The position numbers and the translations under genes were made by a program. A DNA stretch of 64,000 bases, taken from NCBI RefSeq assembly GCF_003334335.1, contig NZ_QOWQ01000015.1; one strand, 5' to 3'. Origin of the DNA: Escherichia coli (GTDB lineage: Bacteria > Pseudomonadota > Gammaproteobacteria > Enterobacterales > Enterobacteriaceae). The notes below the pieces were generated by a model. That model was not told the DNA's origin, did not search any database, and saw only the letters and a list, made by a program, of their open reading frames with translations. Positions 1-64,000 of this stretch are shown here, piece by piece (positions within the stretch are counted from its first letter, which is position 1; each line of letters begins with the position of its first letter).

Positions 1-858
1 CTGCGCCGGAATGCGGGCGTGGCCCCAGGCATAGAAAAAGAATTGCAGATACCACATCAACCCGCCCAGTGTCGAGAGTAACACATTGTGAATGATCAGC
101 GATTTTGCCAGCGAGAAGTCGGCTTTTAGCGACAAATCCTTCACTTTTGCCAGACGAATAAAACAGAAACCGAGGTTAATGATCGCGCCGCCGCCCATGA
201 TGACAACATAGCTTGGCAGAGCGACATACAGTGGATCGACGCCAAGTGCGGCAGCGGCTTCATGCATCGGTTTTGCGGCGTTCATCGCAAAGGACATCCC
301 GGCAGAGAAAATGCCGCACATCACCGCCAGCACCAGCCCTTTTTTCAGATTGAACTCTTCGGCTTTAATGCCCATCTTGCGCTCTTTCAACTGCCCGGCG
401 CGAGTTACAATCCCTACGCCAATCAGCGCCACCAGAACGCCGAGCAACGTCATGCGTCCGCCTTCGGTGCTAATCAACACATCGAAATTGCCGTTGATAA
501 TTGGCGTCATCAGCGTACCGACAATCAACGTAATGCCAATGGCGATGCCAATTCCCATCGACATGCCGAGATAACGCATGGTCAGGCCGTAGTTGATATT
601 ACCGATCCCCCACATAGCGCCGAACAGAAAAACAGGCAGTAGCGTAGAGAGACTAAACGAGCTGTAATACGCCCAGAAATTCGGTAGTAACAGGGCGCTG
701 ATGGCCCACGGCAGAATAATCCACGAAACAATCCCACCGACTGACCACATGGTTTCCCATGACCATTTTTTTACTTTTTTGAACGGAGCGTAAAAACAGG
801 CTGCACTGGCCGCGCCGATCAAATGCCAAAATATCCCCATCGTAATCGCGTTACTCAT
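1..858 (-). CDS. rhaT: L-rhamnose:H+ symporter, 5' part (start codon at 858; 3' end lies beyond window start)
   Basis: Reverse complement of 841..858 encodes MSNAIT; reverse strand stays in frame to position 1 (..[20 protein letters not shown]). Identity from recalled RhaT N-terminus. Not in ORF track because no stop lies within the window. Confidence 0.85.
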
Positions 859-1049
859 CTTCTTATCCTCATCATTTTTCGTCGCGTCACATCTCCGACG
901 AGATGAGTGTAAAAATCGTGCTGTCGATTAACCTTTCGCCTGTTGCCGCCGTTGTCGATTTACTGGCAATCACGGCATTAAGTGGGTGATTTGCTTCACA
1001 TCTCGGGCATTTTCCTGCAAAACCATACCCTTACGAAAAGTACGGCATT

Positions 1050-1085
1050 GATAATCATTTTCAATATCATTTAATTAACTATAAT
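1050..1085 (+). promoter_or_regulatory. sodA promoter region with Fur-box-like AT-rich repeat and -10 TATAAT (1080..1085)
   Basis: GATAATCATTTTCAATATCATTTAATTAACTATAAT resembles Fur consensus GATAATGATAATCATTATC; sodA is known to be Fur-repressed. Confidence 0.5.
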
Positions 1086-1142
1086 GAACCAACTGCTTAC
1101 GCGGCATTAACAATCGGCCGCCCGACAATACTGGAGATGAAT

Positions 1143-1763
1143 ATGAGCTATACCCTGCCATCCCTGCCGTATGCTTACGATGCCCTGGAACCGCACTTCG
1201 ATAAGCAGACCATGGAAATCCACCACACCAAACACCATCAGACCTACGTAAACAACGCCAACGCGGCGCTGGAAAGCCTGCCAGAATTTGCCAACCTGCC
1301 GGTTGAAGAGCTGATCACCAAACTGGACCAGCTGCCAGCAGACAAGAAAACCGTACTGCGCAACAACGCTGGCGGTCACGCTAACCACAGCCTGTTCTGG
1401 AAAGGTCTGAAAAAAGGCACCACCCTGCAGGGTGACCTGAAAGCGGCTATCGAACGTGACTTCGGCTCCGTTGATAACTTCAAAGCAGAATTTGAAAAAG
1501 CGGCAGCTTCCCGCTTTGGTTCCGGCTGGGCATGGCTGGTGCTGAAAGGCGATAAACTGGCGGTGGTTTCTACTGCTAACCAGGATTCTCCGCTGATGGG
1601 TGAAGCTATTTCTGGCGCTTCCGGCTTCCCGATTATGGGCCTGGATGTGTGGGAACATGCTTACTACCTGAAATTCCAGAACCGCCGTCCGGACTACATT
1701 AAAGAGTTCTGGAACGTGGTGAACTGGGACGAAGCAGCGGCACGTTTTGCGGCGAAAAAATAA
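1143..1763 (+). CDS. sodA: Manganese superoxide dismutase
   Basis: ORF track 1137..1763; translation [32 protein letters not shown] matches Mn-SOD. Start set at second ATG (1143), giving 206 aa. Confidence 0.95.
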
Positions 1764-1820
1764 TCATTTGCCGCCTGCTGCAATGAGGCGTATAGGCCGC
1801 ATATCAGCTTAAAAAATGAA

Positions 1821-1847
1821 CCATCGCCAACGGCGGTGGTTTTTTTG
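1821..1847 (+). terminator. Rho-independent terminator of sodA
   Basis: CCATCGCCAACGGCGGTGG hairpin followed by TTTTTTT. Confidence 0.6.
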
Positions 1848-1884
1848 TGATCAATTCCAAAATAAAAACAATGATCCGATAAAA

Positions 1885-1903
1885 ATAAAACAGCGTTTCA
1901 ATT
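1885..1903 (+). promoter_or_regulatory. Putative KdgR-type operator upstream of kdgT
   Basis: ATAAAACAGCGTTTCAATT, near-palindromic AAAACA-N-GTTTCA resembling the KdgR box; pattern match only. Confidence 0.3.
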
Positions 1904-2022
1904 GATGTGGTTTTGATCACTTTTATTGATTAAATGAATGTCTATCTTCGTTTCCATCAACACTGATGCTCCATTGAGGAATTACGCATCAGCCCTTAAA
2001 AATATGCCGACAGGTGATGGAA

Positions 2023-3006
2023 ATGCAGATAAAACGCTCGATTGAGAAAATCCCGGGGGGGATGATGCTCGTCCCGCTATTCCTTGGCGCACTGTGCCAC
2101 ACCTTCTCGCCGGGGGCGGGGAAATATTTTGGATCATTCACCAACGGGATGATTACCGGTACGGTGCCCATTCTGGCGGTGTGGTTTTTTTGCATGGGGG
2201 CGTCAATAAAATTAAGCGCGACGGGAACGGTACTGCGTAAATCCGGTACGCTGGTGGTAACTAAAATTGCCGTCGCGTGGGTGGTTGCGGCAATTGCCTC
2301 GCGTATTATTCCGGAACATGGTGTTGAAGTTGGATTCTTTGCCGGACTTTCAACGCTGGCGCTGGTGGCGGCGATGGATATGACCAATGGCGGACTTTAC
2401 GCTTCCATCATGCAGCAGTACGGCACAAAAGAAGAAGCTGGGGCATTTGTGTTGATGTCGTTGGAGTCCGGGCCGCTCATGACGATGATTATTCTGGGCA
2501 CTGCCGGGATTGCCTCGTTTGAACCGCATGTTTTCGTCGGCGCAGTATTACCGTTCCTGGTGGGCTTTGCCCTGGGGAACCTTGACCCTGAATTGCGAGA
2601 ATTTTTCAGCAAAGCGGTGCAAACGCTGATTCCATTCTTTGCCTTCGCGCTGGGCAATACCATTGATTTGACTGTGATTGCCCAGACTGGTTTGCTGGGG
2701 ATCCTGTTGGGTGTGGCAGTAATTATCGTGACCGGTATTCCGTTGATTATCGCCGATAAATTGATTGGCGGTGGCGATGGCACTGCCGGAATTGCCGCTT
2801 CCAGTTCCGCAGGGGCCGCGGTAGCGACACCTGTGCTGATTGCAGAAATGGTGCCTGCGTTTAAACCGATGGCTCCGGCAGCAACTTCGCTGGTAGCGAC
2901 GGCGGTCATTGTGACTTCGATTCTGGTGCCAATTCTTACCTCTATCTGGTCACGTAAAGTCAAAGCCAGAGCAGCGAAAATCGAAATTTTAGGTACGGTG
3001 AAATAA
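2023..3006 (+). CDS. kdgT: 2-keto-3-deoxygluconate permease
   Basis: ORF track 2014..3006; start moved to ATG 2023 ([13 protein letters not shown]..), preceded by aggtga SD; 327 aa polytopic membrane protein. Confidence 0.9.
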
Positions 3007-3154
3007 ACCTGCTTCCTTAATCCCCACAGCCGGATGAACTAACGTTCGTCCGGTTTGCTATTGAGTTCCTGCCTGGATACTTACCGCGAAAACAGCACGC
3101 CTGACATAAAATAAATATGGTCTAATGGGGAAATTTCTCGTGGAGAGGGAACAG

Positions 3155-3829
3155 ATGCGATATCCGGTTGATGTATACACAGGCAAGATTCAGGCTTATC
3201 CCGAAGGCAAACCCAGCGCAATTGCTAAAATCCAGGTTGATGGTGAGTTGATGCTGACGGAGCTGGGGCTGGAAGGTGACGAGCAGGCGGAGAAAAAGGT
3301 TCACGGCGGGCCAGACAGAGCGCTGTGTCATTATCCTCGTGAGCATTATCTCTACTGGGCGCGGGAATTTCCGGAACAGGCGGAGTTGTTTGTTGCGCCT
3401 GCGTTTGGTGAAAACCTCTCAACCGACGGCCTGACGGAAAGTAATGTTTATATGGGCGATATTTTCCGCTGGGGAGAGGCATTAATTCAGGTCAGCCAGC
3501 CGCGCTCGCCTTGCTATAAACTCAATTACCATTTTGATATCAGCGATATAGCGCAGTTGATGCAAAACACAGGTAAGGTGGGGTGGTTGTATAGCGTGAT
3601 AGCGCCAGGGAAAGTGTCTGCGGACGCGCCGCTGGAGTTGGTTTCCCGTGTCAGCGATGTGACCGTGCAGGAGGCTGCCGCCATCGCATGGCATATGCCG
3701 TTTGATGACGATCAATATCACCGTTTACTCTCCGCTGCCGGGTTATCGAAAAGCTGGACGCGGACGATGCAAAAGCGCCGACTGAGCGGCAAGATCGAAG
3801 ATTTTTCCCGCCGGTTGTGGGGAAAATAA
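3155..3829 (+). CDS. yiiM: MOSC-domain protein (6-N-hydroxylaminopurine resistance)
   Basis: ORF track 3125..3829; start moved to ATG 3155 (MRYPVDVYTGK..) with ggagaggg SD; 224 aa. Confidence 0.88.
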   Translation: MRYPVDVYTGKIQAYPEGKPSAIAKIQVDGELMLTELGLEGDEQAEKKVHGGPDRALCHYPREHYLYWAREFPEQAELFVAPAFGENLSTDGLTESNVYMGDIFRWGEALIQVSQPRSPCYKLNYHFDISDIAQLMQNTGKVGWLYSVIAPGKVSADAPLELVSRVSDVTVQEAAAIAWHMPFDDDQYHRLLSAAGLSKSWTRTMQKRRLSGKIEDFSRRLWGK

Positions 3830-3843
3830 CCCCCGGAGTGTAG

Positions 3844-3923
3844 GCCTGATAAGACGCTATCAGCGTCGCATCAGGCATCCTGCTCAAATGCCGGATGCGG
3901 CGTAAACGCCTTATCCTGCCTGC
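3844..3923. repeat. REP/BIME palindromic element pair (yiiM-cpxA intergenic)
   Basis: GCCTGATAAGACGCTATCAGCGTCGCATCAGGC and GCCGGATGCGGCGTAAACGCCTTATCC.. imperfect palindromes of REP type. Confidence 0.8.
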
Positions 3924-3934
3924 AAATGCGAAGT

Positions 3935-5308
3935 TTAACTCCGCTTATACAGCGGCAACCAAATCACCAGCCGTAAACCGCCCAGCGGGCTGTCTTCTGC
4001 CTTCACCCAGCCACGATGCTGCTGAATGGCGGTTTCAACAATCGCCAGCCCCAAACCTGTACCGCCAGATTCACGATCGCGTGCTTCATCGGTACGATAG
4101 AACGGACGGAAAATCTGTTCGCGATCTTCCGGGCTAACGCCAGGACCATCGTCGTCCACCGTAATGGTGATACCGTCTTTATCTACCGCAAAGCCCACTT
4201 CAATCTTCGTATGGGAATAACGCAGAGCATTACGAACAATGTTTTCCAGCGCACTTTCCAGGGCGTTCGGATTGCCGTACAGCGGCCACGGCCCAGGCGG
4301 GAAGTTAACTGTCAACGACTTGCCCATTTGCTCGGCTTCGAACGCCGCGTTATCCAGCACTTCACTCCACAACTGGTTGGCTTTGATGGTTTCGCTAACC
4401 AGCGCGTTTTTTTGCTGATTACGTGACATCACCAACAGATCGTTGATCATGCTGTCCAGACGTTGCGCTTCGGTTTCAATACGCTCCAGTTCCTTGCTTT
4501 CACCGCTACGACGGCGCAGTAACGCCGTACCCAGTTGCAGACGCGTCAGCGGGGTGCGCAGCTCGTGAGAGATATCAGAAAGCAGACGCTGCTGAGAGGT
4601 CATCATGCGCTCCAGCGCGGTGACCATCTGGTTAAAACTGGCACCTGCGGCAAGGAATTCCTGTGGCCCCGCTTCCAGTTCCGGGTGCTGGCGTAAGTTT
4701 CCCTGGGCAACTTCATCGGCAGCGTTTTTCAGCTTACGCGCCGGTTTTGCCAGACTCCAGGCCAACCACAACAGCAGCGGCGTACTGACCAACATGGTGA
4801 CAATCAGCAGTAATAGCGGGCGGTCAAACAGTAAGTTAATGAAATCGGATTGAGAACTGCTGGCCGGACGAATCAGATAAAGTTGGTAATTATCTTCGCC
4901 ATCACGCACGGAGAACGGACCGACCAGTTCCACGCGGCCATACTTTTTCTTCTGCGGATGATCGGCGTTATCGGCCTGACCAATAAAGTTACGAATGATC
5001 TGCATTTCGCTGCGTTCAGCGCCGATCACGCGGCCTTCGGTGGTCACCAATAACAAACGCTGTCCTGGCGGTGCCCACTTATCAATCGCCCGGAACAGAC
5101 GCCGCCACCACATTAAATCGTTGGGCGGATCGTTCGCCAGCTCCGCTTCGACATGCTGCTCAATCATCAGCCCCTGACGCTGTTCGCTATCCAGAAGCTC
5201 GGTCATCTGGCGTGAATCGAGCTTGGGTAACATCAAAACCAACATCAACACCAGCGCCAGCGTCAGCCAGAAGATGGCGAAGATGCGCGCGGTTAAGCTG
5301 CCTATCAT
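3935..5308 (-). CDS. cpxA: Envelope-stress sensor histidine kinase CpxA
   Basis: ORF track 457 aa, MIGSLTARIFAIFWLTLALVLM..; HisKA H-box region SDISHELRTPLTRL visible; overlaps cpxR stop by 4 nt. Confidence 0.95.
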   Translation of the reverse strand: MIGSLTARIFAIFWLTLALVLMLVLMLPKLDSRQMTELLDSEQRQGLMIEQHVEAELANDPPNDLMWWRRLFRAIDKWAPPGQRLLLVTTEGRVIGAERSEMQIIRNFIGQADNADHPQKKKYGRVELVGPFSVRDGEDNYQLYLIRPASSSQSDFINLLFDRPLLLLIVTMLVSTPLLLWLAWSLAKPARKLKNAADEVAQGNLRQHPELEAGPQEFLAAGASFNQMVTALERMMTSQQRLLSDISHELRTPLTRLQLGTALLRRRSGESKELERIETEAQRLDSMINDLLVMSRNQQKNALVSETIKANQLWSEVLDNAAFEAEQMGKSLTVNFPPGPWPLYGNPNALESALENIVRNALRYSHTKIEVGFAVDKDGITITVDDDGPGVSPEDREQIFRPFYRTDEARDRESGGTGLGLAIVETAIQQHRGWVKAEDSPLGGLRLVIWLPLYKRS

Positions 5309-6003
5309 GAAGCAGAAACCATCAGATAGCCGCGACCACGCAAGGTTTTAAACCACGGGTGACCATCTTTACGATCCGGCAGTTTACGACGCAGGTTGGA
5401 AATGTGCATATCAATAGCGCGGTCGAAAGGCGTCAGGCGTTTGCCCAACACTTCCTGGCTTAAATGTTCACGGGAAACCACCTGACCCAGATGCTGTGCC
5501 AGCAAATAGAGCAGGGTAAACTCAGTACCGGTTAACTCCAGCGTTTGCCCGTCGAAGCTGGCTTCCTGACGGCCTGGATTCAGCACTAAGGCATCAACTT
5601 CCAGTGTCGGTGAACCGTTGTCGTTGTTTTGCTGTTGCTCGCTCCAGTGCGAACGGCGCAGGATCGCGCGAATACGTGCCACCAGCTCACGATCATTAAA
5701 CGGTTTCGGGAGATAGTCATCTGCGCCCAGCTCAAGGCCGAGAACGCGATCAAGTTCACTGCCGCGCGCCGTCAACATAATGACAGGCGTCTGGTGTGTC
5801 TGGCGAAGTGCTTTTAATGTGTCGATACCATTTTTCTTCGGCATCATTACGTCAAGCAAAAGTAAATCAATGCTGTCGTCCAGAAGATCAAGCGCCTGTT
5901 CCCCATCGTGGGCAACAATCACGTTGAAGCCTTCCATCTCGAGCAGCTCCTTTAATAGGGAAGTCAGCTCTCGGTCATCATCAACTAACAGGATTTTATT
6001 CAT
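5305..6003 (-). CDS. cpxR: Response regulator CpxR (OmpR family)
   Basis: ORF track 232 aa, MNKILLVDDDRELTSLLKELL..; receiver domain plus winged-helix C-terminus. Confidence 0.95.
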   Translation of the reverse strand: MNKILLVDDDRELTSLLKELLEMEGFNVIVAHDGEQALDLLDDSIDLLLLDVMMPKKNGIDTLKALRQTHQTPVIMLTARGSELDRVLGLELGADDYLPKPFNDRELVARIRAILRRSHWSEQQQNNDNGSPTLEVDALVLNPGRQEASFDGQTLELTGTEFTLLYLLAQHLGQVVSREHLSQEVLGKRLTPFDRAIDMHISNLRRKLPDRKDGHPWFKTLRGRGYLMVSAS

Positions 6004-6058
6004 TGTTTAAATACCTCCGAGGCAGAAATTACGTCATCAGACGTCGCTAATCCATGAC

Positions 6059-6073
6059 TTTACGTTGTTTTAC
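6059..6073 (-). promoter_or_regulatory. CpxR-P box (GTAAA-N5-GTAAA) in the cpxP / cpxRA divergent control region
   Basis: Reverse complement of 6059..6073 is GTAAAACAACGTAAA, an exact tandem-pentamer CpxR consensus; another GTAAA half-site at 6105..6109. Confidence 0.65.
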
Positions 6074-6152
6074 ACCCCCTGACGCATGTTTGCAGCCTGA
6101 ATCGTAAACTCTCTATCGTTGAATCGCGACAGAAAGATTTTGGGAGCAAATG

Positions 6153-6653
6153 ATGCGCATAGTTACCGCTGCCGTCATGGCCTCAACGCTGGCAGTCAGT
6201 TCATTAAGCCACGCTGCTGAAGTCGGTTCAGGCGATAACTGGCATCCGGGTGAAGAACTTACGCAGCGCAGTACGCAGAGCCATATGTTCGACGGCATAA
6301 GTTTAACCGAACATCAGCGTCAGCAGATGCGAGATCTTATGCAACAGGCCCGGCACGAACAGCCTCCTGTTAATGTTAGCGAACTGGAGACAATGCATCG
6401 CCTTGTCACCGCAGAAAATTTTGATGAAAACGCTGTGCGCGCACAGGCAGAAAAAATGGCGAATGAGCAAATTGCTCGTCAGGTTGAGATGGCAAAAGTC
6501 CGCAACCAAATGTATCGCCTGTTAACGCCGGAGCAGCAAGCGGTTTTAAACGAGAAACATCAACAACGAATGGAGCAGTTGCGTGACGTGACGCAATGGC
6601 AAAAAAGTTCATCGTTGAAGCTATTGAGTAGTAGCAACTCACGTTCCCAGTAG
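6153..6653 (+). CDS. cpxP: Periplasmic Cpx-pathway inhibitor/chaperone CpxP
   Basis: ORF track 6150..6653; start at second ATG gives 166 aa ([21 protein letters not shown] signal peptide); divergent from cpxRA. Confidence 0.92.
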
Positions 6654-6662
6654 TAAACCCTG

Positions 6663-6720
6663 TTTTCCTTGCCATAGACACCATCCCTGTCTTCCCCCAC
6701 ATGCTGTGGGGGTTTTTTTT
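6663..6720 (+). ncRNA. cpxQ: CpxQ, 3'UTR-derived sRNA processed from the cpxP mRNA
   Basis: cpxP 3' UTR TTTTCCTTGCCATAGACACCATCCCTGTCTTCCCCCACATGCTGTGGGGGTTTTTTTT ends in the cpxP terminator; identity from recalled literature, boundaries approximate. Confidence 0.55.
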
Positions 6721-6721
6721 A
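6694..6721 (+). terminator. Rho-independent terminator of cpxP (3' end of CpxQ)
   Basis: CCCCCACATGCTGTGGGGG hairpin followed by eight T. Confidence 0.7.
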
Positions 6722-6801
6722 TCCTCAATTTGCCTGCTGCTTAATGCATTGCAGATGATTTGCTTCCGTTATACTAGCGTCAGTTGATAGCGGGAGTATT
6801 T

Positions 6802-7704
6802 ATGAATCAATCTTATGGACGGCTGGTCAGTCGGGCGGCGATTGCTGCGACGGCGATGGCTTCGCTGCTATTGCTGATTAAAATTTTTGCATGGTGGTAT
6901 ACCGGGTCGGTGAGTATTCTCGCCGCGCTGGTGGATTCGCTGGTGGATATCGGCGCGTCGTTGACGAATTTATTGGTGGTGCGATATTCCCTGCAACCTG
7001 CCGACGATAATCACTCGTTTGGTCACGGTAAAGCTGAGTCCCTCGCGGCGCTGGCGCAAAGTATGTTTATCTCCGGTTCGGCACTATTCCTGTTTTTGAC
7101 GGGTATTCAACATCTGATATCTCCAACACCGATGACAGATCCAGGCGTCGGGGTTATCGTGACAATTGTGGCGCTAATTTGTACGATTATCCTTGTCTCG
7201 TTTCAGCGTTGGGTGGTGCGGCGGACGCAAAGCCAGGCGGTGCGGGCTGATATGCTACATTACCAGTCTGATGTTATGATGAACGGCGCAATTCTGCTGG
7301 CGCTGGGGTTGTCCTGGTACGGCTGGCATCGCGCCGATGCTCTGTTTGCATTGGGAATCGGCATCTATATTTTATATAGCGCGTTACGCATGGGATATGA
7401 GGCGGTACAGTCATTACTGGATCGCGCATTGCCTGATGAGGAACGGCAAGAAATTATTGATATCGTGACTTCCTGGCCGGGTGTTAGCGGCGCTCACGAT
7501 CTTCGCACGCGGCAGTCAGGGCCGACCCGCTTTATTCAGATTCATTTGGAAATGGAAGACTCTCTGCCTTTGGTTCAGGCACATATGGTGGCGGATCAGG
7601 TAGAGCAGGCTATTTTACGGCGTTTTCCGGGATCGGATGTAATTATCCATCAGGACCCCTGTTCCGTCGTACCCAGGGAGGGTAAACGGTCTATGCTTTC
7701 ATAA
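6802..7704 (+). CDS. fieF: Cation diffusion facilitator Fe/Zn efflux pump FieF (YiiP)
   Basis: ORF track 6784..7704; start moved to ATG 6802 ([13 protein letters not shown]..), 300 aa, gggag SD upstream. Confidence 0.92.
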
Positions 7705-7884
7705 TCAGTATAAAAGAGAGCCAGACCCGCATTTTGTGTATAAAATACCGCCATTTGGCCTGACCTGAATCAATTCAGCAGGAAGTGATTGTTATACTAT
7801 TTGCACATTCGTTGGATCACTTCGATGTGCAAGAAGACTTCCGGCAACAGATTTCATTTTGCATTCCAAAGTTCAGAGGTAGTC

Positions 7885-8847
7885 ATGATTAAGAAAATCG
7901 GTGTGTTGACAAGCGGCGGTGATGCGCCAGGCATGAACGCCGCAATTCGCGGGGTTGTTCGTTCTGCGCTGACAGAAGGTCTGGAAGTAATGGGTATTTA
8001 TGACGGCTATCTGGGTCTGTATGAAGACCGTATGGTACAGCTAGACCGTTACAGCGTGTCTGACATGATCAACCGTGGCGGTACGTTCCTCGGTTCTGCG
8101 CGTTTCCCGGAATTCCGCGACGAGAACATCCGCGCCGTGGCTATCGAAAACCTGAAAAAACGTGGTATCGACGCGCTGGTGGTTATCGGCGGTGACGGTT
8201 CCTACATGGGTGCAATGCGTCTGACCGAAATGGGCTTCCCGTGCATCGGTCTGCCGGGCACTATCGACAACGACATCAAAGGCACTGACTACACTATCGG
8301 TTTCTTCACTGCGCTGAGCACCGTTGTAGAAGCGATCGACCGTCTGCGTGACACCTCTTCTTCTCACCAGCGTATTTCCGTGGTGGAAGTGATGGGCCGT
8401 TATTGTGGAGATCTGACGTTGGCTGCGGCCATTGCCGGTGGCTGTGAATTCGTTGTGGTTCCGGAAGTTGAATTCAGCCGTGAAGACCTGGTAAACGAAA
8501 TCAAAGCGGGTATCGCGAAAGGTAAAAAACACGCGATCGTGGCGATTACCGAACATATGTGTGATGTTGACGAACTGGCGCATTTCATCGAGAAAGAAAC
8601 CGGTCGTGAAACCCGCGCAACTGTGCTGGGCCACATCCAGCGCGGTGGTTCTCCGGTGCCTTACGACCGTATTCTGGCTTCCCGTATGGGCGCTTACGCT
8701 ATCGATCTGCTGCTGGCAGGTTACGGCGGTCGTTGTGTAGGTATCCAGAACGAACAGCTGGTTCACCACGACATCATCGACGCTATCGAAAACATGAAGC
8801 GTCCGTTCAAAGGTGACTGGCTGGACTGCGCGAAAAAACTGTATTAA
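7885..8847 (+). CDS. pfkA: 6-phosphofructokinase I
   Basis: ORF track 7789..8847 over-extended; true start ATG 7885 ([23 protein letters not shown]..) with gaggt SD; 320 aa. Confidence 0.96.
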
Positions 8848-8902
8848 TGATTTCGGAAAAAGGCAGATTCCTTTACCCTGAAACCGATGACAGAAGCAAA
8901 AA

Positions 8903-9003
8903 TGCCTGATGCGCTTCGCTTATCAGGCCTACATGAATTCTGCAATTTATTGAATTTGCAAACTTTTGTAGGCCGGATAAGGCGTTCGCGCCGCATCCGG
9001 CAT
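8903..9003. repeat. BIME (two inverted REPs with central linker), pfkA-sbp intergenic
   Basis: GCCTGATGCGCTTCGCTTATCAGGCCTAC ... GTAGGCCGGATAAGGCGTTCGCGCCGCATCCGGCA. Confidence 0.85.
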
Positions 9004-9166
9004 GGACAAAGCGCACTTTGTCAGCAATATGAGGCGGATTTCTTCCGCCTTTTTAATCCCTCAACATATACCCGCAAGTTATAGCCAATCTTTTTTTATT
9101 CTTTAATGTTTGGTTAACCTTCTGGCACGCTTTGCTCATCACAACACAACATAAGAGAGTCGGGCG

Positions 9167-10156
9167 ATGAACAAGTGGGGCGTAGGGTTAACATTTTTGC
9201 TGGCGGCAACCAGCGTTATGGCAAAGGATATTCAGCTTCTTAACGTTTCATATGATCCAACGCGCGAATTGTACGAACAGTACAACAAGGCATTCAGCGC
9301 CCACTGGAAACAGCAAACTGGTGATAACGTGGTGATTCGTCAGTCACACGGTGGCTCAGGTAAACAAGCGACGTCGGTAATCAACGGTATTGAAGCTGAT
9401 GTTGTCACGCTGGCTCTGGCCTATGACGTGGACGCAATTGCGGAACGCGGGCGGATTGATAAAGAGTGGATCAAACGTCTGCCGGATAACTCCGCACCGT
9501 ACACTTCCACCATTGTTTTCCTGGTACGTAAGGGAAATCCGAAGCAGATCCATGACTGGAACGATCTGATTAAACCGGGTGTTTCGGTGATCACGCCTAA
9601 TCCGAAAAGCTCTGGTGGCGCGCGCTGGAACTACCTGGCAGCCTGGGGCTACGCGCTGCATCACAACAACAACGATCAGGCAAAAGCACAGGATTTTGTT
9701 CGGGCACTGTATAAAAACGTCGAAGTTCTGGATTCTGGCGCGCGTGGCTCCACTAACACTTTTGTCGAGCGCGGAATTGGCGATGTACTGATTGCCTGGG
9801 AAAACGAAGCTCTGCTGGCAGCGAATGAACTGGGGAAAGATAAATTCGAAATCGTCACGCCGAGTGAGTCTATCCTCGCAGAGCCAACCGTGTCGGTGGT
9901 CGATAAAGTGGTCGAGAAAAAAGGTACTAAAGAGGTGGCGGAAGCCTACCTGAAATATCTCTACTCGCCAGAAGGTCAGGAAATTGCCGCGAAAAACTAC
10001 TACCGTCCGCGCGACGCTGAGGTGGCGAAAAAGTACGAAAATGCGTTTCCAAAGCTGAAGTTATTCACCATTGATGAAGAGTTCGGCGGCTGGACGAAAG
10101 CGCAAAAAGAGCATTTTGCTAACGGCGGTACGTTCGATCAGATCAGCAAACGCTGA
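9167..10156 (+). CDS. sbp: Periplasmic sulfate-binding protein
   Basis: ORF track 329 aa with signal peptide [19 protein letters not shown]; recognised as Sbp. Confidence 0.93.
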
Positions 10157-10176
10157 TTTCCCCAGGATAATTATCA

Positions 10177-10209
10177 AACCCGGTGGTTTCTCGCGACCGG
10201 GTTTTTTAT
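10177..10209 (+). terminator. Rho-independent terminator of sbp
   Basis: AAACCCGGTGGTTTCTCGCGACCGGGTTTTTTATTT. Confidence 0.6.
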
Positions 10210-10262
10210 TTGTCACGATTTTGCGTTACCCTTGCATCTCTTTGAGGTACAGGGAAAAAAAG

Positions 10263-11018
10263 ATGAAAAAAGCGGGTCTTCTTTTTTTGGTGATGATAGT
10301 TATCGCCGTTGTGGCTGCCGGTATTGGTTACTGGAAATTAACCGGTGAAGAGTCGGATACATTACGTAAGATTGTCCTTGAGGAATGTTTGCCCAATCAG
10401 CAGCAAAATCAAAATCCTTCGCCATGTGCGGAAGTCAAACCCAATGCCGGATACGTGGTTTTAAAAGATCTTAATGGCCCACTGCAATATCTGTTGATGC
10501 CAACGTATCGTATTAACGGTACTGAAAGTCCTTTGTTGACCGATCCTTCAACGCCGAACTTCTTTTGGTTGGCTTGGCAGGCGCGTGATTTTATGAGCAA
10601 AAAATACGGCCAGCCGGTTCCCGATCGCGCGGTTTCTTTGGCGATCAACTCCCGCACCGGGCGTACGCAAAACCATTTTCATATTCATATCTCTTGTATT
10701 CGTCCTGATGTGCGCAAACAGCTGGATAACAATCTGGCGAACATCAGCAGCCGCTGGTTGCCACTGCCAGGTGGTTTGCGCGGGCATGAATACCTGGCGC
10801 GTCGGGTAACGGAAAGCGAACTGGTACAACGCAGCCCATTTATGATGCTGGCAGAAGAAGTACCTGAGGCGCGGGAACATATGGGACGCTACGGGCTGGC
10901 GATGGTACGGCAGAGTGATAACTCATTTGTATTGCTGGCGACACAACGAAATCTACTGACGCTTAACCGTGCTTCAGCCGAGGAAATTCAGGATCATCAG
11001 TGTGAGATTTTGCGTTAA
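10263..11018 (+). CDS. cdh: CDP-diacylglycerol pyrophosphatase
   Basis: ORF track 10071..11018 over-extended; start moved to ATG 10263 ([17 protein letters not shown]..), 251 aa. Confidence 0.9.
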
Positions 11019-11040
11019 GGCGAAGAGTTAAGGAAAGTAA

Positions 11041-11063
11041 GTGCCGGATATGAAATCCGGCAC
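11041..11063. terminator. Shared hairpin between convergent cdh and tpiA
   Basis: GTGCCGGATATGAAATCCGGCAC perfect 9 bp stem; no strong T-run, so likely weak or bidirectional. Confidence 0.45.
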
Positions 11064-11072
11064 CTGTCAGAC

Positions 11073-27618: not shown

Positions 27619-28227
27619 TTACCACGAAAACAGCGGCCATTCTTTGGCGACCGTGGTGAGTTGTGGCGCATCGAAAACGGCTTGTGGCGAGACCACCGTT
27701 TCCTCAAGCGGAATATTCTTGCCGTAACGTTCTTTGAGCTTTGCCTGAACTTGTGGGCTGCTCAGGTCGAACTCTTTCAACTTCTGCTGCTCGCCCACGC
27801 GCATTCCCAGCGCGTTCTGGTAAACCTTCCACACCACTTCCGAACAGTACTGGCGATCGTCGCTCCATGAGAAGCTGAAATCATACGGTTTACCGAGATA
27901 ACGTTTTGCCGTTTGCGCCAGTTTTTGCTGTTGTTCAACACTCAGTCCGCCTTCAACGCGGCGAACAACGTATTTGCCCTTTTCACCATGGGCGATCCAC
28001 TGCTTGAGCGGGGTGTATTTCACCGGGCCGACTGCTTCAAAAACGTAGGGCTTTTTGTTGCGTATCACCAGCATACCGGTGTGGCTATAATCGGTATGGG
28101 TCGCCAGTTGGATCGCTTTACTTTGCGATGAGCGAGAGATCTGAAAGATGATGTCGCCGGTTTGTGGCTGCCAGGCAAAGGCAGGTACAGAAACCAGCAG
28201 GCTGAGGATCAGCAGCCTGTTTTTCAT
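27619..28227 (-). CDS. yiiX: Uncharacterized secreted protein (putative permuted papain-like hydrolase)
   Basis: ORF track 202 aa with signal peptide MKNRLLILSLLVSVPAFA. Confidence 0.85.
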   Translation of the reverse strand: MKNRLLILSLLVSVPAFAWQPQTGDIIFQISRSSQSKAIQLATHTDYSHTGMLVIRNKKPYVFEAVGPVKYTPLKQWIAHGEKGKYVVRRVEGGLSVEQQQKLAQTAKRYLGKPYDFSFSWSDDRQYCSEVVWKVYQNALGMRVGEQQKLKEFDLSSPQVQAKLKERYGKNIPLEETVVSPQAVFDAPQLTTVAKEWPLFSW

Positions 28228-28284
28228 AGTTAAACGTCCATGTATAAAAAGCGGTGGGTCGCAGACAACGTGCTCGTTGTTTAT

Positions 28285-28382
28285 GCCGGATGCGGCGTGA
28301 ACGCCTTATCCGGCCTACAAGTTCGTGCAAATTCAATAAATTGCAATATGACGTAGGCCTGATAAGCGTAGCGCATCAGGCG
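28285..28382. repeat. BIME (two inverted REPs), yiiX-metJ intergenic
   Basis: GCCGGATGCGGCGTGAACGCCTTATCCGGCCTAC ... GTAGGCCTGATAAGCGTAGCGCATCAGGC; near-identical to the copy at 38122..38219. Confidence 0.85.
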
Positions 28383-28410
28383 ATTCCACTCCGCGCCGCT
28401 CTTTTTTGCT

Positions 28411-28728
28411 TTAGTATTCCCACGTCTCCGGGTTAATCCCCATCTCACGCATGATCTCTTTTGCCGCTTCCGGGATTTCGTCGCTGCGCTCTTTACGCAG
28501 ATCGGCATCATCCGGCAAAGGTTGCCCGGTAAAGGCATGCAGAAACGCTTCGCACAGCAGCTCGCTGTTGGTAGCGTGACGCAGGTTGTTCACCTGACGA
28601 CGCGTGCGTTCATCGGTGAGGATTTTTAACACCTTAAGAGGAATGGAAACCGTAATCTTTTTGACTTGTTCACTCTTCTTGCCGTGCTCAGCGTATGGGC
28701 TGATATATTCGCCGCTCCATTCAGCCAT
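28411..28728 (-). CDS. metJ: Methionine repressor MetJ
   Basis: ORF track 28411..28866 over-extended; start moved to ATG at 28728 ([37 protein letters not shown]..), 105 aa. Confidence 0.95.
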
Positions 28729-28917
28729 GAGATACTTAATCCTCTTCGTCAATAAATTGAGACCAGACCACACAGTTGATGTGGGTACTGACCGTAAACC
28801 CGCATAGTTTACCGTACAGGCGTTACCGTGACATCGTGTAATGCACCTGTCGGCGTGATAATGCATATAATTTTAACGGCTATTTGGGATTTGCTCAATC
28901 TATACGCAAAGAAGTTT

Positions 28918-28949
28918 AGATGTCCAGATGTATTGACGTCCATTAACAC
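28918..28949 (+). promoter_or_regulatory. Tandem met boxes (MetJ operator) in the metJ / metBL divergent region
   Basis: AGATGTCC AGATGTAT TGACGTCC ATTAACAC, four contiguous 8-mers related to AGACGTCT. Confidence 0.6.
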
Positions 28950-29004
28950 AATGTTTACTCTGGTGCCTGACATTTCACCGACAAAGCCCAGGGAACTTCA
29001 TCAC

Positions 29005-30165
29005 ATGACGCGTAAACAGGCCACCATCGCAGTGCGTAGCGGGTTAAATGACGACGAACAGTATGGTTGCGTTGTCCCACCGATCCATCTTTCCAGCACC
29101 TATAACTTTACCGGATTTAATGAACCGCGCGCGCATGATTACTCGCGTCGCGGCAACCCAACGCGCGATGTGGTTCAGCGTGCGCTGGCAGAACTGGAAG
29201 GTGGTGCTGGTGCAGTACTTACTAATACCGGCATGTCCGCGATTCACCTGGTAACGACCGTCTTTTTGAAACCTGGCGATCTGCTGGTTGCGCCGCACGA
29301 CTGCTACGGCGGTAGCTATCGCCTGTTCGACAGTCTGGCGAAACGCGGTTGCTATCGCGTGTTGTTTGTTGATCAAGGCGATGAACAGGCATTACGGGCA
29401 GCGCTGGCAGAAAAACCCAAACTGGTACTGGTAGAAAGCCCAAGTAATCCATTGTTACGCGTCGTGGATATTGCGAAAATCTGCCATCTGGCAAGGGAAG
29501 TCGGGGCGGTGAGCGTGGTGGATAACACCTTCTTAAGCCCGGCATTACAAAATCCGCTGGCATTAGGTGCCGATCTGGTGTTGCATTCATGCACGAAATA
29601 TCTGAACGGTCACTCAGACGTAGTGGCCGGCGTGGTGATTGCTAAAGACCCGGACGTTGTCACTGAACTGGCCTGGTGGGCAAACAATATTGGCGTGACG
29701 GGCGGCGCGTTTGACAGCTATCTGCTGCTACGTGGGTTGCGAACGCTGGTGCCGCGTATGGAGCTGGCGCAGCGCAACGCGCAGGCGATTGTGAAATACC
29801 TGCAAACCCAGCCGTTGGTGAAAAAACTGTATCACCCGTCGTTGCCGGAAAATCAGGGGCATGAAATTGCCGCGCGCCAGCAAAAAGGCTTTGGCGCAAT
29901 GTTGAGTTTTGAACTGGATGGCGATGAGCAGACGCTGCGTCGTTTCCTGGGCGGGCTGTCGTTGTTTACGCTGGCGGAATCATTAGGGGGAGTGGAAAGT
30001 TTAATCTCTCACGCCGCAACCATGACACATGCAGGCATGGCACCAGAAGCGCGTGCTGCCGCCGGGATCTCCGAGACGCTGCTGCGTATCTCCACCGGTA
30101 TTGAAGATGGCGAAGATTTAATTGCCGACCTGGAAAATGGCTTCCGGGCTGCAAACAAGGGGTAA
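29005..30165 (+). CDS. metB: Cystathionine gamma-synthase
   Basis: ORF track 28828..30165 over-extended; start moved to ATG 29005 (MTRKQATIAVRSGLNDDEQYG..), 386 aa PLP enzyme. Confidence 0.95.
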   Translation: MTRKQATIAVRSGLNDDEQYGCVVPPIHLSSTYNFTGFNEPRAHDYSRRGNPTRDVVQRALAELEGGAGAVLTNTGMSAIHLVTTVFLKPGDLLVAPHDCYGGSYRLFDSLAKRGCYRVLFVDQGDEQALRAALAEKPKLVLVESPSNPLLRVVDIAKICHLAREVGAVSVVDNTFLSPALQNPLALGADLVLHSCTKYLNGHSDVVAGVVIAKDPDVVTELAWWANNIGVTGGAFDSYLLLRGLRTLVPRMELAQRNAQAIVKYLQTQPLVKKLYHPSLPENQGHEIAARQQKGFGAMLSFELDGDEQTLRRFLGGLSLFTLAESLGGVESLISHAATMTHAGMAPEARAAAGISETLLRISTGIEDGEDLIADLENGFRAANKG

Positions 30166-30167
30166 AA

Positions 30168-32600
30168 ATGAGTGTGATTGCGCAGGCAGGGGCGAAAGGT
30201 CGTCAGCTGCATAAATTTGGTGGCAGTAGTCTGGCTGATGTGAAGTGTTATTTGCGTGTCGCGGGCATTATGGCGGAGTACTCTCAGCCTGACGATATGA
30301 TGGTGGTTTCCGCCGCCGGTAGCACCACTAACCAGTTGATTAACTGGTTGAAACTAAGCCAGACCGATCGTCTCTCTGCGCATCAGGTTCAACAAACGCT
30401 GCGTCGCTATCAGTGCGATCTGATTAGCGGTCTGCTACCCGCTGAAGAAGCCGATAGCCTCATTAGCGCTTTTGTCAGCGACCTTGAGCGCCTGGCGGCG
30501 CTGCTCGACAGCGGTATTAACGACGCAGTGTATGCGGAAGTGGTGGGCCACGGGGAAGTATGGTCGGCACGTCTGATGTCTGCGGTACTTAATCAACAAG
30601 GGCTGCCAGCGGCCTGGCTTGATGCCCGCGAGTTTTTACGCGCTGAACGCGCCGCACAACCGCAGGTTGATGAAGGGCTTTCTTACCCGTTGCTGCAACA
30701 GCTGCTGGTGCAACATCCGGGCAAACGTCTGGTGGTGACCGGATTTATCAGCCGCAACAACGCCGGTGAAACGGTGCTGCTGGGGCGTAACGGTTCCGAC
30801 TATTCCGCGACACAAATCGGTGCGCTGGCGGGTGTTTCTCGCGTAACCATCTGGAGCGACGTCGCCGGGGTATACAGTGCCGACCCGCGTAAAGTGAAAG
30901 ATGCCTGCCTGCTGCCGTTGCTGCGTCTGGATGAGGCCAGCGAACTGGCGCGCCTGGCGGCTCCCGTTCTTCACGCCCGTACTTTACAGCCGGTTTCTGG
31001 CAGCGAAATCGACCTGCAACTGCGCTGTAGCTACACGCCGGATCAAGGTTCCACGCGCATTGAACGCGTGCTGGCCTCCGGTACTGGTGCGCGTATTGTC
31101 ACCAGCCACGATGATGTCTGTTTGATTGAGTTTCAGGTGCCCGCCAGTCAGGATTTCAAACTGGCGCATAAAGAGATCGACCAAATCCTGAAACGCGCGC
31201 AGGTACGCCCGCTGGCGGTTGGCGTACATAACGATCGCCAGTTGCTGCAATTTTGCTACACCTCAGAAGTGGCCGACAGTGCGCTGAAAATCCTCGACGA
31301 AGCGGGATTACCTGGCGAACTGCGCCTGCGTCAGGGGCTGGCGCTGGTGGCGATGGTCGGTGCAGGCGTCACCCGTAACCCGCTGCATTGCCACCGCTTC
31401 TGGCAGCAACTGAAAGGCCAGCCGGTCGAATTTACCTGGCAGTCCGATGACGGCATCAGCCTGGTGGCAGTACTGCGCACCGGCCCGACCGAAAGCCTGA
31501 TTCAGGGGCTGCATCAGTCCGTCTTCCGCGCAGAAAAACGCATCGGCCTGGTATTGTTCGGTAAGGGCAATATCGGTTCCCGTTGGCTGGAACTGTTCGC
31601 CCGTGAGCAGAGCACGCTTTCGGCACGTACCGGCTTTGAGTTTGTGCTGGCAGGTGTGGTGGACAGCCGCCGCAGCCTGTTGAGCTATGACGGGCTGGAC
31701 GCCAGCCGCGCGTTAGCCTTCTTCAACGATGAAGCGGTTGAGCAGGATGAAGAGTCGTTGTTCCTGTGGATGCGCGCCCATCCGTATGATGATTTAGTGG
31801 TGCTGGACGTTACCGCCAGCCAGCAGCTTGCTGATCAGTATCTTGATTTCGCCAGCCACGGTTTCCACGTTATCAGCGCCAACAAACTGGCGGGAGCCAG
31901 CGACAGCAATAAATATCGCCAGATCCACGACGCCTTCGAAAAAACCGGGCGTCACTGGCTGTACAATGCCACCGTCGGTGCGGGCTTGCCGATCAACCAC
32001 ACCGTGCGCGATCTGATCGACAGCGGCGATACTATTTTGTCGATCAGCGGGATCTTCTCCGGCACGCTCTCCTGGCTGTTCCTGCAATTCGACGGTAGCG
32101 TGCCGTTTACCGAGCTGGTGGATCAGGCGTGGCAGCAGGGCTTAACCGAACCTGACCCGCGTGACGATCTCTCTGGCAAAGACGTGATGCGCAAGCTGGT
32201 GATTCTGGCGCGTGAAGCAGGTTACAACATCGAACCGGATCAGGTACGTGTGGAATCGCTGGTGCCTGCTCATTGCGAAGGCGGCAGCATCGACCATTTC
32301 TTTGAAAATGGCGATGAACTGAACGAGCAGATGGTGCAACGGCTGGAAGCGGCCCGCGAAATGGGGCTGGTGCTGCGCTACGTGGCGCGTTTCGATGCCA
32401 ACGGTAAAGCGCGTGTAGGCGTGGAAGCGGTGCGTGAAGATCATCCGTTGGCATCACTGCTGCCGTGCGATAACGTCTTTGCCATCGAAAGCCGCTGGTA
32501 TCGCGATAACCCTCTGGTGATCCGCGGACCTGGCGCTGGGCGCGACGTCACCGCCGGGGCGATTCAGTCGGATATCAACCGGCTGGCACAGTTGTTGTAA
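30168..32600 (+). CDS. metL: Bifunctional aspartokinase II / homoserine dehydrogenase II
   Basis: ORF track 810 aa MSVIAQAGAKGRQLHKFGGSSLADV..; begins 2 nt after metB stop. Confidence 0.95.
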   Translation: MSVIAQAGAKGRQLHKFGGSSLADVKCYLRVAGIMAEYSQPDDMMVVSAAGSTTNQLINWLKLSQTDRLSAHQVQQTLRRYQCDLISGLLPAEEADSLISAFVSDLERLAALLDSGINDAVYAEVVGHGEVWSARLMSAVLNQQGLPAAWLDAREFLRAERAAQPQVDEGLSYPLLQQLLVQHPGKRLVVTGFISRNNAGETVLLGRNGSDYSATQIGALAGVSRVTIWSDVAGVYSADPRKVKDACLLPLLRLDEASELARLAAPVLHARTLQPVSGSEIDLQLRCSYTPDQGSTRIERVLASGTGARIVTSHDDVCLIEFQVPASQDFKLAHKEIDQILKRAQVRPLAVGVHNDRQLLQFCYTSEVADSALKILDEAGLPGELRLRQGLALVAMVGAGVTRNPLHCHRFWQQLKGQPVEFTWQSDDGISLVAVLRTGPTESLIQGLHQSVFRAEKRIGLVLFGKGNIGSRWLELFAREQSTLSARTGFEFVLAGVVDSRRSLLSYDGLDASRALAFFNDEAVEQDEESLFLWMRAHPYDDLVVLDVTASQQLADQYLDFASHGFHVISANKLAGASDSNKYRQIHDAFEKTGRHWLYNATVGAGLPINHTVRDLIDSGDTILSISGIFSGTLSWLFLQFDGSVPFTELVDQAWQQGLTEPDPRDDLSGKDVMRKLVILAREAGYNIEPDQVRVESLVPAHCEGGSIDHFFENGDELNEQMVQRLEAAREMGLVLRYVARFDANGKARVGVEAVREDHPLASLLPCDNVFAIESRWYRDNPLVIRGPGAGRDVTAGAIQSDINRLAQLL

Positions 32601-32876
32601 TTTCAGAAATTTAATAATGCCCGGTACTCATGTTTTCGGGTTTATGGTTTCTAATGAAATATATTGAATTATCATAGGATTAGGCCGGATTAAGCGTTTA
32701 CGACGAATCCGGCAAGAAGCAATAAGTACATGGTTAGTTTATATTTGCAGTCCGGTTTGCTTTGCATACCGGATTTTCTTTTTCTTACCATCCTGAAGTT
32801 TTTTCATCTTCCCTGATTTTTCCTCACCATCATTGGTCATTTTTCGGTTGACGCCCTTCGGCTTTTCCTTCATCTT

Positions 32877-32908
32877 TACATCTGGACGTCTAAACGGATA
32901 GATGTGCA
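32877..32908 (+). promoter_or_regulatory. Met boxes (MetJ operator) upstream of metF
   Basis: ..GGACGTCT AAACGGAT AGATGTGC.. tandem 8-mers related to AGACGTCT, about 40 bp upstream of metF. Confidence 0.5.
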
Positions 32909-32945
32909 CAACACAACATATAACTACAAGCGATTGATGAGGTAA

Positions 32946-33839
<894 letters not shown>

Positions 33840-34068
33840 ATAGTGTGGCTTTTGTGAAAATCACACAGTGATCACAAATTTTAAACAGAGCACAAAATGC
33901 TGCCTCGAAATGAGGGCGGGAAAATAAGGTTATCAGCCTTGTTTTCTCCCTCATTACTTGAAGGATATGAAGCTAAAACCCTTTTTTATAAAGCATTTGT
34001 CCGAATTCGGACATAATCAAAAAAGCTTAATTAAGATCAATTTGATCTACATCTCTTTAACCAACAAT

Positions 34069-36348
<2,280 letters not shown>

Positions 36349-36356
36349 TCTGACCC

Positions 36357-36396
36357 CGTTCAGCGGCTGCTTGCTGGCAGTCGCTGAACGTTCTTT
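36357..36396 (+). terminator. Terminator-like hairpin after katG
   Basis: CGTTCAGCG..(loop)..CGCTGAACG followed by TTCTTT. Confidence 0.5.
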
Positions 36397-36440
36397 ACCA
36401 GCGTATAGTGGGCGAACGAAAACTACACACTGGATCTCTC

Positions 36441-37346
36441 ATGTCTGCCGCAGGAAAGAGCAACCCACTGGCAATCAGTGGCCTGGTTGTGCTCACACTT
36501 ATCTGGAGTTATAGCTGGATTTTCATGAAGCAAGTCACCAGTTACATCGGTGCCTTCGACTTTACCGCCTTACGCTGCATTTTCGGCGCTCTCGTTTTAT
36601 TCATCGTCCTTTTATTACGTGGTCGCGGAATGCGCCCGACACCGTTTAAATACACCTTAGCCATTGCCCTGTTACAAACCTGCGGGATGGTTGGTCTGGC
36701 GCAGTGGGCGTTGGTCAGCGGAGGTGCGGGGAAGGTGGCGATCCTGAGCTATACCATGCCGTTCTGGGTGGTGATTTTCGCCGCGTTGTTTCTCGGTGAA
36801 CGCCTGCGACGTGGGCAATATTTCGCGATTCTGATTGCCGCTTTCGGCTTATTTTTGGTGTTGCAGCCGTGGCAACTCGATTTCTCTTCGATGAAAAGTG
36901 CCATGCTGGCAATCCTCTCCGGCGTCAGTTGGGGGGCGAGCGCGATTGTTGCTAAACGTCTGTATGCCCGTCATCCGCGCGTGGATTTATTGTCGTTAAC
37001 ATCCTGGCAGATGCTGTATGCGGCGCTGGTGATGAGTGTGGTCGCTTTACTGGTGCCGCAACGTGAAATTGACTGGCAGCCCACCGTGTTCTGGGCGCTG
37101 GCCTACAGTGCGATTCTGGCGACGGCACTGGCGTGGAGCTTATGGTTGTTTGTATTGAAAAACTTGCCTGCCAGTATTGCCAGCTTAAGCACACTGGCCG
37201 TTCCCGTTTGCGGCGTACTCTTTTCCTGGTGGCTGCTCGGCGAGAATCCGGGGGCCGTTGAAGGTAGCGGTATTGTGCTGATTGTGCTGGCACTGGCGCT
37301 GGTGAGCCGTAAGAAAAAAGAAGCCGTCAGTGTAAAAAGGATCTGA
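36441..37346 (+). CDS. yijE: EamA/DMT-family inner-membrane transporter
   Basis: ORF track 36408..37346; start moved to ATG 36441 ([17 protein letters not shown]..), 301 aa, 10-TM-like hydropathy. Confidence 0.85.
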
Positions 37347-37372
37347 ATTTTTTCTTCATGTGGGGCGATCTC

Positions 37373-37990
37373 TTATTTAACAAAATAACGATAATGCCCC
37401 ACCATCCGCCAGTTAAACAGCACATCTTCTTCCTGCGCGCCTGCGCCAATGTTATGTATCACCAGCGGCGTACCGTCGCGGGCGAAGCCATCTGAAACCA
37501 CCCCAATATGTGCCAGCCCGTTATCCAGTCGCCAGGAGACAATATCGCCCGCTTGATAGTCACTGGGGTTCTTGCTGGTGGGGCGTGTTTTATCATGGCG
37601 GCTAAACCAGGTTTCCAGATTAGGCACCCGACGGTGATCGATGTTGCTGTCCGGGCGCTTTAACTTCCATTTTTGCGGGTACTCAGCAAAATTCTTCGCC
37701 ATATCTTCGTGAACCAGTTTCTGCAAATCGACCTTCTGGCTGCGCAATGCGCGGATCACCACATCGGAACATACACCGCGTTCTTGCGGAACATCACCGC
37801 CAGGATAAGTAAGCTGCACATACGCCGGATCGTAAAATAGCGTGCTGCCAATTTGCTGTCTGGCACCGTCTGCGATGGCAAGGTTGGTATTGGCCTGGAT
37901 TTGTACCACGGTTGGTGGAACGGCGGGAGATTTTAAGGAGTGGCTGGTAAATGCCGTTAGCAGGCTGAGCAGCGCCAGTGAAGCTTTCAT
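37373..37990 (-). CDS. yijF: Uncharacterized secreted protein (DUF1287)
   Basis: ORF track 205 aa with signal peptide MKASLALLSLLTAFTSHS. Confidence 0.85.
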   Translation of the reverse strand: MKASLALLSLLTAFTSHSLKSPAVPPTVVQIQANTNLAIADGARQQIGSTLFYDPAYVQLTYPGGDVPQERGVCSDVVIRALRSQKVDLQKLVHEDMAKNFAEYPQKWKLKRPDSNIDHRRVPNLETWFSRHDKTRPTSKNPSDYQAGDIVSWRLDNGLAHIGVVSDGFARDGTPLVIHNIGAGAQEEDVLFNWRMVGHYRYFVK

Positions 37991-38121
37991 CTGGTTCGTC
38001 CGTGAAAATAAGAGTCACAGATTCGACCTTCCGGGCTAACGATTGTTCTGTAGAGAAAATGTCCAGAAGCGGATAAAAAATTCCTGAACAACGTGGGAGT
38101 TTCAGATTACTGGCACAGAGT

Positions 38122-38219
38122 GCCGGATGCGGAGTGAACGCCTTATCCGGCCTACAAAAGCACGCAAATTCAATATATTGCAGAGATTGCGTAGGCCTGA
38201 TAAGCGTAGCGCATCAGGC
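38122..38219. repeat. BIME (two inverted REPs), yijF-gldA intergenic
   Basis: GCCGGATGCGGAGTGAACGCCTTATCCGGCCTAC ... GTAGGCCTGATAAGCGTAGCGCATCAGGC. Confidence 0.85.
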
Positions 38220-38230
38220 AATTTTGCGTT

Positions 38231-38258
38231 CAAACTCCCGGACAAGCCGGGAGTTTGG
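38231..38258 (-). terminator. Terminator-like hairpin downstream of gldA
   Basis: AAACTCCCGGACAAGCCGGGAGTTT perfect palindrome immediately 3' of the gldA stop. Confidence 0.5.
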
Positions 38259-38264
38259 AGTAGG

Positions 38265-39368
38265 TTATTCCCACTCTTGCAGGAAACGCTGACCGTACTG
38301 GTCGGCTACCAGCAGAGCGGCGTAAACCTGATCTGGCGTCGCGCCGCCAGGCATGTTGTGAATGGTTTCACCTTCTGCACATGCCGCTTCTGCCACAATT
38401 CGCATTTTCGCCGGGACATCTTCTTTAATATCCAGTTGAGCGAGAGTTATTGGCAAACCTACCGCATGGCTAAGGGCAGCTACGGTTTCGATTTCCTCCA
38501 CCGGCGCATTTTCCAGAACCAGCTGCGTCAGCGTACCGAATGCCACTTTTTCACCGTGATAATAGTGATGCGCGTCCGGGATAGCGGTCAGGCCGTTATG
38601 CACTGCGTGCGCCGCAGCCAGACCACCACTTTCAAAACCAACACCGCTCAAATAGGTGTTCGCTTCAATCACGCGCTCCAGCGCCGGAGTCACTACATGC
38701 TGTTCGGCAGCAAGCATCGCTTTTTCGCCTTCTTCCAGCAGGGTGTTGTAGCACAGTTCAGCCAGTGCCAGCGCAGCCTGGGTGCACTTGCCGCCCGCCA
38801 TGGTGGTCGCGCCGCTACGAGAGCAGGCACGCGCTTCAAACCAGGTTGCCAGCGCATCGCCGATACCCGCCGCTAACAGACGTGCAGGTGCGCCAGCGAC
38901 GATTTTGGTGTCGACAATGACCATATTCGGGTTATTTGGCAACAGCAGATAGCGGTCAAACTCACCCTCATCGGTGTAGATAACAGACAATGCGCTGCAC
39001 GGTGCATCGGTAGAGGCGATAGTCGGTGCGATCGCTACCGGAACACCCATGAAATGTGCCAGTGCTTTGGCAGTATCGAGGGTTTTTCCGCCACCGATAC
39101 CGAGAATTGCGCCACACTGCGCAGTCTCCGCGATGCCACGCAGACGGTCGATCTCATTTTGCGAACATTCACCGCCAAACGGCGCAATTTCTACTACCAG
39201 TCCAGCATCTTTAAAGCTTTTCTCGACAGTGGATTGAGCAAAACCTAAAACAAATTTGTCACCCACCACTAACCAGCGTTCTGCCAGCGGCTTCAGGTAT
39301 TCGCCCAGACGATTAATCACATCAGCGCCCTGGATGTATTTACCCGGTGATTGAATAATGCGGTCCAT
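38265..39368 (-). CDS. gldA: Glycerol dehydrogenase (NAD+)
   Basis: ORF track 38265..39407; start moved to ATG at 39368 ([22 protein letters not shown]..), 367 aa iron-containing ADH family. Confidence 0.93.
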
Positions 39369-39378
39369 AATTGCTCCT

Positions 39379-40041
39379 TTAGAGATGAGTAGTGCCAAAT
39401 GCGGCATTCCAGTCGTGTTCGAACTTCTCTATAGCTGACTCTACCGCAGGGGTGTTGAGCATTTGTTGCGCTACATCTAAGGGCAGGGTGATGGATTCAC
39501 ATCCTGCCAGTAAACAGTCCAGCGCCTGACGCGGCGTTTTAAAGCTGGCTGCCAGCACCATGCTTTCTGGCGCGTGCATTTCTAACAGCGTTTGCAGCTC
39601 CTGAACCGTACGAATGCCGTCTCCGCCCTGGGCATCTACGCGGTTAACATACGGAGCAACGTATTTTGCCCCTGCCAGTGCGGCTAATAACCCTTGTGCG
39701 GCGCTATATACAGCAGTGCCAAGTGTAGTAATACCCTCTTTTTTCAGTATTTTAATTGCTGCCAGACCTTCGGAAGTCACCGGGATTTTCACCACAATAC
39801 CCGGAATAGCGTCGCGCAGGCGCTTCGCTTCTTCCACCATCCCCTGCGCGTCGCGGCTCATGGTCTGAGCAAACAGAATGCCCTCATCACCAATCGCTTT
39901 TTGCAGACGCGGCAGCACTTCCCATATGGACTCCTTGCTGGCAGCGATAATGCTCGGGTTAGTTGTCACCCCGGCAATGGGGAATATGCGTGCCAGACGT
40001 TCGACTTCTGCGACGTTAGCGGTGTCCAGATACAGTTCCAT
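39379..40041 (-). CDS. fsaB: Fructose-6-phosphate aldolase 2
   Basis: ORF track 220 aa [30 protein letters not shown].. (transaldolase-like fold). Confidence 0.93.
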
Positions 40042-40052
40042 GATGTTTCCTT

Positions 40053-42554
40053 TTACAGTTCCAGTTCATGTTGCAGCAGGCTGGCGATAGCGTCGGCAGA
40101 GGCGGCGTTAACCAGCGCGTTACGGAATTCTTCGTGCATGATGCGGCGAGCGAGGCGCGAGAAAATGCGCATATGCTGATCGCCCGCAGCGTGTTTGTTC
40201 AGGGTTAACATAATGATGAATTGCGCTTCATCATCGCCCCAGCGCACCGGCGCTTGCAGACGCGCCACGCTGATGGTGGATTGCTCAATGTGTTCTGATT
40301 TGCTGTGTGGAATGGCAAAACTAAAGCCCAGACCGGTAGAGAAAACGGCCTCGCGCGCCCACAAGTCGGCTTCCAGTTTACGCGGATAGCGGCAGCGGCC
40401 CGCCAGCAGCAGGTTATCGGTCATGCCTTTGAGCACTTCTTCTTTGCTGCGCCAGTCGCTTTCCAGTGTGATGCACTCGGCGGTGACCAGCGGTGCGTCT
40501 TGTTGGGTCATGCGGAATTGCGCCAGCAGGTGTTCCACTTCCAGCGAAGTACGGCAGGCCATTGCCTGGTTGAGCAACTTGCGGCACTCACGGCTATCAA
40601 GTTGCGCCATCCGAGCTTTCGCCGCCGGAATTGATGGTGCGCTCATGCTGAGTTCATCCAGCCCTAAGCCGACCAGCAACGGCAGCACGGAACCTTTCGC
40701 TCCCAGCTCACCGCACAGACCAATCCATTTGCCCTGGCGATGCACCGCTTGCACGGCGTAATCGAGCGCCCGCAAGAATGCCGGATTCAGGCTGTTGTAG
40801 TGACGAGTAACCTTAGCGTTATCGCGATCCACCGCCAGCAGATACTGCGTCAGGTCATTACTACCAATACTAAAGAAATCAATCTCTTCGCAGCATTGAT
40901 CGATGATGAACATCACCGACGGCACTTCCAGCATGATGCCGAGCTGGATTTTCTCATCAAACGGAATGTGTTCGTTACGTAGTTGCTGTTTGGCTTCCGC
41001 CAGTTTTTCTTTCACCCATAAGATCTCTTCCATTGAGGAGATCATCGGGATCATGATTTTCAGGCTGCCGTGAGCGGAGGCGCGGAGGATCGACCGTAGC
41101 TGCGTGGTAAACAACGACGCGTACTCTTCATAAATACGCACGGCGCGATAACCGAGGAACGGGTTTGCCTCTGCGGGAATGTTCAGATAATCAACGGGTT
41201 TGTCGCCGCCAATGTCCATAGTGCGCACAATAATGCTGCGTCCGTTGGCGGATTCCAGCGCCTGACAAAAAATGTTGTACAACTCGCTTTCGCCCGGTGC
41301 GCTGGTGCGATCCATATAGAGCATTTCAGTGCGGAACAAACCAACGCCTTCCGCACCATTGCCGAATGCGGCCTGCGCTTCCACGGAGTGAGCGATGTTA
41401 GCGGCAATTTCAATGCGGATACCGTCAGCGGTACGGGCTTGTTGGGTCAGCCAGACACGCTGTTGCTCACGCAGGGCGTCCTGTACGCGGGCTTCTTGCT
41501 GATAATAACGAGCTACGGCTTCCCCTGGCTCAACCACAATCGCCCCGGCGTTGCCGTCGATATAAATCGTTTGTTGCTGCCACGGAGTAAGGGCATCAAT
41601 ATCCACACCAACCAGCGTTGGAATGTTGAACGAACGGGCAAGGATCACCGTATGTGAGGTGGTGCCGCCGCTTTTGAGCAACAATCCTTTGAGGTGATTT
41701 TTATCCAGTTCGAGGAACTGGCTGGGGGTCAGTTCATCAGCCATACAAATGGCGGGCTGCGTCAGTTTGCCCGGTGCCGGGAAGCGTTGCTCACCGTAGA
41801 TTTGCTGGAGTAACTGGAAGCAGACGTCGCGTACGTCCAGGGCACGTTCTTGCAGGTAGCTGCTGCTGGAACGGGAAAACTCTTCGCAAAAGTGATTCGC
41901 GCTGGCAACAATTGCTTCGGCGCAGCTTAATCCGGCGCTGACGCCTGCCAGTAAATGTTCGCGCAGGGAAGTATCGCCAGCCAGGGATCGGTGAGCTTCC
42001 AGAATCGCGCTGGTAGCACCGTCGCTATCCAGCAGACGAAACTCAATGTTTTTCAGTACCAGCGTCAGGCCGTTTTCCAGTGCGGATTGCTCGGCGTCAA
42101 CGCCTTTGGCTGCGGGAAGATTACCCAGCGCATTGAGATCTAAAGAAGAGATCGGCGTCAGAATGCCGCCTGCACTACCGCTGCACACGGTGCGGGCGCG
42201 GATAATTTGCGGATTCAGATTGGTCAGTGAAACCGGCAGTGGTTCCAGTTCGTCAGATTTAACTTCCGCCAGCGGCGCATCGCAGTGGGGGAATTCATCG
42301 CGCAGCCATTGGCTTAAACGCTGGTGCGCTTCCTGTTCGTCGGCCCCGGAAATCAGTAACTGGCAGTTATCGCCCGCCAGCGTATCGGTGCCAATCAGCG
42401 CAAGGGCGCTTTTGGCGTTGCCCTTGCGGTCAGTGCACAGGTTATGCCACTCAATTTGTGATGAAAAAGTATTACACAGCGTTTCAACGTGGCTTGCCGG
42501 ACGCGCATGTACGCCGTTAGGTAGCTCACAAATAAATTCCACAATCAGGGCCAT
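40053..42554 (-). CDS. ptsA: Multiphosphoryl-transfer PTS protein (HPr-like + enzyme I-like + EIIA-Fru-like fusion)
   Basis: ORF track 833 aa [26 protein letters not shown].. (HPr His-region at N-terminus), central PEP-utilising enzyme I region, C-terminal EIIA-like. Confidence 0.92.
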
Positions 42555-42862
42555 TGCCTCTCTCCCGGTACGGTTTTCTGTTTACAGGATAAGAGCGCAC
42601 GGCAACGGCCTGCCATGTGACAAATCTGCCAAAAGCTGGACAAATGTAATGTAACCGTCAATTTGCGACGCGTCTCACAAGACGCTGTTTTGCGGCATGC
42701 TTCCGGTTTATCGCAAGTTATGAGGCGGATCGCATTTTTGTACTGATATTACAAAAGTCCAGTAAATGGCCTTTTTATCCACTGTTTGCTCCGCCTGCGA
42801 TTGCCTATTGTTTCCTCCATCAAAAATATGGACATGGGCTTTCGCAAGCCCGGGAGCAGCTT

Positions 42863-43942
42863 ATGAATGAGTTGGTGCAGATCCTGAAAAATACCCGTCA
42901 GCATTTAATGACGGGCGTTTCACACATGATTCCCTTCGTGGTATCGGGCGGTATTTTGCTGGCGGTTTCCGTCATGTTGTATGGCAAAGGCGCAGTGCCG
43001 GATGCCGTAGCCGATCCAAATCTGAAAAAACTGTTTGATATCGGCGTTGCGGGCTTGACGCTGATGGTGCCTTTCCTCGCAGCGTACATCGGTTATTCCA
43101 TTGCAGAGCGTTCTGCGCTGGCTCCGTGCGCTATCGGTGCCTGGGTTGGTAACAGCTTTGGTGCGGGCTTCTTTGGTGCACTGATCGCCGGGATTATCGG
43201 CGGCATCGTGGTGCATTACCTGAAGAAAATTCCGGTGCATAAAGTTCTGCGCTCGGTGATGCCTATCTTCATTATTCCTATCGTCGGCACACTGATTACC
43301 GCAGGCATCATGATGTGGGGCTTGGGCGAGCCTGTAGGGGCGTTGACCAACAGCCTGACTCAGTGGCTTCAGGGGATGCAGCAGGGCAGCATTGTTATGC
43401 TGGCGGTGATCATGGGTCTGATGCTGGCGTTCGATATGGGCGGTCCGGTTAACAAAGTGGCCTATGCCTTCATGCTGATTTGCGTTGCTCAGGGTGTTTA
43501 TACCGTGGTGGCCATCGCTGCCGTGGGTATTTGTATCCCGCCGCTGGGGATGGGGCTGGCGACGCTGATTGGTCGTAAAAATTTCTCCGCAGAAGAGCGC
43601 GAAACCGGCAAAGCGGCACTGGTGATGGGCTGTGTTGGCGTTACTGAAGGGGCGATTCCTTTCGCCGCTGCCGATCCGCTGCGTGTCATTCCTTCCATCA
43701 TGGTCGGTTCAGTTTGTGGTGCAGTAACTGCGGCGCTGGTCGGTGCGCAGTGCTATGCAGGCTGGGGTGGTCTGATTGTGCTGCCGGTGGTTGAAGGCAA
43801 GCTGGGTTATATCGCAGCAGTGGCTGTCGGAGCAGTGGTGACGGCTGTTTGTGTGAACGTGCTGAAAAGTCTGGCGCGTAAAAATGGGTCTTCGACTGAT
43901 GAAAAAGAAGACGACCTGGATTTGGATTTTGAAATTAATTAA
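42863..43942 (+). CDS. frwC: Fructose-like PTS permease EIIC component
   Basis: ORF track 359 aa polytopic membrane protein MNELVQILKNTRQHLMTGVSHMIPFVVSGG.. Confidence 0.92.
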   Translation: MNELVQILKNTRQHLMTGVSHMIPFVVSGGILLAVSVMLYGKGAVPDAVADPNLKKLFDIGVAGLTLMVPFLAAYIGYSIAERSALAPCAIGAWVGNSFGAGFFGALIAGIIGGIVVHYLKKIPVHKVLRSVMPIFIIPIVGTLITAGIMMWGLGEPVGALTNSLTQWLQGMQQGSIVMLAVIMGLMLAFDMGGPVNKVAYAFMLICVAQGVYTVVAIAAVGICIPPLGMGLATLIGRKNFSAEERETGKAALVMGCVGVTEGAIPFAAADPLRVIPSIMVGSVCGAVTAALVGAQCYAGWGGLIVLPVVEGKLGYIAAVAVGAVVTAVCVNVLKSLARKNGSSTDEKEDDLDLDFEIN

Positions 43943-43956
43943 TTGAGGAACGAGCC

Positions 43957-44277
43957 ATGACGAAAATTATTGCAGTAACCGCATGTCCTTCAGGTGTTGC
44001 CCATACCTATATGGCAGCAGAGGCGCTGGAAAGTGCCGCGAAAGCGAAAGGCTGGGAAGTGAAAGTAGAAACCCAGGGGTCAATTGGTCTGGAAAATGAA
44101 CTGACTGCGGAAGATGTGGCGAGCGCTGATATGGTGATTCTGACCAAAGATATCGGCATCAAGTTTGAAGAGCGTTTTGCTGGCAAGACCATCGTGCGCG
44201 TCAACATCAGCGATGCAGTAAAACGTGCTGACGCCATTATGAGCAAAATTGAAGCTCACCTGGCGCAAACCGCTTAA
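43957..44277 (+). CDS. frwB: Fructose-like PTS EIIB component
   Basis: ORF track 106 aa MTKIIAVTACPSGVAHTYMAAEALE.. (active-site Cys in TACPSG). Confidence 0.92.
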   Translation: MTKIIAVTACPSGVAHTYMAAEALESAAKAKGWEVKVETQGSIGLENELTAEDVASADMVILTKDIGIKFEERFAGKTIVRVNISDAVKRADAIMSKIEAHLAQTA

Positions 44278-44327
44278 GTTCTTCTCCCGCTCGCAAGGGC
44301 GGGTTCGCTTTCCCACAGGAGTTCCTC

Positions 44328-46625
44328 ATGACGAATCGTATCTCTCGCCTCAAAACTGCACTGTTTGCCAATACCCGTGAAATCTCGCTGGAGCGGGCGC
44401 TGCTTTATACCGCCAGCCATCGGCAAACCGAAGGCGAACCGGTGATATTGCGCCGGGCGAAAGCAACAGCGTATATCCTTGAACATGTTGAAATTTCGAT
44501 TCGTGATGAAGAACTGATTGCCGGTAACCGCACCGTAAAACCGCGCGCCGGGATTATGTCGCCGGAAATGGACCCTTACTGGCTGCTGAAAGAGCTGGAT
44601 CAATTCCCGACGCGTCCGCAGGACCGCTTTGCTATCAGCGAAGAAGATAAACGTATCTACCGTGAAGAGTTGTTCCCGTACTGGGAAAAACGTTCGATGA
44701 AAGATTTCATCAACGGGCAGATGACAGATGAAGTAAAAGCCGCGACCAACACGCAGATTTTCAGCATCAACCAGACGGATAAAGGCCAGGGGCACATTAT
44801 TATTGATTACCCACGCCTGTTGAATCACGGGCTGGGTGAGCTGGTGGCACAGATGCAGCAACATTGTCAGCAACAGCCGGAGAATCACTTTTATCAGGCC
44901 GCGTTGTTACTGCTGGAAGCCTCGCAGAAACACATTTTGCGTTACGCCGAACTGGCGGAAACGATGGCGGCAAACTGCACAGATGCCCAGCGTCGCGAAG
45001 AGCTGCTGACTATTGCAGAGATCTCCCGCCATAACGCGCAACATAAGCCGCAGACGTTCTGGCAGGCGTGCCAGTTATTCTGGTACATGAACATCATTCT
45101 GCAATACGAATCCAACGCCAGTTCGCTATCGTTGGGGCGCTTCGACCAGTATATGTTGCCGTTCTATCAGACATCATTAACCCAGGGCGAAGATGCGGCG
45201 TTCCTGAAAGAACTGCTCGAATCTTTATGGGTGAAATGCAACGACATCGTGCTGTTGCGCTCCACCAGTAGCGCGCGTTATTTCGCCGGTTTCCCGACCG
45301 GCTATACCGCACTGCTCGGCGGGTTAACCGAGAACGGACGTAGCGCGGTGAACGTGCTTTCGTTCCTTTGCCTTGACGCCTATCAAAGCGTGCAATTACC
45401 GCAACCGAACCTCGGCGTGCGCACTAACGCCTTGATCGACACGCCGTTCCTGATGAAAACCGCCGAAACCATTCGCTTCGGCACCGGTATTCCGCAAATC
45501 TTTAACGATGAAGTGGTGGTGCCAGCGTTCCTCAACCGTGGCGTTTCGCTGGAAGATGCGCGCGACTATTCCGTAGTGGGCTGTGTGGAATTATCTATTC
45601 CCGGCAGAACCTACGGCTTGCATGACATCGCGATGTTTAATCTGCTGAAAGTGATGGAAATCTGCCTGCATGAAAATGAAGGCAATGCTGCGCTGACTTA
45701 TGAAGGTTTACTGGAGCAGATCCGCGCCAAGATCAGCCACTACATCACCCTGATGGTTGAGGGCAGCAATATTTGTGATATCGGCCATCGCGACTGGGCA
45801 CCTGTACCGCTGCTCTCATCGTTTATCAGCGATTGTCTGGAAAAAGGCCGCGATATTACCGATGGCGGCGCGCGTTATAACTTCTCCGGCGTACAGGGGA
45901 TCGGTATCGCCAACCTGAGCGATTCTCTCCATGCGTTGAAAGGGATGGTTTTTGAGCAACAGCGTTTAAGTTTTGACGAATTGCTGTCGGTATTAAAAGC
46001 CAACTTCGCAACGCCAGAAGGCGAAAAAGTCCGCGCTCGCTTAATTAACCGCTTCGAGAAATACGGTAACGATATCGACGAGGTGGATAACATCAGCGCC
46101 GAACTGTTGCGCCACTACTGCAAAGAAGTGGAAAAATACCAGAACCCGCGCGGCGGCTACTTCACGCCGGGATCGTATACCGTTTCTGCTCACGTCCCGT
46201 TGGGATCGGTGGTTGGCGCGACGCCAGACGGTCGTTTTGCCGGAGAACAGCTGGCAGACGGCGGCTTGTCACCCATGCTGGGCCAGGACGCACAAGGGCC
46301 AACAGCGGTACTGAAGTCAGTCAGTAAGCTCGATAACACGCTGCTGTCTAACGGTACGTTGCTGAACGTGAAATTCACTCCGGCGACCCTGGAAGGTGAA
46401 GCAGGATTACGCAAACTGGCCGACTTCTTACGGGCGTTTACCCAGCTTAAGTTACAACATATTCAGTTTAACGTGGTGAACGCCGACACGTTGCGGGAAG
46501 CGCAACAGCGCCCACAAGATTATGCCGGGCTGGTGGTGCGCGTTGCCGGATACAGCGCCTTCTTTGTCGAACTGTCGAAGGAGATCCAGGATGACATCAT
46601 CCGCCGGACAGCGCATCAGCTGTAA
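44328..46625 (+). CDS. pflD: Glycyl-radical enzyme (pyruvate formate-lyase-like), substrate unknown
   Basis: ORF track 765 aa; C-terminal glycyl-radical motif RVAGYSAFF visible. Confidence 0.93.
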   Translation: MTNRISRLKTALFANTREISLERALLYTASHRQTEGEPVILRRAKATAYILEHVEISIRDEELIAGNRTVKPRAGIMSPEMDPYWLLKELDQFPTRPQDRFAISEEDKRIYREELFPYWEKRSMKDFINGQMTDEVKAATNTQIFSINQTDKGQGHIIIDYPRLLNHGLGELVAQMQQHCQQQPENHFYQAALLLLEASQKHILRYAELAETMAANCTDAQRREELLTIAEISRHNAQHKPQTFWQACQLFWYMNIILQYESNASSLSLGRFDQYMLPFYQTSLTQGEDAAFLKELLESLWVKCNDIVLLRSTSSARYFAGFPTGYTALLGGLTENGRSAVNVLSFLCLDAYQSVQLPQPNLGVRTNALIDTPFLMKTAETIRFGTGIPQIFNDEVVVPAFLNRGVSLEDARDYSVVGCVELSIPGRTYGLHDIAMFNLLKVMEICLHENEGNAALTYEGLLEQIRAKISHYITLMVEGSNICDIGHRDWAPVPLLSSFISDCLEKGRDITDGGARYNFSGVQGIGIANLSDSLHALKGMVFEQQRLSFDELLSVLKANFATPEGEKVRARLINRFEKYGNDIDEVDNISAELLRHYCKEVEKYQNPRGGYFTPGSYTVSAHVPLGSVVGATPDGRFAGEQLADGGLSPMLGQDAQGPTAVLKSVSKLDNTLLSNGTLLNVKFTPATLEGEAGLRKLADFLRAFTQLKLQHIQFNVVNADTLREAQQRPQDYAGLVVRVAGYSAFFVELSKEIQDDIIRRTAHQL

Positions 46626-47469
46626 CGTTGTGGAAACGCGCCGCGATGATGTGGCGCGCATTTTCAACATTCAGCGTTATTCACTGAATGACGGCGAGGG
46701 CATTCGTACGGTGGTCTTTTTTAAAGGCTGTCCGCATCTTTGCCCGTGGTGTGCTAATCCGGAGTCGATCTCCGGCAAAATCCAGACGGTACGCAGAGAG
46801 GCGAAATGTCTGCACTGTGCGAAATGTTTGCGTGATGCGGATGAATGCCCCTCCGGGGCGTTTGAACGGATTGGTCGCGATATCAGCCTTGACGCTCTGG
46901 AACGGGAAGTGATGAAAGATGACATTTTCTTTCGCACGTCCGGCGGCGGCGTCACGCTTTCTGGCGGCGAAGTGTTAATGCAGGCGGAGTTTGCTACCCG
47001 TTTTTTACAGCGACTGCGGCTGTGGGGTGTGTCATGCGCCATTGAAACTGCCGGAGACGCACCAGCCAGCAAGCTATTACCGCTGGCGAAATTGTGCGAT
47101 GAAGTGTTGTTCGATTTAAAAATTATGGACGCGACTCAGGCGCGGGATGTGGTGAAGATGAACCTGCCACGCGTGCTGGAGAATCTGCGTTTGCTGGTGA
47201 GTGAGGGCGTCAACGTGATCCCGCGTTTACCGCTGATCCCTGGTTTCACGCTCAGCCGGGAGAATATGCAGCAGGCGCTGGATGTACTGATCCCGCTGAA
47301 TATCAGGCAGATCCATCTGTTACCGTTTCATCAGTACGGCGAACCGAAATACCGCCTGCTGGGGAAAACATGGTCGATGAAAGAGGTGCCTGCGCCGTCG
47401 TCAGCTGATGTGGCAACGATGCGCGAAATGGCAGAACGGGCCGGACTTCAGGTTACCGTGGGAGGTTAA
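46591..47469 (+). CDS. pflC: Glycyl-radical enzyme activating enzyme (radical SAM)
   Basis: ORF track 46522..47469; start moved to ATG 46591 (MTSSAGQRISCNV..) with ggag SD; CxxxCxxC motif GCPHLCPWC; overlaps pflD 3' end by 35 nt; 292 aa. Confidence 0.9.
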   Translation: MTSSAGQRISCNVVETRRDDVARIFNIQRYSLNDGEGIRTVVFFKGCPHLCPWCANPESISGKIQTVRREAKCLHCAKCLRDADECPSGAFERIGRDISLDALEREVMKDDIFFRTSGGGVTLSGGEVLMQAEFATRFLQRLRLWGVSCAIETAGDAPASKLLPLAKLCDEVLFDLKIMDATQARDVVKMNLPRVLENLRLLVSEGVNVIPRLPLIPGFTLSRENMQQALDVLIPLNIRQIHLLPFHQYGEPKYRLLGKTWSMKEVPAPSSADVATMREMAERAGLQVTVGG

Positions 47470-47470
47470 A

Positions 47471-47812
47471 ATGGCATACCTGGTGGCAGTAACCGCCTGC
47501 GTAAGCGGCGTGGCGCATACTTATATGGCGGCGGAACGGCTGGAAAAGTTGTGCCTGTTAGAGAAGTGGGGAGTCAGCATTGAAACTCAGGGCGCGCTGG
47601 GAACGGAGAATCGTTTAGCGGATGAGGATATCCGCCGGGCGGATGTTGCTCTGTTGATTACGGATATCGAGCTTGCCGGTGCCGAGCGATTTGAACATTG
47701 CCGCTATGTGCAATGCAGCATCTACGCATTCCTGCGTGAGCCGCAGCGGGTAATGAGCGCGGTGCGCAAAGTGCTTTCTGCGCCGCAGCAAACCCATCTT
47801 ATTCTGGAGTAG
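47471..47812 (+). CDS. frwD: Fructose-like PTS EIIB component 2
   Basis: ORF track 47408..47812; start moved to ATG 47471 (MAYLVAVTACVSGVAHTYMAAERLE..), 113 aa; paralog of frwB. Confidence 0.9.
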   Translation: MAYLVAVTACVSGVAHTYMAAERLEKLCLLEKWGVSIETQGALGTENRLADEDIRRADVALLITDIELAGAERFEHCRYVQCSIYAFLREPQRVMSAVRKVLSAPQQTHLILE

Positions 47813-48650
47813 TCGGTTTTTCTGTCAGTTGGCTGTGGTACTGCCGGCGATATTCCGACGGCGAGCGTTCGGTGTTTTTACGAAACAGACGGCAGAAGTA
47901 GTTGCTGTCGACAAAGCCGCAGGCGTGCGCCACTTCTTTTACCTTCAGGTCATAGCCTTTCAATAACGTCTTAGCGTGCTCCAGTCGCGTGTGATTCAGG
48001 TATTCGTTAAAACCAATGGCCCCCGTTTTTTGAAACAGGTGCGAGAGGTAATTTGGCGAAATATAAAACGCCTGTGCAACAGATTCGCGGGTAAGCGCGG
48101 AGGCATAGCGTTCGTCGATATAATCGCGAATAGCTTCAAATAGTGCCTGGCTGCGTGAGGCGGTCTGGATTTGGCTGCCAAGCAAATCGCGGCAGTGGCT
48201 AAGCAGGCTGGCGACGATAAGCCTTGCCGTTTGCTGCTCCTGCGGCTGCATTTGCATTTCATTGAGCGTTTGTAGCAGAAAAGAACCTATGCGTGGGCCG
48301 CGTCGGGCGACGTGTTGCTTCGCCAGATTTTGATATTGTTTGCCATCCCATTGCACGACGCTGAAGCCGAGTTGCTGTTTGCCAAACAGCACGCTAAAGG
48401 TAGTAGCGGGGGCTTGCCATTGTGGAAAATTCCAGCCACCAGCAGGAACGTACAGCACATCGCCGGGAACTAACGTTGCTCCAGCGCCGGTATCAACAAA
48501 CTCACCTTCCAGCACAATTTCCAGCCGTGGAAAATCGACCTGATACGCAAGATCGGGCACCGGGCCGTTACTGCTGGCAAAGTAAATCTGGCGCAGGGAC
48601 AGCGGGCCGTTGATCAGGCGGGAGAGCAGATAGCTGACGTCGTGATACAT
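47799..48650 (-). CDS. yijO: AraC-family transcriptional regulator
   Basis: ORF track 283 aa; cupin-like N-terminus and C-terminal AraC HTH (..YLSHLFQK..FNEYLNHTRLEHAKTLL); 3' end overlaps frwD by 14 nt (convergent). Confidence 0.88.
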   Translation of the reverse strand: MYHDVSYLLSRLINGPLSLRQIYFASSNGPVPDLAYQVDFPRLEIVLEGEFVDTGAGATLVPGDVLYVPAGGWNFPQWQAPATTFSVLFGKQQLGFSVVQWDGKQYQNLAKQHVARRGPRIGSFLLQTLNEMQMQPQEQQTARLIVASLLSHCRDLLGSQIQTASRSQALFEAIRDYIDERYASALTRESVAQAFYISPNYLSHLFQKTGAIGFNEYLNHTRLEHAKTLLKGYDLKVKEVAHACGFVDSNYFCRLFRKNTERSPSEYRRQYHSQLTEKPTTPE

Positions 48651-48762
48651 GTTATTCCCTTAGGTATGTAGACGGGAAAACAGTAACTGGCATTATTAAA
48701 AAAGGCCACCTGAAAAGTGTGGCCTGAGGGGAGTTCGATGTAAACATTGCGGCAGTTGTATT

Positions 48763-48845
48763 GCCGGATGTGGCGTAAACGCCTTATCCAGCCTACCGCC
48801 GCGATCTGTAGGCCGGATAAGACGCGTCAAGCGTCGCATCCGGCA
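48763..48845. repeat. BIME (two inverted REPs), yijO-eptC intergenic
   Basis: GCCGGATGTGGCGTAAACGCCTTATCCAGCCTAC ... GTAGGCCGGATAAGACGCGTCAAGCGTCGCATCCGGC. Confidence 0.85.
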
Positions 48846-48864
48846 AATAGCGCCTGGCTGATAA

Positions 48865-50598
48865 TTACTGATTACCCACCTGATCGCCATAGGGCAGTGT
48901 GTCGTAATCGATCAGTGCGTTTTTCTTATACGGGTTACCAATCCAGCGGGTAGTTTCTTTGAACTGCGGATTCACCACTGAACGGGTTGGATCGTAACCG
49001 TCGTAAGATAAGCCCGCCAAATCTGACCAGGTGTGGATCAGTTCCGCCAGGCTGTATTTACGATCAACATCCTGCGAGAAATCACGGGGATGAGTCGCTT
49101 GCCATTTTTCTGACGTCCACAGCAGGAACGGAATGGTGTACATATGACGCGTCGGGTTGTCCTCATTACGCCCCTGAGTTTTGTGCGGCGGCGTGTCGTA
49201 AACCTCTTCACCGTGGTCAGAGAAATAAACCAGGAAACCGTTCGGGTTTGCTGCTTTAAAGTCTTTAATCAGGCTGGCAACCACATGATCGTTATACAGG
49301 TTAGCGTTGTCATAATCGTTATATGACTCCAGCTCTTCCGCGTTTAATCCCGGCGGAACATGATCGGTATTGCCATCAAACTTGCCCTGATTTTCCGGGT
49401 AGCGGTATTTGTATTTGATATGCGTACCCAGCAGATGAACAATGATCAGTTTCTTCGGCGCAGGGTCATTCAGCACTTCCTGGAACGGCTTCAGCACGTT
49501 GGTGTCGTATTCACGCGCACTCTGCGTACGTTGCTGGTTCATGTAGTACTGCTTGTCGGTCTGGCGCGAAAATACCGTCAGCATGGTATTGCGGGCGGTC
49601 ATCGTCTGCTGGTTGGTGATCCAGAAGGTTTTATAACCCGCCTGTTTCATCATGTTCATCAGCGACGGCTGCGTCAGATACAGATCCGGGTTCTTTTCAT
49701 TGGCAAAGGTCAGCGCCTGTTGCAGGATTTCAATGGTGTACGGACGAGACGTAACTACGTTATTAAACACGGTCAGATTCGGATCGGTTTTATGCAGCGC
49801 ATCCAGCTCCGGCGTGGTTTCACGCGGATAACCGTACAGACTCATGCGTCCGCGCTGGGTCGACTCGCCAATCACCAGCACTAAAGTGCGCGGTTCGTTA
49901 CCCGATTCATCTTTGAAATTAGCCAGTGGCGGCAAGGCATTATTTTCATTCAGTAACTTTGTTAGCGAGTTTAGTTGCTGACGATACTGATAATAGCCGG
50001 TCAGGAATTGCCACGGTGCGGCAGGCTCCATACGCGAGGCCAGGTTATCCAACGTTTTCTCAAACGGCTTGTTTTTGATAAACGTATTCATGGCGATCGG
50101 ATGCAGAATCAAGCCATAAAGCAGGGCAAAAGAGACAACATAACGCCACGGCTTTGGAATATAGACCGGGCGCAGGCGTGTCCACAGCAGAACTGCCACC
50201 GCCGTATAGGCCAGCGCGATAAGCACAATTTTCAGGCTGAAATACTGGCTTAAATACTCGCTGGCTTCGTTGGTGTTGGTTTCGAACATCACAAACAGAA
50301 CGCTCTGCGAGAACTCCTGACCGTAGATGACGTAGTAGCACAGCGCCGCCAGAGAGGCCGCCCATAGCACCACGCCGATTACTGCGGCAATAATTTTAAT
50401 CCGCTTCGGAAAGAGGAATACCGGGATCAACCACAGCGAACTGAATAACAGCGAGTCGCGAATGCCGTTAGTGCCACTATAACCACTGATGTAAATAATG
50501 GCCTGTAGCAGAGTAGAGAAAAACCAAAAGTAGAGCAGTGCCCAACCCAGGGCTTTCCAGCTAAAAAGAGGTTTAGCCTGGACTTCTGTGGAATGCAT
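48865..50598 (-). CDS. eptC: Phosphoethanolamine transferase (LPS core modification)
   Basis: ORF track 577 aa; N-terminal TM helices plus sulfatase-like periplasmic domain. Confidence 0.92.
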   Translation of the reverse strand: MHSTEVQAKPLFSWKALGWALLYFWFFSTLLQAIIYISGYSGTNGIRDSLLFSSLWLIPVFLFPKRIKIIAAVIGVVLWAASLAALCYYVIYGQEFSQSVLFVMFETNTNEASEYLSQYFSLKIVLIALAYTAVAVLLWTRLRPVYIPKPWRYVVSFALLYGLILHPIAMNTFIKNKPFEKTLDNLASRMEPAAPWQFLTGYYQYRQQLNSLTKLLNENNALPPLANFKDESGNEPRTLVLVIGESTQRGRMSLYGYPRETTPELDALHKTDPNLTVFNNVVTSRPYTIEILQQALTFANEKNPDLYLTQPSLMNMMKQAGYKTFWITNQQTMTARNTMLTVFSRQTDKQYYMNQQRTQSAREYDTNVLKPFQEVLNDPAPKKLIIVHLLGTHIKYKYRYPENQGKFDGNTDHVPPGLNAEELESYNDYDNANLYNDHVVASLIKDFKAANPNGFLVYFSDHGEEVYDTPPHKTQGRNEDNPTRHMYTIPFLLWTSEKWQATHPRDFSQDVDRKYSLAELIHTWSDLAGLSYDGYDPTRSVVNPQFKETTRWIGNPYKKNALIDYDTLPYGDQVGNQ

Positions 50599-50736
50599 AG
50601 TAAGAACCTGTCTTGAAAAAATATCGCCGAATGTAACGACAATTCCTTAAGGATATCTGAAGGTATATTCAGAATTTGAATAAAATGCAGACAGAAATAT
50701 ATTGAAAACGAGGGTGTTAGAACAGAAGTATTTCAG

Positions 50737-50766
50737 AAAACCCTCGCGCAAAAGCACGAGGGTTTG
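50737..50766 (-). terminator. Terminator downstream of ppc
   Basis: AAACCCTCGCGCAAAAGCACGAGGGTTT hairpin with flanking T/A runs. Confidence 0.6.
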
Positions 50767-50779
50767 CAGAAGAGGAAGA

Positions 50780-64000: not shown

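Follow-up and report, generated by a model that had tools for sequence, protein, structure and literature searches.

Is the short sequence behind the cpxP stop codon of Escherichia coli merely the transcription terminator of that gene, or does it also encode a second regulatory product of the Cpx response? We addressed this question in a contiguous stretch of 64,000 nucleotides of E. coli DNA (the window), for which an earlier note, made from the letters alone, had placed the small regulatory RNA CpxQ and an intrinsic terminator in the cpxP 3′ UTR. Sequence comparison revealed that window 3333-8833 is 100% identical to positions 4103000-4108500 of NC_000913.3 (E. coli K-12 MG1655). The curated feature “ncRNA cpxQ, b4716, small regulatory RNA CpxQ” extends there over 4106330-4106387, which corresponds to window 6663-6720, and 58 of the 58 nt match the annotated b4716. 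The identification made in the note was therefore correct, the release of this RNA by RNase E and Hfq being already published, and the species of about 60 nt which it had anticipated, with a 5′ end near 6663, is annotated in NC_000913.3 as an RNA of 58 nt with its 5′ end at exactly 6663.

Window 6663-6720 is almost certainly the cpxQ gene of E. coli K-12, whose RNA is made by RNase E/Hfq processing of the cpxP mRNA and pairs with other mRNAs. The window element agrees with the known CpxQ RNAs (E. coli K-12 b4716 and Salmonella CpxQ) in its position after cpxP, its terminator, its seeds and its targets; no difference from them was found, the sole peculiarity being the K-12 loop base C6704. The primary paper on the Salmonella RNA is reportedly that of Chao and Vogel, in Molecular Cell in 2016. 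CpxQ is the textbook case of a regulatory RNA excised from the 3′ end of an mRNA, and its gene after cpxP is well studied and already known, so that the locus offers no new biology. Its value is that of a positive control for genome scanning, since an experimentally validated sRNA was placed at the correct base by inspection of the sequence and nothing else.

The ORF list places cpxA (3935-5308) and cpxR (5305-6003) on the minus strand, and cpxP, which provides the parental mRNA of CpxQ, on the plus strand at 6153-6653 (b4484 in NC_000913.3; its homologues are named “cell-envelope stress modulator CpxP”). The cpxQ gene immediately follows the stop codon of cpxP and shares its strand, and cpxR-cpxA is oriented divergently on the upstream side; this arrangement recurred in 80 Enterobacteriaceae loci and in more distant ones. 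Downstream of cpxQ come fieF, starting with an ATG at 6802, and then pfkA. A minus-strand match to the CpxR-P box consensus GTAAA-N5-GTAAA (GTAAANNNNNGTAAA) was found at 6059-6073, in the interval between cpxR and cpxP and 80-94 nt ahead of the start codon of cpxP. It is the only perfect match in the 64 kb window, for 0.04 expected by chance; the consensus is said to have been defined by De Wulf et al. in 2002 (cited in PMC4817254). Judging from its sequence and position, this box would be the transcriptional input driving cpxP, and hence CpxQ.

The cpxP stop codon, TAG, occupies 6651-6653 and is directly followed by an in-frame TAA (6654-6656), then by ACCCTG and TTTTCCTTGCCATAGACACCATCCCTGTCTT. 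The spacer separating the stop codon from the mature 5′ end (6654-6662, plus strand) contains the upstream half of the putative processing site, ACCCUG|UUUUCC. Mature CpxQ (6663-6720, 58 nt, plus strand), recognized both by its identity with b4716 and by a score of 93.8 bits with our covariance model R1, begins with an unpaired 5′ seed, UUUUCCUUGCCAU (6663-6675). A second conserved segment follows, AGACACCAUCCCUGUCUU (6676-6693), which may form a small hairpin and ends U-rich beside the terminator. The terminator stem-loop, with 8 bp and a 3-nt loop, spans 6694-6712 and was recovered by folding, by the terminator scan and by covariation. Finally, the U8 tail (6713-6720) marks the end of intrinsic termination and is the expected binding site for the proximal face of Hfq, whose role is described in the literature (PMC5222698, PMC9438474).

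In the stem, CCCCCACA (6694-6701) pairs with TGTGGGGG (6705-6712) around the loop TGC (6702-6704), six of the eight pairs being G-C, and the T8 run extends over 6713-6720. The stable stem-loop with U8 reported in the note is thus present, although the length of 68 nt it gave from the cpxP stop to the end of the T-run has to be corrected to 67 nt (6654-6720), as T8 stops at 6720 and base 6721 is an A. The 68-nt stretch 6654-6721 folds with a minimum free energy of -17.4 kcal/mol (z = -2.41 against 200 shuffled sequences, 4 of which were as stable). Both strands of the 64 kb window were then scanned with strict terminator criteria, namely a perfect stem of at least 7 bp with at least 5 G-C pairs and a T-run of at least 7. 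Three sites were obtained (cpxQ, OxyS and 14881-14860), compared with none in 100 first-order Markov simulations. The site at 14860-14881 on the minus strand is a very strong intrinsic terminator with a 9-bp stem and T7; by offset from the annotation of strain Yu5, it falls right behind glpX, where glpFKX ends.

The pyrimidine-rich single-stranded stretch described in the note was also recovered. Pyrimidines make up 74% of 6663-6693, and the first 13 nt of the RNA (6663-6675) are predicted to be fully unpaired in its mature form, with an unpaired probability of ~1.0. Over 6676-6692, a weak 5-bp hairpin, AGACA/UGUCU, is possible in the minimum free energy fold. Its columns are essentially invariant, with one G-C to G-U change, and the comparison consequently neither supports nor refutes it.

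One genome of each species was scanned with the CpxP protein as anchor, yielding 80 Enterobacteriaceae cpxP loci with CpxP 62-100% identical. Divergence was sampled by this genome scan and a search of representatives, a single-protein homologue search having returned CpxP relatives of at least 88% identity alone. The block CC(C)TGTTTT(T)CCTTGCCATAGACACCATCCCTGTCTTCCCC follows cpxP in 80 of the 80 loci, and divergence starts right after the T-run. Relative to the window, and over 79 aligned sequences (the window and 78 Enterobacteriaceae species), identity was 99.3% for 6659-6693, 99.1% for the T-run and 89.1% for the stem-loop, compared with 76.5% for the last 177 nt of cpxP, 61.6% for the third codon positions of these 177 nt and 44.7% for 6721-6800. 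Conservation climbs from 6656 on, to 89-100%; the seed is 100% conserved, the second segment 99-100% and the U8 tail 95-100%. The 24-mer CCTTGCCATAGACACCATCCCTGT is unchanged in all 81 sequences (the window and the 80 loci). That the seed regions are more conserved than the cpxP coding sequence has also been stated elsewhere (PMC9438474). Within the otherwise divergent cpxQ-fieF spacer, a conserved island is visible at 6765-6775 (72-92% identity in the 79 sequences, 56% at one position), and it contains TATACT, a candidate -10 element of fieF about 27 nt upstream of the ATG at 6802.

In these Enterobacteriaceae loci, the distance from the stop codon to the block varies, the T-run beginning 56-75 nt past the stop, while the sequence of the block stays constant, which argues against a coding or stop-codon-linked explanation. 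A coding potential of the cpxQ region was accordingly rejected, frame 0 having two stops in addition to this variable distance. The minus-strand ORFs 6406-6702 and 6560-6700 overlap cpxP and were taken as spurious. With covariance model R1, built from the Enterobacteriaceae sequences, the element was also recognized immediately after cpxP in more distant loci, which keep the cpxA-cpxR/cpxP synteny and whose CpxP is 48-54% identical.

The terminator helix evolves in another way. Among 24 distinct sequences, four of its pairs have changed on both sides, for example from A-U to U-A or C-G at 6699/6707; 94% of cells are paired, versus 42-61% when the 3′ partner is slid, and none of 500 shuffles reached the observed covariation score. 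An invariant unpaired sequence beside a covarying stem is the signature of a base-pairing sRNA, and not of a mere terminator. Within E. coli, a match to 6651-6723 of at least 99% identity was obtained in 895 of the 5426 complete genomes and one of 95-99% in 4522; in the listed examples of the latter group a single base differs, and the one example checked carries A6704. The loop base C6704 (ATGCTG) of K-12 is replaced by A in this example, an E. coli O145 strain, and A also occupies the position in each of the 80 other species representatives and in the phage cores that matched. In E. coli, C6704 represents the less frequent allele.

RNase E cleavage, Hfq dependence and regulation in vivo are taken here from the literature, our own observations concerning the identity with the annotated gene, the terminator, the conservation of the unpaired part, the covariation of the stem and the complementarity to published targets. 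CpxQ has been described as an Hfq-dependent sRNA of ~60 nt, cut by RNase E from the cpxP mRNA, with Hfq both directing the cut and shielding the product; in Salmonella, mutation of the conserved cleavage site abolished CpxQ and affected the cpxP mRNA little (PMC9438474). The two experiments envisaged in the note had already been done: the processing site was seen by TIER-seq, in a study which defined the RNase E motif as RN|WUU with a critical U at +2 (PMC5222698), and endogenous E. coli CpxQ was detected by Northern blot, with a half-life >16 min, a natural 5′ monophosphate and repression of nhaB (PMC10250213). The phenotypes of an E. coli ΔcpxQ strain and the repression of Skp have been studied directly as well (PMC4817254). 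At the window site, CUG|UUUU, four of the five positions of the motif fit, with U at +1, +2 and +3, and a U instead of a purine at -2.

Combined with the layout of the locus, these reports suggest the following pathway. Transcription from the CpxR-activated cpxP promoter would run through cpxP and stop at the intrinsic terminator (6694-6720). RNase E, aided by Hfq, would then cut the mRNA between 6662 and 6663, a few bases past the stop codon, and the cut would free a stable 58-nt RNA bearing a 5′ monophosphate. Hfq would be bound by the terminator hairpin and the U8 tail, leaving the invariant pyrimidine-rich part (6663-6693) to base-pair with mRNAs, among which nhaB, skp, agp, ydjN and fimA have been reported, cfa being added later (PMC9438474). 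Pairing is expected to block the translation of these targets or to promote their decay by RNase E. A single Cpx-induced transcript would in this way yield two products serving the Cpx envelope-stress response, the protein CpxP in the periplasm and, in the cytoplasm, a riboregulator protecting the inner membrane. The same logic applies to SroC (from gltI), SdhX (from sdhCDAB-sucABCD) and NarS (from narK), namely cleavage by RNase E close to the stop codon, the terminator of the mRNA itself, Hfq binding and pairing in trans (PMC9438474, PMC5222698). These RNAs differ from CpxQ, whose mRNA is monocistronic, in parental genes, seeds and regulons, and have no sequence relationship with it.

Complementarity to the published targets was evaluated on E. 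coli sequences from NC_000913.3, using RNAduplex against shuffled seeds and a test for contiguous helices. CpxQ nt 3-13 can form an 11-bp helix with the Shine-Dalgarno region of skp (p = 0.04), and nt 1-11 another of 11 bp with positions -16 to -6 of nhaB (p = 0.003). The site in the translation-initiation region of nhaB has been described as not conserved in E. coli (PMC10250213), and given this report the match at -16 to -6 may not be used there. Pairing of nt 5-14 with the nhaB coding sequence at +306 to +315 reached -11.7 kcal/mol, with a borderline contiguous helix (p = 0.06); to about 1 base of numbering, it agrees with the coding-sequence duplex reported around nhaB position 312 (PMC10250213). 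For the 5′ UTR of cfa, on which a CpxQ footprint and mutations abolishing regulation have been published (bioRxiv 10.1101/271551), the two conserved segments together gave a duplex with z = -3.7 (0 of 500 shuffles), and the contiguous-helix test was not significant (p = 0.54). Duplex energies computed with the whole seed did not surpass those of shuffled seeds for skp, nhaB and cpxP (z of -0.5 to -1.1), a comparison which is uninformative because large internal loops inflate the null. The statistics of the short helices are modest, some of them not significant, and are consistent with the pairing mechanism without proving it.

Automated annotation and Rfam still miss CpxQ. The note had predicted that an ORF-only annotation would overlook it, and this was borne out: the cpxP 3′ region is contained in all 5426 complete E. 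coli genomes, and the PGAP-annotated RefSeq entries listed (22) and the one region inspected show the cpxP CDS alone there. At gathering score, no Rfam 15 family matches the cpxQ site and none does so on the sense strand, Rfam 15 holding no CpxQ family. In a permissive scan, RF02628 (Hrs1) aligned to the cpxQ bases on the minus strand (window 6648-6720) with 41.4 bits, for a gathering score of 56.4. Other permissive matches at the site, such as NsiR1 and anti-hemB, are generic terminator look-alikes and were disregarded. RF02628 passes its threshold in three distant loci, with 64.6-83.4 bits and on the strand opposite to cpxP (L088 2011-2084, L089 2029-2101 and L090 2005-2078).

The hrs1 gene of Erwinia amylovora is situated in the cpxP-fieF interval, in the orientation of its two neighbours, and encodes an Hfq-dependent RNA of ~74 nt with a rho-independent terminator, detected by Northern blot and called Erwinia-specific (Zeng and Sundin, PMC4070566). 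Hrs1 resembles CpxQ in its dependence on Hfq, its position in the cpxP-fieF interval, its orientation and its rho-independent terminator, and the Rfam model aligns to the same bases. It differs in its annotated form, 16 nt longer at the 5′ end, and in the strand matched by the model, opposite to cpxP. Since position and orientation are shared and RF02628 aligns to the CpxQ bases, Hrs1 is evidently the Erwinia orthologue of CpxQ. The RF02628 model, which starts with A7 followed by the stem, appears to have been built on the antisense strand; its failure on the transcribed strand reflects how the model was built and not biology.

Analysis of the E. coli genomes revealed another feature of the locus. 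In ~835 of the 5426 complete genomes (~15%), the match to 6600-6800 is split into two places overlapping by 47 bp. In strain Yu5, a P2-like prophage of 29.7 kb is inserted between cpxP and fieF, encoding an integrase, a C-like repressor, Cox and a replication endonuclease through ogrK, and lies between direct repeats with the sequence of window 6677-6723. This 47-mer, composed of the 3′ 44 nt of cpxQ and ATC, was located at L083 1058-1104 and 30792-30838 and at L097 1801-1847. Sixty-two phage records match the stretch, including Wphi, fiAA91-ss, R18C and several Yersinia phages; in Wphi and the other free-phage genomes among the matches listed, the match is confined to the 47-mer (query 23-69; 97.9%, one mismatch), which in Wphi sits between ogr and int. 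Wphi-type P2-like (Peduovirus) phages use window 6677-6723 as the 47-bp core of their attB site, and the site is unoccupied in this window.

P2-type insertion sites have been listed as rybB, cyaR and “cpxP-fieF, Wphi1” (PMC3032704), and the Wphi site was mapped to MG1655 position 4104392 in old coordinates (PMC3448106), the cpxP-fieF site being described as intergenic or between genes (PMC3032704, PMC3448106). The attachment core lies in fact inside the cpxQ sRNA gene and not in intergenic DNA, and our literature search found no paper joining CpxQ with an integrase and a prophage. As for cyaR/ryeE and rybB, which serve as attB for P2-like phages, and for tRNA and tmRNA sites, phage and host share a long identical core, from which a complete RNA gene is restored at one of the junctions; unlike cyaR/ryeE and rybB, the cpxP-fieF site is the one that the literature treats as intergenic. 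For database curators, this attachment site within cpxQ and the antisense Hrs1 model of Rfam are minor points.

After integration, cpxQ is restored in full at attL, and attR, upstream of fieF, carries a 3′ fragment that lacks a promoter. Because the core (6677-6723) is located inside cpxQ, the 3′ 44 nt of CpxQ are phage-derived in lysogens, comprising the second segment, the terminator and the Hfq tail. The copy at attR, if transcribed by read-through from the prophage, or the one at the attP of the free phage, if transcribed, could give a truncated CpxQ-like, Hfq-binding RNA that competes with CpxQ or mimics it. We consider this improbable; if true, lysogeny and the Cpx response could be connected in this way. 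The ogr mRNA of Wphi might have been expected to end at the CpxQ-like terminator, but a hairpin followed by a T-run stands immediately behind ogr, upstream of the core. This terminator of its own makes such an end of the ogr mRNA less likely and argues against read-through from ogr into the core copy. In several unrelated genera, “ATCAATnACTTAC...” or “ATCAGGTACTTAGAAAAAATC” follows the cpxQ T-run in place of the fieF-proximal spacer (loci L003, L008, L013, L014, L018, L024, L030, L033, L041 and L075-L079). The sequence ATCAA(A/T)nACTTACAT is also that of the phage side of attL in an E. coli lysogen and of Wphi. On the basis of this shared sequence, the species representatives concerned probably harbour, at the cpxQ site, a P2-like prophage or a related island.

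The constancy of the sequence downstream of cpxP could have other causes than selection on a trans-acting RNA, beginning with the terminator itself, since every gene needs one and a canonical hairpin with U8 ends a monocistronic gene here. A bare terminator of cpxP, in a 3′ UTR devoid of any function of its own, would however need its structure and not its sequence, and it is the stem that varies, by compensatory changes, whereas the 35 nt before it are 99.3% invariant in the 79 sequences, against 76.5% for the coding part, and persist at ~50% CpxP identity. As trans-acting effects of CpxQ are moreover published, there is next to no chance that the site is a terminator and nothing else. The attachment site offers a different account of the conservation, in which P2-like phages bearing the same 47-mer would overwrite and homogenise the locus, making a host function unneeded. 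Window 6677-6723 equals the Wphi-type attP core, a prophage of some 30 kb occupies the site in ~835 of the 5426 E. coli genomes, and the majority loop allele, A6704, is that of the phages. The invariant block begins nevertheless at ~6659, 18 nt upstream of the phage core, the seed (6663-6676) is equally invariant outside it, and the conservation reaches distant loci in which the terminator half is unlike the phage core. An equal conservation of 6659-6676 in lineages that Wphi-type phages do not infect would contradict homogenisation, and it is partly visible in those loci. As conserved RNA genes are typically what phages select for attachment, causality more likely runs in the reverse direction, and homogenisation by phages is a very improbable source of the pattern.

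Two further alternatives accept the RNA and dispute either its origin or its role. CpxQ could arise as a primary transcript, initiated at a promoter within the terminal part of cpxP, as for a type I 3′-UTR sRNA like MicL, and internal promoters are known for some 3′-UTR sRNAs (PMC9438474). Our scan of 5900-7000 revealed no sigma-70-like promoter upstream of 6663, which is a weak test, but the literature reports a natural 5′ monophosphate and a requirement for both RNase E and a mutable cleavage site, and an independent origin is hardly credible. More weight may be given to an action mainly in cis, on the stability of the cpxP mRNA or on CpxP yield. In E. coli, addition of the cpxP 3′ region lowers CpxP and ΔcpxQ raises it, an effect which needs the coding region of the signal sequence (PMC4817254). 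Against a predominant cis role, no notable complementarity was detected between CpxQ and the cpxP 5′ region (z = -0.57), trans targets are documented by footprints and mutants (PMC10250213, 10.1101/271551), and the Salmonella cleavage-site mutation barely affects the cpxP mRNA (PMC9438474). We regard a mainly cis-acting element as unlikely, and the effect on CpxP as at most an additional role of the trans-acting CpxQ RNA, not an alternative to it.

Several other Rfam families matched elsewhere in the window at gathering score. These comprise the OxyS sRNA (58741-58850, minus strand), the ClpQY (hslVU) promoter element (22618-22675, minus strand), the L31 ribosomal-protein leader (27287-27339, plus strand) and a cobalamin riboswitch (63840-64000, plus strand), which is cut by the end of the window. 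REP-like naRNA4/ES036 elements were likewise found at 3843-3920 and 8925-8966 on the minus strand and at 28319-28360 on the plus strand. All of these matches are expected features of this K-12 region.

What the first reader, a model, noticed from the sequence alone, without database searches (positions are those of the whole stretch)
6927..6946. Two Chi sites 12 bp apart inside fieF
GCTGGTGG occurs at 6927..6934 and again at 6939..6946 on the plus strand, inside the first transmembrane region of fieF. Further plus-strand copies are at 2250..2257 and 2361..2368 (kdgT) and 57719..57726 (argH). A tandem Chi pair is a strong local RecBCD attenuation site. The plus-strand bias fits this region lying clockwise of oriC.
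Basis: seen in the sequence. Interest (0 to 1): 0.15.

Follow-up and report, generated by a model that had tools for sequence, protein, structure and literature searches.

The report
Incidental Chi pair in fieF
Two copies of the E. coli recombination signal Chi really do sit 12 bases apart inside the metal-exporter gene fieF, but they are an ordinary by-product of how a conserved protein motif happens to be spelled in DNA, within the already well-known excess of Chi on the replication leading strand.

Summary
GCTGGTGG occurs at 6927-6934 and 6939-6946 on the + strand, inside fieF (6802-7704) of a K-12-like E. coli.

The pair spells A42-L43-V44-D45 / S46-L47-V48-D49. This is the Asp45/Asp49 metal-transport site in TM2, not TM1.

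Window-level enrichment and strand bias are real:
- Synonymous-codon shuffles predict 3.8 Chi on + (observed 17) and 4.5 on - (observed 5).
- Potential in-frame sites are realised 13/23 in leading-strand genes against 2/22 in lagging-strand genes.
- The bias flips across oriC in MG1655: 5+/22- on the left, 37+/3- on the right.

The pair itself is not under detectable selection. The peptide is invariant in 79 of 80 Enterobacteriaceae species. Three potential Chi sites in TM2 appear and disappear independently, and E. albertii and Salmonella have none of the pair.

Both Chi lack the favoured purine-rich 3' flank. The likely function is two independent chances for RecBCD moving towards oriC. That gives about 36-64% recognition against 20-40% for one site, which is modest rather than strong. 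This is already known biology and of low interest.

The parts
6939..6946 (+). Chi octamer GCTGGTGG, the terminus-proximal one. It is the first of the pair met by RecBCD travelling towards oriC. It spans the last base of S46 (TCG), L47 (CTG), V48 (GTG) and the first base of D49 (GAT). 3' flank is ATATCGG, so nt 4-7 = TCGG.
6927..6934 (+). Chi octamer GCTGGTGG, the origin-proximal one, giving a second chance. It spans the last base of A42 (GCG), L43 (CTG), V44 (GTG) and the first base of D45 (GAT). 3' flank is ATTCGCT, so nt 4-7 = CGCT, which runs into the start of the other Chi.
6926..6949 (+). Imperfect 12-bp direct repeat, CGCTGGTGGATT / CGCTGGTGGATA (11/12 identical). It encodes the i/i+4 helical repeat (A)LVD(S)LVD that puts Asp45 and Asp49 on one face of TM2.
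   Evidence: sequence read directly; for Asp45/Asp49 in TM2
6802..7704 (+). fieF (yiiP) CDS, a CDF-family Zn/Fe/Cd exporter. It is co-oriented with replication and is the host gene of the pair.
6972..6979 (+). Third potential in-frame Chi site of TM2 (N56-L57-L58-V59-V60). It is not realised in E. coli, where it reads ATTGGTGG (two mismatches). It is a true Chi in 31 of 80 related species.
8175..8182 (+). Nearest same-orientation Chi on the terminus side (in pfkA), 1.2 kb away. RecBCD coming from further right meets this one before the pair.
2361..2368 (+). Nearest same-orientation Chi on the origin side (in kdgT), 4.6 kb away. It is the next chance if the pair is missed.

Best explanation
These are two genuine, correctly oriented Chi sites that sit next to each other by accident of coding.

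How the pair arises:
- FieF needs the helical repeat L-V-D45-x-L-V-D49 in TM2 to build its metal-transport site.
- Each x-Leu-Val-Asp can be spelled xxG CTG GTG Gxx, which is Chi.
- In leading-strand genes of E. coli such potential sites are spelled as Chi more than half the time. This reflects the known genome-wide enrichment of Chi in the orientation that serves repair of broken replication forks.
- In the E. coli lineage both adjacent sites are currently in the Chi state.

How it most likely works (inferred, not shown here):
- RecBCD enters a double-strand end on the terminus side and unwinds towards oriC.
- It scans the 3'-ended (+) strand and meets 6939-6946 first, then 6927-6934 four nucleotides later.
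- Each is an independent chance of roughly 20-40% to switch the enzyme, nick a few nucleotides 3' of Chi and load RecA.
- After one recognition the enzyme no longer responds to the second site.
- The pair therefore behaves as one Chi of about 36-64% efficiency, probably towards the lower end because neither 3' flank is of the favoured purine-rich type.

There is no evidence that the pairing itself is selected.
For: Shown here:
- Exact octamers and reading frame.
- The window is E. coli K-12-like DNA, 15 SNPs from MG1655, starting at genome coordinate 4,099,668, clockwise of oriC.
- GC skew is positive over the window as a whole (cumulative +0.43), though three sub-windows between 12 and 28 kb are negative.
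- Synonymous-codon shuffles give + expected 3.78 (sd 1.78, max 10) against 17 observed, and - expected 4.54 against 5 observed.
- Potential in-frame sites are realised 13/23 in + genes against 2/22 in - genes, p = 0.0012. L-V dipeptides are spelled CTG-GTG in 45/80 against 17/68, p = 1.3e-4. Antisense-frame sites are realised 4/8 in - genes against 1/10 in + genes.
- Chi counts in MG1655 are 5+/22- in the 150 kb left of oriC and 37+/3- in the 150 kb right of it.
- Chi is the most strand-skewed octamer and ties for most frequent. Its ratio is 5.85:1 against 1.73:1 for octamers of the same composition over 364 kb, p = 3.5e-6.
- The peptide [10 protein letters not shown] is invariant in 79 of 80 species while synonymous positions drift.
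- Site 1 is Chi in 32.5% of species and site 2 in 40%. Both are Chi in 12.5%, against 13.0% expected if independent.
- With the third site, all eight presence/absence combinations occur at near-independence frequencies.

From the literature:
- Asp45/Asp49 of TM2 form transport site A (PMC6465983).
- A single Chi is recognised at 20-40% and synthetic triple arrays at 60-80%. These figures fit independent tries (PMC8386832).
- The 3' flank positions 4-7 modulate activity (PMC5041463).
- Chi is over-represented, polarised on the leading strand and shared across Enterobacteriaceae (PMC8022716).
Against: - No experiment or dataset was available that shows RecBCD or RecA behaviour at this locus.
- Independence of two Chi separated by only 4 nt is assumed by analogy with synthetic arrays. 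I could not verify the spacing used in those arrays.
- Across orthologs each site is Chi 3-6 times more often than the gene's own codon usage predicts. So some pressure, or shared ancestry, keeps these codons Chi-like. I cannot separate phylogenetic inertia from selection with the tests run.
- The exact 30-mer is present in 5395 of 5426 E. coli genomes. This is compatible with neutrality at E. coli's low diversity but does not prove it.
Confidence: 0.85

Rival explanations
1. The pair is a selected 'super-Chi'. On this view, natural selection maintains two adjacent Chi at this position to give an unusually efficient RecBCD stop that protects origin-proximal DNA or nearby essential genes such as pfkA and tpiA.
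For: - The pair is essentially fixed in E. coli, in 5395 of 5426 genomes.
- Both sites being Chi is only 0.7% likely from the gene's codon usage.
- In orthologs both sites are Chi in 12.5% against 0.8% predicted from own-gene codon usage.
Against: - The nearest relatives lack it. E. albertii has 0 of the 2 sites, both Salmonella enterica subspecies have 0, and most Citrobacter have 0-1.
- The joint frequency equals the product of the single-site frequencies, 0.125 against 0.130.
- All eight states of the three TM2 sites occur at independence frequencies.
- The excess over codon usage is the same size as the general leading-strand excess, 17 against 3.8.
- The 3' flanks are not of the high-activity type.
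- Another Chi lies only 1.2 kb to the right.
Confidence: 0.05
2. The whole pattern, meaning the pair, the count and the strand bias, is a passive consequence of codon usage plus G/T-rich leading-strand composition. On this view there is no selection for Chi at all.
For: - 15 of 22 Chi are in the frame xxG CTG GTG Gxx, which uses the commonest Leu and Val codons.
- Other octamers with the same base composition also favour the + strand, 1.62:1 in the window and 1.73:1 over 364 kb.
- In the window alone, Chi's excess over that class is not significant (p = 0.099).
Against: - Codon-preserving shuffles give 3.8 on + against 17 observed, with 0 of 1500 shuffles reaching 17. The - strand is at expectation.
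- The same peptide contexts are spelled as Chi in 57% of cases in leading-strand genes and 9% in lagging-strand genes. Translation-level codon or codon-pair bias cannot explain this difference.
- Over 364 kb, Chi is 5.85:1 against 1.73:1 for its composition class, p = 3.5e-6, and it is the single most skewed octamer.
Confidence: 0.07
3. The pair arose by a recent 12-bp tandem duplication or replication slippage, so the second Chi is a copy of the first.
For: The two 12-bp units are 11/12 identical at the DNA level.
Against: - The peptide LVDSLVD is invariant in 79 of 80 Enterobacteriaceae species, with no length change.
- Both Asp residues are structurally required ligands of site A.
- In other species the two units differ at several synonymous positions. 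The DNA-level similarity in E. coli is therefore convergent spelling of an old peptide repeat.
Confidence: 0.02

Closest known systems
Chi (crossover hotspot instigator) sites of E. coli and enteric bacteria, 5'-GCTGGTGG-3', recognised by RecBCD
   Same: - The octamer is identical.
- The host species is the same.
- The orientation is productive (leading strand, read by RecBCD moving towards oriC).
- The typical in-frame Leu-Val coding context is present.
- It belongs to the known roughly 1000-site, about 3:1 leading-strand-biased population.
   Different: Nothing differs in kind. The only peculiarity is that two sites are 4 nt apart, and both have C/T-rich nucleotides at 3' positions 4-7, which predicts average or below-average activity.
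Synthetic tandem Chi arrays, such as the triple-Chi arrays flanking the lacZ palindrome in the Leach laboratory strains
   Same: Several same-orientation Chi sit within a short stretch. The expected behaviour is independent repeated chances of recognition. The reported 60-80% for three sites against 20-40% for one fits 1-(1-p)^n (PMC8386832).
   Different: This pair is natural, lies in a coding region, has two sites rather than three, and has never been measured. I did not verify the spacer length of the synthetic arrays.
Chi as a by-product or beneficiary of codon usage (Colbert, Taylor and Smith 1998, 'oceans of ORFs'; El Karoui et al. 1999; both cited in PMC5041463)
   Same: The pair sits in the CTG-GTG reading frame of a leading-strand gene, exactly the situation those analyses discuss.
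   Different: Here the link can be tied to a specific structural motif, the DxxxD metal site of a CDF transporter. That motif offers two potential sites one helical turn apart, with a third potential site 33 bp downstream in the same helix.

Membership tests
Enteric Chi site (RecBCD hotspot) | Exact octamer 5'-GCTGGTGG-3' | tested here: met
   exact matches at 6927-6934 and 6939-6946 on the + strand
Enteric Chi site (RecBCD hotspot) | Resides in a host whose RecBCD recognises this octamer | tested here: met
   The window is E. coli, 99.97% identical to MG1655, and fieF is found in 5426 of 5426 E. coli genomes. That E. coli RecBCD recognises GCTGGTGG comes from the literature (PMC5041463).
Enteric Chi site (RecBCD hotspot) | Orientation productive for RecBCD moving towards oriC (octamer on the leading strand) | tested here: met
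   The window lies clockwise of oriC. GC skew is positive overall. The Chi strand bias flips across oriC.
Enteric Chi site (RecBCD hotspot) | Belongs to a statistically over-represented, strand-polarised word population | tested here: met
Enteric Chi site (RecBCD hotspot) | Favourable 3' flank (A/G at nucleotides 4-7) for high activity | tested here: not met
   The flanks are CGCT and TCGG. C at positions 4-7 and T at 5-7 are disfavoured (PMC5041463). This feature grades activity and does not decide membership.
Enteric Chi site (RecBCD hotspot) | Measured RecBCD nicking, RecA loading or hotspot activity at this site | not testable with these tools
   No experimental data for this locus were found. 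Published RecA ChIP work concerns breaks at lacZ.
Tandem Chi array with enhanced recognition | Two or more same-orientation Chi within tens of bp | tested here: met
   4-nt spacer
Tandem Chi array with enhanced recognition | Recognition efficiency measurably above a single Chi | not testable with these tools
   Only extrapolated from the 20-40% single and 60-80% triple figures in PMC8386832.
Conserved (selected) cis-element | Nucleotide conservation beyond what the encoded protein requires | tested here: not met
   the peptide is invariant, the synonymous sites drift, the pair is present in 10 of 80 species, and site states are independent

The most novel reading that the evidence does not exclude
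The three L-V-(D/V) motifs of FieF TM2 make this helix a recurrent 'Chi nursery' across Enterobacteriaceae. Up to three Chi occur within 53 bp in five of the 80 species. On the novel reading, clusters this tight act more than additively on RecBCD, for example through re-scanning or a pause at the first site that raises capture at the second. That would give a locally dominant recombination and repair entry point that lineages gain and lose.
Probability: 0.04. Interest if true: 0.3.

Novelty: already known. Interest (0 to 1): 0.07.

Why it matters
It matters little beyond bookkeeping.

The case is a clean, small illustration of three points:
- A structural protein motif (the DxxxD metal site of a CDF transporter) can create adjacent potential Chi sites.
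- The realisation of such sites depends on replication orientation rather than on translation.
- Individual Chi sites turn over freely between species while the overall density is kept.

For annotation, the pair should be counted as one somewhat more efficient Chi, not as a special element.

Tried and rejected
1. I assumed the window was colinear and identical with MG1655. That failed. BLAST showed 15 SNPs, one extra 123-bp repeat unit, and a foreign last 77 bp.
3. I looked for association between the codon states that make up each Chi in 80 orthologs, as a signature of selection on the whole word. None was found: the joint frequency is close to the product of the marginals.
4. I tried to find the spacer length of published synthetic Chi arrays in three open papers. 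It is not stated in the passages retrieved.
5. One literature query was rejected for syntax and one for phrase length.
6. A whole-genome scan for close Chi pairs in E. coli was not possible, because region fetches are capped at 50 kb each. I sampled 300 kb around oriC instead and used a Poisson estimate.
A collection-wide search for GCTGGTGGNNNNGCTGGTGG was therefore not run.
8. The duplication/slippage origin was considered and rejected (see rival explanations).

Full report
**Observation**

An exact search finds GCTGGTGG at 6927-6934 and 6939-6946 on the + strand. The sequence reads ...GCC GCG CTG GTG GAT TCG CTG GTG GAT ATC.... Both copies lie in the ORF annotated as fieF in E. coli: window 6802-7704, + strand. 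The protein is identical to the crystallised YiiP/FieF (2qfi, E = 7e-196). The window holds 22 Chi, 17 on + and 5 on -, against 2.07 expected from dinucleotide shuffles.

**Where the window comes from**

The window starts at MG1655 coordinate 4,099,668 and is colinear with MG1655. It differs by 15 SNPs, one extra 123-bp unit of a tandem repeat between ppc and argE, and a foreign last 77 bp. oriC is annotated at 3,925,744-3,925,975. The window therefore lies about 174-238 kb clockwise of oriC, and its + strand is the leading strand. GC skew is positive overall, which agrees with this.

**What the pair encodes**

- fieF codon 42 starts at 6925.
- The left Chi is the G of GCG (A42), CTG (L43), GTG (V44) and the G of GAT (D45).
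- The right Chi is the G of TCG (S46), CTG (L47), GTG (V48) and the G of GAT (D49).
- Asp45 and Asp49 of TM2, with His153 and Asp157 of TM5, form the tetrahedral transport site A of YiiP (PMC6465983).
The pair lies on the metal-binding face of TM2.
- The 12-bp DNA repeat (CGCTGGTGGATT / CGCTGGTGGATA) is the spelling of an i/i+4 helical peptide repeat.

**Is the Chi excess and strand bias more than codon usage?**

1. I permuted synonymous codons within each of the 56 annotated genes, keeping every protein and each gene's codon usage (1500 shuffles).
   - On the + strand 3.78 Chi are expected (sd 1.78, maximum 10) and 17 are observed.
   - On the - strand 4.54 are expected and 5 are observed.
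2. Translation-level codon-pair effects are controlled by comparing genes on the two strands.
   - Potential in-frame sites (x-L-V-[GADEV]) are realised as Chi in 13 of 23 cases in leading-strand genes and 2 of 22 in lagging-strand genes (p = 0.0012).
   - L-V is spelled CTG-GTG in 45/80 against 17/68 cases (p = 1.3e-4).
   - In the antisense frame (xCC ACC AGC) the preference is reversed: 4/8 in - genes and 1/10 in + genes. Here too the Chi ends up on the + strand.
3. The bias flips across oriC in MG1655: 5+/22- in the 150 kb to the left and 37+/3- in the 150 kb to the right.
4. Base composition explains part of the bias but not all of it.
   - The other 167 octamers with five G, two T and one C favour the leading strand 1.73:1 over 364 kb.
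   - Chi favours it 5.85:1 (p = 3.5e-6). It is the most skewed octamer and ties for most frequent.
   - In the 64-kb window alone this last comparison is not significant (p = 0.099).

All of this restates what is already known. Chi occurs about once per 5 kb, is polarised on the leading strand and is shared across Enterobacteriaceae (PMC8022716). It is about three times more frequent in the orientation productive for fork repair (PMC5041463).

**Is the pair itself special?**

- From fieF's own codon usage the two sites would be Chi 10% and 6% of the time, and both 0.7%.
- With the empirical realisation rate in leading-strand genes (57%), two adjacent potential sites are both Chi about one time in three.
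- What is rare is the peptide. Only fieF (two pairs) and rraA (one pair) in the window have potential sites within 20 codons of each other.

I fetched fieF from 80 other Enterobacteriaceae species.

- The peptide [10 protein letters not shown] is invariant in 79 of 80, but the synonymous positions drift.
- Site 1 is Chi in 32.5% of species, site 2 in 40%, and both in 12.5%. Independence predicts 13.0% for both.
- E. albertii, the closest named relative, and two Salmonella enterica subspecies have neither site.
- A third potential site in the same helix (N-L-L-V-V, codons 56-60) is unrealised in E. coli, where it reads ATTGGTGG at 6972-6979.
- That third site is a true Chi in 31 of 80 species.
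- All eight presence/absence combinations of the three sites occur, at frequencies very close to independence. For example, 20 species have none against 19.8 expected, and 5 have all three against 4.1 expected.
- Each site is Chi 3-6 times more often than the orthologs' own codon usage predicts. This matches the general leading-strand excess, but it may also include shared ancestry.
- Within E. coli the exact 30-mer is present in 5395 of 5426 complete genomes. That is unremarkable at this species' low diversity.

I conclude that the pairing is incidental. There is no sign of selection for two sites together.

**How it most likely works (inferred)**

- A + strand Chi is read by RecBCD that enters a duplex end on its 3' (higher-coordinate) side and moves towards lower coordinates, here towards oriC. 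This is the direction taken from a collapsed clockwise fork.
- The enzyme meets 6939-6946 first and 6927-6934 four nucleotides later.
- Published figures are 20-40% recognition for one Chi and 60-80% for synthetic triple arrays (PMC8386832), which fits independent tries. Two tries give 36-64%.
- Taylor et al. 2016 showed that A/G at 3' nucleotides 4-7 raise cutting and hotspot activity, and that C at 4-7 and T at 5-7 lower it, by up to 4-7-fold.
- Here those positions are CGCT for the left site (they run into the right Chi) and TCGG for the right site, so neither is favourable.
- Another correctly oriented Chi lies 1.2 kb to the right (8175) and the next to the left is 4.6 kb away (2361).
- 'Strong local attenuation site' is therefore an overstatement. 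'One Chi of somewhat above-average capture probability' is the defensible reading.
- From my own knowledge, not tested here: an enzyme that has responded to one Chi does not respond to the next. The pair therefore cannot produce two events from one enzyme.

**Comparison with known systems, and novelty**

Every testable defining feature of an enteric Chi site is met: octamer, host, orientation, and membership of the over-represented polarised population. Activity at the locus cannot be tested with these tools. The favourable-flank feature, which grades activity, is not met. The conserved-element test is not met. The finding is a member of a thoroughly described class, so I rate novelty as 'already known' and interest as low.

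**Things seen in passing**

- The last 77 bases of the window (63924-64000) are not btuB leader. They are the left end of an IS256-family IS1414 element, and the transposase ATG is at 63996.
- The IS is inserted inside the btuB cobalamin riboswitch (Rfam hit at 33 bits). None of 5426 complete E. coli genomes has this junction.
- The ppc-argE spacer carries 3.8 copies of a 123-bp repeat, one more than MG1655.
- Rfam also finds OxyS, naRNA4, the ClpQY promoter element, the L31 leader and two ES036 copies.

Noticed in passing
window 63924-64000: The last 77 bp diverge from the MG1655 btuB leader. They are the left end of an IS256-family IS1414 element (100% match; transposase ATG at 63996), inserted inside the btuB cobalamin riboswitch (Rfam RF00174 hit 63840-64000, only 33 bits). 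None of 5426 complete E. coli genomes holds this junction. The insertion would be expected to disrupt btuB expression, and so affect vitamin B12 uptake and the phage BF23/colicin E receptor.
   Followed up: partly
window 53679-54148: A tandem repeat of a 123-bp unit (3.8 copies, 98% matches) lies in the ppc-argE intergenic region. The window has one unit more than MG1655, and four of the 15 SNPs against MG1655 fall inside it.
   Followed up: partly
window 6970-6981; loci L021, L055, L056, L058, L080 at about 3126-3178: The same TM2 helix of FieF has a third potential Chi site (N-L-L-V-V). It is unrealised in E. coli but is a true Chi in 31 of 80 related species. Five species carry three Chi within 53 bp.
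   Followed up: yes
window 2250-2257 and 2361-2368 (kdgT); 31343 and 32114 (metL); 44840 and 46529 (pflD): Several leading-strand genes carry two in-frame Chi each. All 13 coding-strand Chi in + genes are in the same frame (xxG CTG GTG Gxx). All four + strand Chi inside - genes are in the frame xCC ACC AGC.
   Followed up: yes
window 8925-8966 (-) and 28319-28360 (+); 3843-3920 (-): Rfam matches to ES036 (two copies) and naRNA4 fall in intergenic spacers. I take them to be REP-type repeat-derived RNAs from my own knowledge, which was not checked here. A 103-bp stretch at 28284-28385 also matches 38121-38223 at 88% identity.
   Followed up: no
window 641, 1857, 12373, 12489, 18796, 21610, 40536, 42437, 45482, 62827, 63388: Eleven SNPs against MG1655 lie outside the repeat, with two each in yiiQ, ptsA and trmA. 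The source is therefore a close relative of K-12 rather than MG1655 itself.
   Followed up: no

Follow-up and report, generated by a model that had tools for sequence, protein, structure and literature searches.

What does the frw/pfl locus of Escherichia coli do? It belongs to a long-standing puzzle of E. coli K-12, namely two orphan glycyl-radical enzymes (GREs), an orphan phosphotransferase system (PTS), and a fructose-6-phosphate aldolase (FSA) and a GldA dehydrogenase without a physiological role. We examined the locus in a 64,000-nucleotide stretch of E. coli DNA (contig NZ_QOWQ01000015.1; hereafter the window), where an earlier reading, made from the sequence only, had singled it out as an anaerobic module whose transported sugar and PflD substrate were undefined. 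The finding is real and already explained: with a probability that we put at roughly 0.87, the locus is the module by which E. coli catabolises 1,5-anhydro-D-mannitol anaerobically, a branch of the radical-mediated 'anhydroglycolysis' (Ma et al. 2024). As the puzzle was resolved in 2024, the locus should not be carried further as an open lead.

Organization, intactness and conservation of the locus

The open reading frames and the RefSeq annotation agree on the gene identities, the domain architectures and the arrangement as two divergent operons around a 308 bp intergenic region (Table 1), all as the sequence-only reading had described them. Every gene that it named is present and intact at its coordinates; its one slip was to start the locus at 39379, which leaves gldA (38265-39368) outside. 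This gene is the last of the ptsA-fsaB-gldA operon, a membership stated in the available text of PMC6643234. On the opposite strand, the first 35 nt of pflC lie within the end of pflD; a longer pflC reading frame runs from 46522, which differs from the annotated start (46591).

Table 1. Genes and control-region elements of the frw/pfl locus (positions in the window)
Feature	Coordinates	Strand	Assignment and basis
gldA	38265..39368	-	NADH-dependent glycerol / L-1,2-propanediol dehydrogenase; RefSeq; NCBIfam NF047954, 752 bits (cut-off 700)
fsaB	39379..40041	-	Fructose-6-phosphate aldolase 2, TAL/FSA family; TIGR00875, 354.6 bits (cut-off 245.95)
ptsA	40053..42554	-	Fused HPr - Enzyme I - EIIA(Fru) phosphoryl-transfer protein, 833 aa; domain matches
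ptsA/frwC divergent control region	42555..42862	.	308 bp; sequence and six-genus alignment
CRP-like site TGCGACGCGTCTCACA	42664..42679	.	Putative; half-sites TG(C/A)GA and TCACA in 6/6 genera, N6 spacer varies
CRP ChIP-associated motif TGCGATCCGCCTCATA	42719..42734	-	Exact single match in the window; conserved across genera
35 bp block	42750..42784	.	31/35 positions invariant across six genera
frwC	42863..43942	+	Fructose-family PTS EIIC permease; NF007787, 720 bits (cut-off 426), full length
frwB	43957..44277	+	PTS EIIB, Fru family; Cys10 motif; NF007783, 210 bits (cut-off 135)
pflD	44328..46625	+	Glycyl-radical enzyme; TIGR01774, 1356 bits; 765/765 residues as in PDB 8yjo
pflC	46591..47469	+	Radical-SAM activase for PflD; NF007483, 627 bits, residues 24-315 of the longer ORF
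frwD	47471..47812	+	Second PTS EIIB paralogue; NF007747, 224 bits (cut-off 153)
yijO	47799..48650	-	AraC-family regulator; convergent with frwD, 14 nt overlap

The NCBIfam models of all eight proteins (GldA, FsaB, PtsA, FrwC, FrwB, PflD, PflC and FrwD) were matched end to end and above their curated cut-offs, and thus none of the eight genes is pseudogenised. Several E. coli chromosomes carry the 8.4 kb stretch at 100% identity, and the locus was recovered from 5426/5426 complete E. coli genomes, with a coverage of at least 80% in 5394, in keeping with its earlier description as a known conserved locus. The synteny is unchanged in Salmonella, Citrobacter, Leclercia and Lelliottia, and the module is also present in Edwardsiella, there without gldA.

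These observations bear on the notion, also raised by the sequence-only reading, that the genes might be decayed or never expressed. Such a cryptic remnant, devoid of present function, would account for the historical lack of a phenotype, and a simple scan of the control region found no sigma-70 consensus promoter. It would not account for the eight full-length genes of the window, for the presence of the locus in every complete E. coli genome, for the synteny across enterics, for the conserved control-region blocks and the reported CRP ChIP-associated motif described below, or for the transcriptome changes reported for pflD, frwC and gldA (available text of PMC6643234) and the reported growth on the substrate. 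Conservation and the published growth phenotype refute this reading, which we regard as scarcely credible.

PflD is a dehydratase-type glycyl-radical enzyme

The PflD of the window is identical in 765/765 residues to residues 17-781 of chain A of PDB 8yjo, a crystal structure of this same protein that its depositors titled "Probable dehydratase PflD". The RVxG[FWY] signature of the glycine-radical loop is present as RVAGYSAFF (residues 738-746, with Gly741), and a single catalytic cysteine and a glutamate (Cys419, Glu421) lie in a GCVE motif at 418-421, which aligns with the GCIE of YbiW. PflC displays the CxxxCxxC motif as CPHLCPWC (residues 47-54), followed by CLHCAKC (73-79), and matches TIGR02494 with 262 bits (cut-off 174); both the RVAGYSAFF and the CxxxCxxC motifs had been noticed earlier. 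The TIGR01774 (PFL2-3) model covers PflD over residues 1-765, at twice its cut-off (1356 against 678 bits). Outside the cluster of PflD itself, the closest family matched over the full length in a 50% representative library is 47% identical, and comparison with solved structures gave 654 bits for glycerol dehydratase, 600 for diol dehydratase and 117 for E. coli pyruvate formate-lyase (PFL). By these scores PflD groups with the dehydratase-type GREs, far from PFL.

The closest non-orthologous solved structure is the B12-independent glycerol dehydratase of Clostridium butyricum (PDB 1r8w). This enzyme and the other GRE eliminases (CutC, HypD and propanediol dehydratase) share with PflD the fold, the RVxGY loop, a single catalytic Cys with a Glu after it (GCVE) and radical C-O/C-N elimination, but act on small unphosphorylated substrates and involve no ring opening.

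RefSeq and the June 2026 NCBIfam release nevertheless name PflD 'formate C-acetyltransferase', which is also the title of the equivalog NF007437, and name PflC its activase. Taken literally, these names would make PflD a second pyruvate (or 2-ketobutyrate) formate-lyase, activated by PflC, with the PTS neighbours coincidental. PflD does share the glycyl-radical fold and motif with PFL, and PflB/PflA likewise combine a member of this superfamily with a radical-SAM activase partner. However, the reaction of PflB breaks a C-C bond, and PFL chemistry requires a Cys-Cys dyad, which PflB has; the GCVE loop of PflD contains one cysteine, and no 'CC' occurs anywhere in its 765 residues. PflD also fails the PFL equivalog TIGR01255 (121.9 bits against a cut-off of 994.2, covering the C-terminal region only), and the 117 bits to PFL structures against 654 to glycerol dehydratase, the depositors' designation and the published substrate point the same way. 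A formate-lyase is thus effectively refuted already, and we give it a vanishingly small chance, even though the database names will go on misleading readers.

The published substrate comes from the work of Ma et al. (JACS 2024;146:26187, pmid 39283600), as related in section 5.1 of a 2025 review (PMC12441222). There the substrate of PflD is given as 1,5-anhydromannitol-6-phosphate (1,5-AM6P) and that of YbiW as 1,5-anhydroglucitol-6-phosphate (1,5-AG6P); phosphorylation by a PTS comes first, after which YbiW or PflD cleaves the product to 1-deoxyfructose-6-phosphate, and the pathway is stated to support growth of E. coli. The window encodes the same system as the one behind PDB 8yjo, with no difference at the protein level and with the gene order seen in every E. 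coli genome; it simply comes from another E. coli strain. The view that sugar and substrate are undefined is therefore out of date and, because the literature already assigns both substrate and pathway, it falls on the terms that the sequence-only reading had itself set. Ma et al. 2024 is also cited by two further papers.

The paralogous ybiW-ybiY / fsaA locus of E. coli (PDB 8yjn, 8id7) likewise combines a glycyl-radical dehydratase with its activase and, in divergent orientation, a paralogue of the fructose-6-phosphate aldolase. YbiW, the paralogue of PflD, shares 37% of its residues with it in a full-length comparison, has the Gly and Cys-x-Glu loops in common with it and, according to section 5.1 of PMC12441222, yields the same product, 1-deoxyfructose-6-phosphate, from a substrate that is the C2 epimer. 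In contrast to the frw/pfl locus, it lacks an adjacent dedicated PTS, gldA or AraC regulator.

A predicted route from anhydromannitol to 1,2-propanediol

The gene content suggests the following route: 1) phosphate from PEP would pass through the EI, HPr and EIIA domains of PtsA to EIIB (FrwB and/or FrwD), and FrwC would import the anhydro-sugar with phosphorylation at O6; 2) going by family knowledge and gene adjacency, PflC would install the glycyl radical on Gly741 of PflD; 3) PflD, by means of Cys419 and Glu421, opens the ring of 1,5-anhydromannitol-6-phosphate by radical C-O cleavage, the published reaction, which yields 1-deoxyfructose-6-phosphate; 4) FsaB would split this to glyceraldehyde-3-phosphate and hydroxyacetone; and 5) GldA would reduce hydroxyacetone to 1,2-propanediol with NADH, leaving the route redox balanced. 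The FsaB and GldA steps reportedly belong to the pathway as first described, and what FSA and GldA are known to catalyse, along with the conserved gene clustering, also speaks for them. The order proposed earlier, from PTS through radical C-O cleavage to aldolase and dehydrogenase, essentially matches the published one.

Gene-neighborhood comparison supports this pathway. The most telling case is the operon of the PflD orthologue of Streptococcus dysgalactiae (the PDB 8id0 protein), which brings together EIIA, EIIB, EIIC, GRE, activase, Fsa and a GldA-like Fe-ADH in one cluster; identities to the E. coli proteins are 57% (FrwB), 49% (FrwC), 61% (PflD), 43% (PflC), 38% (FsaB) and 50% (GldA). 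It differs from the E. coli arrangement in being co-directional, in having a small separate EIIA in place of the HPr-EI-EIIA fusion and a single EIIB, and in lacking an AraC-family neighbor. Elsewhere, Enterococcus has FrwB and FrwC homologues at a distance of 3 kb from the GRE, and in Clostridium the activase is followed by an Fsa homologue and an oxidoreductase. Of the five contexts that are non-enteric or distant, two (Lactiplantibacillus and Enterococcus) lack an adjacent Fsa, and this, together with the Edwardsiella module, indicates that genes at other sites in the genome can provide the aldolase and dehydrogenase steps.

The Frw phosphotransferase system

The locus encodes a complete Fru-family PTS phosphorelay (EI, HPr, EIIA, EIIB and EIIC), phospho-carrier residues included. 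Profile matches place HPr, EI and EIIA-Fru at residues 10-83, 181-677 and 690-814 of PtsA, with its three phospho-carrier histidine motifs at 14-20 (GVHARPA), 296-301 (GGTTSH) and 747-750 (AIPH). FrwB and FrwD, which are 44% identical, both keep the N-terminal cysteine motif VTAC(P/V)SGVAHT with Cys10; they may have separate roles, e.g. in transport and in signalling, a division of labour that is apparently uncharacterised in the literature searched.

On uptake, the wording of the available section of PMC12441222 goes no further than 'via a phosphotransferase system', and we infer from the clustering that the Frw system is the one that phosphorylates anhydromannitol. Alternatively, Frw might carry fructose or a fructose-like ketose, with 1,5-anhydromannitol entering through, e.g., the mannose or fructose PTS, and the substrate of Frw being other or broader than that of PflD. 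By family, FrwC, FrwB, FrwD and the EIIA domain of PtsA are all fructose-PTS proteins, and the accessible text of PMC6643234 counts PtsA among the components of a putative PTS for the anaerobic catabolism of fructose. Against this, FrwB and FrwC homologues (49-59% identity) lie beside PflD orthologues in Streptococcus, Enterococcus and all enterics examined, an association across phyla that would be puzzling if transporter and enzyme had different substrates and that supports a substrate common to FrwC/B/D and PflD. Sterically, 1,5-anhydromannitol can be regarded as an analogue of 2-deoxy-fructopyranose, which would make a Fru-family EIIC chemically plausible. We consider a separate Frw substrate unlikely.

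FsaB, GldA and dihydroxyacetone

FsaB is 70% identical to FsaA and matches the FSA/TalC equivalog TIGR00875 over its full length. The text available from PMC6643234 reports that deletion of fsaB or gldA slows growth on dihydroxyacetone (DHA), and that the growth rate on it doubles when they are over-expressed, as in a ptsA::kan read-through strain. FsaB and GldA thus contribute to DHA use, and the minus-strand operon does not serve the anhydromannitol pathway alone. A stronger version of this would hold ptsA-fsaB-gldA to be primarily a DHA/glycerol fermentation module, loosely coupled to the frw-pfl operon, as the Edwardsiella module without gldA might also suggest. Yet in the wild type on DHA, by the same account, fsaB expression is unchanged and gldA is down 2.5-fold. 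Further, in Streptococcus and Clostridium the pair of GRE and activase is followed by an Fsa homologue, in Streptococcus also by a GldA homologue (50%), and the gene at the head of the minus-strand operon is ptsA, whose product donates phosphoryl groups to the Frw EIIBs. A primary role in DHA or glycerol fermentation thus appears very unlikely, and assignment of both operons to anhydromannitol catabolism is preferred.

The control region and a candidate regulator

In an alignment of six genera the 308 bp control region shows a mean column identity of 79%, with discrete conserved blocks that offer concrete targets for a modest follow-up on regulation. Within the region, TGCGATCCGCCTCATA is tabulated for the ptsA/frwC intergenic region of ETEC H10407 as a CRP ChIP-associated motif in the available part of PMC4287617; we found no FNR-like site in the control region. 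Expression is probably CRP-dependent and in need of a specific activator as well. The specific regulator of the locus is apparently uncharacterised in the literature searched.

The obvious candidate for such an activator is YijO, a co-travelling AraC-family protein whose gene accompanies the module in six enterobacterial genera and which is treated in the accessible text of PMC9308461 as a transcription factor of unknown function. The 35 bp block, which contains a direct repeat RTCCA(G/C)T (42757-42763 and 42777-42783, 20 bp apart), is a candidate binding site for a specific regulator of this AraC type. More tentatively, YijO might be an anhydromannitol-responsive activator of both divergent operons that binds the 35 bp block and acts with CRP at 42664-42679, with the frwD/yijO overlap adding mutual transcriptional interference and FrwB and FrwD possibly serving separate roles; we would not bet on this scheme as a whole. 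The frwD-yijO pair is listed as a convergent excludon in the available text of PMC12288877.

Organization and integrity of the frw/pfl locus

The window spans the part of the E. coli chromosome from rhaT to btuB, and the frw/pfl locus at 39379-47812 is confirmed as a real feature that the sequence-only reading had described accurately. Several E. coli chromosomes match its 8434 bases with 100% identity, and the locus was found in all of the complete E. coli genomes searched (5426 of 5426), at least 80% of the stretch being covered in 5394 of them. The gene positions read from the sequence were borne out by the ORF listing and the RefSeq annotation. The genes from fsaB to frwD all lie within the above range, but gldA, which had also been counted as a member of the module, falls outside it.

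Features of the frw/pfl locus and its control region (window positions)
Feature	Position	Strand	Basis or remark
gldA	38265-39368	minus	RefSeq annotation; just beyond the range 39379-47812
fsaB	39379-40041	minus	ORF listing, RefSeq annotation
ptsA	40053-42554	minus	ORF listing, RefSeq annotation
Intergenic control region, 308 bp	42555-42862		Sequence
CRP-like site, TG(C/A)GA-N6-TCACA	42664-42679		Alignment; half-sites kept in 6 of 6 genera, spacer varies
CRP motif for ptsA/frwC of an ETEC ChIP study (PMC4287617)	42719-42734		Sequence match
35 bp block upstream of frwC	42750-42784		31 of 35 positions invariant in six enterobacterial genera; RTCCA(G/C)T twice, 20 bp spacing
Invariant GATTGCCTATTGT	42799-42811		Six-genera alignment
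frwC	42863-43942	plus	ORF listing, RefSeq annotation
frwB	43957-44277	plus	ORF listing, RefSeq annotation
pflD	44328-46625	plus	ORF listing, RefSeq annotation
pflC	46591-47469	plus	ORF listing, RefSeq annotation
frwD	47471-47812	plus	ORF listing, RefSeq annotation
yijO (AraC family)	47799-48650	minus	Convergent with frwD

Pseudogenisation, which the sequence-only reading had allowed for, affects none of the module genes: each module protein aligns over the full extent of its NCBIfam model and scores above the curated cut-off. In PtsA, HPr, EI and EIIA(Fru) are fused and all three phospho-carrier histidine motifs are present; FrwB and FrwD, which share 44% identity, both keep the N-terminal cysteine motif. 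The pflD and pflC genes overlap by 35 nt, and PflC displays the motif CPHLCPWC at residues 47-54 along with a second cluster, CLHCAKC.

PflD is a dehydratase-type enzyme with a published substrate

The glycyl-radical motif of PflD, RVAGYSAFF, occupies residues 738-746 and includes Gly741; a GCVE loop lies at 418-421, and the protein lacks any Cys-Cys pair. A sequence search of the PDB recovered 8yjo, deposited as 'Probable dehydratase PflD', which is identical to the PflD of the window at 765 of 765 residues, as well as structures of the E. coli paralogue YbiW (8yjn and 8id7) and of the Streptococcus dysgalactiae orthologue (8id0; 62% identity). By bit score the nearest solved structures are those of B12-independent glycerol dehydratase (654), of an unnamed glycyl radical protein (9rco; 604) and of diol dehydratase (600), whereas true pyruvate formate-lyase (PFL) scores only 117 bits; the PFL equivalog model likewise gives 122 bits on PflD against a cut-off of 994. 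In a library of representatives at 50% identity all PflD orthologues fall in one cluster, and they form a discrete clade since identity to the next full-length family drops to 47%.

As summarized from Ma et al. (2024) in section 5.1 of a review (PMC12441222), utilization of 1,5-anhydroglucitol and 1,5-anhydromannitol begins with phosphorylation by a PTS, following which 1,5-AG6P and 1,5-AM6P are converted to 1-deoxyfructose-6-phosphate by YbiW and PflD respectively, in oxygen-sensitive glycyl-radical cleavages. The same section states that these pathways enable growth on 1,5-anhydroglucitol by E. coli and many gut bacteria, and that such growth is most likely restricted to strict anaerobiosis; two further papers also cite this work. 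The view in the sequence-only reading that neither the PTS sugar nor the substrate of PflD has been defined is therefore out of date, and the finding is already known, the literature having assigned both substrate and pathway. Its mechanistic guess, namely PTS uptake and phosphorylation, radical cleavage by PflD, and then aldolase and dehydrogenase steps, was nevertheless a good one that effectively anticipated the published pathway.

For these last steps, 1-deoxyfructose-6-phosphate is reportedly cleaved by FsaA or FsaB to glyceraldehyde-3-phosphate and hydroxyacetone, of which the latter is said to be reduced by GldA to 1,2-propanediol. Both reactions fit the NCBIfam name for GldA and the use of hydroxyacetone by FSA, which accepts it as a donor substrate; a literature search among post-2024 open-access papers found no description of the aldolase and dehydrogenase steps. 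A 2019 study regards ptsA-fsaB-gldA as a single operon with no clear role, and reports that FsaB and GldA are able to contribute to the use of dihydroxyacetone, mainly if over-expressed (PMC6643234). Because of this contribution the minus-strand operon does not serve the anhydro-sugar pathway exclusively, but as an account of the locus the dihydroxyacetone role is no serious competitor to the anhydro-sugar explanation.

In both RefSeq and NCBIfam release 20 (June 2026), 'formate C-acetyltransferase' is still the name given to PflD (NF007437) and '[formate-C-acetyltransferase]-activating enzyme' the one given to PflC (NF007483), while YbiW is a 'putative pyruvate formate lyase' in the K-12 RefSeq record. 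Such names are at odds with the PFL model score, the absent Cys-Cys dyad and the functional assignment of 2024; given the low PFL scores and the missing dyad, 'formate C-acetyltransferase' is a historical misnomer for PflD.

Conserved gene-neighborhoods in two phyla

The arrangement gldA-fsaB-ptsA / frwC-frwB-pflD-pflC-frwD / yijO is identical in Salmonella, Citrobacter, Leclercia and Lelliottia. In Edwardsiella tarda ATCC 23685 (L003, 5033-14389) the block reads fsaB-ptsA / frwCB-pflDC-frwD / yijO, and its chromosomal surroundings differ, with uvrC/pgsA on one side and the ato genes on the other. This site, the absence of gldA and the 73-92% identity of the proteins to those of E. coli together suggest horizontal transfer of a block of about 9 kb in one piece, the regulator gene included. 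E. coli also has a paralogous locus with fsaA divergent from ybiW-ybiY; FsaA is 70% identical to FsaB, and YbiW 37% identical to PflD.

Our first search for PflD homologues matched only Enterobacteriaceae, with at least 89% identity, and the gene surroundings of the families next in line (P0122 and P0124) offered nothing informative on PflD. A metagenomic protein from ENA (P0001; 908 aa) shares 96% identity with PflD, but the match spans only 69% of the query, and the protein probably reflects a mis-assembly or a fusion artefact. We then used the 8id0 sequence, rebuilt from the alignment, as a probe for distant orthologues, and recovered proteins 63-84% identical to it in Streptococcus, Enterococcus, Lactobacillaceae, Clostridium, Bacillus and Exiguobacterium.

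Four of these non-enteric contexts were read (identities are to the E. coli proteins). Streptococcus dysgalactiae has a single co-directional cluster with an EIIA, homologues of FrwB (57%), FrwC (49%), PflD (61%), PflC (43%) and FsaB (38%), and a GldA-like Fe-ADH (50%). The Enterococcus glycyl-radical enzyme (GRE) and activase pair has FrwB and FrwC homologues 3 kb upstream; in Clostridium the activase is followed by an Fsa homologue and an oxidoreductase, with a second, YbiW-like GRE 4.5 kb further on; and the Lactiplantibacillus context holds just the GRE-activase pair, beside a DeoR regulator encoded divergently. That a Frw-type PTS, GRE, activase and Fsa, in some cases along with GldA, recur together in two phyla supports the published pathway, and likewise supports the Frw system as the predicted transporter for the PflD substrate.

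On this Clostridium contig (Clostridium sp. cel8; L010, 8063-18243) the PflD-type GRE (64%) and the YbiW-like GRE (801 aa; 36% identity to PflD) occur within 7 kb, each accompanied by an activase and a DeoR-type regulator of its own; the flanking PTS systems differ. This island looks like both anhydro-sugar branches brought together.

The control region and YijO

Across six enterobacterial genera the control region aligns with a mean column identity of 79% and shows discrete conserved blocks. The spacing of the RTCCA(G/C)T pair in the 35 bp block is a geometry that would be typical of AraC-family tandem half-sites. The block may be the target of a dedicated regulator, with YijO as the suspect; GATTGCCTATTGT could harbor a weak -35 element. 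A consensus scan of the region found no sigma-70 promoter, and a search for TTGAT-N4-ATCAA with up to 3 mismatches found no FNR site there, which fits an activator-dependent promoter without proving one.

A perfect, operator-like inverted repeat, TTTTGTA-N7-TACAAAA (42736-42756), was dropped as an inverted repeat because Leclercia and Lelliottia do not preserve its left arm. A small T-run hairpin at 42670-42685 coincides with the conserved CRP-like site and is read as that site rather than as a terminator.

YijO is described in a 2022 survey as a transcription factor of unknown function with a divergent N-terminal domain (PMC9308461). Its gene accompanies the module in 6 of 6 enterobacterial genera, including Edwardsiella with its different flanks; in the Firmicutes contexts (Enterococcus, Clostridium and Lactiplantibacillus) a DeoR-type gene takes the neighboring position instead. 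The 3' ends of frwD and yijO overlap by 14 nt (47799-47812), as they also do in Salmonella, Citrobacter, Leclercia, Lelliottia and Edwardsiella, and the pair was listed as a convergent 'excludon' in an RNA-seq survey (PMC12288877). YijO might be the regulator of the module, a proposal we hold only tentatively and with the odds against it.

A repeat array between ppc and argE

Elsewhere in the window, between ppc and argE (53679-54148), REP-like palindromes make up a 123 bp unit that is repeated in tandem (3.8 copies, 98% matches), forming a BIME-type element. It has one copy more than in strain 300709, shifting the downstream coordinates by 123 bp. The unnamed ORF that RefSeq annotates inside it as a 'hypothetical protein' is probably spurious.

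Follow-up and report, generated by a model that had tools for sequence, protein, structure and literature searches.

Overlapping pflD–pflC and fabR–yijD genes in Escherichia coli: comparative support for a pflC start inside pflD and a plausible case for partial translational coupling

Translational coupling between overlapping genes is described for two kinds of arrangement. Among long overlaps, the coat and lysis genes of phages fr and MS2 are coupled across -38 nt and -50 nt, respectively (review PMC12548453), while short overlaps with a -4 (NTGA) or -1 (TGATG or TAATG) motif are coupled by termination-reinitiation (Huber et al. 2019, PMC6728339; PMC10666635). In the phage pairs, as in the pflD–pflC pair of Escherichia coli, the second gene begins tens of nucleotides before the stop of the first, both being on one strand, and structure is predicted in the start region; access to this region is proposed to come from the upstream ribosome as it elongates or terminates (PMC12548453). 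By comparison with the phage genes, for which experiments showed a dependence on upstream termination, the pflD–pflC pair is known here from sequence alone; it also differs in that pflC has a strong canonical Shine–Dalgarno (SD) sequence and that its predicted hairpins are small and statistically weak. With its -35 spacing, it lies well outside the short-overlap class, whereas the fabR–yijD pair has the exact -1 motif of this class, although the motif is not conserved among orthologues. In the same window, the cpxR–cpxA pair displays a -4 motif.

The pflB–pflA and ybiY–ybiW pairs of E. coli likewise encode members of the same enzyme and activase families from adjacent genes. pflA stands apart from pflB, with a promoter of its own, and PflA, unlike PflC, carries no N-terminal extension. 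The ybiY–ybiW pair does not share the pflD–pflC arrangement, its gene order being opposite, with the activase first and a 5-nt gap. Approximately 3 kb downstream of yijD, at a junction just outside the window, btuB and murI display a 56-nt co-directional annotated overlap; these genes differ from pflD and pflC in being functionally unrelated, and long same-strand overlaps are thus not exceptional in E. coli annotation.

The window, the whole 64,000-nt stretch of DNA that was analysed, derives from the E. coli chromosome, and the pflD–pflC and fabR–yijD features described here lie on its + strand. Open reading frames, PGAP and the K-12 annotation all delimit pflD (44328..46625), coding for a glycyl radical enzyme of 765 aa, and pflC (46591..47469), coding for a radical-SAM activase of 292 aa whose ATG lies inside pflD. 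The pflD stop (TAA) occupies 46623-46625 and the pflC ATG 46591-46593, i.e., position -32, and pflC is read in the +1 frame relative to pflD; the two genes thus form a co-directional overlapping pair, in which pflC begins before pflD stops, both genes sharing a strand but not a reading frame. The resulting 35-nt dual-coding overlap (46591..46625) comprises the last 11 codons and the stop of pflD as well as codons 1-12 of pflC. The SD of pflC, AAGGAG (46578..46583), is contributed by pflD codons 751-752 (Lys-Glu) and is followed by a 7-nt spacer to the ATG, while pflD codon 755 (Asp, GAT; 46590..46592) gives the A and T that constitute the first two bases of this ATG. The original prediction had placed the pflC ATG at 46591, 35 nt inside pflD, preceded by a GGAG SD within pflD coding sequence; direct reading, PGAP and the K-12 annotation confirm the start, and the GGAG is found at 46580-46583 as part of the longer AAGGAG. 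Both overlaps are already known and are an ordinary feature, carried by the K-12 MG1655 reference (pflD 4143995-4146292, pflC 4146258-4147136; fabR ends and yijD begins at 4161771) and by the RefSeq PGAP annotation of a 100%-identical strain, where the pflD/pflC and fabR/yijD boundaries are the same.

The names given to the four genes in the original prediction are correct, as judged by NCBIfam equivalog profiles, whose curated cut-offs are all exceeded. PflD scores 1724.8 bits against NF007437 (cut-off 1109) and harbors the C-terminal RVxG glycyl motif as RVAGYSA, its tail ending in SKEIQDDIIRRTAHQL at the stop; score and motif together place it among the glycyl radical enzymes (NF007437/TIGR01774). 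pflD and pflC form part of the frw–pflDC operon, and 1,5-anhydromannitol is the reported substrate pathway of PflD. PflC scores 627 bits against NF007483 (cut-off 326), residues 1-292 matching a profile of 292 positions; it contains the CX3CX2C cluster motif (CPHLCPWC), aligns to the PflA structures 3C8F and 3CB8 and thus belongs to the radical-SAM glycyl-radical enzyme activases (NF007483/TIGR02494). FabR (NF008402, 414.5 bits) and YijD (NF008278, 203.4 bits) are likewise above cut-off, and YijD homologues carry Pfam PF07226.

Comparison of pflDC loci strongly supports 46591 as the pflC start, with an SD inside pflD, and the conservation of this start exceeds chance. Orthologues display the same overlap geometry as E. 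coli, and the ATG at -32 is kept in 50 of the 51 gammaproteobacterial loci, which cover Enterobacterales, Orbales, Pasteurellales and Vibrio. Among the 544 conserved degenerate codons of pflD, codon 755 is the only one devoid of synonymous variation (GAT in 46/46 genomes), and all 29 other Asp columns of the 46-genome alignment vary synonymously. Both SD codons, found as AAG in 38 of 40 sequences and as GAG in 42 of 46, rank among the 11 lowest-entropy codons of the 544; the six-codon window formed by codons 751-756 holds five of these 11 (hypergeometric P = 7e-9). The predicted anti-SD duplex of AAGGAG, at -8.8 kcal/mol in E. coli, is the best of all in-frame candidate starts, and the ATG at -32 has the best pairing among in-frame candidates, from -7.4 to -9.1 kcal/mol, in most loci. 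Vibrio hannami has lost this ATG, codon 755 being GAC, and uses an ATG at -8 instead; Vibrio lineages have either shifted to the ATG at -8 or added it. At the position of codon 755, Firmicutes homologues have GAT, GAC or AAT. On this comparative evidence the internal codon is a genuine initiation codon: the conservation of start and SD identifies 46591 as the start and is equally compatible with independent initiation. The fixed 35-nt distance brings no independent information, because the PflD C-terminus, conserved to the last residue in 46 orthologues, fixes it.

As long overlaps are often annotation artefacts, real overlaps staying below 30 bp in more than 80% of cases (review PMC12548453), the annotated start could be wrong and the true one be GTG 46630 or GTG 46651, two in-frame codons located 5 and 26 nt past the pflD stop, with no overlap at all; the poorly conserved first 18 residues of PflC, outside the conserved core, would fit such a mis-call. 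However, neither GTG is conserved, their SDs are poor (+0.9 and -3.3 kcal/mol, respectively), 16 orthologues have no in-frame start between the ATG at -32 and the conserved PflC core, the +1 frame is open through variable-length linkers in all loci, and it is the codon bearing the ATG that is uniquely invariant. A downstream start is in effect already refuted by these comparative data, and its probability is close to negligible. The upstream ATG 46522 (-101) was rejected as well, being neither conserved nor provided with a good SD; several orthologues, including the Vibrio loci, have an in-frame stop at -80, downstream of its position. The TRAINSPOTTER supplements yielded no match for the pflC and yijD start sites, and a full-text literature search on the pflC start codon returned nothing relevant.

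In Firmicutes homologues, the activase starts 13-24 nt after the upstream stop, with no overlap; the internal pflC start is thus a gammaproteobacterial trait. It adds a variable N-terminal extension of ~18 residues to gammaproteobacterial PflC, and the alignment of PflC residue 21 to PflA residue 3 leaves approximately residues 1-18 outside the radical-SAM core. Residues 2-13 change with the wobble bases of pflD (MTSSAGQRISC, MTLFAGPHINC or MILSVARHTGC), and the extension/linker is variable in sequence, with insertions of up to ~24 aa. The first ~18 residues are probably a by-product, the variable translation of a former spacer rather than a functional domain. That the extension is itself functional, for instance as a PflD-docking peptide, so that the overlap would be kept for the peptide and not for translation control, finds some echo in its presence in all gammaproteobacterial PflC, and in the frequency of Thr2, pflD codon 756 being GAC in 43/46 sequences; this is nevertheless very improbable, since residues 2-13 follow the pflD wobble changes, the subsequent linker varies in both sequence and length, and neither the Firmicutes homologues nor PflA possess the extension. 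A PflD–PflC fusion generated by +1 frameshifting in the overlap was also considered and rejected: inspection reveals no slippery or hungry-codon motif, and the Arg codons of the overlap vary freely (CGC, CGG, CGT, AGA).

At the second junction, fabR, encoding a TetR-family repressor (61577..62227 with the PGAP start; ATG 61523 is the K-12 reference start), ends with a TAA (62225-62227) whose last base is the first of the ATG (62227-62229) of yijD (62227..62586), which encodes a DUF1422 inner-membrane protein of 119 aa. The resulting TAATG (62225..62229), a 1-nt overlap at -1 spacing, is as originally predicted, by direct reading and by annotation, and belongs to one of three commonly enriched stop/start spacings (review PMC12548453). 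The yijD SD, GAAGGA (62215..62220), is embedded in the 3' end of fabR and separated from the ATG by 6 nt. The yijD ribosome-binding block GTGAAGGA(C/T)GA(G/A)(T/C)(A/G)ATG is near-identical in Klebsiella, Kosakonia, Cronobacter and Salmonella, and the position of the fabR stop moves around it. As the spacing in relatives amounts to -11, -4, -1, +3, +10, +15, +16, +35 or +99 nt, the overlap is incidental; a conserved TAATG is ruled out, and no selection maintaining the motif was found among these orthologues. In 9/9 related loci with upstream context, the neighbor immediately 5' of the DUF1422 gene is nonetheless a co-oriented TetR_C_46 gene. This synteny supports an operon linkage of fabR and yijD; their operon and co-transcription, together with a suggested role of YijD in membrane homeostasis, have already been published (PMC12282094). 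Of the tie proposed between the two genes, the operon linkage thus stands while the TAATG falls, since a stop/start overlap that is not conserved is not what ties them. In promoter and terminator scans, promoter-like sites were no more numerous than in shuffled sequence, a result that speaks neither for nor against an internal yijD promoter. yijD would be the second gene of a conserved fabR–yijD operon and would use a conserved SD and ATG of its own for translation; the fabR stop may simply happen to fall on this ATG in E. coli.

Around the pflC ribosome-binding site, a hairpin is predicted between CUUCUUUG, contributed by the Ala-Phe-Phe-Val codons of pflD, and the SD (46559..46583; -8.5 kcal/mol, z = -1.64); this hypothetical coupling element is part of a 120-nt predicted local fold with z = -3.58 in E. 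coli. A second predicted hairpin, of 5 bp (GGAUG/CAUCC, 46589..46602; -6.2 kcal/mol, z = -2.37), encloses the pflC AUG; its sequence is dictated by Asp-Asp-Ile-Ile codons, and it is kept in 16/16 orthologues only via G-C to G-U replacements, with no compensatory changes. In E. coli, the predicted pairing probability of the SD is 0.98, versus 0.59 when the sequence is recoded synonymously (0.98 is reached by only 2% of controls), and that of the AUG is 0.98 versus 0.79. Against the synonymous-recoding control, significance is confined to E. coli: the orthologue mean for SD pairing is 0.68 versus 0.55 in controls, with 11 of 45 sequences, which are phylogenetically non-independent, below their own control median. 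The consensus fold of the orthologues displays essentially no covariation. As evidence for coupling, these predicted SD and AUG hairpins are weak.

As pflD terminates 32 nt past the pflC start, ribosomes finishing pflD cross the pflC ribosome-binding site and halt beside it. Coupling of enzyme and activase, which the original prediction took the overlap to imply, is plausible on these sequence grounds, most likely in a partial form. pflC is very probably translated from AUG 46591, directed by the SD AAGGAG at 46578-46583, both signals lying within the last pflD codons, and coupling could follow two routes, singly or together: pflD ribosomes may open the small SD and AUG hairpins, or, once pflD has terminated, a ribosome may re-initiate a short way back, as happens in the coat–lysis genes of phages fr and MS2. 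Coupling would tie synthesis of the activase to that of its glycyl radical enzyme. The sequence comparison establishes the coordinates, which codon is the pflC start, selection acting on this start and its SD, and the kept order of the genes, whereas for pflC as for yijD, dependence of translation on the upstream gene is something that we infer; a literature search found no start-site profiling or fusion data on coupling. The joint explanation that we favor, and hold to be probable, combines an SD-directed pflC start and a likely partial coupling with a yijD that is the second gene of its operon, uses its own SD and ATG and overlaps the fabR stop by chance.

The overlap may, however, exist without coupling, a tentative reading that remains a serious contender, in which free 30S subunits initiate pflC and yijD de novo, each at a strong SD of its own, and genome compaction and start-codon drift have produced the overlap. 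An in-frame ATG lying upstream, with a fortuitous Lys-Glu AAGGAG, would have become the start in a gammaproteobacterial ancestor, ATG and SD being selected only because no gene can do without a start. The role of start codon and SD fully explains the synonymous-site constraint, the SD is strong (-8.8 kcal/mol) and would be conserved in an independently initiating gene too, and the Firmicutes homologues work without overlap. The start has moreover drifted, as the ATG at -8 of Vibrio lineages and the loss of the ATG at -32 in V. hannami indicate; the structure evidence is weak and the fabR–yijD spacing drifts freely. On the other hand, the almost fully paired SD and AUG predicted for E. coli (0.98 each) would be unusual for an independent start, tested close or overlapping pairs are generally coupled (review PMC12548453), and pflD ribosomes have to cross the site, so that an interaction of some kind, whether positive or negative, is physically inevitable. 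In a bolder version of coupling, which we consider rather unlikely, the 35-nt overlap would be a selected gammaproteobacterial innovation that fixes a sub-stoichiometric activase:enzyme ratio, ribosomes alternately occluding and unmasking the SD and AUG and re-initiating 32 nt backwards, with the PflC tail as a spacer relic; if true, it would constitute a cellular counterpart of the fr/MS2 coat–lysis mechanism.

The comparative data give solid support to the unusually long pflD–pflC overlap of the reference annotation as genuine rather than the product of a miscalled start codon; the finding has little significance beyond annotation quality. For fabR–yijD, what is of use is that the two genes are conserved as a pair, already noted by others, and not the TAATG. 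Synonymous changes that leave PflD intact, namely GAT to GAC at codon 755 and AAG GAG to AAA GAA at codons 751-752, are usable for coupling tests. Should the favored explanation hold and coupling be true, pflD–pflC would provide a tidy cellular example of coupling across a long overlap, and of how the amount of a radical-SAM activase is matched to that of its glycyl radical enzyme.

The glycyl radical enzyme (GRE) gene pflD (44328-46625) and its radical-SAM activase gene pflC (46591-47469) overlap by 35 nt; the Shine-Dalgarno sequence (SD) of pflC, AAGGAG (46578-46583), is followed by a 7-nt spacer and the ATG at 46591, in the +1 frame relative to pflD, whose stop TAA lies at 46623-46625. At the second junction, TAATG (62225-62229), a single base is common to the stop of fabR, encoding a TetR-family repressor of unsaturated-fatty-acid genes, and the start of yijD (62227-62586), encoding a DUF1422 inner-membrane protein. 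Direct reading of the sequence confirms every coordinate of the original prediction at both junctions. As PGAP and the K-12 MG1655 reference annotation carry identical boundaries for both gene pairs, both overlaps are already in the public record, and both represent familiar types of gene arrangement. The window extends from rhaT to btuB; the 3.2-kb stretch around the predicted feature (46591-46625) matches E. coli strain 300709 at 100% identity and occurs, at 95-100% identity, in 5419 of 5426 complete genomes of the species. All four proteins exceed the curated cut-offs of their NCBIfam equivalog models: PflD (NF007437, 1724.8 bits versus 1109), PflC (NF007483, 627 versus 326, residues 1-292 matching a profile of 292 positions), FabR (NF008402, 414.5 versus 151) and YijD (NF008278, 203.4 versus 127).

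Because a long overlap often reflects a mis-called start codon, and in-frame GTGs occur at 46630 and 46651, just past the pflD stop, 80 loci encoding PflC relatives were retrieved for start comparison. In 50 of 51 gammaproteobacterial pflDC loci with an intact junction, an ATG precedes the GRE stop by exactly 32 nt, counted to its first base; these loci come from Escherichia, Citrobacter, Enterobacter, Klebsiella, Kluyvera, Yersinia, Edwardsiella, Serratia, Hafnia, Rahnella, Gilliamella, Zophobihabitans, Necropsobacter and Vibrio. Among all in-frame candidates this ATG has the best anti-SD pairing, and 16 loci lack any further in-frame start ahead of the conserved PflC core; neither GTG is conserved across loci. 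In a whole-pflD codon alignment of 46 sequences, synonymous variation is zero in exactly one of the 544 columns whose amino acid is conserved and degenerate, namely codon 755, GAT (46590-46592), whose A and T are the opening bases of the pflC ATG; GAT and GAC both occur in each of the other 29 conserved Asp columns. Codons 751 (AAG in 38/40), 752 (GAG in 42/46), 754 and 756 are also within the 11 least variable, and the hypergeometric probability of five of these 11 falling inside one given six-codon window is 7e-9. The conserved ATG, the invariant codon 755 and the SD codons thus bear out initiation at ATG 46591.

The sole exception is Vibrio hannami, where codon 755 reads GAC; this species carries an ATG 8 nt upstream of the stop instead and must use that one. 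This second in-frame ATG (11-nt overlap) results from a PflD C-terminus ending in HEL, as observed in Edwardsiella hoshinae (locus L022) and the Vibrio loci L045, L047, L049 and L052. Other Vibrio loci contain both ATGs, the upstream one devoid of an SD, and together with the V. hannami codon change this indicates that the start shifted within that lineage, as would be expected if the GAT constraint exists only where the upstream ATG is in use. In Firmicutes homologues, the GRE ends at the same C-terminal residue (...IQDDII.R.EH.L), the equivalent of the codon 755 Asp is GAT, GAC or AAT, and the activase starts 13-24 nt past the GRE stop, 28-32 residues ahead of the CX3CX2C motif, compared with 45-63 residues in gammaproteobacterial PflC. 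PflC residue 21 aligns to residue 3 of crystallised PflA; the extra ~18 residues are variable, with insertions of up to ~24 residues, and residues 2-13 track the wobble positions of pflD, so that what is conserved is the place of initiation and not the peptide.

The original prediction took the pflC overlap to imply translational coupling. The comparative data establish the pflC start and its SD but not coupling, since selection acts on every start codon with its SD; it is also the invariant PflD C-terminus that keeps the distance constant at 35 nt. In E. coli, the SD is predicted to pair with CUUCUUUG in the Ala-Phe-Phe-Val codons of pflD (-8.5 kcal/mol), a second 5-bp hairpin is predicted around the pflC AUG (-6.2 kcal/mol) and the 120-nt junction region folds with z = -3.58. 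The SD pairing probability is 0.98 versus 0.59 in synonymous pflD recodings, a value reached by only 2% of controls; over 45 orthologues, mean SD pairing is 0.68 versus 0.55, with 11 below their own control median, and the consensus fold of the junction displays almost no covariation. Unfolding of the pflC SD and AUG by ribosomes translating pflD is a plausible but tentative model. For pflC, a literature search turned up neither start-site profiling nor N-terminomics or fusion data. Enriched overlap spacings are -4, -1 and -8, and more than 80% of gene overlaps are shorter than 30 bp; coupling across long overlaps has been established by experiment for pairs that include the coat-lysis genes of phages fr (-38) and MS2 (-50) (PMC12548453). 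These phage pairs are the nearest mechanistic analogues of pflD-pflC, for which coupling is hypothetical.

For fabR-yijD, scanning all 1.84 billion representative proteins yields only 102 YijD-family clusters. In 9/9 related loci with upstream context, the DUF1422 gene directly follows a co-oriented TetR_N/TetR_C_46 gene (FabR), which is usually located between sthA and trmA. The distance from fabR stop to yijD start is -11 in locus L089, -4 in Klebsiella, -1 in E. coli and locus L087, +3 in Kosakonia, +10 in Cronobacter, +15 in Salmonella, and +16, +35 and +99 in loci L086, L085 and L091. In Enterobacteriaceae, the fabR stop shifts around a near-invariant block, GTGAAGGA(C/T)GA(G/A)(T/C)(A/G)ATG, constituting yijD's own SD and ATG; conservation thus concerns the pairing of the two genes and the ribosome-binding site of yijD, and TAATG is an accident, specific to E. 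coli, of the point at which FabR terminates. The fabR start differs between records, being ATG 61523 (234 aa) in the K-12 reference and GTG 61577 (216 aa), immediately followed by ATG 61580, in PGAP; the NCBIfam FabR profile (211 positions) matches from residue 1 of the shorter form onward, and a promoter-like site (61499-61527) overlaps the start of the long one. A 13-bp GC-rich hairpin (62593-62622) between convergent yijD and trmA is probably a bidirectional terminator or REP-like element.

The genes frwC-frwB-pflD-pflC-frwD are tightly packed (gaps +14, +50, -35, +1), frwD starting at ATG 47471, one base past the pflC stop (TAA 47467-47469), with its SD GGGAGG (47460-47465) within the final pflC codons. 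The minus-strand cpxR/cpxA pair (5305-5308) has an ATGA overlap, the -4 motif of the textbook short class; convergent 3' ends overlap by 14 nt in frwD/yijO (47799-47812) and 18 nt in oxyR/sthA (59723-59740). The annotated co-directional btuB/murI overlap of 56 nt, just past the 3' end of the window (41462-41517 of retrieved locus L001), exceeds that of pflD-pflC. A 130-aa PGAP 'hypothetical protein' (53649-54041, minus strand) overlapping the argE 5' end by 13 nt is probably spurious: it lies in the ppc-argE intergenic region, where the K-12 reference annotates no gene.

The product of pflD is annotated as 'formate C-acetyltransferase'. According to Ma et al., as cited by a 2025 review (PMC12441222), after PTS uptake PflD cleaves 1,5-anhydromannitol-6-phosphate, and YbiW 1,5-anhydroglucitol-6-phosphate, to 1-deoxyfructose-6-phosphate; the PflD role agrees with the presence of frw PTS genes and fsaB on its flanks, so the product name looks outdated. 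The ybiY-ybiW genes adjoin fsaA (locus L082, K-12 860174-864304), and frw-pflDC adjoins fsaB and ptsA (window ~39380-47812); these two E. coli anhydro-hexitol GRE loci look like paralogous neighbourhoods, with opposite orders of activase and enzyme genes. The original interpretation is supported in part: the pflC start and the operon links stand, with coupling a hypothesis. The one modestly new result is the evidence, at codon level, for a genuine long pflD-pflC overlap that is a conserved gammaproteobacterial trait.
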